A program made the position numbers and the translations under genes. This document shows, piece by piece, positions 1 through 64,000 of a DNA stretch of 64,000 bases (its first letter is position 1; every line of letters starts with the position of its first letter). The stretch is from Bacilli bacterium. Lineage in GTDB: Bacteria; Bacillota_I; Bacilli_A; RFN20; CAG-826. The stretch covers positions 224,001-288,000 of the forward strand of contig JAZLKX010000025.1 of assembly GCA_045597865.1 (NCBI GenBank), in the 5' to 3' direction. Under the pieces are notes generated by a model, which worked only from the letters and a program-made list of their open reading frames with translations, did not search any database and was not told the DNA's origin.

Positions 1-1814
1 ATTACGATAATTCTCCAGAGATTACTGCAATGTTAGGTTCATCATTATGTGTCTGTATTTCAGACGTTCCATTTAATGGTCCTATTGCAGGTGTCTATGT
101 TGGTAGAGTTGATGGCAAATTCGTTATTAACCCAACAGTAGAACAAAAAGCAAAATCAGATATCGACCTCTGTGTCGCTGGTACCGAAGAAGCTATCAAC
201 ATGGTTGAAGCAGGTGCTAAAGAAGTCTCAGAAGAAGATATGCTCGATGCATTAATGTTTGGTCATGAAGCAGTCAAGAAACTTTGTAAATGGCAAAAGA
301 AGATCATCAAAGCTATTGGCGTTGAAAAGAACAAAAACATTGAATTCAAGGTTATGCCACAAGACTTATATGAAGAAGTCAAGGCAAAAGCCGACAAAGA
401 TTTACGTAAAGCTGTCTCAACAAAAGACAAACTCGAAAGAGAAGCAAATATTGAAAAAGTTGAAAAGGCTATTGAAGAAGAATACGCTGCAAATGGTGCA
501 GATGCAAAGACAGTTCAACAAGTCCACAACATTCAAGAAGATCTCGTCCACAAAGAAGTTAGAAGACTTATTATCGAAGATAAAGTCAGACCAGATGGAC
601 GTAAGACCGACGAAGTTCGTCCACTCGATGCTCAAGTTGACCTTTTAGGTCGTAGAGTCCATGGTTCCGCCATGTTTACACGTGGACAAACACAAGTTAT
701 CTCAGCTACAACTTTAGGTCCTTTAAGTGACAAACAAGTTTTAGATGATTTAACAGCAGAAACTGAAAAACGTTTCATTCATCACTATAACTTCCCACAA
801 TGGTGTGTTGGTGGCACAGGAAAAATCGGTGTCTTAGCACGTCGTGAAGTTGGACACGGTGCCCTTGTTGAAAGAGCATTAGCCCAAGTTATCCCATCAG
901 AAGAAGAATTCCCATACACAATTCGTACAGTTGCTGAAGTTGTCGAATCAAACGGTTCCTCATCACAAGCATCAATCTGTGCAGGTTGTATGTCACTTAT
1001 GGCAGCCGGTGTTCCAATTAAAGGAATGGTTTCCGGTATCGCTATGGGTCTTATCTCAGATGGCGACTTAAGAAAGAATCCATACACAATCCTTACAGAT
1101 ATTCAAGGTCTTGAAGATCACTTCGGTGATATGGACTTCAAAGTTGCAGGTACTGCAAAAGGTATTACCGCACTTCAAATGGATATCAAAATCGATGGTG
1201 TTACAAGAGAAGTTTTAGCTGAAGCATTAGAACAAGCTGGCAAAGCACGTGCTCAAATTCGTGAAGCAATGGCTAAAGCCATTTCTGAACCAAGAGCAGA
1301 TGTTGCAGAATTTGCTCCAAAACTTGATAAGATGCAAATCGAAGTCGATAAGATCAGAGAAGTTATCGGTACTGGCGGTAAAGTCATTAATGACATCATC
1401 GCACAATGTGATAACGTCCAAATCGATATCGATGATGATGGACATGTCGTTATTTACCATATGAATCGTGAAATGATCAACAAAGCAAAAGCAATGATTG
1501 AAAATATCGTTCGTGAAGCAAAAGTTGGTGAAGTTTACGAAGGCGAAGTCACTAGAGTCGAAGACTATGGTGCTTTCGTTAAACTCTTTGGTAATTGCGA
1601 AGGCTTATGCCATGTTTCAAGACTTGACTGGGGCTATGTTGAAAAAGCAAGCGACAAAGTCAAAGTTGGCGATGTCTTAAAAGTCCGTGTTTGTGAAATT
1701 GATGATCACGGCAAAGTCAAAGTTTCTCATAGAGAATTCTTAGAGAAACCAGCTGGATATGTTGAAAAACCAGCAGTTGAAAAGAAACCTTTCAAAAAAG
1801 GTCATAGAAAATAA
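1..1814 (+). CDS. pnp: Polyribonucleotide nucleotidyltransferase (5'-partial; frame is open from the window start)
   Basis: RNase PH motifs (HGSAMFTRGQTQ, RREVGHGAL, ESNGSSS, GDMDFKVAG), then KH (IREVIGTGGKVI) and S1 domains; the frame continues upstream of the Met at 30 (YDNSPEITAM). Confidence 0.97.
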   Translation, partial: YDNSPEITAMLGSSLCVCISDVPFNGPIAGVYVGRVDGKFVINPTVEQKAKSDIDLCVAGTEEAINMVEAGAKEVSEEDMLDALMFGHEAVKKLCKWQKKIIKAIGVEKNKNIEFKVMPQDLYEEVKAKADKDLRKAVSTKDKLEREANIEKVEKAIEEEYAANGADAKTVQQVHNIQEDLVHKEVRRLIIEDKVRPDGRKTDEVRPLDAQVDLLGRRVHGSAMFTRGQTQVISATTLGPLSDKQVLDDLTAETEKRFIHHYNFPQWCVGGTGKIGVLARREVGHGALVERALAQVIPSEEEFPYTIRTVAEVVESNGSSSQASICAGCMSLMAAGVPIKGMVSGIAMGLISDGDLRKNPYTILTDIQGLEDHFGDMDFKVAGTAKGITALQMDIKIDGVTREVLAEALEQAGKARAQIREAMAKAISEPRADVAEFAPKLDKMQIEVDKIREVIGTGGKVINDIIAQCDNVQIDIDDDGHVVIYHMNREMINKAKAMIENIVREAKVGEVYEGEVTRVEDYGAFVKLFGNCEGLCHVSRLDWGYVEKASDKVKVGDVLKVRVCEIDDHGKVKVSHREFLEKPAGYVEKPAVEKKPFKKGHRK

Positions 1815-1824
1815 TTAACAAACT

Positions 1825-3267
1825 ATGTTTGATGTTACTGTAATTGGGGCTGGAATCGTTGGCTCGCTTATAGCGCGCAAACTTTCAAGCTACCAATTAT
1901 CAGTGGCAGTTATTGAAAAAGAACCAGACGTTGGTAACGTTACAACCATGGCTAATAGTGCCATTGTTCACTCAGGCTATGACCCTGTTCCTGGAACACT
2001 TAAGGCTCAACTTAATGTTTTAGGAAACAAAATGATGGATCAAGTCTGTGATGAGCTAGACGTTGAAATGAAACGCATTGGTTCTTTAACTGTTGCTCTT
2101 TTTGATGAACAACTTCCTCTATTAGAGGACCTTGCTAAAAGAAGTGCACAAAACGGTGTTCCTGTTCAAATCTTGAACGCCGAAGAAACTTTAAAACTCG
2201 AACCTAATTTATCAAAAGAAGTGAAGGGTTCACTTTTTGCTCCTACTGCGGGCATAGTGAATCCTTTCACTTTATCGGTTCATGCTATCGAAAACGCCGT
2301 TGATAATGGAGCAAAACTCTTCTTAGAAGAGAAAGTTGTTCTTATTAATAAAAACGACGATTTCTATAACATTATTTGTGAGTCTGGAAATACTTACCAA
2401 TCAAAGATTATCATCAATGCTGCAGGTATTTATTCAGACGAAATCCATAAAATGGTGGAGCCAATTGATTACTTCCTCACCCCAAGAAAAGGCGAGTACT
2501 TTATTTTGGATCACTATTGTGACGATTTAGTCAAACATACAATCTTCCCTCTTCCAAGTGAAAAGGGCAAAGGAATTCTTGTTACTCCATCCATTGGCGG
2601 AACTTTCCTTGTTGGTCCTTCAGCAGAAGCAATGGCATCTAAAGATGATGTTTCTACTGATAAGTTCACATTAGACGAAATAAAACGTCAAGCATTAATG
2701 CTTGTTCCATCAATTCCATTTAACCAAGTCATTAGAACTTTTGCTGGTAGTAGACCAACTCCAAATACTCATGACTTTATCATTAGATACGCTAAATGTG
2801 ACAATCACTTTATAACACTTTCTGGAATCGAATCTCCAGGTCTTGCTTCATCTCCTGCTATAGCAGAATATGTAGTGAACGAATTTGTCTCAAGAGTTAT
2901 TAAACTAGTTCCAAAAGAAAACTTTAATCCTAGAGTTAAACGTAGACCACATCTTAAAGAGATGTCAATTGAAGAAAGAAACAAATTTATTGCTGAAAAT
3001 CCAGACTATGGAAAGATTATTTGTAACTGTGAGAAAGTTTTACTTGGTGAGATTTTATTCGAGATGAATACTTCCGTGCCTCCAAAGACCATTAAAGCAG
3101 TTAAAAAACGTACTCGTGCTGGTTTTGGAAAGTGCCAAGGAGGATTCTGCCAACCATTAGTGACTAAGATTATCTCTGAGAAGTTTAATATTCCACTTAA
3201 CGAAGTTATGTTCCAAAAACGTGGATCTTTTGTTGTTAGATACGACATCAAAGGAGAAAAGAAATGA
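1825..3267 (+). CDS. FAD-dependent oxidoreductase, GlpA/LhgO-like, with C-terminal BFD-like [2Fe-2S] domain
   Basis: GAGIVG FAD motif, TTMANSAIVHSG, GIESPGLASSPA, and C-terminal ICNCE...RAGFGKCQGGFC. Confidence 0.88.
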   Translation: MFDVTVIGAGIVGSLIARKLSSYQLSVAVIEKEPDVGNVTTMANSAIVHSGYDPVPGTLKAQLNVLGNKMMDQVCDELDVEMKRIGSLTVALFDEQLPLLEDLAKRSAQNGVPVQILNAEETLKLEPNLSKEVKGSLFAPTAGIVNPFTLSVHAIENAVDNGAKLFLEEKVVLINKNDDFYNIICESGNTYQSKIIINAAGIYSDEIHKMVEPIDYFLTPRKGEYFILDHYCDDLVKHTIFPLPSEKGKGILVTPSIGGTFLVGPSAEAMASKDDVSTDKFTLDEIKRQALMLVPSIPFNQVIRTFAGSRPTPNTHDFIIRYAKCDNHFITLSGIESPGLASSPAIAEYVVNEFVSRVIKLVPKENFNPRVKRRPHLKEMSIEERNKFIAENPDYGKIICNCEKVLLGEILFEMNTSVPPKTIKAVKKRTRAGFGKCQGGFCQPLVTKIISEKFNIPLNEVMFQKRGSFVVRYDIKGEKK

Positions 3268-4520
3268 TTAACCGCAAGTTAGTTATTATTGGTGGTGGCT
3301 CAGCTGGTATGGCTGCAGCTATTAAAGCATACGAACTCGGTGAGAGAGATATTTTAATTATTGAGAAAAATGCTTATCTTGGTGGAATCTTAAATCAATG
3401 TATTCATAATGGCTTTGGACTTCATGAGTTTAAAGAAGAACTTACTGGTCCAGAGTTTATGACTAGATTTTCTAAAAAGGTCGATGAACTCGGAATTTCT
3501 TACGCATTAGAGTCCAATGTTTTAAGTATAAGTGACGACAAAGTCGTAACTTATTCAAACGCTAAAGATGGACTTGTTGAAGTTAAAGCAGAAGCTATTA
3601 TTCTTACAACAGGATGTTATGAAAGAAATGCTGGTGCTATCCAAATTCCAGGCGATAGACCATCAGGTATTTATACAGCAGGACAAGCTCAGTTGTTCGC
3701 TAACTGCTATGGTTATTTAGTTGGTAAACGTGTCTTTATCTTAGGTAGTGGAGACATTGGTTTAATTATGGCTCGTAGAATGACACTTGAAGGCGCTAAA
3801 GTCTTAGGTGTTGCAGAGCTTATGCCTTACTCAGCAGGTCTTAATAGAAACATTGTTCAATGTCTTAAAGACTATGACATTCCACTTTACTTAAGTCACA
3901 CTGTTAAGAAAGTTATTGGTGAATCTCACCTTGAAAAGGTGGTAATCGCTAAAGTTGATGAAAAAATGAACTTTATTGAGGGAACTGAACAAATCTTTAA
4001 CTGCGATTGTTTACTTCTTTCAGTAGGCCTTTTACCAAACGTTGATTTATTTAATAAATTACCTTTGAGTATGTCAAAAACTAGAGGTGCTAAAGTTAAC
4101 CAAGCAATGGAAACTGAAATCCCAGGTATTTTCTCTGCAGGTAACGTGCTTCATGTTCACGATCTTGTTGATTATGTTGTAGAAGAAGCTAGAGAAGCTG
4201 CGGTGGGCGCAATAAGTTACTTAAATGGTGAACTTAAGCACGAAGGCCATGTTTACGATGTAAATCCGGGCGTTGGAATCAACTATGTTGTTCCTCAAAA
4301 AGTTTTCCTTGATGATGTTAAAGATACACTTTCTTTCAAGTTTAGAGTCGCTAAACCAATGAAAGATATTAATATTCTTATTACCGAAGGTAATAATATC
4401 ATCAAGAAAATCTTTAAACCTGCAATAGTTCCATCAGAAATGGAAATAGTGCATGTATCTAAAGATCTCTTTAAAAGAGAATCTAATGAAATTAAAGTTT
4501 ACGTGGAGGAGAAAAAATAA
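3264..4520 (+). CDS. NAD(P)/FAD-dependent pyridine nucleotide-disulfide oxidoreductase
   Basis: GGGSAG, GGILNQCIHNGFG, GSGDIGLIMARRMTLEG, GNVLHVHDLVD; ATGA overlap with the upstream gene. Confidence 0.88.
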   Translation: MINRKLVIIGGGSAGMAAAIKAYELGERDILIIEKNAYLGGILNQCIHNGFGLHEFKEELTGPEFMTRFSKKVDELGISYALESNVLSISDDKVVTYSNAKDGLVEVKAEAIILTTGCYERNAGAIQIPGDRPSGIYTAGQAQLFANCYGYLVGKRVFILGSGDIGLIMARRMTLEGAKVLGVAELMPYSAGLNRNIVQCLKDYDIPLYLSHTVKKVIGESHLEKVVIAKVDEKMNFIEGTEQIFNCDCLLLSVGLLPNVDLFNKLPLSMSKTRGAKVNQAMETEIPGIFSAGNVLHVHDLVDYVVEEAREAAVGAISYLNGELKHEGHVYDVNPGVGINYVVPQKVFLDDVKDTLSFKFRVAKPMKDINILITEGNNIIKKIFKPAIVPSEMEIVHVSKDLFKRESNEIKVYVEEKK

Positions 4521-4864
4521 TGAAAGAACTTATTTGTATTACTTGTCCACGTGGTTGTCACTTAAAAGTGGACGACAATTTGAATGTAACAGGAAACACA
4601 TGTCCTAGAGGAGAAGCATACGCTAAAGCTGAGCTTACTCATCCAGTTAGAATGGTAACTTCAACTGTTGCGATTGCATCAGTAGTTGAATCAAGACTTC
4701 CTGTTAAGACTAAAGAGCCAGTTCCTAAGGAACTTATCTTCCCAGTTATGGAAGAAATTAGAAAAACTGTAGTTAAAGCACCTATTAATATAGGTGATGT
4801 TGTTATAGAAAACGTTTGTAACTCAGGAGTAGACGTTATTGCAACAAAAGATATAGCAAAGTAA
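4520..4864 (+). CDS. DUF1667 family small Cys protein (third member of the oxidoreductase triad)
   Basis: CITCPRGC...GNTCPRG motif; typical position after the two oxidoreductases. Confidence 0.85.
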   Translation: MKELICITCPRGCHLKVDDNLNVTGNTCPRGEAYAKAELTHPVRMVTSTVAIASVVESRLPVKTKEPVPKELIFPVMEEIRKTVVKAPINIGDVVIENVCNSGVDVIATKDIAK

Positions 4865-4876
4865 AGGTAGTTAAAT

Positions 4877-6550
4877 ATGGACAAGATTAGAATTATTACT
4901 CTTGGCGGACTTGACGAACTTTATAAAAACATGACTCTCGTTGAAGTAAACGACGAGATTTATGTTATAGAGTGTGGTGTCAAGTTCCCAGACAAGACAA
5001 AACCAGGTATTGATTATATCATTCCTCGTTTTGATTATTTGCTTGCAAATAAAGCAAAAGTTAAAGGCTATTTTTTAACACATGGTCATGACTCAATTAT
5101 TGGAGCTTTACCATACATTTATGAGAAAGTTCCAGCACCTATTTATTGTACAAATACTACCAAAACATTTTTCTGTTCTTTCTGTATCCATAATCATATT
5201 GATTACAATAAATTTCCTTTTGTTATAGTAAAACCATCCGATGACGTTAGAATCGGAAATAGAGTTATTAAACTTTTCTCTACTTGTTGTAACTTCGCTG
5301 AATCATTTGGCGTATCTATTTCAACAGATCAAGGAAATATTATTTATTTAAGCAATTTTGTTATTAACAACGACAATGCTCCAGGATTTGTTAATGATTT
5401 TGCAAAATTAGGCAAAATTTGCGAAGAAAAAACACTAGCTTTACTTATGGATGCATCAGCATCAGAACATGCCGGTTATTGCGCTCCAAATTATCGTTTA
5501 CTTTCGCTTATTAAAAAAGAGCTCATGGACATCAAAGGCAGAGTCTTTTTGGCTATTGATACTCCAGACCTCTTCAATATAATTGAAGTTCTTAACAAAG
5601 CCGTTAAATACACAGGTAGAAAAATCATTGCATATGATGAGTCTTCTAGAGAACTTATTGAGAACTTAATTAAAGGTGGTTATTTAACCTTTGATAGAAA
5701 ATCTTTAGCACTTGTAGAAGACGTTAATAGACTTCCTCCAAATGAAGTTTTAGTTTTCTTAACTGGATTTGGCGCAAAACTTAACTCAAAAATCGCATTA
5801 CTTGCAGCCAGAAACAATGATGAAAAAATTATTTTCTTGAACGAAAAAGATACATTTATTTTCGCAAACCACATCACTCCAGAAAATGAAATTTCTACAA
5901 CCGATGCATTAGATGAACTTTATCACAATGATTGTAAAATCGTTCGTATTGGTAAAAACTTCGTTAGAATGCATGCCCAAGAAGAAGATATTAAGCAAAT
6001 TGTCTCGCTTATTAGACCAAGATATTTCATTCCAATCTCAGGATCATTCAAAGAACTTCTTGCAGCGGCAAAACTTGCAGTTAGCATGAATGTTGGTTTA
6101 AATCACAACTCTATTTTCGTTGTAGATAATGGAAACATTATTGAATTTGAAGCTGGATTTGGCAAGATTAGCAATAACAAAGTTATTGCAGGCGATTTAT
6201 TAATTGATGGCAAAGGCGTTGGTGACATTCAAAATGAAGTCATTGAAGAAAGACAAAAATTCTCTGATGATGGAGTCATTATCTTAGCTGCCACAATTAG
6301 TAAATCAAATCACAAAATTGCAGCAGGACCAGACGTTCAATCCAGAGGATTAGTTTTCCTTAAAGATAACGAATCATTAATGAGAGAAATTACTCGTTTG
6401 TTTGTTACCACAATCGAAATGGAACTTGCAAAAGAGAATTATTCTATTTCTTATATGGAAGAAGCAACTAAAGATATAATCTTTAAGGCAATTCGTAGGG
6501 CACTTAATAAAACTCCTATTATCATCCCAATTTTTGCTGAAATAGAATAG
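4877..6550 (+). CDS. rnj: Ribonuclease J family protein (J2-like, degenerate metal-binding motifs)
   Basis: LGGLDELYKNM, THGHDSIIG, RPRYFIPISG and DGKGVGDI...DDGV motifs; conventional position upstream of ftsK. Confidence 0.88.
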   Translation: MDKIRIITLGGLDELYKNMTLVEVNDEIYVIECGVKFPDKTKPGIDYIIPRFDYLLANKAKVKGYFLTHGHDSIIGALPYIYEKVPAPIYCTNTTKTFFCSFCIHNHIDYNKFPFVIVKPSDDVRIGNRVIKLFSTCCNFAESFGVSISTDQGNIIYLSNFVINNDNAPGFVNDFAKLGKICEEKTLALLMDASASEHAGYCAPNYRLLSLIKKELMDIKGRVFLAIDTPDLFNIIEVLNKAVKYTGRKIIAYDESSRELIENLIKGGYLTFDRKSLALVEDVNRLPPNEVLVFLTGFGAKLNSKIALLAARNNDEKIIFLNEKDTFIFANHITPENEISTTDALDELYHNDCKIVRIGKNFVRMHAQEEDIKQIVSLIRPRYFIPISGSFKELLAAAKLAVSMNVGLNHNSIFVVDNGNIIEFEAGFGKISNNKVIAGDLLIDGKGVGDIQNEVIEERQKFSDDGVIILAATISKSNHKIAAGPDVQSRGLVFLKDNESLMREITRLFVTTIEMELAKENYSISYMEEATKDIIFKAIRRALNKTPIIIPIFAEIE

Positions 6551-6551
6551 T

Positions 6552-6574
6552 AAGCAATTTATTGCTTTATTTTT
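6552..6574 (+). terminator. Probable intrinsic terminator after rnj
   Basis: AAGCAAT/ATTGCTT inverted repeat followed by a T-rich run. Confidence 0.45.
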
Positions 6575-6604
6575 ATTTAAAATTAATTTATAATTAATAT
6601 ACAT

Positions 6605-9304
6605 ATGGACGAGAAAAAACACATTACTAAAAATTCAATATCAATTATCGGAGGCATCTGCTTCATTCTTTTAGCACTTGTTACAATGCTTTCTAATGGA
6701 ACACCTTTCGCTTTCCTTTCAATAGCAATTACAACAGTTTTAGGATTTGTTGGCTTCTGGATTTTAATGCCATTTTTGATCGTCTTAGGTCTATTCTTAA
6801 TTTTTAAAAAGAAACTCATCAAGTTTAAACTTGGCATGTCTTTATGGGGTGCTTTTGTAATTATTGTTTGTTTTGTTATTTTATCTAGCCATTGGGGTTC
6901 AATCGGCGTTGAATATGGTGGAGTAGTTTTTGATGGCTATTCTTCATATGATGGCGGAACCGGAACAATCTATAGATATTTAACTTTTTCATCTGCTATT
7001 CCATCATTACAAAGTGTCAGAGAAGCCAATTCTTCGCCATTCAATCCTCAATTAGGTGGTGGATATATTGGATATATTTTGGCAGGTTCAATGAATAGTG
7101 CCTTAACACCTGTTGGTTTAAATGTTATTTGTTGGATTTTCTTTATTGGCGGTTTAGTAATGCTACTTAATCACCAAATTAAAGCATTAGTTGTTCTTCT
7201 AAAGAAGAAAATATCCGAAAAGAAGGCCAAAAAGTCTACTTCTGAATATGAAGAGATTTCTTCCGAAAGTAACGAGGAAGAGGAACCAGTTATTGCTCCA
7301 ATTGTCGAGCAACCAAGTGTTTCTAATCCTGAAATCAGCATGCCTAAAGAAGATAAACCTGCTCCTAAAGTATTCCCTGAAGGCTTTCCAAATGCTAGAA
7401 CTCTTGATACAGGACTTAAAAAAGCAGTATTTACAATGTCAGATGAAACAGTCATTGAAGATTCAATGGTTAGAAAGTTAGATGAAACTCCTGTTCGTGA
7501 AGAAGTTCCTTCACCTTCAATTAGCCAAGCTAGATTTGGAGATTTAACTCCTGAAGCGGAAGTAGCAGAAGAAGTTCCTGTATTTGAAGAAGTAACTGAA
7601 ACTCCTGCGCCTACTAGTGAACCAGAAGTTTTTGCTGAAGAAACTTATCCAGAAGAAATTATTGAAGAAAAACCAAATTTTGTTGAGGAATTAGAAGAAG
7701 TTCAACGAGTTGAACAAGGTCCAGTAGTAGAATCACAAGCAGAAATGCTTCTAAGACCTCAACCAAAAGCAAATCTTGCTAAAGACTACATTTATCCACC
7801 TCTTGATCTTTTAGACATTCATGAGGCTGCTGATGATGTAAATAAAAATGAAGAATCATGTGCTGAAAGAACAGCACTTATAAATCAAGTTTTCGAACAA
7901 TTTAAAGTTGGTGCTGAAATTGTTTCACATACAGTTGGCCCATCAGTTACACGTTACGACATTATGCTTAGACCTGGTGTATCTGTTAACCTTGTTAGAA
8001 AATATGTCGAAGACATATCTATTCGTTTAGGCGGTATACCAGTTCGTTTTGAAGCTATTGTTTCAGGTAAATCTACATCTGGTATTGAAATTCCAAACGA
8101 GATTAGAACTAATGTTGGTTTAAGAGAATCAATTGCTGCTTTGCCGACTGGTCCTAAATATTTGTTAAACATTCCATTTGGAAAAGGCATCGGTGGAGAT
8201 TTAAGACACGCTTCTTTAGGTGACTTCCCACATATGTTAGTATCAGGAACCACAGGTTCAGGTAAATCAATTGCTGTTCACTCAACAATTCTTACTTTGC
8301 TTATGAGAAATAAGCCTGAAGAATTAAAAATTATTTTAGTTGATCCAAAGAAAGTTGAAATGAGCTTCTATGAAGACATTCCACATTTACTTTGTCCAAT
8401 TATTACAGATATGAGAAAAACTTATAACTGTTTAAAGAAACTTGTTGACGAAATGGAACGCCGTTATAACCTTTTCCAAGCTCACAAACTTAGAGACATT
8501 AAAGGCTTTAATGCTTGGGCAAACGCTAATGATGTGCAACCACTTCCTTATATCGCTGTTTTCGTTGATGAATACGCCGATTTAGTTGAACAAGTTAAAG
8601 AAGTACACGAACCAATTCAAAGACTCGTTCAAAAAGCTCGTGCAGCAGGTATTCATATCTGTATTGCTACGCAAAGACCATCAGTTAACGTTATTGATGG
8701 CGTTATTAAATCAAACTTTACAACTCGTCTTGCTCTTCTTTCAGCATCTGCAACTGATTCCCAAACAATTATTGGTGAAGGTGGTGCAGAAAAGCTCCTT
8801 GGACATGGCGATATGTTAATTGATAGTCCTCTTATTTCAGTCTCAACAAAACCTCGTGTGCAAGGCTGTTTTGTTAGCGAAAATGAAGTCAATAGAGTTT
8901 GTGATTTCTTAAGAGAACATTATTCAACACAATATGATCCATATTTCCTTGATCTAGAAGATCATGAACAAGAATTTTCTAAAGGCTCATCAAATGAACC
9001 TCCAGTAGAGGCAATTGATAAAAATGCTTCTGAGGAAGCTCAATACCAAGACATTAAAGATCAAGTAATGCATCGTGAATATTGTTCAATTTCATTCATT
9101 CAACGTTCATTTGCAATGGGATTCCCACGTGCTGGTAGAATCTTTGCTAGACTACAAAAAGAAGGTGTTGTTGCTTTTGAAGGTGATTCAAGAGGAAACA
9201 AAGTTTTAGCTCACGCTCCGATTGGTGAAGAACAAATTGGAACAATTGAACAATCTACATTTATTCCAGATGATCCAAGTGGTGGGGAAGGACAAAATTT
9301 TTAA
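6605..9304 (+). CDS. ftsK: DNA translocase FtsK/SpoIIIE
   Basis: N-terminal TM segments, acidic linker, PHMLVSGTTGSGKS Walker A, VDEYADL, ATQRPS, GAEKLLGHGDML and C-terminal gamma domain. Confidence 0.95.
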   Translation: MDEKKHITKNSISIIGGICFILLALVTMLSNGTPFAFLSIAITTVLGFVGFWILMPFLIVLGLFLIFKKKLIKFKLGMSLWGAFVIIVCFVILSSHWGSIGVEYGGVVFDGYSSYDGGTGTIYRYLTFSSAIPSLQSVREANSSPFNPQLGGGYIGYILAGSMNSALTPVGLNVICWIFFIGGLVMLLNHQIKALVVLLKKKISEKKAKKSTSEYEEISSESNEEEEPVIAPIVEQPSVSNPEISMPKEDKPAPKVFPEGFPNARTLDTGLKKAVFTMSDETVIEDSMVRKLDETPVREEVPSPSISQARFGDLTPEAEVAEEVPVFEEVTETPAPTSEPEVFAEETYPEEIIEEKPNFVEELEEVQRVEQGPVVESQAEMLLRPQPKANLAKDYIYPPLDLLDIHEAADDVNKNEESCAERTALINQVFEQFKVGAEIVSHTVGPSVTRYDIMLRPGVSVNLVRKYVEDISIRLGGIPVRFEAIVSGKSTSGIEIPNEIRTNVGLRESIAALPTGPKYLLNIPFGKGIGGDLRHASLGDFPHMLVSGTTGSGKSIAVHSTILTLLMRNKPEELKIILVDPKKVEMSFYEDIPHLLCPIITDMRKTYNCLKKLVDEMERRYNLFQAHKLRDIKGFNAWANANDVQPLPYIAVFVDEYADLVEQVKEVHEPIQRLVQKARAAGIHICIATQRPSVNVIDGVIKSNFTTRLALLSASATDSQTIIGEGGAEKLLGHGDMLIDSPLISVSTKPRVQGCFVSENEVNRVCDFLREHYSTQYDPYFLDLEDHEQEFSKGSSNEPPVEAIDKNASEEAQYQDIKDQVMHREYCSISFIQRSFAMGFPRAGRIFARLQKEGVVAFEGDSRGNKVLAHAPIGEEQIGTIEQSTFIPDDPSGGEGQNF

Positions 9305-9325
9305 CTCTGTTAAGGCAATAAAAAT

Positions 9326-10147
9326 ATGAAAATTTTGCAGTATATTAAAGTCATATTAATTTGTGGTTTACCAATCGTGTTTTACCACCTTTTCTATATG
9401 ATTAGATATGCAAAGCATCCAGAAAAATATCCATTTGAAAAGCGCTATAAAGTAGCTAGAAAAGAAATTCGAATGGTTTTCAAACATTTTCATGTTGATT
9501 ACAAACTTGAGAATTTTGAAATGTTTACCAAATTAGATAAGAAATGCTTAATCATTTCTAACCATTATTCTTTATTTGATCCATTAGCTTTAATTGCTGC
9601 AAGCGATAAACCACTAACATTTGTTTGTAAAAAAGAAGTTTTTAAAATGCCATTTGTTGGAAAAGTTGCTAAAGCAATTGATTGTTTTGCACTAGATAGA
9701 GAAAACTTAATGAGTCAATTGAGTCAAATTAGAAACATAGTTTCTTATTTAAAAGACGAATCAAAACCTTCTGTTTTAGTATTCATTGAAGGTACTAGAA
9801 ATAAAGATCCAGGAACTCCATGTTTGGATTTCCATCCAGGAACACTAAAAATAGCCCAAATGGCGAACGTTCCGCTCCTTTGTGGGTCAACATTCGGCTC
9901 CTTTAGAATTCTCGATAAAAAGAGCCATATTAAAAAATACCCACATTTCTTCACTTTATTTAGAAAACTTGAAGTTGAAGAAGTTAAATCCTATAACACA
10001 ACTGAACTTGCTCCAATTTTGCAAAAAGAGACTGATGAAACCACCAATCTCTTGAGAATTAAGGATAAGGAATATTTATCTAATTTTAAAATGTCTGACA
10101 AAAAGAGAAATTTAGAAACTCGTTTTGATATCAGCGTTAATTCTTAA
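9326..10147 (+). CDS. plsC: 1-acyl-sn-glycerol-3-phosphate acyltransferase
   Basis: SNHYSLFD (HX4D) and FIEGTR motifs. Confidence 0.85.
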   Translation: MKILQYIKVILICGLPIVFYHLFYMIRYAKHPEKYPFEKRYKVARKEIRMVFKHFHVDYKLENFEMFTKLDKKCLIISNHYSLFDPLALIAASDKPLTFVCKKEVFKMPFVGKVAKAIDCFALDRENLMSQLSQIRNIVSYLKDESKPSVLVFIEGTRNKDPGTPCLDFHPGTLKIAQMANVPLLCGSTFGSFRILDKKSHIKKYPHFFTLFRKLEVEEVKSYNTTELAPILQKETDETTNLLRIKDKEYLSNFKMSDKKRNLETRFDISVNS

Positions 10148-11389
10148 TCCTTTTGGATAAAGATTTTTGAGTGTTCCATTAACTGAATGGACAACACCAA
10201 GGTTCATATCTAGATAGCTAACAAAGTAGTAGCCGTCTGGATATTTTTTATTTATAGATTCACCCCTTAAATACTTAATGGTTTCTTCTTTGCTTAATTG
10301 AATCGAATCTACTGAATTTTTAACATGGGAATAATGATGAGAAGGTATTTGTTTGTCGCCTATTTTTGAGCTAACAAAAACACCTGGTCTTAATGATAAA
10401 TCTATAAATTTTTCTGGTAATAAATGATTTATAAAAAATGTTTGAATTTCGTTTGTATTTCCCTTTGATTTTACTGTACGTTTTATTTCCATTTTTTCAA
10501 AAGAATTTTGTGTTAAATTTCCTGGTTTTTTTATAATGGCAATATAGTGTCCTTCTCCATCAAAATTTGAAGGGAATAGATGAATCGTTTCTGGATATTC
10601 TTTGCTTCTAAATTCACCAGGGATTTTTTCAATATATTGGAGTTTTGCAGTGGTTTTTTCAAGTAAATACCCGATTATTTCCTCATCTTCCTCGTGGGAA
10701 TAGGAGCAAGTGGAATAGACCATTGTTCCACCTTCTTTTAACAATGAATAACACATCAAAATGAGGTCTTTTTGAATAGCTGAATTTTTAAGAACTTTTT
10801 CATATGTCCAATCGAACTTCATTTCATCAGATTTTCTGAACATTCCAGAGCCTGAACATGGAGCATCTAAAATGATCTTATCAAAGTAGTTTTGGAAGCG
10901 ATCTGAATGAGCTGAAAAATCTAGAGAAGTGACAACAGTATTTGAAATGCCAAGACGTTCGATATTACTTAGCAAAACATTAGCTCTAGATTTAGATAAA
11001 TCATTAGCAATTATCATACCTTCATTTTCCATTTTTAAGGCTGTTTGAATTGTCTTTCCACCAGGTGCCGCACATAGATCTAAAACAATGTCGTTTTTAT
11101 TTGCATTAAGTAGATGTGCAACAAGCATTGCAGAAGGTTCTTGAATGTAATAAGCACCTTGTTCATGGTATATCTTTTTGCCTAATTGAATTTCATCTTT
11201 ATCGAACATAAATCCGTTTGGAACAACAGGATGATGTGTTAATGAAGGAAAAATACTTAATAAAGTTTTTTCGCTCATTTTATTTGTGTTAAGAAAAATA
11301 GCTTTCTTTTCTTTTTGTTCAAAAGATGAAATTAAATTATCAATTTCTGTATCAGATAGATACTTTTTTAAATGTGTTCTAAAGTCCAT
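10112..11389 (-). CDS. rsmF: 16S rRNA m5C methyltransferase, RsmF/NOL1-NOP2 family (start likely MDFRTH at 11389)
   Basis: YYIQEPSAM, DLCAAPGGKT, LDAPCSGSG and YSTCS motifs; C-terminal PUA-like region ending KNLYPKGLR. Confidence 0.88.
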   Translation of the reverse strand: MDFRTHLKKYLSDTEIDNLISSFEQKEKKAIFLNTNKMSEKTLLSIFPSLTHHPVVPNGFMFDKDEIQLGKKIYHEQGAYYIQEPSAMLVAHLLNANKNDIVLDLCAAPGGKTIQTALKMENEGMIIANDLSKSRANVLLSNIERLGISNTVVTSLDFSAHSDRFQNYFDKIILDAPCSGSGMFRKSDEMKFDWTYEKVLKNSAIQKDLILMCYSLLKEGGTMVYSTCSYSHEEDEEIIGYLLEKTTAKLQYIEKIPGEFRSKEYPETIHLFPSNFDGEGHYIAIIKKPGNLTQNSFEKMEIKRTVKSKGNTNEIQTFFINHLLPEKFIDLSLRPGVFVSSKIGDKQIPSHHYSHVKNSVDSIQLSKEETIKYLRGESINKKYPDGYYFVSYLDMNLGVVHSVNGTLKNLYPKGLRINADIKTSF

Positions 11390-11507
11390 ATTATTATAAT
11401 AATATATAAGAAATAAAAACACAAGTGTTTTTATTAATATTTGATATTTTGTTTTTCTAGGTTGTTAGTCTTGATTATGATATAATCTAGACTGAGGTTA
11501 TATTTTT

Positions 11508-12812
11508 ATGAGAATGGTAGATATTATTACTAAAAAACGCGATGGCGGTAAATTAAGTGATGAAGAAATCGAATTTGTTGTCAACGGTTATGTTGATGGC
11601 AAAATCCCAGATTATCAAGTTTCTTCATTATTAATGGCCATTGTATTTAAAGGTATGTCTAACGATGAAATCGTTACACTTACCGATAGAATGGAACACA
11701 GCGGAGACGTTATGGATCTTAGCTCAATTCCAGGATTTAAAGTTGACAAGCACTCTACAGGTGGTGTCGGAGACAAGACTTCATTAGCTCTTGGTCCAAT
11801 GGTTGCTGCTTGTGGCGCAGTTGTTGCAAAAATGTCAGGCCGTGGACTTGGCCATACAGGTGGAACACTCGATAAACTCGAATCAATTCCAGGTATGAAC
11901 GTTTTCTTAACACAAGATCAATTTATGGATCAATTAAGAAAGATTGGCGTAGCCATTGCTGGCCAAACTGGAAAACTTGTTCCAGCAGATAAGAAGATTT
12001 ATGCACTTCGTGACGTTACTGGTACAGTTGAATCAATTCCATTAATTGCTTCATCAGTTATGTCCAAAAAGTTAGCATCTGGTTCAGATTGTATCTTACT
12101 TGACGTTAAGTTCGGTAATGGTGCATTCATGAAGAACAGAGAATCTGCTTATGAACTTGCAACAATCATGTGCAATATTGGTAACTCACTTAATAGAGAT
12201 ACACGTGCAGTCTTAACTTCTATGGATCAACCTTTAGGTCTTGCCGTAGGCAACGCCCTTGAAGTTAAGGAAGCAATTGATACACTTCATGGTAAAGGAC
12301 CAAAGGATTTCCAAGATCTTTGTTATCAATCTGGTGCAATTATGCTTGAACAAGCAAAAGTTGTTAAGAGCCAAGAAGAAGGACTTGCTTTACTCCATAA
12401 AGTAGTTGAAGATGGTTCAGCATTTGAAAAATTCAGACAAATGATTATTGCTCAAGGTGGCGATATTTCTTATATCGATGATCCAAGCAAATTCCCATTA
12501 TCCAAAAATATCATTGAAGTAAAAGCTTCAAAACCAGGATACATTAAACAAATCGTTGCCCTTGAAATTGGCGAAAGCGCTATGCGCTTAGGTGCAGGAA
12601 GAGAAACCTTTGATGACGTTATTGATATGTCAGCAGGTATCGTTCTTTCTAAGAAAGTTGGCGACAAAGTTGCAAAAGGTGATGTACTTTGTACAGTTCA
12701 CACAAACAAAGACGATTATGCAGCTGTCTTAAAAGACATCGAAAAAGCATTCGTTATTGTTGATGGCTTTGTTGAATATCCTCCAACAGTTCACGATTAC
12801 ATTCACAAATAA
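11508..12812 (+). CDS. pdp: Pyrimidine-nucleoside phosphorylase
   Basis: DKHSTGGVGDK, KMSGRGLGHTGGTLDKLESIPG. Confidence 0.96.
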   Translation: MRMVDIITKKRDGGKLSDEEIEFVVNGYVDGKIPDYQVSSLLMAIVFKGMSNDEIVTLTDRMEHSGDVMDLSSIPGFKVDKHSTGGVGDKTSLALGPMVAACGAVVAKMSGRGLGHTGGTLDKLESIPGMNVFLTQDQFMDQLRKIGVAIAGQTGKLVPADKKIYALRDVTGTVESIPLIASSVMSKKLASGSDCILLDVKFGNGAFMKNRESAYELATIMCNIGNSLNRDTRAVLTSMDQPLGLAVGNALEVKEAIDTLHGKGPKDFQDLCYQSGAIMLEQAKVVKSQEEGLALLHKVVEDGSAFEKFRQMIIAQGGDISYIDDPSKFPLSKNIIEVKASKPGYIKQIVALEIGESAMRLGAGRETFDDVIDMSAGIVLSKKVGDKVAKGDVLCTVHTNKDDYAAVLKDIEKAFVIVDGFVEYPPTVHDYIHK

Positions 12813-13264
12813 TGAGAGTTGTTATTCAAAACGTAACTGAAGCCTCTTGTAGGATCAACAATAAAATCGTGGGAGAAATCTCCCGCGGTTTTTGCATTCT
12901 TGTTGGTTTTACACACGATGATACAAAAGAAATTGTTGAAAAAATGGTCAACAAAATCGTTTCGTTAAGAGTCTTCAACGATGAGAATGGCAAAACAAAT
13001 CTTTCTTTGAAAGATATTGATGGAAAAATACTCTCAATATCTCAATTTACACTTTATGCTTCAGTAAAAGATGGTCGTCGTCCAAGTTTTGTAAATGCGA
13101 TGAGACCAGAAGAAGCTACAAAGATGTATGATTACTTTAATGAATGTTTAAGAAACACAGGTTTCGAAGTTCAAACTGGTGTTTTTGGTGCAGACATGAA
13201 AATCTCATTAATAAATGATGGTCCATTTACCACAATTGTTGATTCCAAGGAGTTAGGACTATGA
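12812..13264 (+). CDS. dtd: D-aminoacyl-tRNA deacylase
   Basis: SQFTL, GRRPSF and NDGPFT motifs. Confidence 0.96.
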   Translation: MRVVIQNVTEASCRINNKIVGEISRGFCILVGFTHDDTKEIVEKMVNKIVSLRVFNDENGKTNLSLKDIDGKILSISQFTLYASVKDGRRPSFVNAMRPEEATKMYDYFNECLRNTGFEVQTGVFGADMKISLINDGPFTTIVDSKELGL

Positions 13265-14391
13265 AAGTAATGGTTGGTCTTAGCGGTGGTGTTGATTCCG
13301 CAGTTGCAGCATATTTACTTAAAAAGCAAGGCTATGATGTCGTTGCTTGTTTTATGCGTAACTGGGATGCCATGGCTAATGGCGATTACCTTGGAAATCC
13401 AACAGTAAATGATGACCAATGCCCTCAAGAAAAAGACTATCAAGATGCTCAAAAAGTTGCGGAAAAACTTGGTATACCACTCTTAAGAGTGGATTTCATA
13501 AAAGAGTACTGGGATCATGTCTTTTCTTTCTTTATTTCAGAGTATGAAAATGGAAGAACTCCAAACCCAGATATTTTATGTAACAAATACATTAAATTTG
13601 ATGCATTTTTGGAGTTTGCAAAGAAGAATAATTGCGACATCATTGCAATGGGACACTATGCAAAACGTGTTGAGAAAGATGGACATTTTTATTTGATGAA
13701 ATGTCATGATACAAACAAAGATCAAACTTACTTCCTCTCTCAAATTAATGAGGAACAAATTAAATCATGTTTATTCCCACTTGGAGACATTGATAAAACC
13801 GAAGTTAGAAAGATTGCTCATGAACTTGATTTAGAATCAGTTATGGATAAAAAAGATTCAACTGGAGTTTGTTTTATTGGTGAACGTAACTTTAGAGAAT
13901 TCTTAAAAAATTACATTCCAGCACAAAAAGGCAATATCATAGATATTGACACCGGTAAAATTATTGGAGAACATCGTGGAGTTTATTACTACACAATTGG
14001 TCAACACAAAGGCTTAGGCATTGGCGGAATTTCTGGTGAAACAGCAGCAGGATGGTTCATCGTTAAAAAAGACGCTAAGAAAAATGTTCTTTATGTTACA
14101 CGTGGAGATGCTCAAAAGTATTTGATGTCTAATAAATGTATCGTTAGAAAACTTAACTTTATAAATAAAGACGAAATCTTCCCTCAAGAAGTTGGAGTTA
14201 AGTTTAGATACCGTCAACCTGATCATCCAGCAGTCATTAACCTTGTGAATGATGAAATTGTCTGTGAATATGATTATTACAAAGCAGTTACACCAGGGCA
14301 AGAAGCTGTCTTTTATAATAAAGACGGCTTAATGATTGGCTCTGGCACAATTGATGAAGTCTATAGGGACAATGTTAGAATTGATAAGTAA
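13261..14391 (+). CDS. mnmA: tRNA 2-thiouridylase MnmA
   Basis: SGGVDS, TPNPDILCN, KDQTYFL, DSTGVCFIG, TPGQ. Confidence 0.96.
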   Translation: MKVMVGLSGGVDSAVAAYLLKKQGYDVVACFMRNWDAMANGDYLGNPTVNDDQCPQEKDYQDAQKVAEKLGIPLLRVDFIKEYWDHVFSFFISEYENGRTPNPDILCNKYIKFDAFLEFAKKNNCDIIAMGHYAKRVEKDGHFYLMKCHDTNKDQTYFLSQINEEQIKSCLFPLGDIDKTEVRKIAHELDLESVMDKKDSTGVCFIGERNFREFLKNYIPAQKGNIIDIDTGKIIGEHRGVYYYTIGQHKGLGIGGISGETAAGWFIVKKDAKKNVLYVTRGDAQKYLMSNKCIVRKLNFINKDEIFPQEVGVKFRYRQPDHPAVINLVNDEIVCEYDYYKAVTPGQEAVFYNKDGLMIGSGTIDEVYRDNVRIDK

Positions 14392-14446
14392 TTGTTCCTT
14401 TTAAGGATTAAATATATTAGAATATAACGGAACTAGGAGAAAAAAT

Positions 14447-15067
14447 ATGAAAAGAAAAGTTTGTTTTGGGGTTACTTTAATTTTTATTGCAATGTTTGGT
14501 TATTTATTTGGTAAGTTTTTACCAACTTTAATTCAATACATTAAAAACTTAGATATTGGTTCTTATCCTTTAGACGAGTTAATTTTAGTGAGCTATATTG
14601 CTGTTTCATTATGTTCTGCAATTGGATTACTTGTTTCACTTATAACATTAGGAATGTTACTTGCGAACAAAACCAAATTTTTGGATCAATACGGCAGTGT
14701 TTTATTTAACTCAATCGTTTTATGCTATACTCTTACAGAAATTATATCCGGAATATTTTATGCAGTTGAATATGACTTTACAGAAATTTTCAAAAGCGAA
14801 GCAATGATAAGAGTGTTTATTATGTTCGCATTAGGACTTGTTTTAACTTTTGCTGTAAGTGTCAGAAAACAATCAATTGTAAGAACAGGTGTTATTGCAG
14901 TTTCAATTTTAGGAATTTTGGTTATTAATGTTATTAATATGGTAAATATTGATTTCTCTTTTAATGCACTTAAATATTTTCCTGAAACTTCGCACATCTA
15001 TCTCTTTATTATTTTAGCTGGAATATTTGGTGGTGCAATGATGCTCTGGCCAAATGACGAGGAATAA
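14447..15067 (+). CDS. Hypothetical multi-pass membrane protein
   Basis: 206-aa ORF with an AGGAG RBS and about six hydrophobic segments; no recognised motif. Confidence 0.7.
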   Translation: MKRKVCFGVTLIFIAMFGYLFGKFLPTLIQYIKNLDIGSYPLDELILVSYIAVSLCSAIGLLVSLITLGMLLANKTKFLDQYGSVLFNSIVLCYTLTEIISGIFYAVEYDFTEIFKSEAMIRVFIMFALGLVLTFAVSVRKQSIVRTGVIAVSILGILVINVINMVNIDFSFNALKYFPETSHIYLFIILAGIFGGAMMLWPNDEE

Positions 15068-15081
15068 AATTAATAAAAAAG

Positions 15082-15118
15082 CAAAAGAAAAAAGAGACTT
15101 AAGTCTCTTTTCTTTTTG
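15082..15118. terminator. Bidirectional intrinsic terminator
   Basis: AAAGAGACTT/AAGTCTCTTT palindrome with flanking A and T runs, between convergent genes. Confidence 0.85.
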
Positions 15119-15123
15119 TTTGT

Positions 15124-16173
15124 TTACTCACCGGCTTCTTGGAACATTCTAAGCAAATCATCAACAGTGAGTTTTGCTTTTTCTTTTCCAGAGATATCGT
15201 GAAGTACGTGACCATGGTGGAACATAATAAGTCTGTCACCATAGGTGAGTGCATCTTTCATGTTATGAGTAATCATTAATGTTGTAAGTTTCTTGGTTCT
15301 TACGATTTTGTCAGTAAGTTCAAGAACTTTCTTTGCAGTCTTTGGATCAAGAGCTGCGGTGTGCTCATCAAGTAAAAGAATCTTTCTATCTCCATTGTAA
15401 TCATGAAGTTTATTTGATAAATCAACTAAAGCTGCAAGTTTTTCTTCTGGAGTAGAAGTTTTTGTTACTTTTCTAGTATGTTCAGCTTTAGCTTCATCAT
15501 AGAATTTACCAGCTTTTTCAGCACATTCTTTCTTCAAAGCTTTAAGCTTGTTTTTAATTTCTTTTTGTTTGGCTTTATCAGTTGTATTTCTGAGTTCAAT
15601 ATTAAGTGGACCAGATGCAACATCAAAGTTCATTTGAATGAATTCTCTTCTTGTGTCAATACGAGAATCATTTGCGGCCATTAACAAAGTTAATGCTTGT
15701 CTTTGTCCGCCGGACATACGACCAACTTTTTGATTTATTCTATCTTCAAGTCCCAAGTCAAATTGCTTAACTTGAGAGATAAAATAATCTTTAACGGTTT
15801 CGCTTGAGAATCCCCATCTAATTGGTGAGTGGTGTTTACCACGTCTATACGCAATTTCGAGGTTTTCAAGAACCGACATTTCTCCGGTGGTACCCATTCT
15901 TGGATCTTGGAAGACTCGACCGAAGTATTTAGCACGTCTAAATTCTTCCATATGAGAGATTGGCATACCAGAAAGTGAGATTTCACCTTCGGTTGGTTTA
16001 TAAGTACCAGCGATTAAGTTCATAGTGGTGGTTTTACCAGAACCATTTGAACCAATAATAGTAACGAATTCACCATCATTAATCTTTAGATTAACATGGT
16101 CTAATGCTACTTTTTTATCTCTTGAATCTCCAGAGAGATTAAAGATTTTGGTTAAATTTGTTAATTCAATCAT
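15124..16173 (-). CDS. ABC transporter ATP-binding protein (TrpXYZ-like aromatic amino-acid importer) with ~90-aa insertion
   Basis: GSNGSGKT, RVFQDP, MSGGQRQALTLLMA, LLLDEHTAALDP and MITH motifs. Confidence 0.9.
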   Translation of the reverse strand: MIELTNLTKIFNLSGDSRDKKVALDHVNLKINDGEFVTIIGSNGSGKTTTMNLIAGTYKPTEGEISLSGMPISHMEEFRRAKYFGRVFQDPRMGTTGEMSVLENLEIAYRRGKHHSPIRWGFSSETVKDYFISQVKQFDLGLEDRINQKVGRMSGGQRQALTLLMAANDSRIDTRREFIQMNFDVASGPLNIELRNTTDKAKQKEIKNKLKALKKECAEKAGKFYDEAKAEHTRKVTKTSTPEEKLAALVDLSNKLHDYNGDRKILLLDEHTAALDPKTAKKVLELTDKIVRTKKLTTLMITHNMKDALTYGDRLIMFHHGHVLHDISGKEKAKLTVDDLLRMFQEAGE

Positions 16174-17157
16174 TTATCTAGCCTCCCCAGGAATATCTTG
16201 TTTAATGCGGAACAACTTTTTAAATTCAGTTTTAATAAGTGGTAAACAAAGAGCAATTGTAATAAGTACTGCGTAGAGTAAGCTCTTAAGTTCAGTTGGT
16301 AAACCAAGTCTTGTTGCAACTGTAACAATTACAAAGTAAATAATTGAACCAAGTGCAACTGAAATAATCCAGTTTTTAAATGAACGTTTACCAAAGATTG
16401 CTTCACCAATAAGAATAGACGCAAGGCCTACAACTAAGTAGCCTGCTGCCGATACTGTTGAAACAGTCTTAACATCTTGAACGTAAAGTGAACCACCAAG
16501 TGCAATTAGTCCGTTTGCTATAGCAACACAGACAATAGTGGAGATATTTGCGTTAATTCCTTGTGAATTTGCCATGTTTTCATTTAATCCTGTAGCACGA
16601 ATAGCCATTCCGTATTCTGTGCCAAAGAAGAAATAAATGCCAAACATCACAACAAGAACAACTCCTAACATAATTGCAACTTTAATAATTTCTGCCCATG
16701 GAGCAATTGGCATCCATCTATTTGCAACATCATTGAATTGCCATGGATAACAAAGTGAGTAAATTGTTTGTTGTTCTCCACCTTTAACTATGTTAGTGAA
16801 TGAAATTGTTGATGCGAAAATGGAACCATTTCCAATTTTTGCTCCCATGATAAGCATTGCAATTGAAGCAGCTGCAGTCATGGTAATAATACCAGACAAC
16901 AATTTTGGTATTTTCAAATAGCGGTTTAAAACGCCTGTAATAATGCCACACAAACATCCACCAAGGAATGCTGCTAAAGTGGCAAGCCAAGGGTTTAAAC
17001 CATTAAAAATCATAACTGCAGAGATGGCTGCTCCAATAAGGAAACTGCCTTCAGCAGTTAAATCAGCAAAATCAAGGATTCTGTATGTAAGGAAAATACC
17101 AAGTGCTAATAAGACACATGGAAGTCCTGAAGATAAAATATTTAATATTATATCCAT
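16174..17157 (-). CDS. ABC transporter permease (BPD_transp_2-like)
   Basis: LDFADLTAEGSF, LLSGI, GMAIRATG and GLASILIGE motifs; highly hydrophobic. Confidence 0.9.
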   Translation of the reverse strand: MDIILNILSSGLPCVLLALGIFLTYRILDFADLTAEGSFLIGAAISAVMIFNGLNPWLATLAAFLGGCLCGIITGVLNRYLKIPKLLSGIITMTAAASIAMLIMGAKIGNGSIFASTISFTNIVKGGEQQTIYSLCYPWQFNDVANRWMPIAPWAEIIKVAIMLGVVLVVMFGIYFFFGTEYGMAIRATGLNENMANSQGINANISTIVCVAIANGLIALGGSLYVQDVKTVSTVSAAGYLVVGLASILIGEAIFGKRSFKNWIISVALGSIIYFVIVTVATRLGLPTELKSLLYAVLITIALCLPLIKTEFKKLFRIKQDIPGEAR

Positions 17158-17171
17158 TTACAAAAACCTAC

Positions 17172-18161
17172 TTATTTTGCGGAGATATCAGTGAAATTTT
17201 TAGTAATTGATTCTGGAAGAGTAATTCCTGAATCTGCTAAGTTAGCGGAAGAATAGACTCTTGAGCAAGTAGAAGCATCCATAAATTTAACTGGGAAATC
17301 AGATGGTTTCTTGCCATTTTTAATGATTTCAACAGCCATCTTACCAGCTTCTTTACCAAGTTGTTTGTAATCAACTGAAATGGTAATGTGGCCGCCATCT
17401 TGAAGCATGCCTTCTTCGCCACAGACAACTAAAACTCCTTTGGAGTTAGCTGCTTGTTTTACATCGTTCATGTGTGCTGCAATGTTATTGTCGGTTGGGA
17501 CATAAATTGCATCAACTTCTTCAGCAAGAGCTAAAGCAGCAGCATTAATATCTGATGGTCCAGAGACTGCTTTTTCTTTAACTGTAACGCCTCTTCCTTC
17601 AACGATAGATTTAACTTGATCCTTTTGAATTACTGAGTTTTCTTCACTTTGTGTGTATAGAACACCAAGTCTTGTTGCAGATGGAAGAATTTGATTGATA
17701 AGTAAAAGTTGTTCAGCAATTGGTTGAGCATCACTTGTACCACAGACAAATCCATTAGTGTTTTCAACACTAGAAACTAAGTTTGCAGAAACTGGATCTG
17801 TAACAGCAGAGAAGAAAACTGGATTTGTAAGTCCTTTTTCAATTGATGCTGACATAAGTTGCTTTGAAGCTCCTGTTCCAAGGCCAAAGGTCATGTCTTT
17901 TGTTGAGACTAAGTCTTTAGCCATTGCTGTTAAGTCTGCATCGTTTCCGCCTGCGTTCTTAATATCAAAGCTATAATCTACACCTTGAACTAAACCAGCT
18001 TCATCTAAAGCTTCTTTAAAACCATTTGCACAAGTTCTAAGTGCAGCGTGTTCAACTGGGAGTAAAACACCGATTTTGCATTTAGCGTTGTCGCCGCATG
18101 ATGCGAGACCTGCCGCAGCAGTTGCCAAAGCAAGTAATGAGATTAATTTTGATTTTTTCAT
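17172..18161 (-). CDS. ABC transporter substrate-binding lipoprotein (ABC_sub_bind/TrpX-like)
   Basis: Lipobox GLASC; EHAAL, SAVTDPV, GTSD and YVPTDN motifs; RBS GAAAGGAG before MKKSK at 18161. Confidence 0.9.
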   Translation of the reverse strand: MKKSKLISLLALATAAAGLASCGDNAKCKIGVLLPVEHAALRTCANGFKEALDEAGLVQGVDYSFDIKNAGGNDADLTAMAKDLVSTKDMTFGLGTGASKQLMSASIEKGLTNPVFFSAVTDPVSANLVSSVENTNGFVCGTSDAQPIAEQLLLINQILPSATRLGVLYTQSEENSVIQKDQVKSIVEGRGVTVKEKAVSGPSDINAAALALAEEVDAIYVPTDNNIAAHMNDVKQAANSKGVLVVCGEEGMLQDGGHITISVDYKQLGKEAGKMAVEIIKNGKKPSDFPVKFMDASTCSRVYSSANLADSGITLPESITKNFTDISAK

Positions 18162-18180
18162 AAAATTTAATACTCCTTTC

Positions 18181-18288
18181 AAAAATAAATCCCGGGAGTG
18201 AACACCGGGCTATCTTTGCTTGGTGTTCAACTTTCGTCTCCCACCAATTATTTTTACAGCAGGAAACAATTACCTATAGTAAAAATAA
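18181..18288 (-). promoter_or_regulatory. Putative attenuator with alternative hairpins
   Basis: 10-bp stem 18279-88/18248-57; UGAACACC/GGUGUUCA plus GGGAG/CUCCC antiterminator-like stem; competing CCCGG/CCGGG hairpin followed by AUUUAUUUUU. Confidence 0.65.
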
Positions 18289-18341
18289 CCAAAGTAAAAA
18301 GCATTGATATTATTGATTTTTGAAACACAATTTTTAATCAT
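18270..18341 (-). CDS. Putative Phe/Tyr attenuator leader peptide MIKNCVSKINNINAFYFGYFYYR (23 aa)
   Basis: Manual translation; SD-like AAGGTAGGAAG upstream; 7 of the 8 codons at positions 15-22 are Phe/Tyr; lies directly 5' of an aromatic amino-acid-type ABC operon. Confidence 0.75.
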   Translation of the reverse strand: MIKNCVSKINNINAFYFGYFYYR

Positions 18342-18427
18342 TTTGCTTCCTACCTTGCGTATATATTAACTTATTTAAAATAAAAGTGTTAGAAAAATTG
18401 AAAAATGTTCGATTGATTATTAGCCTT

Positions 18428-18485
18428 TACTAAATATTTAGTATTTGTTTAAAAAAGTGGTATAATAGTAAACTGTAGGGACTAT
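18428..18485 (+). promoter_or_regulatory. MarR-gene promoter (TG-G-TATAAT at 18458-18466) with candidate operators
   Basis: Perfect 16-bp palindrome TACTAAATATTTAGTA (18428-43) over the -35 position; ATAGT...ACTAT inverted repeat at 18465-85. Confidence 0.5.
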
Positions 18486-18490
18486 CTACT

Positions 18491-18922
18491 ATGGAAAAAG
18501 AGCTTAAAGAGATTAAAATTAACTGGTTCAAAGTCAGTAGTATTTATAATAAACTCGCTGATAGACATTTAGTGAACTTTTTCTCTATGCGTGTTTTCAA
18601 TTTAATTTATATTTTCGAAAATGAATGTACCCAAAAGAAGATCGTTGAATTTACTGGTGCTCCAAAGCAATCAGTTAACAATGTTGTTCAAGATTTTCTT
18701 TCTAAAGGTTACGTAAAATTAGTAGCTAATCCTAAGGATAAAAGATACAAAATTATCAAAGTTACCAAAAAAGGAAAAGAACTATATCAATCAACTCTTT
18801 TAAACATTGAAGATGCTGAATTGAAGGTTTTGTCCAATTTTAGTGATGAAGAAATAAAGTCATTTATTAGTTTTTCGTGGAAGTACAATGAATTGCTCGA
18901 GAAGGAAGTTGAGAAGATTTAA
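18491..18922 (+). CDS. MarR family transcriptional regulator
   Basis: CTQKKI...PKQSVNNVV helix-turn-helix and DKRYKIIKVTKKG wing. Confidence 0.9.
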   Translation: MEKELKEIKINWFKVSSIYNKLADRHLVNFFSMRVFNLIYIFENECTQKKIVEFTGAPKQSVNNVVQDFLSKGYVKLVANPKDKRYKIIKVTKKGKELYQSTLLNIEDAELKVLSNFSDEEIKSFISFSWKYNELLEKEVEKI

Positions 18923-18923
18923 T

Positions 18924-21900
18924 ATGAAGAAGTTTTCTAAGATTTTAATTTTGTTAACACCATTAGTTTTATCTAGTTGTGATTTTAATTTTAGCCAATT
19001 AACTGAAAAGAACTTAGTATTTTCTGATCCAATGGCTTTCCAATATAGAGTTGGTGATGTTTTTGATGATTTTGTCGAAAATGGTGGACTTAATGTTGAC
19101 GTTAAAATGTCTGATGATTCCATTAAGGAATTAAATAAAGAAGAATTTAGATACACTATAAAGGATTCAAATGGTAATTTTATTACCCCTACAAGAGCCT
19201 TTACTAAAGAAGGAGATTATACAGTCTCTGTAACAAGAAATATGTTAGAACCAATTTCTGAATCTATCAGTGTTGGAAAGAAATTATCTGGTGTAGTTTT
19301 AACAAGCATTTCTGCATCTGGCTACACAAATACAGTTTCTCAAGGTGATAGCTATAGTTATGATGGTGTTGTTACCGCCACTTATAGTGATGGCACAACA
19401 AAAGATGTAACATTATTAGCAGATAAAGGCAGCATTTCGACCGCAAACATAGGTATTGAAACAGGACTTATTTCATACACTGAAGATGAGATTACTAAAA
19501 CAACTCAATATTCAGTTGAAGTAACAGAAAAAGCACCAGAATATGAAACAATCACAGTTGATGAAGCTGTCGCAATTATTGATGGATTAACTCAAAACGT
19601 TGTTAGCGACCAAGAATATTACGTTAAAGGCGTTGTAACCGGTGTTGAAAAAGACCAAAATGGCTTTAATGGTAGTTTCTTAAATTCAAATCTTAAATTT
19701 AGATCAATTAAAGAAAATGGTGTTGCTAATACCGTTGATGAAATTGATGGTAAAGAAGTTATCATTTTTGGTTATTTAGAAAATTATAATGGAATTTATC
19801 AAATTCCTTATTTACCAGTTTCCGCATCTCCTACAGGTCAAAAATATAATGGTAAGTTAATCTGGGTTGAATCAAGCGGAAGCGAAGAGACTATTGATGT
19901 TACTAACGTTTCAATTTCACCAATTAACAAGACATTAAAAGTTAATGAAACTTACACTTTATCCGCTAAAGTTTTGCCAGAAAACGCAACTGATAAGTCA
20001 ATCACATGGAGTTCAAGTGACTCAAGTGTTTGTTCAGTTACTAGCGCTGGCGTTATTAAAGGTCTTAAGACTGGTAATGCAATAATTACTGCAACTACAA
20101 GTAATAACTTGACAGCAGAATGTTCCGTTACGGTAATCAGTGGTGGATCAACTCCAATTGAGGGTAATAAATATGAAATTGCCTTCAATAAGTATGAAGT
20201 TGATGGCCAAACAGAACTTAACATTTCGACTGTTTATGACCAAATTACAGCTGGTGCAGATAATATTTCATCATTTACATATGTTTCTAAGATTTATAAA
20301 GGAACTGATGGTTTAAAATTTGGTTCTAATAGATCTGGTGGACAAATAACATTTGATTTATCAAATGAAATTAGTTCAATTGAATGCTCTCAGATCATTG
20401 TTGATGTTTCTCAATATGGCACAACCTCCACAACAATAAATGTTTCTGCAGATGATAGTTTAATTGTTTCTGGATCATCTGCTGATTCACAAATTATTGG
20501 AACACTTTCAAAACCAAAAGAAATTAGTGAAATTTCAATTAGAACATCAGCTAGAGCTTATGTATCTAAAGTTACTTTAGTATGTGCTGAAATTGAAGAA
20601 ATTCCTGTTACAAGCATCTCAATTCCAAGCTCTAAAACAATCTCAATTGGTAATAGTGAACAACTTACAGTTACATACACACCTAGTAACGCAAATACAG
20701 GCAAGAAAATTACCTGGACTTCAAACAAAACTAGTGTTGCTACAGTTGAAGATGGATTAGTTAGAGGAATTGCTGCAGGAACTGCTACAATTACTGCCAC
20801 ATCAGAGGGTGGTTATACCTCAACTTGTTCTGTTACAGTTAACGAAGTTGCAGTTACAAGCGTTTCAGTTTCTCCAACATCACAAACTATGTCTGTTGGT
20901 TCAACAAAACAACTTACAGCAACTATTTCTCCAAGCAACGCTTCAAATAAAACTCTTACTTGGAGTTCATCTAAACCAACTGTTGCTTCAGTAAGTTCTG
21001 ATGGCCTTGTAACAGCTAATGCTGTTGGTAGTGCAACAATTACCGTAAAATCAAATAATAACAAGACTGCAACATGCTCAATTACCGTTGAAGAATCAAC
21101 TAAAGATGCATGGACAATTCTTATTTATATGTGTGGTGCTGATCTTGAGTCAGAATCAGGCTTAGCAACCAGTGACATTAAGGAAATTCTTTCCGTCTCA
21201 AATCAACCAAGCGATGTTAATATTGTTATTGAAACTGGTGGCGCAAAATCATGGTCACTTTCAAGCACATATTTAAGCGGTGCTACTAAGATTGATTCTT
21301 CTAAACTTTCAAGATGGCACGTTGCTAATAAAAAACTTGTTTTTGATGAATCATTAACGTATGCATCTATGGGCGCAAGTTCAACACTCCAATCATTCGT
21401 TGAATACGGAATTAGAGAATATCCAGCAGAAAAAACTGGTGTCATTTTCTGGAACCATGGCGGTGCAATGTATGGTTGTTGTTACGACGAAAAGAAGAAC
21501 GATGATTCACTTGTAAATAGTGAGATGAAAGAAGCCTTCTCAAACGCTCTTTTTAATACCGGTTCAAGTAAACTTGAATTTGTTGGATATGATACATGTT
21601 TAACACAAGTTCAAGACATTGCAGAATTCAACTCAAATTATTTCAATTACATGATTGCTTCTGAGGAAGCTGAAGCCGGTGAAGGATGGGACTATGATAC
21701 ATGGGTTGATGACCTTTATGCAAAGAAAGAAACAAGCACAATTTTAACTGCAATTGTTGATGGATTTATTACCGATAATGGCGGCGCAAGTTCAACTCGT
21801 TCAGATCAAACATTATCATGGCTTGATTTAACAGCTATGCCAGCGTATAAAACTGCATTTGAAAACTTTGCTTCTGCTTTAAAAACTAAGTTATCTAATA

Positions 21901-22259
21901 GCGGTGTAAGCAAATCAACATTTGCATCTTGGATGAGCAAAAATGTTAAGGCATTCTGTACTGACTCTGATGAAGATGAAAAATACTATTGTCTATTCGA
22001 TGTCAAAGACATGATCAATGATTTATCAAGCAGTTCATATAATCCTGGTTCAAGTTATTTAGATGCAGTTGATTCTGCCTTCTCAAATTTAGTTAAGTAT
22101 AGTGTTGCTCAAAAGGGTGCTGGAAACGCTTATGGATTAGGTTGTATTTATTGCCAAGCTTCAACGTATAGCAGTTATATTAAGAGTGCTTATACAGCAG
22201 GCGAAACCAACTTCTCGAACTGGTTAAGTTTCTGCAAAACATACAGCTATTTAGCATAA
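18924..22259 (+). CDS. Surface lipoprotein with bacterial Ig-like repeats and C-terminal clostripain (peptidase C11) domain
   Basis: MKKFSK...LVLSSC lipobox (start 18924); Big_2-type repeats (PENATDKSITWSSSD...G.A.ITAT); WTILIYMCGADLES, FWNHGG (His) and YDTCL (Cys). Confidence 0.88.
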   Translation: MKKFSKILILLTPLVLSSCDFNFSQLTEKNLVFSDPMAFQYRVGDVFDDFVENGGLNVDVKMSDDSIKELNKEEFRYTIKDSNGNFITPTRAFTKEGDYTVSVTRNMLEPISESISVGKKLSGVVLTSISASGYTNTVSQGDSYSYDGVVTATYSDGTTKDVTLLADKGSISTANIGIETGLISYTEDEITKTTQYSVEVTEKAPEYETITVDEAVAIIDGLTQNVVSDQEYYVKGVVTGVEKDQNGFNGSFLNSNLKFRSIKENGVANTVDEIDGKEVIIFGYLENYNGIYQIPYLPVSASPTGQKYNGKLIWVESSGSEETIDVTNVSISPINKTLKVNETYTLSAKVLPENATDKSITWSSSDSSVCSVTSAGVIKGLKTGNAIITATTSNNLTAECSVTVISGGSTPIEGNKYEIAFNKYEVDGQTELNISTVYDQITAGADNISSFTYVSKIYKGTDGLKFGSNRSGGQITFDLSNEISSIECSQIIVDVSQYGTTSTTINVSADDSLIVSGSSADSQIIGTLSKPKEISEISIRTSARAYVSKVTLVCAEIEEIPVTSISIPSSKTISIGNSEQLTVTYTPSNANTGKKITWTSNKTSVATVEDGLVRGIAAGTATITATSEGGYTSTCSVTVNEVAVTSVSVSPTSQTMSVGSTKQLTATISPSNASNKTLTWSSSKPTVASVSSDGLVTANAVGSATITVKSNNNKTATCSITVEESTKDAWTILIYMCGADLESESGLATSDIKEILSVSNQPSDVNIVIETGGAKSWSLSSTYLSGATKIDSSKLSRWHVANKKLVFDESLTYASMGASSTLQSFVEYGIREYPAEKTGVIFWNHGGAMYGCCYDEKKNDDSLVNSEMKEAFSNALFNTGSSKLEFVGYDTCLTQVQDIAEFNSNYFNYMIASEEAEAGEGWDYDTWVDDLYAKKETSTILTAIVDGFITDNGGASSTRSDQTLSWLDLTAMPAYKTAFENFASALKTKLSNSGVSKSTFASWMSKNVKAFCTDSDEDEKYYCLFDVKDMINDLSSSSYNPGSSYLDAVDSAFSNLVKYSVAQKGAGNAYGLGCIYCQASTYSSYIKSAYTAGETNFSNWLSFCKTYSYLA

Positions 22260-22271
22260 TAAAATTATCAG

Positions 22272-22311
22272 AAAACGCTTTCTTTAGAAAACTCTATCGA
22301 GAGCGTTTTTT
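22272..22311 (+). terminator. Intrinsic terminator after the first clostripain gene
   Basis: AAAACGCTTT...AGAGCGTTTT stem plus T run. Confidence 0.7.
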
Positions 22312-22449
22312 ATTTTCAAAATTTATTTAGAAAATGATTAAAGTTTCGATTGGATCTTATTTTTTACATTTAAAACTGAAATTTTCCCATTAATTTGATA
22401 CACTTTAATTAATTAAAAATCTAATTTAGACCCGGCTAGATTTTACTAT

Positions 22450-25400
22450 ATGAAAAATAGAAATAAATTATTTACATCAATTGCTATATTAGGATCAGCT
22501 ATTTTTGCTATGGTTCTTACTGCAGGCACTGGAGTTTTTGAAGCTTTAGGTTTATTTAATAGCTCTAGAGCAACAAATAATGGAACTTATGCTATTAACT
22601 TCACCAATAAGAAAAATGCTTATCTAGGAGAAGGGACACAAGTTGTTCTTACAGAAAATGGCGGTGCAGTTAATTTTTCATTTTCAAATTGTGCAAAATT
22701 GACAGGTGGTTTTGCTACCATAAACAATGGCGGAACCATTTCAAATAATGAGCAGATCACTTCAATTAACAAAGTTAATGCTGTTTATACTGCTTCTACC
22801 GGAGCTTCTTTAAAATTCAAAGCCTCTTTAGATAAAATTCATTGGGGCGAATATGTTACTATTGCTTCAGATGCAGATTTTATATTAGATTCCCATCCTT
22901 ATTATTTACAATTTGCTGCTGATGGTGGATCTATTAACATTGAAAGCTTAAACATAAGTTTCCTTTGTTCTCCAAATCCAAATGCTGAAAAAGAAGGCGG
23001 CGATTCAATCTTTAGACTCAAGAAAGATTTCGACTGTGATGAAGACATTTCTGGAACTTACTTAATTGTCGGCAATGCAAGAAATAACACAAATGTTTGT
23101 CTTGATGGTTCATTATCTAGTGGTTTTGCTGATAACAATAGCGGATATCCAGTAACAATTAATTCTGATAGCACAATCACATATAGTGAAGAATTAAATG
23201 ATAGGACATTCACTATCAGTAAATATGATGTTGGTTCAGATGGATACTATATGTATGATGTTAAGGCTGCTTCTGGAGTTTATATAGGAACTGATTCTGC
23301 AAAATCTATTAAAACATCTACTACAGCGCATTATTTTGATAATGAATTCTGGTATGGTAGTGACGAAAGCCGTGACAATGGCGAAACTACATTCTTAAAA
23401 TTCTATTCTGGCGGATATTATTTACGCTATAACTACGACAACAATACTCCTCCAACAAATAAGTTCAATTTCTATAACAACTTTAATATGCAAGATGTGT
23501 ATCTTTATCAATTATTTGGTGAAGGCGGTGGCGGTGATCCAACACCAGTTTACGAATCTGGTATTTTGCACACAGCAAACAAGACAACATTCTCCGTAAA
23601 TGAAAAATTAAATGATTTCCTCGATTCAGATGAAGGCGTTAAAATTTCCGTTAGAATGTCTGATGGATCTACAACATCGATAACAAAAGATAAATATAAT
23701 GTTAAGATTGAAGACTCTTTAGGAAATGAAGTTTTACCAACAAGTGAATTCCCACATGCTGGACTTTACTATGTAACTATCAGTTATAAAGCTTTACTTC
23801 CAATTACATTTACAATTAATGCAAATGATTTTGCTACATCAATCACAGCATTTAAGACAACAACAAGTTATGATGTTGGCGATGCAATTAATTTAAGCGA
23901 TGTTACTGCAAAGGTTAATTATTATATTGAAGAAACAGATCAATTTATTACTTATAGCAATTTTGCTGCAAACAATTTAACTGCAACATTGAAAAATCCA
24001 AGCGGACAAACTGTCTCCACTAGTGGAACATTTAATGTTTCAGGCAGATGGCATTTAGTCATTTCTCTTATCGATAATCCTTCAATTTCTACAACTGTTG
24101 ATATCGACGTTGCTGTTGTTAGTGTTACATCTATTACATTAGATAAAACTAGTGCAACAATCGAAATTGGTTCACAAGAAACGATTACTCCGACAGTTTT
24201 GCCAGAAAATGCCTCAGATAAAGGTGTTACATGGACATCCAGCGCATCATCAGTTGCATCAGTAAGCGGTGGTGTTGTTACTGCATTGGCTGAAGGTACT
24301 GCCACCATTACTGCAAAAGCAGGAAATTATACAGCTACATGCAATGTTACTGTTATTCCTGTTTATGTTGATGGTATTTCAGTTGCCTCATTGGGCAATA
24401 TGAACATTGGTGACGAAAGAGATCTTAACGTTACAATTTCACCTGCAAATGCAACAAACAAAACTGTTTCATATTCCACAAATCCAGCTGGTATCGTAAG
24501 CATTACTGCAGATGGTAAAGTTACTGCAATTGCAGCAGGATCTACTGTTATTACAGTTACAACTGAAGATGGTAGTTACTTTGCAACAACATCTGTAACT
24601 GTTTCTGCAGTGAATGTTTCAAGCGTTACTCTAGATAAAACTGAGCTTGATTTAACAATTGATGATTCTGCAGTTACATTGAATGCAACTGTTTTACCAG
24701 CAAACGCCACAAATAAAGGTATTATTTGGTCTTCTGATGATAATACAGTAGCCACAGTTTCTGGTGATGGAAGTGCAGCATCTGTAACACCAGTTGCTGT
24801 TGGAACAGCCACAATTACTGCAACTTCTGCATCAGACAGCACAAAATATGCAGAATGCGAAGTAACTGTGTCAAAAATAAAATCTTGGACATTAGTAACC
24901 AATACTTCCCAATTAATTAATGGTAACAAATATGTTTTTGTTTCCTATGAAGCTGGAAAAGATTCGAATTATTATGCACTTTCTTCTAATCAGTTTGAAA
25001 AGAATAGAAGAGGGACATTAGTTAATAAAAATGAAAATACTATTACCTCGGTTTCAAATGCTGAATATCCAATTGCTGAATTTACATTAGGTACTGGTAG
25101 TCAAAACGGCACTTACAGTTTCTATGATTCAGTTAGTTATTCAGAATCAACTAAAACCAATGTTGGTTATTTATTCGCATCATCAAGCAGTTCAAATAAT
25201 CTTAATACAGAAAGTACAATTTCTGTTAATTCTAGTTGGACGGTCAGTATCGATTCAGACGGAGAAGCCTCTATTATCGCTGAAAGCTCTACAAATAGAA
25301 ATGTTATGCAATTTAATTATAACAATGGGTCGCCATTGTTTGCTTGCTATGCAAGTGCTTCTCAAACATCAGTTTGTTTATACACAAACTCTGAGGGTGG

Positions 25401-27987
25401 AGATGTACCGCCAGAAAAAGAGCTAATATCTATCAGTATTTCTGGTCAAACAACTGCCTTTACTCAAGGCGATACATTTAGCTTTGGCGGTACAGTAACT
25501 GCTCACTATGATGATGGTACAACAGCAGATGTCACATCTATCGCATCATTCAGTGGTTACTCTATGAGTGCTGTTGGAACTCAAACAGTCACTGTTTCTT
25601 ATATGGGACAAACCCAAGAATATGAAATTACAGTTTCTTCCTTAGTTGTCACATTACAAAGTATTTCTGTTTCAGGACAAAAGGTTGCATTTAATGTTGG
25701 CGATACGTTTAGCTTTGGCGGTACAGTTACTGGATTATTCAGTGATAGTACAAGACAAGATGTTACTAGTAGCGCAACATTTAATGGTTACAACATGTCA
25801 CAAGCAGGTAAACAAACTGTTACCGTTACTGTTGGCACTGTAACTACAACATATCAAATTACTGTTAATGCAAGTTCACCAGTTGATGTTGCAGAAGATA
25901 TGACAATTGAGAAAGCATTATTTGGTACAAGCATTAGCTATAACGATTGTGCAGGCACATATAATATTTCCGAAAATGGAAACTACGAGGTTTCAATTAA
26001 TCGTGTCTGTGTACAGAGTACACAACTTCAATTTAGTGCACCAAAGAATACTGCTGGTAAGATTTATAACTTAACATCTTTGCCGCTCGCAACTATTACT
26101 ATTTCACCTGCTAGTGCATGTTCAGACTTAAAGGTTTATTCCGGAAATGAACAAAACCCAACTCAAGACGAAGTTCTTGGTTCAAATGGTGTTTATGTAT
26201 TTGGTGGCGAAGCATATTTCTCAATTACTTCCTTAGCAACTGTTAAGGTTGATTCAATTGTCATTTCAGTAGGTACTCCAGAACCTGTTAATCCAACTGG
26301 TATTACTATTGGAAAATCATCAACAAATATTTCAATTGGTCAAACAGAAAAACTCACTTATAGCTTATTGCCTACAAATTGCAATCAAAATAAAGGTGTT
26401 GCATGGTCAACTGATAACAGCAGCGTTTGTACCGTTGATCAAAATGGTAATATTAAAGGTATTTCAGAAGGAACCGCACACATTACTGTAAAATCAACGT
26501 TTAATAATAATTTTGCAGCCTCATGTACAGTATATGTAAGCAGAGTTTCTGTAACAAGTATTACAGTTGCTCCATCAAGTAAGACTTTAGTCTTAAATGA
26601 CACTGTTCAATTAAGTGCAACAGTTTTACCATCAAATGCTTCAAATAGTGCTGTTACTTGGTCAACAAATAACAATAACGCTACTGTTACAGCATCTGGA
26701 TTAGTTACTGCTAAGGCAGTTGGCACAACAACAATTACTGCAACAGCTAAAGATGGTTCTGGTGTTAGAGGCACATGTGTTATCACAATTGTTGATCATC
26801 AAGTTGTTGAGGAAGATGCCTGGACAATCTTAGTTTACATGTGTGGTGCTGACCTTGAATCAGGATGGGATTCATATGAAGGAAAATATGATCCAGATCA
26901 TGACGTTTATTACGCATCAGAAGACCTTGATGAAATTAAGAAAGTAAAAAATCAACCAAATGATGTTAATGTTGTCTTTGAAGCTGGCGGCGCAAAACGT
27001 TGGAGTTCTACATATAGTTCATTAATTCAAACCGGTAATCTTAATAGATTCCACCTTAGTGGAAGAAACTATGTAATCGATGAACGTATCGATCTTGACA
27101 GCATGGGTGAATCAGAAACATTACAAGACTTCATTGAGTGGGGTATGGAAGAATATCCTGCTGAAAAGACAGCATTAGTCTTCTGGAACCACGGTGGTGG
27201 TATGCGTGGCGTCTGTTATGATGAAAACTTTGAAGATGATTCGCTTAGAAATAGTGAAGTTAAGTCTGCTTTGGAAGGTGCAGGATTAAACTCAAATAAT
27301 AAACTTGAGTGGATTGGTTATGATGCATGTTTGATGGCTGTTCAAGATATCGCTGAATTCAATTCTGGTTATGCTAATTACATGGTCTGTTCTGAAGAAT
27401 CAGAAGCTGGTTATGGATGGGATTATGATACATGGTTAGATGATGTATTTGCAAAACATGATACCGAAACGATTTTAACTGCAATTGTTGATGGATTTAT
27501 TTCTGATACTAACTCCTTATATAGACAATACAATTGGGGTGATTCTGATCAAACATTGTCATGGCTTGACTTAAGTCAAATGTCTGCATATAAGACTGCA
27601 TTTGATGCGTTTGCTACTGCATTAAGTAATAAACTTAATTCAAGTAAGGTTAAAGCAAATACATTCAAGAGCTGGGTGCTTAATAATGTTAAGTATTATG
27701 GTGAAGAGGATGTTGACTACTTCTGTACATTTGATGCTTATGACTTTGTCACACAGATTCGCGGAAGCCAATATGATCCTGGAGGAACATATTGCTATGA
27801 TGTACAACAAGCATTTAATAACTTAGTTGGGCATAACGCAAAAGGTTCGGGTGCCGGAAACTCTTATGGTTTAGCCTTGGTTTATGGTAACTCAAGTGCT
27901 TATAGATTAGGAACTTACTACTATGGCACTGATGAAACGAACTTCAGCAGCTGGAGAAGTTTCAATACAAATTACGGTTTTATTTAG
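22450..27987 (+). CDS. Large (1845 aa) secreted or membrane-anchored Ig-repeat protein with C-terminal clostripain (C11) domain
   Basis: N-terminal signal/anchor; multiple Big_2-type and Big_3-like repeats; WTILVYMCGADLES, FWNHGG, YDACL. Confidence 0.88.
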   Translation: MKNRNKLFTSIAILGSAIFAMVLTAGTGVFEALGLFNSSRATNNGTYAINFTNKKNAYLGEGTQVVLTENGGAVNFSFSNCAKLTGGFATINNGGTISNNEQITSINKVNAVYTASTGASLKFKASLDKIHWGEYVTIASDADFILDSHPYYLQFAADGGSINIESLNISFLCSPNPNAEKEGGDSIFRLKKDFDCDEDISGTYLIVGNARNNTNVCLDGSLSSGFADNNSGYPVTINSDSTITYSEELNDRTFTISKYDVGSDGYYMYDVKAASGVYIGTDSAKSIKTSTTAHYFDNEFWYGSDESRDNGETTFLKFYSGGYYLRYNYDNNTPPTNKFNFYNNFNMQDVYLYQLFGEGGGGDPTPVYESGILHTANKTTFSVNEKLNDFLDSDEGVKISVRMSDGSTTSITKDKYNVKIEDSLGNEVLPTSEFPHAGLYYVTISYKALLPITFTINANDFATSITAFKTTTSYDVGDAINLSDVTAKVNYYIEETDQFITYSNFAANNLTATLKNPSGQTVSTSGTFNVSGRWHLVISLIDNPSISTTVDIDVAVVSVTSITLDKTSATIEIGSQETITPTVLPENASDKGVTWTSSASSVASVSGGVVTALAEGTATITAKAGNYTATCNVTVIPVYVDGISVASLGNMNIGDERDLNVTISPANATNKTVSYSTNPAGIVSITADGKVTAIAAGSTVITVTTEDGSYFATTSVTVSAVNVSSVTLDKTELDLTIDDSAVTLNATVLPANATNKGIIWSSDDNTVATVSGDGSAASVTPVAVGTATITATSASDSTKYAECEVTVSKIKSWTLVTNTSQLINGNKYVFVSYEAGKDSNYYALSSNQFEKNRRGTLVNKNENTITSVSNAEYPIAEFTLGTGSQNGTYSFYDSVSYSESTKTNVGYLFASSSSSNNLNTESTISVNSSWTVSIDSDGEASIIAESSTNRNVMQFNYNNGSPLFACYASASQTSVCLYTNSEGGDVPPEKELISISISGQTTAFTQGDTFSFGGTVTAHYDDGTTADVTSIASFSGYSMSAVGTQTVTVSYMGQTQEYEITVSSLVVTLQSISVSGQKVAFNVGDTFSFGGTVTGLFSDSTRQDVTSSATFNGYNMSQAGKQTVTVTVGTVTTTYQITVNASSPVDVAEDMTIEKALFGTSISYNDCAGTYNISENGNYEVSINRVCVQSTQLQFSAPKNTAGKIYNLTSLPLATITISPASACSDLKVYSGNEQNPTQDEVLGSNGVYVFGGEAYFSITSLATVKVDSIVISVGTPEPVNPTGITIGKSSTNISIGQTEKLTYSLLPTNCNQNKGVAWSTDNSSVCTVDQNGNIKGISEGTAHITVKSTFNNNFAASCTVYVSRVSVTSITVAPSSKTLVLNDTVQLSATVLPSNASNSAVTWSTNNNNATVTASGLVTAKAVGTTTITATAKDGSGVRGTCVITIVDHQVVEEDAWTILVYMCGADLESGWDSYEGKYDPDHDVYYASEDLDEIKKVKNQPNDVNVVFEAGGAKRWSSTYSSLIQTGNLNRFHLSGRNYVIDERIDLDSMGESETLQDFIEWGMEEYPAEKTALVFWNHGGGMRGVCYDENFEDDSLRNSEVKSALEGAGLNSNNKLEWIGYDACLMAVQDIAEFNSGYANYMVCSEESEAGYGWDYDTWLDDVFAKHDTETILTAIVDGFISDTNSLYRQYNWGDSDQTLSWLDLSQMSAYKTAFDAFATALSNKLNSSKVKANTFKSWVLNNVKYYGEEDVDYFCTFDAYDFVTQIRGSQYDPGGTYCYDVQQAFNNLVGHNAKGSGAGNSYGLALVYGNSSAYRLGTYYYGTDETNFSSWRSFNTNYGFI

Positions 27988-28001
27988 TATCTAAATATTA
28001 A

Positions 28002-28046
28002 AGAAAACGCTTTCTAAGAAAAATACTTAAAAAGCGTTTTTCTTTT
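28002..28046 (+). terminator. Intrinsic terminator after the second clostripain gene
   Basis: AAAACGCTTT...AAAGCGTTTT stem plus T run. Confidence 0.7.
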
Positions 28047-28073
28047 GCGCTTCTATTATTTATAATAATAACC

Positions 28074-29546
28074 ATGAATTCTGCATTTAATAATGAACGC
28101 TATGTTGAACTTCAAAAAGAAGCTATTCTTAAACGCGCATCCGCGTTTCATAAATTATATATAGAAGTAGGAGGCAAACTCTTTGATGATTATCATGCTT
28201 CAAGAGTCCTTCCAGGCTTTAATCCTAATAACAAAATTAACATTCTTCTTTCTTTGAAAGAAAAGAGTGAAGTTGTAATTGCAATTAACTCAAACGACAT
28301 TAAAAATAGAAAGATTAGAAATGATCTTGGAATTACTTATGACGTCGAAGTTGAAAGACTTATTAAAACTTTTTTAACAATGGGTTTAGACGTTAATTCT
28401 GTCGTATTTTCATTTTATGAGCCAAATGTAGAGGTTGATAAATTCATGCGCAAATTAAAACGTATGAAAATCCAAACCTATAAGCATTATAAGATTGCAG
28501 GTTATCCTCAAGATGCATCTTTAATCGTTTCTGAAAACGGATTAGGTAAAAATGAATACATTAAGACAACAAAAGACATTGTTTTAGTTACTGCACCAGG
28601 ACCAGGTTCTGGAAAGATGGCTACTTGTCTTTCTCAGTTATATCATGATAAGAAAAACGGAATTATTTCAGGCTACGCAAAGTACGAAACATTCCCAGTC
28701 TGGAATCTTCCTTTAAATCACCCAGTAAACATTGCCTATGAGGCTGCAACTATCGATTTAAACGATGTTAACATGATTGATCCATATCATCTTGATGCTT
28801 ATGGAACTTCAAGTGTTAATTATAACCGCGATATTGAGGTTTTTCCTCTATTGAGGAATATCTTCATGAACATCTCTGGTTCTTGTATGTATAAATCACC
28901 TACAGACATGGGCATTAATATGGTTGGTTTTGCTATCGAAAACGATGAAGAAACTAGACGTGCGGCAAACGAAGAAATCATTCGTCGTTATTACCAAACA
29001 AAGAAGGATGTTTTACTCGGAAAACTTGAAGATGAAGCAGTCACAAAATGTGAAATGCTTATGAACCGCCTTGGTTTATCAGCAAGTCAAAGAAGAGTAG
29101 TGGAATTTGCCAATGAAAAGGCTAAAACCAGTGGTCGTCCGGCCATCGCTATTGAATTACACGATGGTAGAGTAATTACAGGCAAAAGAAGCAAGCTTCT
29201 TGCCCAATCTGCTGCGCTTTTACTTAATGCATTAAAAGCTTTAGCAGGAATTAATGATGAGATTCCACTTTTAACTCCAATGGTTATTGAACCAATTATG
29301 AACTTAAAAGTTGAATCTTTAAAGAATAATAACCCAATTATTCACGCTGAAGAGATTTTGATTGCTTTAGCAATTCAAGCTAATACAAATCCGCTTGCAA
29401 ACTTAGCATTAAAGAAGCTTCCTGAACTTGCAGGTTGTGAAGCACATGCTTCATGTATGATTAATACCAATGACTTAAAACTACTTAACAAAATTGGTGT
29501 TAGAGTTACAGAAGAACCAATTTCATTATTGTTTAAAATTAATTAA
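28074..29546 (+). CDS. DUF1846 domain protein
   Basis: LYIEVGGKLFDDYHASRVLPG, TAPGPGSGK, YAKYETFPVWN, SPTDMG. Confidence 0.9.
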   Translation: MNSAFNNERYVELQKEAILKRASAFHKLYIEVGGKLFDDYHASRVLPGFNPNNKINILLSLKEKSEVVIAINSNDIKNRKIRNDLGITYDVEVERLIKTFLTMGLDVNSVVFSFYEPNVEVDKFMRKLKRMKIQTYKHYKIAGYPQDASLIVSENGLGKNEYIKTTKDIVLVTAPGPGSGKMATCLSQLYHDKKNGIISGYAKYETFPVWNLPLNHPVNIAYEAATIDLNDVNMIDPYHLDAYGTSSVNYNRDIEVFPLLRNIFMNISGSCMYKSPTDMGINMVGFAIENDEETRRAANEEIIRRYYQTKKDVLLGKLEDEAVTKCEMLMNRLGLSASQRRVVEFANEKAKTSGRPAIAIELHDGRVITGKRSKLLAQSAALLLNALKALAGINDEIPLLTPMVIEPIMNLKVESLKNNNPIIHAEEILIALAIQANTNPLANLALKKLPELAGCEAHASCMINTNDLKLLNKIGVRVTEEPISLLFKIN

Positions 29547-29594
29547 TTATCACTTTTAAGTGATTTATTAACAAAAAAGTAATAAGATAATCAT

Positions 29595-30653
29595 ATGCCA
29601 TTTGGAATGATTATCTTTTTTGTTTTAGCACTCATTGGTGTTGTTTTTTGTTTTAGAAAAAAGAGCGATGAAGAATCTGTATTAGACAAAAAAGCAACAC
29701 AAGCAATCAAAGGTATTCTTTGCATTTTTATTATGCTTCATAACGTTGGATTAGATTGCACTGCAAATAATGAAGCTGCAGAGCTAATTTGTGATCATGC
29801 TGGTGGTGTTTGCGTAGCAATCTTTTTCTTTTTAAGCGGTTATGGTGTACTTCAAGCTTATAAGAAGAACGGAGTTAAAAGCCTAAAAAGATTGCTACTT
29901 AAAAATGCACTAAAACTTTACATTATTGCAGTTGTCATTAACGTAATTGAGTATTTTGCGTTCTTCCAAGGAGCTTTTGAGACAAAAGATTTACTTTTAA
30001 AAATCTTTAATCTCGACATTTTCAATAATTTTGCTCGTATGAATCGACATGGTTGGTTTATCGCGACAATTATTGGAATGTATATTATCTTTGCTCTTGT
30101 TTTCTACATTTCATCATTGTTTAAAAAGAAAAACAGTACTTTAGTTGCAACAACTGTTGTTGCAGCAATTGCAATTGGCTTAAGAGTACTCGCTAAAATT
30201 ATGGATAATGGTGGAATGTACACTAATGGACTTCCATTATTTGGTGTTGGTTTACTTTATTCATACTTCTTTGAATTTGTTAATAAGCTATGCTTAAAGA
30301 AGCCAATTTATATTCCTACAATTTGCGTTTGCCTTATTGGATTTGCTATTTCCTTTATTTTCTTCTGGGGCACAGTAGCAAGTTATGCATTGGCAATTTT
30401 GATTGTTATAGGTGCAAATTATTTCAGAGTAGACAACAATATTACGTTATATTTAGGTAATATTTCTCTTGGAGTTTATCTGTTTACAGATACATCAATG
30501 CATTTAACATCCAATTTTATGGATAATCCATATGTTTACGCTCCGCTTAATATTTTGATTACAGTTACTCTTGGAACGATTTTGTTTGCGTTTGTTCTTT
30601 ATACTGAAAAAATGATTGGTTATCATAGCTCAAAACAACAATCTCAAAATTAA
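29595..30653 (+). CDS. Acyltransferase-3 family membrane protein
   Basis: IKGILCIFIMLH, VAIFFFLSGYG, WFI and LGNISLGVYL motifs; about ten TM segments. Confidence 0.8.
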   Translation: MPFGMIIFFVLALIGVVFCFRKKSDEESVLDKKATQAIKGILCIFIMLHNVGLDCTANNEAAELICDHAGGVCVAIFFFLSGYGVLQAYKKNGVKSLKRLLLKNALKLYIIAVVINVIEYFAFFQGAFETKDLLLKIFNLDIFNNFARMNRHGWFIATIIGMYIIFALVFYISSLFKKKNSTLVATTVVAAIAIGLRVLAKIMDNGGMYTNGLPLFGVGLLYSYFFEFVNKLCLKKPIYIPTICVCLIGFAISFIFFWGTVASYALAILIVIGANYFRVDNNITLYLGNISLGVYLFTDTSMHLTSNFMDNPYVYAPLNILITVTLGTILFAFVLYTEKMIGYHSSKQQSQN

Positions 30654-30679
30654 CATTATTAATTATTAGAATTCTTTGT

Positions 30680-30708
30680 TTTACAAAGTCAAAGAGTAAT
30701 GGTATAGT
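30680..30708 (+). promoter_or_regulatory. Sigma-A-type promoter of the alaS leader
   Basis: TTTACA-17 nt-TATAGT with a TG extension. Confidence 0.65.
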
Positions 30709-30714
30709 ATTAAC

Positions 30715-30876
30715 ACTCCAGTTAGGGAAATTTGCCACTTCCTTAGGAGTCGATGATGAATCGACGTAGCTCTGCGTTAAAGAACATTAATAAAGTGCAA
30801 TACAAAGTATTGAATTAGGATGGTACCACGACAAAAGTCGCTCCTAAGAGATACTTTTTTATTTTGTTTAAGGAGG
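30715..30876 (+). ncRNA. T-box riboswitch (Ala) upstream of alaS
   Basis: T-box AATTAGGATGGTACCACG with UGGUACC bulge at 30821-27 in UAGGA/UCCUA + CGAC/GUCG antiterminator; stem III CAATAC/GTATTG; GCGTTA stem IIA/B-like motif; candidate GCC specifier at 30734-36. Confidence 0.85.
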
Positions 30877-30883
30877 CCTAAAT

Positions 30884-33487
30884 ATGAAAAGATTAACAGG
30901 TCAACAAATTAGAGAAACATGGTTAAAGTTCTTTGAGAGCAAAGGACACCATATTGAAAAAGGCGCAAACCTCATTCCGTACAATGATCCTTCTTTACTT
31001 TGGATTAACTCCGGCGTTGCAGCCTTAAAGAAATACATGGATGGAAGCGAAGTTCCTCCTACAAGAAGAATTACAAACGTTCAAAAGTCAATTCGTACAA
31101 ATGATATTGAAAACGTTGGTTTTACTGCAAGACATCAAACTTTGTTTGAAATGCTTGGAAATTTCTCAATCGGAGACTACTTCAAAAAAGAAGTTATCGC
31201 TTGGGCTTTTGAAATTTTAACTAAAGAATTTGAAATGCCAAAAGATAAACTTTATTTCACTTATAACCCAATCGATGAAGAAACTCACCAACTTTGGTTA
31301 AAACAAGGCGTTGAAGAATCTCATCTTATTCCACTTGATGGAAACTATTGGGAAATCGGTGAAGGCCCAGCAGGTCCAAACACCGAAGTCTTCTTCGATA
31401 GAGGCGAAAAATACGATCCAGAACACTTAGGTGAACGTTTACTTCGTGAAGAAATCGAAAACGACAGATACATTGAAATTTGGGGTATTGTTTTCTCTCA
31501 ATTCAACGCTCAACCAGGTACTCCACGTAGTGAATACAAAGAATTGCCATCTAAAAACATTGATACAGGTGCAGGTCTAGAAAGAATTGCATCCGTACTC
31601 CAAGAAACTGATACAAACTTCGAAACTGACCTATTTGAACCAATCATTAAAGCAGTAGAAAAGATTGCTTCAGTTCCATACAAGGCTCCAAATCTAACAC
31701 CATATAGAGTTATTGCAGACCACATTCGTGCGGTTACATTTGCTATTGGTGATGGAGAAATGTTCTCAAATGAAGGACGTGGCTACGTTTTACGTAGACT
31801 TGTTCGTAGAGCTATGAGATTTGCAAAACAAATTGGAATTCATAAACCATTTATGTACACACTTGTTCCAGTTGTCGCAGAAAAATACAAAGAATTCTAT
31901 CCAGAATACATGGATAAGATTGATCATATTTCCAAAATGCTTAAAGCTGAAGAAGAGAAATTTATTGTTGCTTTAGAGAGTGGCGAAGCTTTGCTTCGTG
32001 AAAAACTCGAAGGTGGCAAAAAAGTTCTTGAAGGTAAAGATGCCTTTATGCTTTACGATACATTTGGATTCCCACTTGATTTAACAAAAGATATTTGTAA
32101 AGAAAGTGGCGTTACAGTAGATGAAGATGGCTTCAATAAAGAAATGGAAGCACAAAAGGAACGTGCTAGAAACGCAAGAAGCGGTGAACAAAGCATGCAC
32201 AAACAATCAAAAGACCTTCTTGATTTCAAAGAACCATCAGAATTTATTTATGATCATGCTGAACTTGATGCAACAGTAATTGGCTTATTTAAAGATGGCG
32301 TCAAAGTAGACGTCATAAATGACGAAGGTGAAGTTATACTTGACAAGACTAATTTCTACGCTGAAATGGGCGGCGAAGTAGCAGATACAGGTAAATTAAC
32401 ATCTAAAGATGTTGAGCTTGAAGTTACTTCAACCCAAAAAGCTCCAAATAAACAACATTTACACTCAGTAAAAGTCATTAAAGGTTCAGTCAAAGTTGGT
32501 GATAAACTTCATGTTTCATTAGATGCTGAAAAACGTAAACTTATCGAAAGAAACCACTCTGCAACACACTTACTTCAATCAGCCTTAGACAAAGTCTTAG
32601 GCGATGGAATTAAACAAATGGGTTCTTTCGTTTGCGATGAATACATGAGATTCGACTTCAACCATTATGAGAAGATTTCAGATGAACAATTACATGAAAT
32701 CGAGCGCCTCGTTAATGATATGATTGCTAAGGCAATCCCATCAGATATTAGAGTTATGTCTAAAGACGAAGCCTCTAAACTCGGCGCTAAAGCATTCTTC
32801 TCTGAAAAGTATGGTGATGAAGTTAGAGTTGTTAGATTTGGTGATGAATCAATTGAATTCTGTGGTGGTTGCCATGTTGCAAATACTTCAGACATTGGTG
32901 TTTTTGTAATTGAAAGTGAATCTTCAGTTGCAGCAGGTGTCAGAAGAATTCAAGGTAGATCATCCATTGGCGGATACAAGCTTCTCAAAGAGAAAGAAGA
33001 TGCTTTAATGGCAGTTTGTAAATCAATTGGATGCACAAACGCAAAAGATGCTCTCGCACGTACACATGACTTATTAAATAAGTTAAGTGAAGCAAACAAG
33101 AAACTTGATTCAATGATGGATAAGATTTCACATCAAAATGCTGCAAATGTTGAAGCAGAATTTATTGACTTTAAGGGTTATAAAGTTCTTGCAAAGCATT
33201 TTGAAAACAACACAATGGACAACATCAATTCCATTGGTGATGAATTAAAAGTTAAATTTAATGACTATGTCATTATGTTGGTGGGTGGACACGATGGTGA
33301 ACTCCCAATTGCTATTTTCGTTGGTGGTAAAGCCCTTGAAAATAACAAGGCTGGTGATTTAGTTAGAGAAGTCGCTAAAGTTTTAGGTGGAGGCGGTGGA
33401 GGACGTCCAAATATGGCTAATGGTCGTGGACGTTTACTTGCAAAACTTCCAGAAGCAATTGAAACATTTAAAGGACTTATTAAATGA
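30884..33487 (+). CDS. alaS: Alanine--tRNA ligase
   Basis: ARHQTLFEMLGNFSIGDYFK, IDTGAGLER, NHSATHLL and EFCGGCHV editing motif. Confidence 0.98.
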   Translation: MKRLTGQQIRETWLKFFESKGHHIEKGANLIPYNDPSLLWINSGVAALKKYMDGSEVPPTRRITNVQKSIRTNDIENVGFTARHQTLFEMLGNFSIGDYFKKEVIAWAFEILTKEFEMPKDKLYFTYNPIDEETHQLWLKQGVEESHLIPLDGNYWEIGEGPAGPNTEVFFDRGEKYDPEHLGERLLREEIENDRYIEIWGIVFSQFNAQPGTPRSEYKELPSKNIDTGAGLERIASVLQETDTNFETDLFEPIIKAVEKIASVPYKAPNLTPYRVIADHIRAVTFAIGDGEMFSNEGRGYVLRRLVRRAMRFAKQIGIHKPFMYTLVPVVAEKYKEFYPEYMDKIDHISKMLKAEEEKFIVALESGEALLREKLEGGKKVLEGKDAFMLYDTFGFPLDLTKDICKESGVTVDEDGFNKEMEAQKERARNARSGEQSMHKQSKDLLDFKEPSEFIYDHAELDATVIGLFKDGVKVDVINDEGEVILDKTNFYAEMGGEVADTGKLTSKDVELEVTSTQKAPNKQHLHSVKVIKGSVKVGDKLHVSLDAEKRKLIERNHSATHLLQSALDKVLGDGIKQMGSFVCDEYMRFDFNHYEKISDEQLHEIERLVNDMIAKAIPSDIRVMSKDEASKLGAKAFFSEKYGDEVRVVRFGDESIEFCGGCHVANTSDIGVFVIESESSVAAGVRRIQGRSSIGGYKLLKEKEDALMAVCKSIGCTNAKDALARTHDLLNKLSEANKKLDSMMDKISHQNAANVEAEFIDFKGYKVLAKHFENNTMDNINSIGDELKVKFNDYVIMLVGGHDGELPIAIFVGGKALENNKAGDLVREVAKVLGGGGGGRPNMANGRGRLLAKLPEAIETFKGLIK

Positions 33488-33918
33488 AGAAATATTTAGG
33501 TCTAGATTTAGGAACTACAACAGTTGGAATTGCTACAAATGATTCCTTAGGAATCAGTGTGCATCCAGTTGAAACTTTTAGATTTGAACCTGGAAATTTT
33601 AAAGCTGCAAGAGAACATGTTGTGGAACTTGCTCACAAAGAAGGAATCAAAGACATTGTCTTAGGAATGCCTTTATACCAATCTGGTGATTTGTCTCCAC
33701 ACGCTCAAAGTTGCATTCGTTTTAGAGATGATTTGCTAAAACTTGATCCATCATTAAACATTGAAATGGTGGATGAATCATTCTCTACAATCGAGGCTGA
33801 TGAAAAGCTAAAAGCAACCACAAATCTTAGTTACGACAAACGTAAAAGAATTATTGATGAACATGCAGCAGTCGTTATTTTAGAAAGATTTTTGTATTCA
33901 AAAGGAGAAATGAAATGA
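33484..33918 (+). CDS. ruvX: Holliday junction resolvase-like / pre-16S rRNA nuclease RuvX (YqgF)
   Basis: LGLDLGTTTVGIA, LGMP, DESFST, IDEHAAVVIL. Confidence 0.93.
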   Translation: MKKYLGLDLGTTTVGIATNDSLGISVHPVETFRFEPGNFKAAREHVVELAHKEGIKDIVLGMPLYQSGDLSPHAQSCIRFRDDLLKLDPSLNIEMVDESFSTIEADEKLKATTNLSYDKRKRIIDEHAAVVILERFLYSKGEMK

Positions 33919-34178
33919 TACTTGATGATGAAATGATTATCACCAATGAAAATGGTGAAGAAAAAGTAATGAAAATCTTGTTTACTTATGAAAGTGAACA
34001 ACGTAACAAATCATATGTTTTTCTCTATGAGAAAGATGACGAAGATAACATCATGGTTTTCGCTGTAAATGAGGAAGACCAATCACTTCAAGAAATTGAA
34101 GATGATGAAGAATATTCAGAGGCTGAAGAAGTCTTCAATGCCTACATGAATGATGAAAAAATCCAAGAAATAAAATAA
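33915..34178 (+). CDS. DUF1292 family acidic protein
   Basis: ENGEE...ILFTYE...KSYV...IEDDEEY pattern; conserved position after ruvX. Confidence 0.88.
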   Translation: MILDDEMIITNENGEEKVMKILFTYESEQRNKSYVFLYEKDDEDNIMVFAVNEEDQSLQEIEDDEEYSEAEEVFNAYMNDEKIQEIK

Positions 34179-34242
34179 ATATTAATTTACAAACATAAAG
34201 AGTATTGTTAAACTCTTTGTTGCTATTTAGGAGGATAAACCT

Positions 34243-34719
34243 ATGTCCATGAATAAAGTTGAACTTACAAAAGAAGGCGCTGAAAAACTTGAAAAAGAAC
34301 TCCGCCATTTAATTGATATTGATCGTCCAGAAGTCATCGAAGCTCTTCAAGCAGCTCGTGCTCAAGGCGACCTTTCAGAAAACGCCGATTACGATGCAGC
34401 AAGAAACAAACAAGCTGAAATCGAAGGTCGTATTAAAGAAATCGAAAACATTTTAGCAAATGTTAAGATCATTACTGAAAAAGCAAAAGCTACAAAAACA
34501 GTAGTTTTAGGCTCAACAGTCACTGTTAAAGATTTAAGTGATAACACAACCGCAACATACACAATTGTTGGCACTGTTGAAGCTAAACCAGTTGAAGGTT
34601 TAATTTCAAACGTTTCTCCACTTGGTAGAGCAATTGTTGACCACGCTGTTGGAGACGTTGTTGTTGTCCATGTTGCTCAAGAGTACAAAGTTGAAATTTT
34701 AAAGATTGAATCCAAATAA
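34243..34719 (+). CDS. greA: Transcription elongation factor GreA
   Basis: ARAQGDLSENADYDAA, ISNVSPLGRA. Confidence 0.97.
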   Translation: MSMNKVELTKEGAEKLEKELRHLIDIDRPEVIEALQAARAQGDLSENADYDAARNKQAEIEGRIKEIENILANVKIITEKAKATKTVVLGSTVTVKDLSDNTTATYTIVGTVEAKPVEGLISNVSPLGRAIVDHAVGDVVVVHVAQEYKVEILKIESK

Positions 34720-34740
34720 TTGGAATCGACTTAAAAAATA

Positions 34741-34764
34741 AAGAACCCTTCGGGGTTCTTTTTT
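34741..34764 (+). terminator. Intrinsic terminator after greA
   Basis: AAGAACCC-TTCG-GGGTTCTT plus T run. Confidence 0.9.
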
Positions 34765-34824
34765 AAATTTTTTATCGGATTTCCAAAAATCACTGTAAAT
34801 AGTAAGTGAGAGGAGATTCGATTT

Positions 34825-35001
34825 ATGAAATATAAATTAAGTGAACAAGAAGCATCAAAAATTGTAACTGGAGAAGTTACTTTGACTGCTGTTTTAGCAA
34901 TATGCGCAATTGCAATTGCAGCAGTAATTGTTTACAAGATGTTCATGTCTAGTGAAGGAAGTTCAACCGTTCCAGGTGGTTGGAAATTTTCTTGGAAGTA
35001 A
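34825..35001 (+). CDS. Small 58-aa membrane/secreted peptide with a double-glycine-leader-like N-terminus (not in the ORF track)
   Basis: Strong RBS GAGAGGAG; MKYKLSEQEASKIVTG-EVTLTAVLAICAIAIAAVIVYKMFMSSEGSSTVPGGWKFSWK; the stop overlaps the radC start (TAATG). Confidence 0.8.
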   Translation: MKYKLSEQEASKIVTGEVTLTAVLAICAIAIAAVIVYKMFMSSEGSSTVPGGWKFSWK

Positions 35002-35672
35002 TGGCAATCAAAGATATTCCTATTGAATTACGCCCGCGAGAAAAGGCGATACATTTTGGAATTGAGGAATTGTCTGATTCTGAACTATTAGCTTTGCTAA
35101 TTGGTTCAGGATATAAAGGAAAATCTGCCATTGATGTAGCAAATGATTTATTATCCAGCTACTTCAATTCTATGTATTCTTTGAGTAATTCAAATTTAAC
35201 CTCATTAATGACTCACACTGGATTAAAAGAAGCGGTGGCCTTACGTCTTTTAGCAGCCTTTGAATTTCATCATAGGCTAAACTCCCCGCGTTATCAAAAA
35301 CAAGACTCAATTAAATCGGCAGGAGAAATTTACTTAAGATATCAGTATTTGGAAAATTATGATCAAGAAGTTTTGATAATAATTATGCTTGATTCAAAGA
35401 ACAGAATTAAACAAGAAAAACTGCTTTATAAAGGTACTTTTGATTCATTCCAAATTGATGTTAGACAAATACTCCAAGAGATAATATTAGCTAAAGCTAA
35501 ATCTTTTATTTTAATCCATAATCATCCTGATGAAGCTAGCTATGCGAGCGAAAACGATATTTTAGCAACACAAGTTATTGAAAAATCTGCTAAAAATCTC
35601 GGAATAAAATTAATTGACCACATAATTATTTATCGAGGAGGTTATTGCACAATTAAAGGAGAAAAAGGCTAG
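35001..35672 (+). CDS. radC: RadC/JAB-domain protein
   Basis: IKDIPIELRPREK, LSDSELLALLIGSG, HNHP...S..D and LIDHIII; start MAIKDIP at 35001. Confidence 0.92.
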   Translation: MAIKDIPIELRPREKAIHFGIEELSDSELLALLIGSGYKGKSAIDVANDLLSSYFNSMYSLSNSNLTSLMTHTGLKEAVALRLLAAFEFHHRLNSPRYQKQDSIKSAGEIYLRYQYLENYDQEVLIIIMLDSKNRIKQEKLLYKGTFDSFQIDVRQILQEIILAKAKSFILIHNHPDEASYASENDILATQVIEKSAKNLGIKLIDHIIIYRGGYCTIKGEKG

Positions 35673-35760
35673 AAAAATATTATAAAAAATTTTCTGTTTT
35701 CTAGACGAGGTATATACAAATTGAAAATTTATTAATAATAAAGTATAATATTTGACAATT

Positions 35761-37158
35761 ATGGCTAAAAAACAAAATTCGAATATTAAAGCGAAAGTAG
35801 AAAATACTCGCACAAAACTTTTTAAACATAGAATGGTTGAACAAGATATCGCAAAAGGATTGATGATTTTTGCTGTTATCTTTTGTCATACTGTTCCATT
35901 ACCACAACTTGCAGACACAATTCTTAGATCTATCTTAGGAATGGTTATACCATTTTTCTTCTTTATTTCTGGCTACAACTACAAAGAACCTGAGTCTTTG
36001 CCAGATACATTCAAAGGAAAAGCAGGTCTTTATTGGCAAAGAGTTAAGAAAAGATTAAGACAAATTCTTGTTCCATTACTTTTCTGCTCCCTAATTTTAT
36101 TAGGAATTGGCGCTGGTTACTCATTTTTAACTCATGATCCAGTGGTTTCTCCACTTGATATGACTAAAGCATTTGCTGGTTTCTGGATTAGCGAGCCAAT
36201 TTCATCTGCTGTAGGTTTACCTACAATTGGAACTTTTGAAGGCATTGAAAGACTTTATGAACCAAACTGGTTTATTCTTCATATGACTCTTGCTTATGTC
36301 ATCTTCTATGCAGTTGTTGACTGGGCTTTATCAAATAAAAAACGTTACATTTCAGTAATGTTTGGTTTAATTGCGGTTTCATGTATCTTCAACTTCTTCC
36401 ACTTAAAAATGCCTTGGGGATTTGAAAATGCTGCTGCTTATGCAGCAATTATGCTTATGGGTTGTGGTGTTAAACACAAAAACCTATTCTCAGAAGAACG
36501 TTATTCAAAGAAATATTGGCCATGGATTAACTGTGCAGCCTGTTTCTTAATTTGTGTTGCTTTGGGTTTCCTTTGGCCAAGAGCTGGACAAATCTCTGGT
36601 AGTGGACAAATTACTAAAATTTTCAGTGAATTTGCAGATGCCGCAGGTCAACCAGCATTTGCAATTTTAGAGATTCCATACACTATTATATATAGTGTTA
36701 TCTCATCATATTTCTTAATCTGGTTCTGTAAATTACTTGCAAAAGTTAGACCAATTAAATTCTTCTATTCATACATGGGTAGAAACTCATTAATGATTTT
36801 AGTTTTCCATTTAGTCTTTGCATCAGTTGCAATCGCTTTATTAAATGTTATGTTCTATCAAGGTGTTCCAGCCGATGAAAAACTTAAGATGGCAACCCAA
36901 ATTGGTAAATACGCAGAAACTTTTGAACCAATTAGACTAGCTGTCTTTGCCTTAACTGTTGTATTCTCATTAATTTTCGTTACTTGTAACGTAGCTTGCA
37001 AAGAAAGATTCCGCAAACACAAGAAAATGAACCAACTTTGTAAGGAAAAACGTGAAGAATTATTAAAAGATTCTTCATTAACAGAAGAACAAATAAAAGC
37101 ACAAATAAAAGCATATAGATCAGAACTTAGAAAGACTATTAAGGTTCAGATTGCATAG
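35761..37158 (+). CDS. Acyltransferase-3 family membrane protein with a charged C-terminal tail
   Basis: DIAKGLMIFAVIFCH, IPFFFFISGY, WFI and GRNSLMILVFH; promoter TTGAAA-17-TATAAT at 35721-49. Confidence 0.82.
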   Translation: MAKKQNSNIKAKVENTRTKLFKHRMVEQDIAKGLMIFAVIFCHTVPLPQLADTILRSILGMVIPFFFFISGYNYKEPESLPDTFKGKAGLYWQRVKKRLRQILVPLLFCSLILLGIGAGYSFLTHDPVVSPLDMTKAFAGFWISEPISSAVGLPTIGTFEGIERLYEPNWFILHMTLAYVIFYAVVDWALSNKKRYISVMFGLIAVSCIFNFFHLKMPWGFENAAAYAAIMLMGCGVKHKNLFSEERYSKKYWPWINCAACFLICVALGFLWPRAGQISGSGQITKIFSEFADAAGQPAFAILEIPYTIIYSVISSYFLIWFCKLLAKVRPIKFFYSYMGRNSLMILVFHLVFASVAIALLNVMFYQGVPADEKLKMATQIGKYAETFEPIRLAVFALTVVFSLIFVTCNVACKERFRKHKKMNQLCKEKREELLKDSSLTEEQIKAQIKAYRSELRKTIKVQIA

Positions 37159-37214
37159 TTTTCTTTGAAAAATTGCTTTACAAATAAATAAGATAATATT
37201 AATATTATAAACGT

Positions 37215-37295
37215 TGTCGCCTCACGAGCTACAACCGCATAGAGAAGGTTCTCTAAGTTAATGCCTTTGGCATTACACCTTAATAGCGAGTCCTT
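37215..37295 (+). ncRNA. Ribosomal protein L21 leader (autoregulatory cis-element)
   Basis: Structured 5' UTR of rplU containing AACCGCA and ending GCGAGTC, matching my recollection of the Firmicutes L21 leader; internal hairpins TAGAGAA/TTCTCTA and TAATGCC/GGCATTA. Confidence 0.7.
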
Positions 37296-37318
37296 AGTGA
37301 GAAAGTAGAGGTATTTAA

Positions 37319-37627
37319 ATGTACGCTATAATTGAATCAGGTGGAAAACAAATCCGCGTTGAAGTCGGACAAAAGATTTTTGTCGAAAAATTAGATGTTA
37401 AGGAAAATTCAAAATACGTTTTTGATAAAGTCCTTCTCGTCGCAGACAAAGATGTCAAAGTTGGTACACCATACGTTGAAGGTGCTAAAGTATCTGCTAA
37501 AGTCGTTAAGAACGGACTCGGCAAAAAGATTCGCATCTACAAATACAAAGCTAAACACAACTCAGCACGTAGAACAATTGGTCATAGACAACCATATACA
37601 TGCTTAGTCGTTGAATCAATTGCCTAA
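37319..37627 (+). CDS. rplU: 50S ribosomal protein L21
   Basis: [11 protein letters not shown]...GHRQPYT. Confidence 0.98.
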
Positions 37628-37630
37628 TTT

Positions 37631-37942
37631 ATGATTAAAATTGAGGCAACTCGTAAAGACGGAAAGATAGTTAATCTAACCGTCAAAGGGCACGCAAATT
37701 CTGCTCCAAAAGGTGAAGATCTTATCTGCGCTGCAGTGAGTTCAATCCTATTCGGAGGATGTAATGCTCTATCTCAACCTAATTGCTTTGCAATTAAATT
37801 AGATAGTGGCGATGCATCAATTACAGAAATTAAACGTGCTAATGAACACGATTACGAAGTTCTTGAAACAATGATTATTCAATTCAAAACAGTTGAAGAA
37901 TCAAATGCCAAATTCCTTCAAGTAATCGAGAAAGGAAATTAG
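37631..37942 (+). CDS. prp: Ribosomal-processing cysteine protease Prp (YsxB)
   Basis: KGHA...[10 protein letters not shown] motif; located between rplU and rpmA. Confidence 0.93.
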
Positions 37943-37944
37943 TT

Positions 37945-38226
37945 ATGTTATTTAAATTAGATCTACAACTCTTTGCTTCCAAAAAAGGTGTCGGTTCTAC
38001 CAAAAACGGACGTGATTCAGAATCCAAGAGATTAGGTGCTAAGTTATCTGATGGACAATTCTGTACAGCAGGTAGCATCATCTATCGTCAAAGAGGTACC
38101 AAAATTCTTCCAGGAGTTAACACCAAACGTGGTGGAGATGATACAATCTTCGCAACAATCGATGGTATTGTTAAATTCGAAAGAGTTGGTAAAAACAAAA
38201 CCCGCGCTTCAGTTTACGCAAAGTAA
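37945..38226 (+). CDS. rpmA: 50S ribosomal protein L27 with a Prp-cleaved N-terminal extension
   Basis: [31 protein letters not shown]. Confidence 0.98.
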
Positions 38227-38245
38227 GTTAAAGACGAAAATAATT

Positions 38246-38273
38246 AAGACCGCAATAAAATTGTGGTCTTTTT
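38246..38273 (+). terminator. Intrinsic terminator after rpmA
   Basis: AAGACCGCAA/TTGTGGTCTT stem plus T run. Confidence 0.8.
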
Positions 38274-38301
38274 CATACTCGCGTGTGTATAATATAGATG
38301 T

Positions 38302-39573
38302 ATGTTTATCGATAAAGTTGTTGTAGAAGTTCGTTCTGGCAAGGGCGGCGATGGCATGATTGCTTTCTTAAGAGAAAAATGTATGCCAAAAGGTGGCCCA
38401 GCTGGTGGTAATGGCGGTCGTGGTGCTTCCATTATTTTTAAAGCTGTCAGAAACATTAACACTTTATTCAACTTTAGACACAGCAAAGTTTTTATCGGAC
38501 CAGATGGTGAAAAAGGTGGAACCAAAAACAAATACGGTCACAAAGCCGATGATGTAATCATCGAAGTACCATGTGGAACCGTAGTTTATGAAGAAAAGAA
38601 TCATAAATTCATCGGAGATTTATCCGAAGAAGGCCAAACTTTAGTAGTCGCTAAAGGCGGTCGTGGCGGAAGAGGCAATGCCGCTTTCAAAAACGATAGA
38701 AACAAATGTCCAAAAATTGCAGAAAATGGACTTCCAGGTGAAACAAAACGTCTCATTATGGAACTTAAACTTCTTGCAGATGTTGGTTTAGTTGGACTTC
38801 CAAATGCTGGAAAGTCAACACTTTTAAGTGTTGTATCTAACGCAAATCCTGTAATTGCTGATTATCCATTCACAACTTTAGAGCCAAATCTAGGTGTTGT
38901 TAATGTAAATAAAGATTCATCCTTTGTTATGGCAGATCTTCCAGGTCTTATTGAAGGTGCTAGCCAAGGCAAAGGCCTCGGACTTTCGTTCTTACGTCAT
39001 CTTGAAAGATGCCGCGTTATTATTCATTTAGTTTCTATGGAAGAAGAATCTCCATACGAAAACTATAAAATGATTCAAAAGGAACTCAAGTCATATGGAA
39101 TGGGCTTAGATAAACGCCCATTAATTGTTGTAGCAAGTAAAGTTGACTCTGAAGAGTCTGAAATTAAATTCAAAGAATTTAAAAAACACTTCAAAACACC
39201 AGTTTTAGCTTTATCCAGCCTTACTAATCAAGGCGTTAAGGAAATTGTAAGTAAGTGTCAAGAATTGCTTGCTAAAACAGAGAAATTCCCACTCTTCAGT
39301 AATGAAGAAAATCCAGAAGTTAAGGTTTATGATGCATATGCAAATGAAAAACCTGTATTTGAAGTTGTTCACGAAAAAGAGCATGTCTTTAGACTTGTTG
39401 GTGAATCAATTGAAAGAACTTATGGACTTATTAATATTTCTACAGATGAAGGTATGCTAAGATTGCTTAACTATCTTAAAAAGATAGATGTCGAATCTGC
39501 ACTTAAAGAGAAAGGCGCTCAAAATGGTGATTCTGTTTGGCTTTGCGATTTTGAGTTTGAATACTTAGAATAA
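38302..39573 (+). CDS. obg: GTPase ObgE
   Basis: Gly-rich Obg fold, GLPNAGKS, YPFTT, DLPG and C-terminal OCT domain. Confidence 0.97.
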   Translation: MFIDKVVVEVRSGKGGDGMIAFLREKCMPKGGPAGGNGGRGASIIFKAVRNINTLFNFRHSKVFIGPDGEKGGTKNKYGHKADDVIIEVPCGTVVYEEKNHKFIGDLSEEGQTLVVAKGGRGGRGNAAFKNDRNKCPKIAENGLPGETKRLIMELKLLADVGLVGLPNAGKSTLLSVVSNANPVIADYPFTTLEPNLGVVNVNKDSSFVMADLPGLIEGASQGKGLGLSFLRHLERCRVIIHLVSMEEESPYENYKMIQKELKSYGMGLDKRPLIVVASKVDSEESEIKFKEFKKHFKTPVLALSSLTNQGVKEIVSKCQELLAKTEKFPLFSNEENPEVKVYDAYANEKPVFEVVHEKEHVFRLVGESIERTYGLINISTDEGMLRLLNYLKKIDVESALKEKGAQNGDSVWLCDFEFEYLE

Positions 39574-39577
39574 CAAT

Positions 39578-40306
39578 ATGGAACTTAAAGAATATTTATC
39601 CGAAATTGAAAAATTTCTTCAAGATTATTTAGAAAAATCACACTGTAAATCATATGTTTTAGGTTTAAGCGGAGGTGTTGATTCTTCTTTAGTTGCAGCT
39701 ATTGCAAGAAAAGCTGTTGGAAAAGACAAACTTTATTGCTATGCAATAAGTATTGATTCAAATAAAGCTGATGTTAACGATGCAATCGAAGTTGCAAAAC
39801 AACTTGATTTAAATCTTGAAGTTATCGATTTAAGTAAAACTTACCACAAATTCTTAAAAGAACTTGGTGGCAAAGATTTTATTAGACTTACAAAGTCAAA
39901 TCTTAAAGTTAGAATGAGAATGTGTGCCTTATTCGCTTATGCTCAAGAGCATAATGGCTTAGTATTAGGCACAGACAACATGGATGAAAGATACGTTGGT
40001 TACTTCACAAAATATGGTGATGGCGCAGCAGATGTTCTTCCAATTGTTTATTTAACTAAGGCAGAAGTTAGAGAAGCTGCAGAGATTTATGGTGTTTCTA
40101 AAGCTTTAGCTTTAAGGGTTGCATCAGCAGGCTTATTTGAAGGCCAAACTGATGAAGGCGAAATGGGCGTAAGTTATGCCGATCTTGATGCCTTCCTTTT
40201 AGGCAAGGAAATTGCTCCTGAAGCAAAATCCAGAATCGAACACATGCATGCAGTAAGCGAACACAAGAGAATTGAGATTCCAACTCCAAAACCTTTTAAA
40301 CGTTAA
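39578..40306 (+). CDS. nadE: NH3-dependent NAD+ synthetase
   Basis: LGLSGGVDS, NLKVRMRM, GYFTKYGDG, SAGLFEGQTDE, SEHKR. Confidence 0.95.
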   Translation: MELKEYLSEIEKFLQDYLEKSHCKSYVLGLSGGVDSSLVAAIARKAVGKDKLYCYAISIDSNKADVNDAIEVAKQLDLNLEVIDLSKTYHKFLKELGGKDFIRLTKSNLKVRMRMCALFAYAQEHNGLVLGTDNMDERYVGYFTKYGDGAADVLPIVYLTKAEVREAAEIYGVSKALALRVASAGLFEGQTDEGEMGVSYADLDAFLLGKEIAPEAKSRIEHMHAVSEHKRIEIPTPKPFKR

Positions 40307-40329
40307 TCTTAAAAAATAATTAATAATTT

Positions 40330-40352
40330 ACTTCCTATTTAGGAAGTTTTTT
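40330..40352 (+). terminator. Intrinsic terminator after nadE
   Basis: ACTTCCT-ATTT-AGGAAGT plus T run. Confidence 0.75.
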
Positions 40353-40430
40353 ATTATAATAAAAAGTAACAAGAATAAGAAAGAAATATTCGCCTATTAG
40401 AATACATTAGTAGAGAAAGGCGGTATTTTT

Positions 40431-41006
40431 ATGCTTTATTCAATTAAAGGAAAAGTATCTTTTGTTGACAAACGTTTTATTGTTGTCGAAACAGGAGGAA
40501 TTGGCTATGAAATTTTAGTAGCCAATCCAGAATCATTTTTAGTGGGAGAAGATACGTTTTTATTTTTGCACCACGAAATCAAAGAATTTGATGAATATTT
40601 AGCAGGCTTTAGGTCTCAAGATGAAAAGGACGCATTCGACTTATTGCTTCATGTTAACGGTGTTGGACCAAAATCAGCTTTAACGATTTTATCAAATGTA
40701 AATTATCAAGATTTAATGGTGGCTATTTCTAACTCTGATCTTGGATTTATTACTAAAATTCCAGGTATAGGCCCAAGAGCTGCAAATCAAATTCTTTTAG
40801 ACTTGCAAGGTTTTATTGCTAGAAGCAATAGAGAAAATGTTAAACAGTATTCTGAAGTAAAAGCAGCATTAAAGGCTCTTAAATTTAAAGTCAAAGACAT
40901 CGATAAAGTTTTACCACAAATTTATATCCCAAACGGCACCAATGAAGAAATAATAAAAGAAGCATTAAAGAGGTTACATTATGCCGAGACTTTCGGACAA
41001 AAATAA
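40431..41006 (+). CDS. ruvA: Holliday junction branch migration protein RuvA
   Basis: GGIGYEI, and HhH motifs VNGVGPKSA and IPGIGPRAA. Confidence 0.95.
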   Translation: MLYSIKGKVSFVDKRFIVVETGGIGYEILVANPESFLVGEDTFLFLHHEIKEFDEYLAGFRSQDEKDAFDLLLHVNGVGPKSALTILSNVNYQDLMVAISNSDLGFITKIPGIGPRAANQILLDLQGFIARSNRENVKQYSEVKAALKALKFKVKDIDKVLPQIYIPNGTNEEIIKEALKRLHYAETFGQK

Positions 41007-41985
41007 GAATTTAAAGGAAGAAGCAATTGAAGCTTCATTAAGACCTCAAACTTTGGATGATTATGTTGGACAAGATGATTTAAAGAACAATCTAAAAATT
41101 TTTATTGGTGCTGCAAGAGGAAGAAACGAAGTTCTTGATCATGTTTTGTTGTACGGTCCAGCTGGACTTGGAAAAACTTCTTTAGCTTACATTATTGCAA
41201 ATGAAATGCACGGCAACATTAAGTTGGTTAATGGACCAAGTGTCGAAAAACCAGGAGATTTAGCCGCTGTTTTATCAACTTTAGAAGCTGGAGATATCTT
41301 ATTTATCGATGAAATTCATCGATTACCACGCGTAGTTGAAGAAATTTTATATAGTGCAATGGAAGATTATAAATTGATAATTATGGTTTCTCGTGATGCT
41401 TCAACAGCATCTACAATTACAGTTGATCTTCCACCTTTTACTTTAGTAGGAGCTACAACTAGAGCTGGTGATTTATCTTCTCCATTAAGAGCAAGATTTG
41501 GAATATCAGAGAAAATTAACTATTACACCATAGAAGAACTTAAAAACATTGTACTTAGAACCGCAAATTATTTCGGAGCAACAATTGATGAAGTTTCTGC
41601 TACTGAAATCGCGAAACGCTCACGTGGTACTCCGCGTATTGCAAATCGTATTTTTAGAAGAGTTAGAGACTTCGCAAATTACGAGGAAAGAAATATCATC
41701 AGCATAAATGACGCAGAGAAAGCTTTAAAGGCTCTCAAAATTGACGAAAATGGGCTAGATGAAGTAGATATAAACTATTTGCAAACGATTAAAAATCGTT
41801 TTGGTGGTGGACCAGTCGGTTTAGAGACTATTGCGTCTGCTATTGGAGAAGAGACTTCAAACCTTGATGAAGTTTATGAACCATACCTTTTAAAAATGGG
41901 CTTTATCGACCGCACTCCGAAGGGAAGAATCTTAACCGAAAAAGGAAAGGGATATTTAAAAAAATATGAAACTACTAAGAATTAG
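40981..41985 (+). CDS. ruvB: Holliday junction branch migration helicase RuvB
   Basis: LRPQTLDDYVGQ, GPAGLGKT, FIDEIHRL, GATTRAG, RGTPRIANR, RTPKGR. Confidence 0.97.
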   Translation: MPRLSDKNKNLKEEAIEASLRPQTLDDYVGQDDLKNNLKIFIGAARGRNEVLDHVLLYGPAGLGKTSLAYIIANEMHGNIKLVNGPSVEKPGDLAAVLSTLEAGDILFIDEIHRLPRVVEEILYSAMEDYKLIIMVSRDASTASTITVDLPPFTLVGATTRAGDLSSPLRARFGISEKINYYTIEELKNIVLRTANYFGATIDEVSATEIAKRSRGTPRIANRIFRRVRDFANYEERNIISINDAEKALKALKIDENGLDEVDINYLQTIKNRFGGGPVGLETIASAIGEETSNLDEVYEPYLLKMGFIDRTPKGRILTEKGKGYLKKYETTKN

Positions 41986-42325
41986 AAATGGTTATCTATA
42001 TAATAGTGATGATCCAAATGGATATCATGATTATTTGGCTTTTTATAATAAAGAAACAAAAAGCTATTTTCTAGTCCAATTAACTCATCTTTATGTATGG
42101 GATAAGAAAAGATATGTTCAAGTCAAAAGAGGAGATATTTTAGTTCAAAAATTTAAAGAATATGAAACACCTAGTGGAGTAAAGAAAGAAATTTACGAAA
42201 AAGATTTAAAGGGAAACAAAATTAGAATAAATCAAAATGACGAAATAAAGAAAATTTATAGGAATATTTCAATGAAACAAGAAAAAATAATCAAAGATTA
42301 TATTTTTAGCAAAAAGAAAACGTAA
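41966..42325 (+). CDS. Orphan basic 119-aa protein, possibly a PemK/ToxN/CptN-fold endoribonuclease
   Basis: Very AT-rich ORF overlapping the ruvB 3' end; the pattern H-D-Y-L-A-F...Y-F-L-V-Q-L-T resembles, by eye, the beta core of ToxN/CptN/PemK toxins. Confidence 0.5.
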   Translation: MKLLRIRNGYLYNSDDPNGYHDYLAFYNKETKSYFLVQLTHLYVWDKKRYVQVKRGDILVQKFKEYETPSGVKKEIYEKDLKGNKIRINQNDEIKKIYRNISMKQEKIIKDYIFSKKKT

Positions 42326-42360
42326 TCATCGAGGACTACGTTTGAGAATATTTTCTCGCT
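42311..42360 (-). ncRNA. Putative ~50-nt small RNA convergent on the orphan ORF
   Basis: Minus-strand TTGACA (42390-95), 17 nt, TG-T-TTTAAT (42367-72); hairpins GAGAA/UUCUC and AAACGUAGUC/GAUUACGUUU followed by UCUUUUU. Confidence 0.5.
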
Positions 42361-42589
42361 GGAATTATTAAAACAAAGATTTCCTGCTTTGTCAATAAAA
42401 GAAAGCTTAAAAAAAGAAGTCATACAAAATTTTATATATTATGTCGCTATATAGTTCTTTCATTTATGAATTTTTACTATACTTTCCTAATCGTGAAAAC
42501 CATTATTTTCTTTACTTTATAAGTAAATCATAGTAAAATCTTACGCGGTCGAAAAATTGACACTATTTATTACATAAAGGAACAAGATT

Positions 42590-45253
42590 ATGCGTAGATT
42601 AATAGCTTACATCACAATGGCAATATCAATGCTCATTGCAATCGGAGTTGCAGCAACTCCAGTTTTAACAAAGTTAAATGGAGGACGTGAATTCAACTCT
42701 GGTAGAGAAATTGTATTCAATATCGATGCTAGAGATGGAGATCCAGCAGTTAGCAAAGAAACTGCCGACAAAGTCGTCGATGAGATGAGAACTCGTTTGG
42801 ATAACTGGCACATTGAAGATTATTCCATTAAAGTTCAAAGCAATAAAGCAGAAGAACCAACATATTCAGTTGCAGTATCATTTGACGTTGAAAAAGATAC
42901 ATTCAACTATGTTGCAAAATATCTTTGCTTCCAAGGTGAAAACTTTGCAATCTCTGCTGCAGACCCAACAACTTTAAAAGAAGATGTTCTTGATGTTGCT
43001 GAAGCAAGAATCGTTTATGAATCTGATGTTGTTCCTGTAATTGTTATTCCTGTAAAGGAAGATAAAAAAGCTGATCTTGAAAACCTTATTAAACAATTAA
43101 ATCCAGAAGAAGAAAATAGCGGTGAAACTAAAGCTATCACAAGAGATGGCGAAGTCGCACCATCCGAAGGTGGTGAAGGTGAAGAAGAACCTGCAAAAAC
43201 ACCAGATATCTTCTTATGGGCAAACTATGAAGAAGGCGATTTATACGAAAAATCAAACGTTAATCCATTAGTTAAGGATAAAATCCTTATGTCATTCTTC
43301 TCCACAGCAATATGGTATGAAAAATCAAGCGAAGAACATACAGAAGTTCAATTTATCTGTGGTTCAGCTGACCAAGAAGGTAATTACGATTTCACAAAAC
43401 TTAAAGATGCAAACGTTGTCGCAAATTATTATTTGAACATGCTTCATGCAAGTAAGTACGACGTAGAAGTTACATGCCCAACAAGAAATGTTTCTTCATC
43501 TGAAATTGATTACTACACAAATTCACAAGAAGTTAATCCATCAATGGAAAGCTTATTGTCCTATGGAAATAACGTCAATATTAAATTATCCGCAACTTTA
43601 ATTTCTTCATTAGTTGCTTTCGTAATAATTTCATTATTACTCATTGTTTATTATAGAATCAATGCTATTGCAATTATTGCAACAACACTTGGCTCATTAT
43701 TTATTACATTACTTTCATTCTCTTCAATGAATGTCTTATTTAACTTCCCAGCATTACTTGGTTTACTCATCTTAGCTGGCGGTTTGTTATTTGGACAAAT
43801 TGTCTATTGCAATAGATTCAGAGAAGAAGTTTACAAAGGACGTTCTTTAAAGAAAGCTAACCAAGAAGCAAGCAAGAAATCAAATCTTCTTACACTAGAT
43901 GCATCAGTTATTTTGGCATTTGCTGGTTTAATGATGTACGTCTTAGGCGGAACAGCCTTAAAACCAATGGGCGTTGTCTTATTCTTTGGTTCAATCTTTG
44001 GACTTTTAATGAATCTTATTGTTTTCAAAATTTTGATGCGTTTAGTTACAAATTCTACCAATTTACAAAGTAAATACTCTGTATTCAATATTGAAGGTAG
44101 CAAAGTTCCAAACTTAATGGATGCTGAAGAAAAAGAACCATATCAAGCAGCTTATGAAAAAGTTGATTTCACAAAGAAAAGAAAAGTTTCCTCAATTATT
44201 TTAGGAGCATTAACAATTGCAGCTGTTGCAGTTATTACTGTCTTTGGTGTTAAAAATGGTTCTCCATTAAACGTCACAAACGCAACAAAAAATACAACAG
44301 TTATTTATACTTCACTTAAATCAGAAAATGGTTTAATTAATGATGTTGAATCATTCAAAACTTATGCTCTTAGCGATGTTAAACTTGATGAATCTACTAA
44401 TGTAGCATCTGATAAATTTGATGTTGAAATGAAGAAAGTCAGCACTTATACATACATTGATGAATCAAGTGCACCAACTGAAGAATCCTATTACTTCATT
44501 GCAAAACTTGATAATGATTGTAACGCTGATCAAATCAAACAAATTCAAGATAGCATTGTAATCAAGTTAGAAGAAAACATTTCATCTGATAAATTTGCTA
44601 TTTCTGTTGAAAGCTCACAAGAACTTAATTACACACCTGATCAATCACTTGTTGCTTTAGCAACAGCAGTTACAATTGCAGGCGCTGCATTATATCTCGC
44701 ACTACGCTTCCGCCCATCGCGCGGACTAGCTGCACTTGTAGTCTCAGCTGGCTCAACAGCAATTGCTTATGGTTTATTTGTTGCAATTAGAGTTGGAACA
44801 AGTGCTGTTACATCTCTTGCAATGCCAGTCGTTGCAATATCAACACTTATTGCTTCAATGTTCTACTTTGCAACTGAAAAAGCAATGCTTAAAGAAAAAC
44901 ACTCCGAATTATCTTTCGAAGAAAGAAAAGAAATTATGGTTAAGGCACTTGCTAAATCAGCAGCTCCAATGCTTGTTCTTGTCCTTATCATGATTTACTT
45001 ATCAATTAACTATTTTGGATTCGGACTTAATGCAACCGCATTCTTATTTGCTTCAGCACTTGTTGGCCAAATCGTTGCAGTTATCGCAATGCTTACAATT
45101 ATGGGCCCACTCGCATGTATGTTTGGTAAATGGTTCAGTAGAATCAACATGCCAAAAGTTAAATTGTTTAAACACAAAGAAAACACTGGTGCTCTTCATA
45201 AACGTAATTCAAGCGAACCAGAAGAAACAATCTTCATTGGTATTAACGACTAA
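42590..45253 (+). CDS. secDF: Protein translocase SecDF fusion (divergent)
   Basis: Two repeats of TM, large extracytoplasmic domain, then five TMs; VYYR, P..LG...G...R.REE, LDAS, LKPMG, DFTKKRK and YLALRF; position before recJ. Confidence 0.8.
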   Translation: MRRLIAYITMAISMLIAIGVAATPVLTKLNGGREFNSGREIVFNIDARDGDPAVSKETADKVVDEMRTRLDNWHIEDYSIKVQSNKAEEPTYSVAVSFDVEKDTFNYVAKYLCFQGENFAISAADPTTLKEDVLDVAEARIVYESDVVPVIVIPVKEDKKADLENLIKQLNPEEENSGETKAITRDGEVAPSEGGEGEEEPAKTPDIFLWANYEEGDLYEKSNVNPLVKDKILMSFFSTAIWYEKSSEEHTEVQFICGSADQEGNYDFTKLKDANVVANYYLNMLHASKYDVEVTCPTRNVSSSEIDYYTNSQEVNPSMESLLSYGNNVNIKLSATLISSLVAFVIISLLLIVYYRINAIAIIATTLGSLFITLLSFSSMNVLFNFPALLGLLILAGGLLFGQIVYCNRFREEVYKGRSLKKANQEASKKSNLLTLDASVILAFAGLMMYVLGGTALKPMGVVLFFGSIFGLLMNLIVFKILMRLVTNSTNLQSKYSVFNIEGSKVPNLMDAEEKEPYQAAYEKVDFTKKRKVSSIILGALTIAAVAVITVFGVKNGSPLNVTNATKNTTVIYTSLKSENGLINDVESFKTYALSDVKLDESTNVASDKFDVEMKKVSTYTYIDESSAPTEESYYFIAKLDNDCNADQIKQIQDSIVIKLEENISSDKFAISVESSQELNYTPDQSLVALATAVTIAGAALYLALRFRPSRGLAALVVSAGSTAIAYGLFVAIRVGTSAVTSLAMPVVAISTLIASMFYFATEKAMLKEKHSELSFEERKEIMVKALAKSAAPMLVLVLIMIYLSINYFGFGLNATAFLFASALVGQIVAVIAMLTIMGPLACMFGKWFSRINMPKVKLFKHKENTGALHKRNSSEPEETIFIGIND

Positions 45254-45261
45254 TTTAATTT

Positions 45262-45284
45262 GGGCTACTTTGTAGCCCTTTTTT
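45262..45284 (+). terminator. Intrinsic terminator after secDF
   Basis: GGGCTAC-TTT-GTAGCCC followed by six T. Confidence 0.85.
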
Positions 45285-45294
45285 GTACTTAAAT

Positions 45295-46854
45295 ATGGAT
45301 TTTAAACAAAAGCTATTAGACTATTTTCATCTAAACGAGACTGATTTTAGTGAGCTTAGTAAACCTCTTAATGAGATTAAACTACTTGATCCTAATTCGA
45401 TTGAATCAATGGGCAAAATCAGAGATCGTATTTTTAAAGCGATCCAAAATAACGAAAAAATTATTGTTTATGGTGATTATGATTGTGATGGTGTGAGCGC
45501 CACAACAATTGTAGTGAAAACATTTGAAAAACTTAACTATAAAGTAAGCTATTACTTACCAATTAGATACAGTGATGGTTATGGACTTAACGTTAAAAAC
45601 GTTATAAAGATAAAAGAGGCCGGTTTTAGCCTTATTATTACTGTTGATAATGGAATTGCCCAAGATGAAGCAATTAAGAAGGCTAATGAGCTCGGAATGG
45701 ACGTAATTGTAGTGGACCACCATGAAGCTCCAGAGATTCCAGTGCCAGCTTATGCTGTAATTCATCCAATTGTCTCACATATTTCAGACATCTATGGTTC
45801 TGGAGGATATATGTCTTTATTTTTATCTGCGGGACTACTTGGTTATTATGATGACTATTTAGTCACGATCGCTGGAATGTCTGTCATTTCAGATATGATG
45901 GAACTTAAAGGCTATAACCGCGATGTTGTTAGACTTGCAGTTGAAAACCTAAAAAAGAATCATTATTTGCCATTAATTTATCTTACTGATTCACCAATAA
46001 TTACCGAGAAAACTTTTGGCCTAGAAATTGCTCCAAAAATTAATGCGATTGGACGTCTTGTAGACGACAAAAACATCAATCTTTTGGTGAAATATTTAAT
46101 CAGTGAAGACGAAAAAGAAATTTACAAGATTTCTAACTGGATTAAAAACAATAATGAACTAAGAAAAACCCTCACAAAAGAGGCAGTTGAAGCACTTCCT
46201 CAAGATCAAATTAATGATGCAGGAATTGCCCTCAAATTAGATATCAAAGAAGGCCTTTTAGGGCTTATTGCGAATCGACTTTTGAACGGAAAAAATGTTC
46301 CAGTTATCATCTTCACAGAAGACTCAACTGATAAAACTTTCCTAAAAGGAAGTATTCGTTCAAAAGAAGGTTTTAATGTTCAAAAAGCATTTGAATCTTT
46401 AAATAAATATTTAGTTGCAGGTGGTGGTCACGCTATGGCTGGCGGTCTTACAATTAAAGCCTCGGATTTTAATGATTTTAAACGTGATTTTATTAAACTT
46501 TGCGAAGAGCACAAATTTACAAAAGAAGAACCACCTTCAATTGAACTTTCCGTCACTGAAATTAACAATCAAAACTATGAAATTTTAAGACAATTTTCTC
46601 CATTTGGAGTTGGTTTTCCAGAACCTGTTTTTTCACTTAGAAATTTACCAACAAAATCTCTTCAATTTATAAGCTTTGGAAAACATATTTCAACACCAAT
46701 TTCAATCAATTCAAAAATACTTGGATTTAACATGCCAGAAAGTGAGATTAGAAAATATAATTTTCTTGACTTATTTGGTAATTTAAATATGTCTAGTTTT
46801 AGAGATAGATTAACTCTAGAATTTAGAATTAGCGATTTTATCGCTAAAAACTAA
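45295..46854 (+). CDS. recJ: Single-stranded DNA exonuclease RecJ
   Basis: YGDYDCDG, DGYG, TVDNG, DHH, APKINAIGRL, GSIRS, GGGHAMAGG. Confidence 0.94.
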   Translation: MDFKQKLLDYFHLNETDFSELSKPLNEIKLLDPNSIESMGKIRDRIFKAIQNNEKIIVYGDYDCDGVSATTIVVKTFEKLNYKVSYYLPIRYSDGYGLNVKNVIKIKEAGFSLIITVDNGIAQDEAIKKANELGMDVIVVDHHEAPEIPVPAYAVIHPIVSHISDIYGSGGYMSLFLSAGLLGYYDDYLVTIAGMSVISDMMELKGYNRDVVRLAVENLKKNHYLPLIYLTDSPIITEKTFGLEIAPKINAIGRLVDDKNINLLVKYLISEDEKEIYKISNWIKNNNELRKTLTKEAVEALPQDQINDAGIALKLDIKEGLLGLIANRLLNGKNVPVIIFTEDSTDKTFLKGSIRSKEGFNVQKAFESLNKYLVAGGGHAMAGGLTIKASDFNDFKRDFIKLCEEHKFTKEEPPSIELSVTEINNQNYEILRQFSPFGVGFPEPVFSLRNLPTKSLQFISFGKHISTPISINSKILGFNMPESEIRKYNFLDLFGNLNMSSFRDRLTLEFRISDFIAKN

Positions 46855-46937
46855 TACATACACATTTGTGTGTATAAGTGCGCACAACTTTGTTAAAATA
46901 TATTAAATGAAGTTTCTAATAAAGTGGAGGCTCAATT

Positions 46938-49268
46938 ATGTTAAGTAAGAAAGCGAAAATCATTCTCATCTCCGTGGGAGGTGCTTTAGTCGTGGGTGGT
47001 GGTCTAGGTGTTGGCCTTGGCATTGGTTTAAGCAATAAACCACAAGACAAACCAGATGAACCAGATCCAATTATCATTCCAGACGAAGATCCATGTCCTG
47101 AAGGAACATGTGTCGACGAGAACCAAGATGGTGTCTGTGATGTTTGTGGCTACCCAGTTGATATCCAACATGGTGTTAGTGTTGGTGGTGACCCAAGTGC
47201 ACCATTCTACCTTAAGGTAGGAGAATCAAAAACTATTACTGCAAAACTCACTCCAAGTCCAGATAGAGATTCAGAAAAAACCTTTACTTGGAAAACTTCC
47301 AACAGTCGTATAGCAAGCGTTGCTGCAAAATCAGCATCTGCAAAAGCAGATATTGAAGGTTTAAGTGAAGGTAACGTCACATTTACTGCAACAAATGAAT
47401 ACAATCCAGCATTAGTTAGAAATTTCGAAGCAACTGTTATTAATTATGATGATGAAAACATGTATCTTTGGGAATATCAGACTTCAGATAGAGCAAAATT
47501 TGGTTACGTTAATGAAGATGGCAAAAAAGCCGGTGTCGCTGATGGAGTCGCAAATCTTGCAGGATTAGATTGGACATTCCATAGAAGTGAAGTTAAATCG
47601 CTTCAATCAAAACAAGGTGGTGTTGGCTTTGGAAAAGGCAGCGATCCTGAAAAATTAGTAACTTTAAAGAGCACAAACACAAGAGAAATTAAGAAAATTG
47701 TTATTGAAACTGCTTCAGCAAATTCACTTGCAAATATCACAGTAAAAGTTGGTGATAACGAAGTTATTAATAAAGCTACACCAAAATTTAGCTCTGCTGC
47801 AATCGGTTCAGTTAGCTACGTTGATAGCGAAGAAAATCCATCAAAATATTCTGGTGATATCTTAATTCAATTTGATACTCCAGCATTTGATGAATCAAAA
47901 TTAGAAGACGAATCTTATAGAGCTCCAGGTGCAGTTTATCTTAAATCTATTTGGATTGAATATTATGAAATCAACCTAGATTGGAAGACAAATGTTACTT
48001 ATGATTTAAATGCCAAATATTTAGAATCAAAAGATGCTGATTTTAAATCTGGTTATTTCACCGGATTAACTACAAGTGCTAAGCCATTATCAATTAATGA
48101 TGAAGAAAATGGTATTACAATTAATCTTGAAAAAATTAAACAATATGGTTCTAGCGATAATGTTAAGTTAATTGATCATGCTTTGACAAATGGCTATATT
48201 GACATCATTTTGAATAAACCAGATGAAGTTATTAAACAAGTCAAATTTGAATACATTAACGGCACAAATAAAACAACTTATACAGAGTATGCTTCTGTTT
48301 TTGGAGGCGCTCCATTTGTTAACACAATAGACTCAAGTAATACAGGACTTTGTGGCAAATTTATTTCAAGTGATAATGTTAATGCAATTAGATTTGTTCC
48401 TAAAGGAAACAATGTTGCAGTTCATTCAATCTCTGTTAAAACTATTGAAGGCGTACAACTTGAAATTGATTCATTGTCATTAAAAGAAGGTGCTGCTGCA
48501 AGTAAACTTTCCTATAAACAAGGAGAAGTTTTTGACCCAGAGGGACTTGAAGATATTTCTGTCTCATTTACTAATGATAATGTTAATCCAATAGACATTC
48601 CTTCAAACGAAATTACATGGTATGACGGTCCTTCTTATGAAGATCCAGCAGATCATTCAAATGCTTCTGAAATTCTAAAAGAAGGAACAACATACGTAAT
48701 AGGTGTACTAAATGGTCATACTGTTAAGTATGAAGGCATTGAAGTTGTTCTTGTAAAAATGTATCTTTCTTTAGTCAAAGATGCTTCGGACATCAATGAA
48801 ACTGACCGTTATTTAATTGCCTCTCCAAAAAATAGTGCAATTTGTTTAGGATCTTCTGGTTCAGACATGAACAAAGCTGATGGTTCTAAAGTTTTAGAAG
48901 GCTTTGAGTTTACCGATGACGTAAATCTTGCTGATTCATATGAAAATGACTTATTTAAGTTTGAAAAAGACCCAAATAGTGAAAAATACGCTATTGCAAA
49001 TTTTGATGGCGCTCATAGATTTACAGTAACAAAGAGTGGAACGTCAGCAGCAGGCACATCTAAAGATGGATGCCAACTTTATTCCATAACTATCAATAGC
49101 GAAAATGGTAATGCAACATTCACAATGGATTTCAATGATACAAAATATTATCTAATTCATACTGGCACTGCATTTGACTCAAAGAAAGATAATGGTTCAA
49201 TTGATAAAGCATCAATCAGAATTTATAAGCTTAACGAAATCGTTGACCCAAGACTTGTGACTGAATAA
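46938..49268 (+). CDS. Membrane-anchored surface protein with an Ig-like domain
   Basis: Gly-rich N-terminal TM anchor, Pro/Asp linker, CVDENQDGVCDVCG motif and Big_2-like TWKTSNSRIASV. Confidence 0.75.
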   Translation: MLSKKAKIILISVGGALVVGGGLGVGLGIGLSNKPQDKPDEPDPIIIPDEDPCPEGTCVDENQDGVCDVCGYPVDIQHGVSVGGDPSAPFYLKVGESKTITAKLTPSPDRDSEKTFTWKTSNSRIASVAAKSASAKADIEGLSEGNVTFTATNEYNPALVRNFEATVINYDDENMYLWEYQTSDRAKFGYVNEDGKKAGVADGVANLAGLDWTFHRSEVKSLQSKQGGVGFGKGSDPEKLVTLKSTNTREIKKIVIETASANSLANITVKVGDNEVINKATPKFSSAAIGSVSYVDSEENPSKYSGDILIQFDTPAFDESKLEDESYRAPGAVYLKSIWIEYYEINLDWKTNVTYDLNAKYLESKDADFKSGYFTGLTTSAKPLSINDEENGITINLEKIKQYGSSDNVKLIDHALTNGYIDIILNKPDEVIKQVKFEYINGTNKTTYTEYASVFGGAPFVNTIDSSNTGLCGKFISSDNVNAIRFVPKGNNVAVHSISVKTIEGVQLEIDSLSLKEGAAASKLSYKQGEVFDPEGLEDISVSFTNDNVNPIDIPSNEITWYDGPSYEDPADHSNASEILKEGTTYVIGVLNGHTVKYEGIEVVLVKMYLSLVKDASDINETDRYLIASPKNSAICLGSSGSDMNKADGSKVLEGFEFTDDVNLADSYENDLFKFEKDPNSEKYAIANFDGAHRFTVTKSGTSAAGTSKDGCQLYSITINSENGNATFTMDFNDTKYYLIHTGTAFDSKKDNGSIDKASIRIYKLNEIVDPRLVTE

Positions 49269-49288
49269 ATTTATTTACCAAACATATG

Positions 49289-49317
49289 AAAAGGTCCTGC
49301 TGTGCAGGACTTTTTTT
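49289..49317 (+). terminator. Intrinsic terminator
   Basis: AAGGTCCTGC-TGT-GCAGGACTTT plus T run. Confidence 0.9.
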
Positions 49318-49431
49318 ATTTTAATTTTTTACTATTAAGTAATTGCTTATTGGGGTATAATCTTTAATAGTTAGAAGTGGAAAACGTACGATTCCATTCC
49401 TAGCGAAAAGTAATAGGAAAGGAGAAAATTA

Positions 49432-50058
49432 ATGAAAAAAAGATTATTCTTATTACCATTATTAGCAGGCTTGGCACTTTGTAGCTGTGGCGGTGGAGAT
49501 AATCCAGATGATCCAAAAGGCGAAGACTTTCCAGGTTTAACACTTGACATTGATACTTTAAAAGAAGAAAGTGGAGATGGAAAAGGCTATGCTGCTTTAG
49601 CAGATGTTGACGAAATCAATGGCGTTGGAGTCGGATTTGCTGAAGTTATGGTTAATGGTCTTAACAGTGAATCATTACCAAAATGGGATACACCAGATGA
49701 TGAAGTTGTTGATGTAATTCAATTCTCAAAAGTCGATGGTGAAAACGGAAGAGAAGGCGGATCAATTACCGTTCAAGGTAAAATTTCCAAATTAACTGTA
49801 AATGTCTATTCCTCACGTGAATGGTCAGATACAGGTTTCCCAAAAGTCACTTTTGATGGAAAAACAGTTAAAAAACCTTCAAAAGCAGCGCAAACGAAAG
49901 ATACTGAATACAAGAGCTGGAACTCAAAAGGTACTCAAGAATTCGATTTAAAGATCTTTACAGTCGAATATGCTGTTAATGCTGGAGACGAAGGCGAATT
50001 AGTCATTCACAACGCAAATACTTACGCTTTGTACTTTGATTCATTCATCTTAGAATAA
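49432..50058 (+). CDS. Acidic lipoprotein of unknown function
   Basis: Signal peptide MKKRLFLLPLLAGLALCS-CGGGD; RBS AAGGAG. Confidence 0.8.
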   Translation: MKKRLFLLPLLAGLALCSCGGGDNPDDPKGEDFPGLTLDIDTLKEESGDGKGYAALADVDEINGVGVGFAEVMVNGLNSESLPKWDTPDDEVVDVIQFSKVDGENGREGGSITVQGKISKLTVNVYSSREWSDTGFPKVTFDGKTVKKPSKAAQTKDTEYKSWNSKGTQEFDLKIFTVEYAVNAGDEGELVIHNANTYALYFDSFILE

Positions 50059-50073
50059 ACCTATTACAAAATT

Positions 50074-50103
50074 AGACATTCACTTCGGTGGATGTCTTTT
50101 TTT
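50074..50103 (+). terminator. Intrinsic terminator
   Basis: AGACATTCAC-TTCG-GTGGATGTCT plus T run. Confidence 0.9.
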
Positions 50104-50164
50104 AACTTTTTTATAGTAAAAATGTAAAAATTGCTCTACAATGTTTACACAAGAGGTATTAAAA

Positions 50165-50899
50165 ATGAATAAAAAAATTATGTTTCTTCCGCTCCTTGCT
50201 TTAGTAGGCGGAGTGCTTGTAAGCTGTGGCGGTGGCGATGAACCAGCTGATGATCAATTAGATAAATGTAAACTTGCACCAGCTGAATTTCTTGGTCACA
50301 AAAGAGCAACAGAACTCAAAGATGGCAAATCCTATTATTTAGGTGTTTGCAAATTCAATGAAGACGATGAAACCGAAAAAGAAATGATGTTTATTAACGG
50401 TGAACCACACTCTGATAAAGACGGAACTTATCCTTACTACTTATCAGAAACCGCTGTTGAAGTACAAAGCGACTTTGCTGATGTCGCAAAAGTAAAAGTT
50501 GATTATATCAACGATACAGAATTTACACTTCAAATTTTAAAAGATGGCGCAAGCTATGACGGAAAATACATCGGTGTTTACAAAGGCGATTCAAGCTACA
50601 GTAACTTTGTTTTCTCATATTATTGTGCTGATGAAGCTGGCGATGACGTTATGGAAGGCCGTGGTTATGAAGAAAAAGATGTTGGAAAAACATGTATTTA
50701 TAACTTCTCATGGTGTGAATCATACGAAGGCTATGCAATTAAAACCGCAGTTTTGATGATTGCTGATGAACGTAAAGAGGAAGAAGAACCACTTCCAAAA
50801 TTCATGGGAACTGACAATCAATATATTTCATTGGATTGCTGCCAAACTGAAAAAATGTTCGGAGAAACATATAACCTCGGTTATTTCTACGAGATTTAG
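50165..50899 (+). CDS. Acidic lipoprotein of unknown function
   Basis: MNKKIMFLPLLALVGGVLVS-CGGGD lipobox; RBS AGAGGT before 50165. Confidence 0.8.
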   Translation: MNKKIMFLPLLALVGGVLVSCGGGDEPADDQLDKCKLAPAEFLGHKRATELKDGKSYYLGVCKFNEDDETEKEMMFINGEPHSDKDGTYPYYLSETAVEVQSDFADVAKVKVDYINDTEFTLQILKDGASYDGKYIGVYKGDSSYSNFVFSYYCADEAGDDVMEGRGYEEKDVGKTCIYNFSWCESYEGYAIKTAVLMIADERKEEEEPLPKFMGTDNQYISLDCCQTEKMFGETYNLGYFYEI

Positions 50900-50920
50900 T
50901 AAAAAATCTTCAAAAATCAT

Positions 50921-50949
50921 AAAGGGTAACTTAATTGTTATCCTTTTTT
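50921..50949 (+). terminator. Intrinsic terminator
   Basis: AAAGGGTAAC/GTTATCCTTT stem plus T run. Confidence 0.75.
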
Positions 50950-50990
50950 CTTTAAAAGAAAGTAAAAGAGTGTATAATTAGTAAGCGCAT

Positions 50991-53192
50991 ATGGAAGAAA
51001 ATAAGTCAACTTCACAAAATAAACTTCATACCTTTGATGAACTCAAAGAGCTTTTTTATGTATACATAACTGATAAAAATGCTAGAGAAAAAATTGAAGA
51101 AGCTTATCATTTTGCAGAAGAAGCACACAAAGGACAATTTAGAAAATCTGGTGAACCTTACATTCATCATCTTATTGAAGTTGCTTATATTCTTGCTGAA
51201 ATTCAAACTGGGCCATCAACAATTATTTCAGGACTTCTTCATGATACAGTTGAAGATACAAATGTTTCCTTAGACGTTATTAAAGATAAATTCGGCGAAG
51301 ACGTTATGAATATTGTTGATTCTTTAACCAAAATCCAACGTTTAAAACTTTCTCATAGAAGTGAAGATGACTTTGTCGCTGAAGATCATCGTAAGATTTT
51401 CCTCGGCATGGCAAAAGATGTCCGTGTTATTTTAATTAAACTCGCGGATAGACTCCATAACATGAGAACATTAGATTCTTTATCTCCAGAAAGACAAAAA
51501 GTTCTTTCTAGAGAAACTCTAGAAGTCTTTGCACCAATCGCACATCGTCTTGGTATGAATACAGTTAAATCTGAACTTGAAGACTTGTGTCTTAAGTACC
51601 TAGAACCTGAAAAATACGAAGAAATTATTAAACTTGTTGAAGGCAAAATTAAAAATGGCCAAAAATCTCTTGATCAAATGGCCAAAAAGATTGCAGATGA
51701 CTTATTTGAAAAGAAGATTACCTTCCAAATGGAATCTAGAGTTAAATCAATTTATTCTATTTATAGAAAGATTTACGAAAAAGGTCGTAAATTCGAAGAA
51801 ATCTTTGATATTTTAGCTTTGCGTATTATTACTGAAACAGAACTTAACTGTTACGAAATTTTAGGTATTATTCACTCAACATATAAACCAGTTTTAGGTA
51901 GATTTAAAGATTACATTGCAATGCCAAAACCAAACATGTATCAGTCTTTACATACATGTATTCTTTCTGGCGACGGTAACACATTTGAAGTTCAAATTAG
52001 AACTAAACAAATGGATGAAATCGCTGAAGCAGGTGTTGCAGCTCACTGGGCTTATAAAGAAGGAACAAACTACAATCCTAAGAAAGAGCAACAAGAAATT
52101 GAGGAGCAATTGCATTGGCTTCGTGACTTTGTCAATATGTCAGAAGACAATCAAAATGCTAAAGAATACGTTGAGGCTCTTTCCCATGATATTTTCCAAG
52201 CAAACGTTTACGTTTTTACCCCAGCAGGTAAGGTTATCGAACTTCCAACTGGAGCAACCCCTATAGATTTTATCTATAAGATTCATACAGGGCTTGCTGA
52301 AAAGGCTGTTGGAGCAATCGTTAACAATGTTATGGTTCCACTTAATACCGAGCTTAAAACAGGCGATATTTGTGAAATTAAAACAAACGATAAATCTTCA
52401 GGACCAAATGAAGGTTGGCTTAATATTGCAACAACTAGCTTTGCTAAATCACACATTCGTAAATTCTTAGCAAAGAAAAATGCTGAATTTTTAAAACAAG
52501 ACAAAATTCAAAAAGGCAAAGAAACAATTATCGAAGCATTTAAACAAGTTGGAGTTGGAGAAAGTGATGCCCAAAAATATGTTGATAAAGCTGATGTTTG
52601 GGAACACTTTAATTGTTCAAGTTTAGATGATTTTTATATTGCAATTGTTGCAAAAAATCCTACAGCTGGAGCAGTCATTGATTACCTTAATTTAAAGAAA
52701 CCAGAAGACGCTGTTAAGTTAGGTAAAGTTCGCAAAAATGATGATGATGGATCACCTGTTTATGTTGCAAATGCAGGGGACATCGCAATTACTTTAGGAA
52801 ACTGTTGTACCCCAATCCCAGGAGACCCAATTATCGGTTATATTACCAAAGGTAAAGGTATTACAGTTCATAGAAAAGATTGTCCAAATATTATTAACGA
52901 AAAACGCCGTTTAATCGAAGTTTTTTGGAAAGAAAATCTTAAAGCTTCAACCTATCCAGTTGATTTAAAAATTGAATGTTATGAACGTGCAAATTTAGTC
53001 GTAGATATCATGGCAGTTTTATCACAAAAGAAGATTACAATTACTTCTCTTAATGCTGTCTTGCATGCACAACAAAACACATCAACCATTTCTGTGACAA
53101 TTTATGTTCAAAATGCTAACGTTTTACAAGACATTATTAATAACCTTTTAAACGTTAAAAATGTCTACGAAGTTACAAGAGCAACTCACTAA
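50991..53192 (+). CDS. relA: Bifunctional (p)ppGpp synthetase/hydrolase Rel
   Basis: RKSGEPYI, LHDTVED, KLADRLHNMRT, KDYIAMPKPNMYQSLH, then TGS, CC and ACT domains. Confidence 0.97.
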   Translation: MEENKSTSQNKLHTFDELKELFYVYITDKNAREKIEEAYHFAEEAHKGQFRKSGEPYIHHLIEVAYILAEIQTGPSTIISGLLHDTVEDTNVSLDVIKDKFGEDVMNIVDSLTKIQRLKLSHRSEDDFVAEDHRKIFLGMAKDVRVILIKLADRLHNMRTLDSLSPERQKVLSRETLEVFAPIAHRLGMNTVKSELEDLCLKYLEPEKYEEIIKLVEGKIKNGQKSLDQMAKKIADDLFEKKITFQMESRVKSIYSIYRKIYEKGRKFEEIFDILALRIITETELNCYEILGIIHSTYKPVLGRFKDYIAMPKPNMYQSLHTCILSGDGNTFEVQIRTKQMDEIAEAGVAAHWAYKEGTNYNPKKEQQEIEEQLHWLRDFVNMSEDNQNAKEYVEALSHDIFQANVYVFTPAGKVIELPTGATPIDFIYKIHTGLAEKAVGAIVNNVMVPLNTELKTGDICEIKTNDKSSGPNEGWLNIATTSFAKSHIRKFLAKKNAEFLKQDKIQKGKETIIEAFKQVGVGESDAQKYVDKADVWEHFNCSSLDDFYIAIVAKNPTAGAVIDYLNLKKPEDAVKLGKVRKNDDDGSPVYVANAGDIAITLGNCCTPIPGDPIIGYITKGKGITVHRKDCPNIINEKRRLIEVFWKENLKASTYPVDLKIECYERANLVVDIMAVLSQKKITITSLNAVLHAQQNTSTISVTIYVQNANVLQDIINNLLNVKNVYEVTRATH

Positions 53193-53208
53193 TTTTATAT
53201 AACTTTAT

Positions 53209-53286
53209 AACTCCTTCTAATAATGTGTTGAACTTATAGTTAATATAAACTATAATATTCTCGATTAATAGAGGAGTTTTTTATTT
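53209..53286 (+). promoter_or_regulatory. hisS promoter nested inside a long hairpin that pairs with the hisS RBS
   Basis: TTGAAC (53228-33), 17 nt, TATAAT (53251-56); outer stem AACTCC-T-TCTA/TAGA-GGAGTT followed by a T run. Confidence 0.6.
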
Positions 53287-54600
53287 ATGGAAATTAACCC
53301 AGTTAAAGGAACACACGATATAATCGGAGACGAAGCAGAGCTCTATAGGGAAATCGAACAAAGATGCGTTTACATCGCTGATCTTTTTGCCTATAAAGAA
53401 ATTCGTACTCCTATTATCGAACACACACCTCTCTTCTTAAGAAGTGTTGGTGAATCCAGCGACATTGTCACTAAAGAAATGTATACATTTGATGACAAAG
53501 GCGGAAGAAGTTTAACCCTTCGTCCAGAAATGACAGCAGGAGCTATGCGAAGCATTGTTTCAAATAAACTTTACGCAAATGCTGACTTACCACTTAAGTA
53601 TTTCTATCTCGGCCCATGCTTTAGATACGAAAGACCACAAGCTGGTAGATATCGTCAATTCCATCAATTTGGTATTGAAGCAGTTGGCGCTCCAAGTTTC
53701 TATCAAGATGCTGAAGTTATTTCCATTGGTCATAGAATTTTATTAACCCTTGGATTAAAAAATGTAAAAGTATTAATTAACTCCCTTGGAGATGAAGAAT
53801 CTAGAGCCGCCTACAAAGTAGCTCTTAAAGAATATTTCTCAAAACACATCGACAAAATGTGTCCAGACTGCAAACGCAGACTAGAAATTAATCCACTTAG
53901 AATTCTTGATTGCAAAGTTCCAGAAGACATCGAAATTGTTAAAGGCGCTCCAAGAATGACTGATTATCTTACAGATTCAGCAAAAGATTACTTAAATAGA
54001 GTTATCCACGCTCTTGAATCCGTTGGAATCGAAGTTGAAATTGACACAAATCTTGTTAGAGGTCTCGACTATTATACGGGCGTTGTATTTGAATACCATG
54101 CAGTCCCTACCGAAGGTATGGCTGATGTTGGAGCCTTAGGTGGTGGCGGCCACTATGCAAATTTACTTGCAGAAGTTGGCGGTCCACAAATGGAAGGAAT
54201 TGGTCTTGCAATGGGAATTGAAAGACTTGCTTATGTTGTTTCACAAACTATCAAAGAAAATCCATTAAGCGGCCCAGATTTCTACCTTATGGGAATGAGT
54301 GATGAAATCATCGAAAAGAACTTTGCTTTAGCAGAATTACTTAGATCAACTGGTTTAGTCATTGATACAAATTATCAAGTTAAATCAATTTCATCCCTTA
54401 TTAAAGTCGCACTTCGCAAAAAAGCAAAATTTGCCATTATCATCGGTGAAGATGAAATGACCAAAAAAGAAGTCACAGTCAAAAATTTAATGTCCCAAGA
54501 ACAAACATTAGTTAAATTTGATGACTTAGAAACTGTCTTACATTCATTGTTAAATGAATACATATCAAAACTCGCCAAACTTGACGAAGAGGAGGAATAA
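53287..54600 (+). CDS. hisS: Histidine--tRNA ligase
   Basis: KGTHD, LRPEMTA, FRYERPQAGRYRQFHQ, LVRGLDYY. Confidence 0.98.
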   Translation: MEINPVKGTHDIIGDEAELYREIEQRCVYIADLFAYKEIRTPIIEHTPLFLRSVGESSDIVTKEMYTFDDKGGRSLTLRPEMTAGAMRSIVSNKLYANADLPLKYFYLGPCFRYERPQAGRYRQFHQFGIEAVGAPSFYQDAEVISIGHRILLTLGLKNVKVLINSLGDEESRAAYKVALKEYFSKHIDKMCPDCKRRLEINPLRILDCKVPEDIEIVKGAPRMTDYLTDSAKDYLNRVIHALESVGIEVEIDTNLVRGLDYYTGVVFEYHAVPTEGMADVGALGGGGHYANLLAEVGGPQMEGIGLAMGIERLAYVVSQTIKENPLSGPDFYLMGMSDEIIEKNFALAELLRSTGLVIDTNYQVKSISSLIKVALRKKAKFAIIIGEDEMTKKEVTVKNLMSQEQTLVKFDDLETVLHSLLNEYISKLAKLDEEEE

Positions 54601-54602
54601 AT

Positions 54603-56327
54603 ATGTTAAGAAGTTCATATAACACAGATTTAGGCCTTAAAGACGTCGGCAAAGAAGTCTTACTTGTAGGCTGGGTAGCCAAGAAAAGAAACCTTGGTTC
54701 CTTAGTTTTCATTGATCTTCGTGACAGAAGCGGAATTATCCAACTTACTGTAAACGAAGGCGTTGAAATTCCTGATATTCGTAATGAATACGTTATCCAA
54801 GCAAAAGGAAAAGTTAGCAAGAAAGAAGTTGCCAACAAAAATTTAAAAACTGGCGAAATTGAAGTTATTGTTAGCGAAATCAAAGTTCTTAGCAAAGCTA
54901 AAACTACCCCAATGATTATTGCTGATGAAACAGATGCTCTTGAAGATTTGCGTTTAAAATATCGTTATCTTGATTTACGTAGACCTTGCTTACAAGAAAA
55001 TCTTAAGAAGAGAGCAAAAATTGTCCATTGTGCTTATGAATACTTTGACGAAAATGGATTTATTGAAGTCGAAACCCCATGTTTAACTTTATCAACTCCA
55101 GAAGGTGCTCGTGACTACATTGTCCCATCAAGAATTACACATGGAGCATTTTATGCTCTTCCTCAATCTCCACAATTATTTAAACAACTTTTAATGATTG
55201 GTGGAATGGAAAGATATTATCAAATTGCTCGTTGTTTTAGAGATGAAGACTTAAGACAAGATAGACAACCTGAGTTTACTCAGATTGATATGGAAATGTC
55301 ATTCCTTGATCAAGATGAAATTCTTACAATAATGGAAGGTTTCTTAAAGAAAACATTTAAAGAAACAATTGGAGTGGACATTAAAACTCCACTTAGAAGA
55401 ATGGATTATGCTGAAGCTGTTGATGTTTACGGCTCAGATAAACCAGATACAAGATTTGGATTACATCTTATTGATGTAACTAATGTACTTAAAGCTACTG
55501 AATTTAACGGCTATAAAGATGCAGCATGTATCAAAGCTATGGTTTGCCCAGGTTGTGCCGCTGAAACAAGTAGAAAAGTTATTGACTCATTAACTCTCGA
55601 AGCCAAAAAATTTGGATTTGGAGGTATTGGTGTTTATAAAGTTATGGAAAGTGGTGTTGAATCATCTCTCCTTAAGTTTATGAATGAAGCCCAAGTCAAA
55701 GACTTAGTTAGCAAGACCGAAGCCAAAGTTGGTGATTTAATCTTAGTCTTAGCTGGTAAGCATGACTCAGTTTGCTTTGCAATGGGTGCTTTACGTAGCC
55801 AATACGCTCGTAAACTCGGTTACATTAAGCCAAATACTTATGACTTACTTTGGGTCGTTAATTTCCCATTATTTGAATATAGTGAAACTGAGGGACGTTA
55901 CAAAGCCTTACATCACCCATTCACAAGACCAACTCCAGAAACTGAAAAATACTTAGACACTGATCCAAGTAAAGTTCTTTCTGCAGCTTATGACATTGTC
56001 ATTAATGGTTACGAAGCTGGTGGTGGTTCACTTAGAATTTATGACCAAGATATGCAAAAGAAGATATTTAATATCTTAGGTTTCTCTGACGAAGACATTG
56101 TCCGTAAATTCGGTTACTTTGTTAAAGCCTTTGAATACGGCACACCTCCACATGGCGGAATTGCTTTCGGACTTGAAAGATTATCTATGATAATTTGTGG
56201 TACAGACAACATTCGTGATGTTATTGCATTCCCAAAAAATCTTAGAGCAGCATGTCCAATGAGCAATGCTCCTCAAGGAGTTGACCAAGATCAATTAAAA
56301 GATCTCGGCATCAAAATTGAAGAATAA
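54603..56327 (+). CDS. aspS: Aspartate--tRNA ligase
   Basis: FIDLRDRSG, STPEGARDY, LPQSPQLFKQ, PPHGGIAFGLER. Confidence 0.98.
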   Translation: MLRSSYNTDLGLKDVGKEVLLVGWVAKKRNLGSLVFIDLRDRSGIIQLTVNEGVEIPDIRNEYVIQAKGKVSKKEVANKNLKTGEIEVIVSEIKVLSKAKTTPMIIADETDALEDLRLKYRYLDLRRPCLQENLKKRAKIVHCAYEYFDENGFIEVETPCLTLSTPEGARDYIVPSRITHGAFYALPQSPQLFKQLLMIGGMERYYQIARCFRDEDLRQDRQPEFTQIDMEMSFLDQDEILTIMEGFLKKTFKETIGVDIKTPLRRMDYAEAVDVYGSDKPDTRFGLHLIDVTNVLKATEFNGYKDAACIKAMVCPGCAAETSRKVIDSLTLEAKKFGFGGIGVYKVMESGVESSLLKFMNEAQVKDLVSKTEAKVGDLILVLAGKHDSVCFAMGALRSQYARKLGYIKPNTYDLLWVVNFPLFEYSETEGRYKALHHPFTRPTPETEKYLDTDPSKVLSAAYDIVINGYEAGGGSLRIYDQDMQKKIFNILGFSDEDIVRKFGYFVKAFEYGTPPHGGIAFGLERLSMIICGTDNIRDVIAFPKNLRAACPMSNAPQGVDQDQLKDLGIKIEE

Positions 56328-56354
56328 TTAATTTATTAATTAAGGAGAAAATAT

Positions 56355-58325
56355 ATGAATCAAAAAGAATTAGATAAACTTTCTGTTAGCGCAATCAGAT
56401 CGATGTGTATCGATGTTGTTAACAAAGCAAAAAGCGGACACCCAGGAATGGCTCTTGGCAGTGCACCAATTCTTTATACTTTGTTTACAAAACATTTAGT
56501 CGCTAACCCAAAAGATCCAATGTGGTTTAATAGAGACCGTTTTGTTCTCTCAGCAGGCCACGCAAGTTCTTTACTTTACACAATGCTCCACGTTTCAGGA
56601 TACAATGTATCCTTAGATGACCTCAAGAATTTCCGTCAACTCGGAAGTTTAACTCCAGGACATCCAGAATGGAAACATACTCAAGGCGTTGACGCAACAA
56701 GCGGACCTTTAGGTCAAGGCATTGCTCAAGCTGTCGGTATGGCCATGGCTGAACGTGCAGTTAAAGCACAATACCCACAAGGAAAAGCTGTTTGTGACCA
56801 TTATACTTATGTATTATGTGGTGATGGATGCCTTCACGAAGGTATTTCTCAAGAAGCAATCTCGCTCGCTGGACACCATAAGTTAAATAAACTTATTCTT
56901 TTCTATGATTCAAACGAAATTACACTCGATGGTGGTTTAGGTCTTAGCTTCTCTGAAAATGTTAAGATGAGATTTAAAGCCTCAGAATGGAATGTTTTAG
57001 AAGTAGCTGATGGAAATGACGTTGATGCAATCGATGCAGCTATTAGCAAAGCTAAAACAAGCAAATCTAAGCCAACATTAATCATTGTCCACACCATTAT
57101 TGGTTATGGCAGTGAAAAACAAGGCACTTGCAAAGTCCACGGAAGCCCACTCGGTGAAGAAGATGGTGCAAAGGCAAAAGCCTTCTATGGATACGATTAT
57201 CCAGCATTCACAATTCCTGATGAAGTTTATAAACACTTCCAAGACACATTTGCAAAACGTGGTGAAGAAGCTTATAAAGCTTACCAAGCAAACTTCAAAG
57301 CTTGGGAAGAGGGCCACGCTGGTGCTGCAAAGAAACTTCACAATGCTTTAAATGAAGATTTATCTTCATATTTCAAGAAAGAACCAGCATTTGCTGCTGA
57401 TAATAACGACTCATCAAGAGTTGCATCAGGCAAAGCTTTAAACGAAAACTACAACAAGATTCCATTTTTAATGGGTGGATCTGCTGACGTTGCTGGTTCA
57501 GTTATGACCAAGATTACTGATGGCGTCAATTTTGAGCCAAAATCACCAAAAGGTCGCAACGTTAACTGGGGCATTAGAGAATTTGCAATGGCAGCCGCTC
57601 AAAACGGTATGTTATTACATGGAGGTCTAAAGACCTACGTTGGTTGTTTCTGTGTCTTCGCAGACTACATGAAGCCAGCTATTAGAATGGCTGCACTTTC
57701 TAAACTTTCAGCAATTTATCTTTTCTCACATGACTCAATCGCAGTTGGTGAAGATGGTCCAACCCATCAACCAATTGAACAATTAGCTATGCTAAGAAGT
57801 ATTCCAAATTGCGATGTTATTCGTCCATGTGATGCACGTGAAACCTACGCTGCATGGGAAATTGCTTTAAGAAGCGTTGATCACCCAACAGCTTTAGTTT
57901 TATCAAGACAAAATCTTCCTTTACTTACTAGTAAGTATAAAGAAGTTTCAAAAGGTGCTTATGTCATTTCAAAAGAACATAAACACTTAGATGCAACTGT
58001 TGTTGCAACCGGCTCAGAAGTCTCTTTAGCAGTTGCTGCTCAAAAAGTTCTTCTCGAAGAAGGTATTGATGTTCGTGTTGTTTCAATGCCATCATGGTTT
58101 GCATTTGAAAAACAAGATGAACAATATAAATCTGATGTATTTGGCGTAAGTAAGGACAAAGTCTTTGCTGTTGAAATGCTTTCCAGCTTTGGATGGCATA
58201 AATACGCTGATCATATTATGAGCGTTGATTCATTTGGTACAAGCGCTCCAGCAAAAGAAGCAATCAAAGCTTTCCATTTCCTCCCAGAGGATGTGGTGGC
58301 ATTTGTTAAGAAAGGACTTGCCTAA
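56355..58325 (+). CDS. tkt: Transketolase
   Basis: SGHPG, RDRFVLSAGH, GPLGQG, GDGC, HDSIAVGEDGPTHQP. Confidence 0.98.
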   Translation: MNQKELDKLSVSAIRSMCIDVVNKAKSGHPGMALGSAPILYTLFTKHLVANPKDPMWFNRDRFVLSAGHASSLLYTMLHVSGYNVSLDDLKNFRQLGSLTPGHPEWKHTQGVDATSGPLGQGIAQAVGMAMAERAVKAQYPQGKAVCDHYTYVLCGDGCLHEGISQEAISLAGHHKLNKLILFYDSNEITLDGGLGLSFSENVKMRFKASEWNVLEVADGNDVDAIDAAISKAKTSKSKPTLIIVHTIIGYGSEKQGTCKVHGSPLGEEDGAKAKAFYGYDYPAFTIPDEVYKHFQDTFAKRGEEAYKAYQANFKAWEEGHAGAAKKLHNALNEDLSSYFKKEPAFAADNNDSSRVASGKALNENYNKIPFLMGGSADVAGSVMTKITDGVNFEPKSPKGRNVNWGIREFAMAAAQNGMLLHGGLKTYVGCFCVFADYMKPAIRMAALSKLSAIYLFSHDSIAVGEDGPTHQPIEQLAMLRSIPNCDVIRPCDARETYAAWEIALRSVDHPTALVLSRQNLPLLTSKYKEVSKGAYVISKEHKHLDATVVATGSEVSLAVAAQKVLLEEGIDVRVVSMPSWFAFEKQDEQYKSDVFGVSKDKVFAVEMLSSFGWHKYADHIMSVDSFGTSAPAKEAIKAFHFLPEDVVAFVKKGLA

Positions 58326-58327
58326 TA

Positions 58328-58654
58328 ATGGCAAACTACTTAAAAATTAACGAGCATACCACTAAAAGTGGTGAACTTGCCATTTCTGACAAGGTGTTTG
58401 AACGTATTGCAACTAATGCCGCAAATAAGGTGATGAAAAAGCATCCTGACGATGTCAGAATGCCTTCACCAGTCAAAGTCTCCTTCAAAGGAGAAAACCA
58501 AGTCACAATTAAAGTGAGCATTTCTATCAGAAAGGGCGTTAAACTCTCAAGTATTTCTTATGAAATACAAACAGAAATCGCTCGTGCCTTGGAAGTTTAT
58601 GTTGAATCAGTACCATTCGACATTGACGTGTCAATTGTAGAGTTTAAAAAATAA
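58328..58654 (+). CDS. Asp23/Gls24 family protein
   Basis: GELAISDKVFERIA pattern; conserved position before nusB. Confidence 0.8.
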   Translation: MANYLKINEHTTKSGELAISDKVFERIATNAANKVMKKHPDDVRMPSPVKVSFKGENQVTIKVSISIRKGVKLSSISYEIQTEIARALEVYVESVPFDIDVSIVEFKK

Positions 58655-58656
58655 TT

Positions 58657-59067
58657 ATGGAAGCCGTTTTTCTAAGTCGTAACAAAGAACATGAACTTGC
58701 TATGATAAGCATCTATGATGCTTTGACTTATTCAGCAATGAATGAAGAATTTTCTCTTGAGGATATCATGGCAAATGTTTTTGATATGCCTTACGAAGAA
58801 ATTCCTTTATTCTCAAAAACCTTAATTATTAAAACTCTCGCTCACATTAATGAAATTAAACCTATTTTCCAAGAGAAGATGCCAAAATGGAATTTTGATA
58901 GATTAAATCTATTAGAACAAGCAATCTTACTCATGAGTTACACTCATGCTAAAGAGGAAAAAGGCGATAAGCATGTCATTATTGATGTAGCAATTCGTTT
59001 AGCGAAAAAGTATCTAGACAAAGACGATTACAAGTTCGTAAACGCAGTATTGGATAACATTCTATGA
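58657..59067 (+). CDS. nusB: Transcription antitermination factor NusB
   Basis: WNFDRL...AILL, AIRLAKKY, KFVNAVLD. Confidence 0.93.
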   Translation: MEAVFLSRNKEHELAMISIYDALTYSAMNEEFSLEDIMANVFDMPYEEIPLFSKTLIIKTLAHINEIKPIFQEKMPKWNFDRLNLLEQAILLMSYTHAKEEKGDKHVIIDVAIRLAKKYLDKDDYKFVNAVLDNIL

Positions 59068-60269
59068 TGGAGAAAGATCTATTTTCTGTAAGTTCATTAA
59101 ATAGGTACATCAAACAATTGTTTGATAGAGATTTTACTTTAAAAGGTCTACGCCTTAAAGGCGAAATCTCAAACTTCAAACGTTATCCAAGCGGACACAT
59201 TTATTTCACACTTAAGGATGAAGAATCATCCATTAAGGCTGTAATGTTCTATGAATATACAAAATTCATACCAAACACCATCAAAGATGGTGATGAAGTA
59301 ATCATTACAGGATACGTATCTGTTTACCCAGCTAGAGGCGAGTATCAGGTATACGCGCAAGCAATGGAACTCTTTGGAGAAGGGGCTCAGCTCTTAGAGT
59401 TAGAACTTCTTAAGAAGAAACTTGCTGCAGAAGGATTATTTGATGCCTCTAGGAAAAGAAAGATAAATATCTTTCCAAAAGCAATAGGGGTCATAAGCGC
59501 ACCTGGAAGCGCGGCTCTTGCGGATATTAAAACTAACCTTCTTAGAAGAAATCCGCTAATAGAGGTCAAAATATTCCCGTCCCTTGTCCAAGGTGCTGAC
59601 GCCCCAAAAGAGCTCTTAAAAGCGCTAAAAAAGGCCAAAGAAGAGCAAATTGACACTCTCATCATCGGTCGAGGTGGCGGTGCAAGTGAAGATCTCTCTG
59701 CATTTAACGATGAAACTCTAGTAAGAGAAGCTGCCAACTTCCCAGTGCCGATTATATCGGCAGTAGGACACGAGATAGATTTCACACTTATCGATTACGT
59801 TGCGGATGCGCGTGCGTCAACACCAACAGGTGCAGCCGAGCTTGCAACAATAGACAAACGTGAGATCTATGAACTACTTGCTAACAAACAAGTGGAACTA
59901 GATGAGATAATTACTGATAAAATCAGTAACTATAGACATAAACTTGATTTATTGAAGATTAATTCATTCTTCGAAAATCCAAAAGTTATGTACGAGAACA
60001 CCTTGGTAGAAGTTGAAAACACCAAGAAGAGATTAGATGCCTACATGGCCCATCTCCTAGAGATGAAGGAAGAAAAAGTTCATTCATTATCCAAACAACT
60101 TCATTCAATTTCTGTAGATGCAACCCTACAAAGAGGATTCGCTATCATGGAAAATGAACAAGGAAAGATCGTAAAAGACATTAAAGACGTTGAAATTAAC
60201 CAAATGGTTAAAACAAGATTAAAAGGCGGTACAGTGTCCGCTAAAGTAGTAAGCAAGGAGGCTAACTAA
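59064..60269 (+). CDS. xseA: Exodeoxyribonuclease VII large subunit
   Basis: GEISNF...SGHIYFTLKD, GRGGG, SAVGHEIDFT, STPTGAAE. Confidence 0.97.
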   Translation: MMEKDLFSVSSLNRYIKQLFDRDFTLKGLRLKGEISNFKRYPSGHIYFTLKDEESSIKAVMFYEYTKFIPNTIKDGDEVIITGYVSVYPARGEYQVYAQAMELFGEGAQLLELELLKKKLAAEGLFDASRKRKINIFPKAIGVISAPGSAALADIKTNLLRRNPLIEVKIFPSLVQGADAPKELLKALKKAKEEQIDTLIIGRGGGASEDLSAFNDETLVREAANFPVPIISAVGHEIDFTLIDYVADARASTPTGAAELATIDKREIYELLANKQVELDEIITDKISNYRHKLDLLKINSFFENPKVMYENTLVEVENTKKRLDAYMAHLLEMKEEKVHSLSKQLHSISVDATLQRGFAIMENEQGKIVKDIKDVEINQMVKTRLKGGTVSAKVVSKEAN

Positions 60270-60270
60270 A

Positions 60271-60459
60271 ATGGCAGAAGAAAAAATTGACTTTGAAAAG
60301 TCTCTAAAGAGACTTGAAGAAATCGTTTCTAAAGTTGAATCAGAAACACTCGCTTTAGAAGAATCTTTAAAGCTTTATGAAGAAGGTAAGAAGCTTATTG
60401 CTTCTTTAGAAAAAACTCTCAAAGAAGCTGAAAGAAAAGTAGAGGAATTACAAAAGTAA
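60271..60459 (+). CDS. xseB: Exodeoxyribonuclease VII small subunit
   Basis: FEKSLKRLEEIV...LEESLKLYEEG. Confidence 0.95.
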   Translation: MAEEKIDFEKSLKRLEEIVSKVESETLALEESLKLYEEGKKLIASLEKTLKEAERKVEELQK

Positions 60460-60507
60460 CAAAGTTAATAATTCTATTTTAGTATTAAATTAGTAGTTTT
60501 ATAGTAT

Positions 60508-62379
60508 ATGAGCAAGAAAGATATTAACAAAGTTAATCACATTGATTTAGATTCTATTAAGGATCCAAAGTTTTTAGCTACCTTAAATTACGAGGAACTT
60601 GATGTTTTAGCTTCTGACATAAGAGATGAAATACTAAAAGTTACTAGTAACTTAGGCGGCCATCTTTCAAGCAACCTCGGTGTTGTAGAACTTACTATAG
60701 CCTTACATCGAGTCTTTGATTTATCAAAGGATAAATTAATATTCGATGTTGGACATCAATGCTATACACATAAAATTTTAACAGGTCGTAAGTTAAATAA
60801 CTTAAGACAAGAAAATGGAGTCTCAGGATTCCAAAAAATGGAAGAATCGCCATACGATGTTTATGAAGCAGGGCACTCATCAACAAGTATAAGTGCCGCA
60901 AATGGCTTTGCCATTGCTCGTGATTTAAATAAAGAAAAATTTAACGTAATCGCATTTATTGGCGATGGCGCAATAAATTCTGGCCTTGCTCTAGAAGGAT
61001 TGAATAACATTGGCCACTCAGATCATAAAGTAATTATTGTCTTAAATGACAATGGTATGTCAATTTCTAAACCTGTCGGGGGACTTTCTAAGTTCTTTGC
61101 AAACATCTCGACATCCAGAAGTTATAACCGTATGAAACACGGCTATCAAAAAGTTTTTAGTAGAACTAAATTTGGCAGATGGATTCTTCATATTTCATCA
61201 AAATTCAAAAACTGGATTAAACGTGTATTAACAAGCGGAAACATTTTTACTGCTTTAGGCTTTGCCTATATTGGTCCAGTTGATGGAAACAACATTAAAA
61301 AAATTGAAAAAGCATTACTTAGAGCTAAAAACACAAAGAAATCAGTTATTATTCATGCAAATACCTTAAAAGGTAAAGGCTACAAATATTCTGAAGAAGA
61401 TGAAACAGGATACTGGCATGGTGTTTCTCCATTTGATTTAGAAAGTGGACAACCAAAAAATAAACATGAAGGCATGGTTTCTTGGTCACATGTCTATTCA
61501 GACATTACAGCTTTAGAACTCGAAGAACACAAAGATGCAGTTTTAATTTCACCAGCCACAATTAAAGGTGCTGGTCTTGATTGCTTAGACAAGAAATTTG
61601 CTAACAGAATTATCGATGTCGGCATAGCCGAAGAACACGCAGCCACGCTTGCTAGCGGCTTATCTTTAGGCGGACATCATCCAATTATATCTGTGTATTC
61701 GACATTCCTACAACGTGCCTATGACGAAGTTAGCCACGATCTCGCACGTATGAAGTGTGATGCAACTTTCTTGGTTGATAGAGCTGGTTTAGTTGGTGCA
61801 GATGGCGAAACACACCAAGGCATCTATGATGAGGCTTATTTATCAAGCATTCCTGGAACAGTAATTACTATGGCTTCAAATATCGATGAAGCTAAGCTTT
61901 TATACGATGAATCATTTAAAAACCACGGTCCATTCTTTATTAGACTTCCAAGAACATTAACTTGTAAACAAGATAGTTTCAATAAAATTGAACATTCGTT
62001 TGGCAAGTGGATGAAAGTCATGGAAACTTCAAAGAATACTGTCGTAATTTCATGCGGCCCATTATTACGTGTACTCGAACGTGCATTAATAGACAACAAC
62101 GTCGAATGCACTCTTATAAACGCACTTTACATCAAACCAATCGACAAATCGATGTTTGACGAGATTCTTGAAGCTAAGAAAATCGTCATTTATGACCCTT
62201 ATTCAACCCGTGGAGGCCTTGTAGACTCTACGATGGCATATTTACTTGAGAAAAAGTTTAAGGGGTCTATTTCAGCCTATTTCGTACCTGATGAGTTTGT
62301 AAAGCAGGGAACAATAGAACAACAACTCGCTAGATATAAGATCCGCGTCGAAGACGTTATCGAAGAACTTAAAAATTAA
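60508..62379 (+). CDS. dxs: 1-deoxy-D-xylulose-5-phosphate synthase
   Basis: GGHLSSNLG, FDVGHQ, GHSSTSIS, GDG...NDN, GIAEEHA, YSTFLQRAYD, DRAG...DGETHQG. Confidence 0.97.
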   Translation: MSKKDINKVNHIDLDSIKDPKFLATLNYEELDVLASDIRDEILKVTSNLGGHLSSNLGVVELTIALHRVFDLSKDKLIFDVGHQCYTHKILTGRKLNNLRQENGVSGFQKMEESPYDVYEAGHSSTSISAANGFAIARDLNKEKFNVIAFIGDGAINSGLALEGLNNIGHSDHKVIIVLNDNGMSISKPVGGLSKFFANISTSRSYNRMKHGYQKVFSRTKFGRWILHISSKFKNWIKRVLTSGNIFTALGFAYIGPVDGNNIKKIEKALLRAKNTKKSVIIHANTLKGKGYKYSEEDETGYWHGVSPFDLESGQPKNKHEGMVSWSHVYSDITALELEEHKDAVLISPATIKGAGLDCLDKKFANRIIDVGIAEEHAATLASGLSLGGHHPIISVYSTFLQRAYDEVSHDLARMKCDATFLVDRAGLVGADGETHQGIYDEAYLSSIPGTVITMASNIDEAKLLYDESFKNHGPFFIRLPRTLTCKQDSFNKIEHSFGKWMKVMETSKNTVVISCGPLLRVLERALIDNNVECTLINALYIKPIDKSMFDEILEAKKIVIYDPYSTRGGLVDSTMAYLLEKKFKGSISAYFVPDEFVKQGTIEQQLARYKIRVEDVIEELKN

Positions 62380-62384
62380 GGAAT

Positions 62385-62408
62385 GAGGCGATTGCCTCTT
62401 TTCTTTTT
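62385..62408 (+). terminator. Intrinsic terminator after dxs
   Basis: GAGGC-GATT-GCCTC followed by TTTTCTTTTT. Confidence 0.8.
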
Positions 62409-62466
62409 ACTAACTTTGGTTAACATAATATTGCTATTCCCACTCGATTTCTATAAAATAGAAGTG

Positions 62467-63666
62467 ATGAGCAAGATTATCCTTCACATAGATTTGAACG
62501 CCTTCTTCGTTAGATGCGAAGAGCTTTTAGATCAATCACTTGAAGGTAAGCCAGTTATCATTGGTCATAGTGGACGTGGTGGCATTGTTTCAACATGCAG
62601 CTATGCTGCGAGAAAATACGGAGTCAAATCTGGAATGCCAACTTATAAGGCATTGCAACTTTGTAAGAATGCCATCATGATCTACGGGCACTTTGATCTT
62701 TACCAAAAGAAGTCAAAAGAGTTTATTAACTTTGTTAAAAGGTATTCAAACATTATCGAACAAGCTTCAATTGATGAATGCTATGTCGACATGACAAAGG
62801 TTCTTCAAAATGAGAAGAATCCATTGAACTTTGTTAAAGAAATGCAAGCAAATCTCCTTAAGGAGTCTGGTTTAAAATGTTCAATCGGAATCGCACCAAC
62901 TAAGTTTTTAGCAAAGATGGGTTCTGACATGAAAAAGCCAATGGGAATAACAGTCATTCGTCGTAAGGATGTTAGAAAAATGTTAGACCCTCTTCCAATT
63001 GAAGATTTCTTTGGAATCGGTAAGAAAACATCACCAAAACTTAGAGAAATGGGCATAAACACCATAGGTGATTTAGCAAAACTAATTAATTCAGATGACC
63101 AAGACATCAAAAGATTCTTGGGTAAATTTTACTTTGGCATTAAAGAATGGATTAATGGCTATGGTTCAGATACAGTTGATACTGAACCTTGGGATCCAAA
63201 GCAAATTGGACACTCAACAACTTTGCCAAGAGATGCGGAAGATGCTGACGAAATTAAGATTTATCTTAAACAAATGGCAGAAGAAGTTTCGAAGGATGCA
63301 AAAGCCGAAAATAAAGTTGGAAGTTCAGTTCAATTAATTCTAAAAGATAACGAGTTTAAAGTTATCAATAGGTCAAAACGTATTAAAGATAAAACCAATG
63401 AATTCAATGTAATTTATGAGGAAGGTCTTAAACTTTTAGCAGCCAATTATGATGGTAGACCAATTCGTTTAGTGGGAATAACTTTGCAAAATCTTGTAAA
63501 TAAAGATGAAATTGTTGAACAGTTATCAATATTTGATAATTATGAAGAAGTTAAAGAAGCAAATGCTGTTAGACTTTTAATTGCAGAACTAAATCGTCAA
63601 ATCAAAGGTGCAGATTTTAAAACTGCTAGTGACTACTTAAGGGAGAAGAAAAATGGAACTCGTTGA
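62467..63666 (+). CDS. dinB: DNA polymerase IV (start MSKII at 62467)
   Basis: HIDLNAFF, SYAARKYGV, SIDECY, KFLAKMGSD, GIGKKT, IRLVGI; promoter TTGCTA-17-TAAAAT ends 7 nt before the ATG. Confidence 0.95.
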   Translation: MSKIILHIDLNAFFVRCEELLDQSLEGKPVIIGHSGRGGIVSTCSYAARKYGVKSGMPTYKALQLCKNAIMIYGHFDLYQKKSKEFINFVKRYSNIIEQASIDECYVDMTKVLQNEKNPLNFVKEMQANLLKESGLKCSIGIAPTKFLAKMGSDMKKPMGITVIRRKDVRKMLDPLPIEDFFGIGKKTSPKLREMGINTIGDLAKLINSDDQDIKRFLGKFYFGIKEWINGYGSDTVDTEPWDPKQIGHSTTLPRDAEDADEIKIYLKQMAEEVSKDAKAENKVGSSVQLILKDNEFKVINRSKRIKDKTNEFNVIYEEGLKLLAANYDGRPIRLVGITLQNLVNKDEIVEQLSIFDNYEEVKEANAVRLLIAELNRQIKGADFKTASDYLREKKNGTR

Positions 63667-64000
63667 TGCTGTTGATTTATATTTCCAATACCTCAGAGTA
63701 GAAAAAGGTGTTTCAAATGAAACAATCAAAAATTATTACTACGATTTGAAGTTCTTTTTCGAGACTTTAGACAAACACACAACAGATGACTTTATGCCAA
63801 CAGACATCCAAGACTTTGTAAGAATCCAGTCTAAAGAAATGCTTTCGGTTCCAACGATTCTCAGAAGAATTTCTTCAACCAAAAACTTTTATCTTTTCTT
63901 GGAAAAAGAACACATAATTGACACTCAACTAAAGAAATTTGATAAACCAAAAGGCGCTAAAAAACTTCCTGTTTGTATTTCGATTGAAGAAGTCGAAGCT
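63653..64000 (+). CDS. xerD: Tyrosine recombinase XerD-like (3'-partial; N-terminal SAM-like domain)
   Basis: Manual translation MELVDAVDLYFQYLRVEKGVSNETIKNYYYDL...TILRRISSTKNFYLFL...PKGAKKLPVCISIEEVEA; runs off the window end. Confidence 0.8.
   Translation, partial: MELVDAVDLYFQYLRVEKGVSNETIKNYYYDLKFFFETLDKHTTDDFMPTDIQDFVRIQSKEMLSVPTILRRISSTKNFYLFLEKEHIIDTQLKKFDKPKGAKKLPVCISIEEVEA

Follow-up and report, generated by a model that had tools for sequence, protein, structure and literature searches.

A putative tyrosine- and phenylalanine-sensing leader-peptide attenuator upstream of an aromatic amino-acid-type ABC importer in uncultured gut Bacilli

The leader of a three-gene ABC importer operon in the genome of an uncultured Bacilli bacterium carries the elements expected of a ribosome-mediated transcription attenuator, which we propose, with a probability of roughly 80%, couples this aromatic amino-acid importer to the levels of charged tRNA-Tyr and tRNA-Phe. 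The window analysed here, i.e., the whole 64,000-nucleotide stretch of DNA, holds the operon and its leader. The elements themselves can be read directly from the sequence, and comparison with relatives shows that these elements are conserved, that four alternative helices covary, that the Tyr/Phe run bears a coding signature and that the pocket of the binding protein has Tyr-type residues.

A leader uORF rich in Tyr and Phe codons

The operon is encoded on the minus strand and comprises the genes for a CD0873-like substrate-binding lipoprotein of 329 aa (17172-18161; PF04392, Pfam E-value 1.9e-58), an ABC permease of 327 aa (16174-17157; BPD_transp_2, 8.5e-26) and, as the final gene, an ABC ATPase of 349 aa (15124-16173; ABC_tran, 8.9e-23). 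The ORF beyond the ATPase gene (14447-15067) and the divergent MarR gene (18491-18922) both lie on the plus strand. The binding-protein gene starts with an ATG at 18161, preceded by a Shine-Dalgarno (SD) sequence at 18179-18173, and 5′ of it stand an upstream ORF (uORF) and a terminator. All parts of the uORF were found where the initial annotation had placed them on the minus strand: 23 codons followed by TAA (18341-18270; ATG at 18341, TAA at 18272-18270; product MIKNCVSKINNINAFYFGYFYYR), with its own SD sequence, AGGAAG (18351-18346), 4 nt 5′ of the ATG, and the run FYFGYFYY (18299-18276), in which 3 Phe and 4 Tyr fall within 8 codons and which is the proposed ribosome-stall site. The operon thus has in its 5′ leader a short uORF with a start codon and a ribosome-binding site, as leader-peptide attenuators do, and the aromatic codons (7 out of 8) are clustered and conserved among orthologous leaders.

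A consensus scan revealed no convincing minus-strand promoter 5′ of the uORF. Two sets of metatranscriptome contigs contained only fragments of relatives, with 93-99% likeness, at the permease/ATPase end of the operon, as well as a 34-nt piece where the binding-protein gene begins, and two raw-read metatranscriptomes yielded no reads.

The leader recurs in related gut bacteria

Conserved F/Y-rich uORFs upstream of orthologous binding-protein genes, which the initial annotation had proposed to look for, are indeed present. At 17 of 20 loci of relatives (26 loci minus L013, L021 and L023-L026, which were partial or without upstream sequence), the binding-protein gene follows a uORF in which 7 or more of 8 codons are F/Y, and a scan of all species genomes identified uORFs with at least 6/8 F/Y at 43 of 78 loci (L057 and L100, without upstream sequence, were excluded), the remaining 35 loci, from other lineages, having no Tyr/Phe-rich uORF. 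The two locus sets combined amount to 50 non-redundant leaders, which come from several families within the order and, across 15 of them, have a mean nucleotide identity of only 60%. A gene-blind search with an RNA model spanning the control codons to the U-tract returned a single match in each of 8 genomes among the 151 of the family and, in the window's own genome, this locus only; all six new matches are followed, after 13-20 nt, by the gene for a PF04392 binding protein. Judged from these comparisons, the putative device is common to dozens of related uncultured gut bacteria.

Among the 1025 residues of the leader peptides, 410 are F or Y (255 Tyr and 155 Phe), whereas Trp is absent; each leader contains 3-9 Tyr codons, and that of one relative has Tyr codons without any Phe. 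The earlier proposal of an attenuator sensing both Phe and Tyr is supported by this composition, along with the three-base periodicity of the runs, the helix covariation and the masked folding described below; an even weighting of the two amino acids is not, given the 255 Tyr versus 155 Phe.

Four mutually exclusive helices covary

Downstream of the control codons, the leader can form four mutually exclusive helices that are 93-95% paired, with compensatory changes, across 15 aligned leaders (slid controls, 39-56% paired), although the kinship of these leaders causes the shuffle statistics and the Wilcoxon test to overstate the support. The first involves the post-stop segment TTGTTTCCTGCTG (18269-18257), which directly follows the TAA, falls inside the footprint of a terminating ribosome and, when free, pairs in the masked minimum-free-energy (MFE) structures with TGGTGGGAGACGA (18246-18234), a partner also indicated by the pairing across leaders. 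This helix (12 pairs) is 95.3% paired, with 2 pairs changed on both sides, against 45-52% in its slid controls; 5 of the 12 pairs are invariant and two-sided changes are few, and its conservation could have a cause other than pairing. The TGGTGGGAGACGA partner overlaps the 5′ arm of the second helix, the anti-antiterminator hairpin P3 (18220-18247; TTGGTG 18247-18242 / CACCAA 18225-18220; 6 pairs, 95.3% paired, 3 pairs changed on both sides), which appears in the MFE structure when the ribosome is at the stop codon, as well as the GGGAG that is able to extend the third.

The third helix, the antiterminator (18194-18229), is formed by TGAACACC (18229-18222) and GGTGTTCA (18206-18199), with 8 pairs, 94.1% paired and 4 changed on both sides; pairing of GGGAG (18242-18238) with CTCCC (18198-18194) would extend it, the GGGA/TCCC pairs being 94.4% paired with no two-sided change. 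The fourth is the predicted intrinsic terminator (18181-18209), CCCGG (18209-18205) / CCGGG (18195-18191) followed by the U-tract ATTTATTTTT (18190-18181), with 5 pairs, 93.3% paired, 2 of them changed on both sides. The mutual exclusivity of the antiterminator helix and the CCCGG/CCGGG hairpin, put forward in the initial annotation, is borne out in that the elements are present and both covary in the 15 leaders. With five G-C pairs and a 9-nt loop, the terminator is modest, and a consensus terminator scan, with its loop limit of 8 nt, did not call it on the minus strand but instead called the plus-strand reading of the antiterminator helix. Our own script found, in all 50 leaders, a hairpin with a U-tract that precedes the binding-protein ATG by 20-61 nt.

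Three further pairings have less claim to a role in the switch. The 10-bp stem of hairpin a:a′ (18248-18288), in which the control-codon sequence TTATTTTTAC (18288-18279) pairs with GTAAAAATAA (18257-18248), is present in the MFE fold and encloses the uORF stop codon and the post-stop segment, but it is only 77.8% paired in the 15 leaders, with no pairs changed on both sides, so the earlier view of it as the main sensing link did not hold; it is possibly a pause or no-translation hairpin. Our model places the sensing link instead in the pairing of the post-stop segment (18269-18257) with TGGTGGGAGACGA, which would prevent the TTGGTG/CACCAA hairpin that had been overlooked. The A-tract:U-tract extension of the antiterminator, also suggested to be part of the switch, is 77% paired without convincing compensation and is unlikely to act in the decision because it can form only once the U-tract has been transcribed. 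An SD-sequestering helix seen in the MFE structure (AAGGTAGGAAGC/GCTTTTTACTTT) was set aside, being 72% paired in the relatives versus 50-63% in slid controls.

Predicted folding depends on the position of the ribosome

The 199-nt leader has a predicted folding energy of −54.8 kcal/mol (z = −4.67), with none of 200 shuffled sequences as stable. When the RNA was masked by a ribosome, as had been proposed in the initial annotation, the window leader switched as expected under this equilibrium model: placing the A site on the F/Y codons gave a terminator probability of 0.00-0.10, compared with 0.64 for an A site at the stop codon, and the MFE structures contained the antiterminator in the stalled state and the terminator in the at-stop state, following the proposed relay of helices. 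The behavior of the whole set was less uniform. The terminator was less probable in the stalled than in the at-stop state by at least 0.2 in 20 of the 50 leaders, the reverse was true of one, and the two states were within 0.2 of each other in 29, showing no clear difference; the medians were 0.27 stalled versus 0.74 at-stop. Without a ribosome, window RNA cut off at the terminator stem is predicted to adopt the antiterminated state (P = 0.02), a departure from the classical 'superattenuation' in the absence of translation, and the terminator is present in the fold of the full-length ribosome-free leader. In silico, therefore, the leader has the mutually exclusive antiterminator of an attenuator, with its formation predicted to be tied to the position of the ribosome.

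From this arrangement we infer that the uORF is translated, that its translation is coupled to transcription and that the operon responds to starvation, as follows. As RNA polymerase proceeds through the downstream part of the leader, a ribosome would be translating the 23 codons behind it. Were Tyr-tRNA or Phe-tRNA scarce, the ribosome would stall in FYFGYFYY (18299-18276) and leave naked the 13-nt post-stop segment (18269-18257), which would pair with TGGTGGGAGACGA (18246-18234) and thereby block the TTGGTG/CACCAA anti-antiterminator; TGAACACC, thus freed, would pair with GGTGTTCA as the antiterminator, break up CCCGG/CCGGG and allow readthrough into the three genes of the importer. With both amino acids in ample supply, the ribosome would reach the TAA and cover the post-stop segment, so that the anti-antiterminator and then the terminator could form and transcription would stop at the U-tract (18190-18181).

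Alternative explanations of the leader

A switch that operates through RNA only or depends on a protein (a riboswitch, a degenerate T-box or a site through which an RNA-binding protein acts on the terminator/antiterminator), with the Tyr/Phe uORF incidental to U/A-rich RNA, would fit the near invariance of the GGTGGGAGAC and GTTTCC blocks, as in a ligand or protein site, the presence of a strict SD core before only 25 of the 50 uORFs and the use of T-boxes elsewhere by this organism, in whose genome the family was found four times above the cut-off outside the leader. The conserved blocks are, however, explained by the covarying alternative pairings, and the searches for known RNAs returned little: no T-box (RF00230) was matched in 17900-18800 even at E-values up to 10, the best Rfam score of the leader was 20.5 bits against a cut-off of 88, a permissive scan gave chance-level matches only, and cis-regulatory Rfam matches, T-boxes included, were found at none of 20 related leader loci. 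The runs are also written as code. Over the 50 leaders, both synonyms are used for each amino acid (TAT 155, TAC 83, TTT 94, TTC 23), and C stands at the first codon position of the 8-codon runs 6 times, at the second 9 times and at the third 128 times (of 143 in all), a strict three-base periodicity. Moreover, the ATG is in frame, and even in divergent sequences the spacing between the stop codon and the post-stop helix is short and constant. We regard a purely RNA- or protein-based switch as quite unlikely.

Slightly less likely again, in our estimate, is that the product of the uORF itself acts, either by nascent-peptide arrest in response to free Tyr or Phe or as a hydrophobic micropeptide, and that charged tRNA is not the signal. 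TnaC, a nascent peptide that arrests the ribosome in response to Trp, illustrates the first of these modes, and the residues that follow the run do recur, R-stop in the group of the window and PRDNQ-stop or PRGNR-stop in another, hinting at a constraint on the peptide. The codons of these C-termini nevertheless overlap RNA helices (AGG/CCT, CCAAGA/TCTTGG), which could explain their recurrence. Of the peptide, 13-36 aa long and with unrelated N-terminal parts, the Tyr/Phe run alone is kept, in composition but not in order or length, and the uORF is separated from the gene by a terminator and a covarying antiterminator.

Frames of similar composition do arise in the genome. Across its six frames, the 1.74-Mb genome (35% G+C) contains 23 stop-to-stop frames with at least 7 F/Y per 8 codons, most of them poly-T; the script scored F/Y content only, and from the printed peptides and coordinates, read by eye for ATG, alternation and position, the window uORF is the sole ATG-started, alternating F/Y frame before an operon. 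One of the other frames, FYFYFSFF on contig C8, has no ATG. Neither the F/Y-run scan nor the RNA model detected a second copy of the leader in the genome. That the uORF is such a chance frame in AT-rich intergenic DNA, with the hairpins either forming constitutively or serving the divergent MarR gene as a bidirectional terminator, is disfavoured by the comparative data to the point of being hardly credible, since the same uORF type and architecture persist in the 50 leaders despite their low identity, the uORF is missing from the 35 loci of other lineages, and the MarR gene is transcribed away from the leader, which hence cannot be its terminator.

The importer probably carries Tyr and Phe

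The binding protein matches PF04392 with 198.5 bits (cut-off 25.9), and its PDB matches include 3lft (3.6e-42), 6hni (5.1e-39) and 3lkv (1.4e-34). It is not TrpX by the NCBI criterion, scoring 235.5 bits against NF041285, below the cut-off of 390. CD0873 is described as a tyrosine-binding protein in which Glu-263 bonds the Tyr hydroxyl and Tyr-279 blocks Trp (PMC6816091). Glu249 and Tyr265 of the window protein align with these two residues, whereas 3lft has Ala and Gln, and 3lkv Ala and Tyr, in the same columns; since Glu occupies the position of Glu-263 and Tyr rather than Gln that of Tyr-279, the predicted pocket is of the Tyr type. The Glu and Tyr pair was found in 64 of 66 leader-linked rows, which include genomes fetched twice. 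Glu249 fails as a discriminator of Tyr from Phe: Glu is likewise present in the five homologues that carry a Phe-type T-box, so the pocket residues oppose Trp but cannot separate Tyr from Phe. The sequence data thus support an importer of Tyr/Phe rather than Trp, as the initial annotation had suggested from the leader, on the ground of the two residues to which CD0873 owes its Tyr specificity and its exclusion of Trp.

Searches of the window's genome, which is 96.9% complete, for chorismate synthase, prephenate dehydratase and prephenate dehydrogenase identified none of these enzymes, and there was no PF00793 (DAHP synthase) match. Accordingly, import is probably the sole source of Tyr and Phe for this organism.

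Relation to known attenuators and T-boxes

The initial annotation had contrasted leader-peptide attenuators, as typical of Proteobacteria, with the T-boxes usual in Bacillota. The first part is too narrow in light of precedents from Bacillota (PMC2965389, PMC9413887, PMC8632094), but T-boxes do stand at homologous genes of Clostridia, where 5 of the 20 non-leader binding-protein genes scanned are preceded by one. In our reading of the alignments, the specifier region of these T-boxes, GAAUUC[A/G], is that of the pheS T-box in the window's genome, which points to regulation of the Clostridia homologues (34-37% identical transporters) by Phe. A comparable case is trpXYZ of S. suis, described as a T-box-controlled importer of the TrpX/CD0873 family of Firmicutes (PMC9382623): the transporter belongs to the same PF04392 family, and uncharged tRNA leads through antitermination to more import, but the sensor is an RNA that reads the tRNA directly, whereas for the window leader we propose a translating ribosome.

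Known aromatic leader peptides, as summarised in PMC11802643, respond to Trp or Phe and regulate either biosynthesis or tRNA synthetases. They include pheL/pheA and pheM/pheST of Escherichia coli, Phe-codon attenuators of biosynthesis or a tRNA synthetase, which share with the window leader an aromatic-codon uORF, mutually exclusive terminator and antiterminator, and readthrough upon stalling. These proteobacterial leaders, as described there, use Phe codons only, whereas the window leader is Tyr-dominated, precedes an ABC importer in reduced-genome Bacilli and is predicted to work by a four-helix relay with a post-stop segment; no Rfam match links the sequences. Closer in codon content is AroR, the Phe-Tyr-Phe leader of Corynebacterium glutamicum aroF (Neshat et al. 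2014, via PMC11802643), which likewise combines mixed Phe and Tyr codons with ribosome-mediated attenuation. AroR, however, has three aromatic codons, belongs to a biosynthetic operon of Actinobacteria and, in that account, responds to Phe but not to Tyr; the window leader has aromatic residues at 7 of 8 codons, 3-9 Tyr codons per leader in its family and an importer as its target.

In a related Mollicutes-like lineage, the uORFC-13-1 motif of Acholeplasma is a predicted uORF attenuator with a U-run coding for at least one Phe, located, by its published description, upstream of aroF only (Brewer et al. 2021, PMC8632094). It resembles the window leader in its Phe codons, terminator and connection with aromatic amino acids but, as described, is set apart by location, the window element preceding an ABC binding protein; none of 30 DAHP synthase loci in the order had a Tyr/Phe-rich uORF before the gene. 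The leu/phe leader RNA of Lactococcus (RF01743) is likewise a leader-peptide element in Bacillota. Its full-length alignment over 18181-18344 was below threshold (17.6 bits versus a gathering score of 70, E = 1.3-4.6), and membership of this family was rejected. The main text of Naville & Gautheret 2010 does not mention Phe, Tyr or Lactococcus.

Discussion

We found no published description of the window leader, and it matches no Rfam family. On balance, we lean slightly towards regarding it as the representative of the first described tyrosine-dominated family of leader-peptide attenuators, and the first for an aromatic amino-acid importer, in which, at a homologous transporter of reduced-genome, aromatic-auxotrophic gut Bacilli, a ribosome would have taken over from the T-box, acting through a four-helix relay with masking of the post-stop segment by the terminating ribosome; Phe would then be read by the pheS T-box, and Tyr together with Phe by the ribosome at the importer. 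If confirmed, this would add tyrosine to the amino acids sensed by leader-peptide attenuation and an uptake system to its targets. An RNA-family entry could be started from the 50 leaders and the covariance model, covering intergenic regions that are now blank or annotated as 'hypothetical small proteins'.

The contrast between T-boxes at the homologous genes of Clostridia and a leader peptide in the lineage of the window would represent a replacement of the sensor. Finally, the results support Tyr/Phe over Trp as the substrate of a widespread but poorly annotated transporter of uncultured rumen and hindgut Bacilli, which appear to be unable to make aromatic amino acids.

Results

Locus layout

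The 23-codon uORF (18341-18270, minus strand) encodes MIKNCVSKINNINAFYFGYFYYR, begins 4 nt downstream of a Shine-Dalgarno sequence, AGGAAG, and lies within the 329 bp that separate a divergent MarR-family regulator gene (18491-18922, plus strand) from the gene for a PF04392 substrate-binding lipoprotein (18161-17172, minus). Domain matches, which also identified these two genes, place a BPD_transp_2 permease (17157-16174, minus) and a 349-aa ABC ATPase (16173-15124, minus) next in the operon. A sequence check recovered the uORF, its Shine-Dalgarno sequence and all of the helices described in the initial annotation, each at the position given there. The fold of the 199-nt leader had a z-score of -4.67 relative to shuffled sequences, none of which (0/200) was equally stable. 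An Rfam scan of the leader matched no family (top score 20.5 bits, cut-off 88), and the leu/phe leader of Lactococcus was ruled out (17.6 bits versus 70).

The MarR-family gene and the start of a second plus-strand gene (18888-22259) share 35 nt; the latter codes for 1123 aa, including three Big_2 domains and one domain of the clostripain family (Peptidase_C11). NCBIfam matches to the ATPase are split in two (residues about 2-166 and 263-331), which suggests a putative insertion of ~100 residues inside the nucleotide-binding domain.

Conservation of the Tyr/Phe-rich uORF

Across the 1.74-Mb genome (35.3% G+C), 23 stop-to-stop frames carry at least 7 Phe or Tyr in 8 codons, the majority being poly-T frames; by our own reading of the list, only the window uORF combines an ATG, alternating Phe/Tyr and an operon downstream. 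Twelve of the 23 fall on a single contig, C46, which may be compositionally odd or foreign, and another (FYFYFSFF, contig C8:13835, minus) lacks an ATG. The decisive test of the uORF against chance is conservation. Upstream of orthologous binding-protein genes, where the initial annotation had suggested looking, such uORFs do recur. The binding-protein query matched 24 of 41 relatives' genomes, and 20 of the 26 fetched loci were usable (L013, L021 and L023-L026, which were split, partial or lay at the end of a contig, were set aside); in the 450 nt upstream of the gene, 17 of the 20 contain a uORF in which 7 or more of 8 codons are Phe/Tyr, and three paralogues, 29-31% identical (L017, L018, L022), have no Phe/Tyr-rich uORF. 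Extending the scan to prokaryotes at large, with each species represented by one genome, added 80 loci, or 78 after dropping L057 and L100, which have no upstream sequence; in 43 of these, a uORF has 6 or more Phe/Tyr among 8 codons, and the other 35 reach 5 at most. Judged by record title, the leader-bearing loci come from MAGs labelled Bacilli, Erysipelotrichaceae, Acholeplasmatales and similar, mostly from rumen and horse faeces, and those without a leader for the most part from Lachnospiraceae, Ruminiclostridium, Streptococcus and others. Removal of duplicates, including L002 and L008 (repeats of L027 and L006), and of three leaderless loci left 50 distinct leaders.

Three loci of the same genus, L016 (G008), L019 (G007) and L020 (G015), carry the leader before a binding protein just 29-31% identical to that of the window, and the L016 leader has almost the same nucleotide sequence as window 18162-18360. 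The distant paralogue occurs both with the leader and, in L017, L018 and L022, without it; the leader seems to have been kept in place, or moved, while the gene downstream is a distant paralogue.

A covariance model of 15 leaders, spanning the control codons to the U-tract (121 positions, 11 pairs), matched 8 of 151 family genomes once each under stricter filters, and its sole match in the window's own genome was the window locus. Six matches were new to the gene-based set, and all six have a Tyr/Phe-rich uORF and a PF04392 lipoprotein gene 13-20 nt downstream; one leader from this search, outside the 50 above, has six Tyr and zero Phe. None of 30 DAHP synthase loci in this order had the leader type (0/30). 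Two of these, L117 and L119, have short uORFs (MFFCWKRIFKLW and MFFLWKRIFKL) ~340 nt upstream of the match, which differ from the Tyr/Phe leaders and may be of the Phe-containing uORFC-13-1 type, a motif reported upstream of aroF in Acholeplasma (PMC8632094).

Probable selection on Tyr and Phe codons

Within their 8-codon runs, the 50 leaders together use TAT 155, TTT 94, TAC 83 and TTC 23 times, and C occupies codon positions 1, 2 and 3 in 6, 9 and 128 cases, respectively. Such three-base periodicity is the pattern expected from selection on Tyr/Phe codons, unlike that predicted for selection on an RNA motif. Peptide length ranges over 13-36 aa (median 21), and the N-termini are unrelated; Phe or Tyr accounts for 410 of 1025 residues and Trp for none. 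Tyr (255) outnumbers Phe (155), each leader having at least three Tyr and at least one Phe. Peptides of the window's subgroup end in Arg-stop, written AGG TAA or AGG TGA, and in a second subgroup (L006, L035, L038, L039, L042, L049, L050, L071 and others) PR(D/G)N(Q/R)-stop recurs after the run. In both, these C-terminal codons overlap predicted helices; a peptide-level role may be a second possibility.

A proposed relay of helices and its predicted response to the ribosome

Alternative conformers were compared in an alignment of 15 leaders from the window's subgroup, in which columns averaged 60% identity. Changes on both sides affected 2 of 5 pairs of the terminator CCCGG/CCGGG (93.3% paired), 4 of 8 of the antiterminator TGAACACC/GGTGTTCA (94.1%), 3 of 6 of an anti-antiterminator hairpin, TTGGTG/CACCAA (95.3%), which was missing from the initial annotation, and 2 of 12 of a post-stop helix (95.3%) that joins TTGTTTCCTGCTG (18269-18257, directly after the stop codon) to TGGTGGGAGACGA (18246-18234). 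Sliding the partners by 1-3 columns lowered pairing of these four helices to 39-56%. Because they overlap pairwise, they would form a relay, in which either the post-stop helix or the anti-antiterminator, and either the antiterminator or the terminator, would form. Other elements proposed earlier are present but fared less well: the 10-bp stem at the control codons reaches 77.8% pairing and has no compensatory changes, the A-tract:U-tract extension is just 77.1% paired, and GGGAG/CUCCC is compatible as GGGA/TCCC in 94.4% but shows no covariation.

In ribosome-masked folding, also suggested at the outset, each leader was folded up to the end of its terminator stem with 27 nt under the ribosome (A site -15 to +11) kept unpaired. 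In the window, placing the A site on the Phe/Tyr codons one by one gave a mean terminator pair probability of 0.00-0.10, and placing it on the stop codon gave 0.64; the value was 0.02 with no ribosome in a fold ending at the terminator stem. In the minimum free energy structures, a stall at codons 17-22 gave a 13-bp post-stop helix plus the antiterminator; moving the ribosome to the stop codon gave the anti-antiterminator plus the terminator. Across the 50 leaders the median was 0.27 stalled versus 0.74 at the stop; 20 leaders had a stalled value at least 0.2 below the value at the stop, 1 showed the reverse, and in 29 the two lay within 0.2 of each other. As an equilibrium calculation on related sequences, masked folding shows the direction of the switch, short of proof.

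Substrate of the importer

The nearest solved structures to the binding protein are 3lft, 6hni and 3lkv, reported as a Trp, a Tyr and a Phe binder in that order (Bradshaw et al. 2019, PMC6816091). According to the same report, CD0873, the tyrosine-binding protein (6hni), holds the Tyr hydroxyl by a bond from Glu-263, a position occupied by Ala in the two other proteins, and keeps Trp out by Tyr-279, which the Trp binder replaces with Gln. HMMER alignments put Glu249 and Tyr265 of the window's binding protein at precisely these two positions. Glu plus Tyr occurs in 64 of 66 leader-linked rows, which include genomes fetched twice (exceptions: L015, Ala; L145, Cys), and the second position is Tyr in every row of any class. 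Five homologues with T-boxes likewise have Glu and Tyr. Their specifier region, GAAUUC[A/G], matches that of the pheS T-box of the window's genome, so we read them as Phe T-boxes; pocket residues thus cannot separate Tyr from Phe. The predicted pocket would exclude Trp and leave Tyr versus Phe undivided, which fits the mixed leader and supports the earlier proposal of a Phe/Tyr rather than Trp transporter.

Four T-boxes of the genome exceed the cut-off; they precede pheS, two class I synthetases (I/L/M/V family; IleS and ValS by our own reading) and one class II synthetase (likewise ThrS). In the window, an alanyl-tRNA synthetase gene (PF01411, ORF from about 30884) follows 35 nt after a sub-threshold T-box match (about 30712-30848, plus; 51.3 bits, cut-off 93). 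In L003, L004, L005, L009 and L019 the opposite strand upstream of the leader has a T-box-like sequence, with GGATGGTACCGCG in reverse complement, and a divergent gene starting MKKLTGQE flanks the leader, a putative arrangement that resembles alaS in the window's genome. An equivalent locus, L029, had no T-box at the Rfam gathering score.

Discussion

The proposed mechanism is of the classical ribosome-mediated attenuation kind. Leader peptides had been described as typical of Proteobacteria, but Bacillota precedents are reported for His in the Bacillus cereus group (PMC2965389) and in Peptostreptococcaceae and Erysipelotrichales (PMC9413887), and for a Leu-rich attenuator peptide in S. aureus (PMC5794164). 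The mixed Phe-Tyr-Phe leader AroR of Corynebacterium glutamicum reportedly responds to Phe and not to Tyr (PMC11802643). Searches of open-access PMC and bioRxiv yielded nothing relevant on Tyr-rich leader peptides or on leader peptides upstream of importers of this family. The attenuator interpretation of the initial annotation is supported, with the helix relay revised and Tyr as the main signal.

Chorismate synthase, prephenate dehydratase and prephenate dehydrogenase had no match in the window's genome (96.9% complete) and were found in 14 of 14 control genomes; the organism probably depends on uptake of aromatic amino acids. Comparative and folding results support the predicted leader as a new, well-populated variant of ribosome-mediated attenuation in which Tyr would be the main signal.
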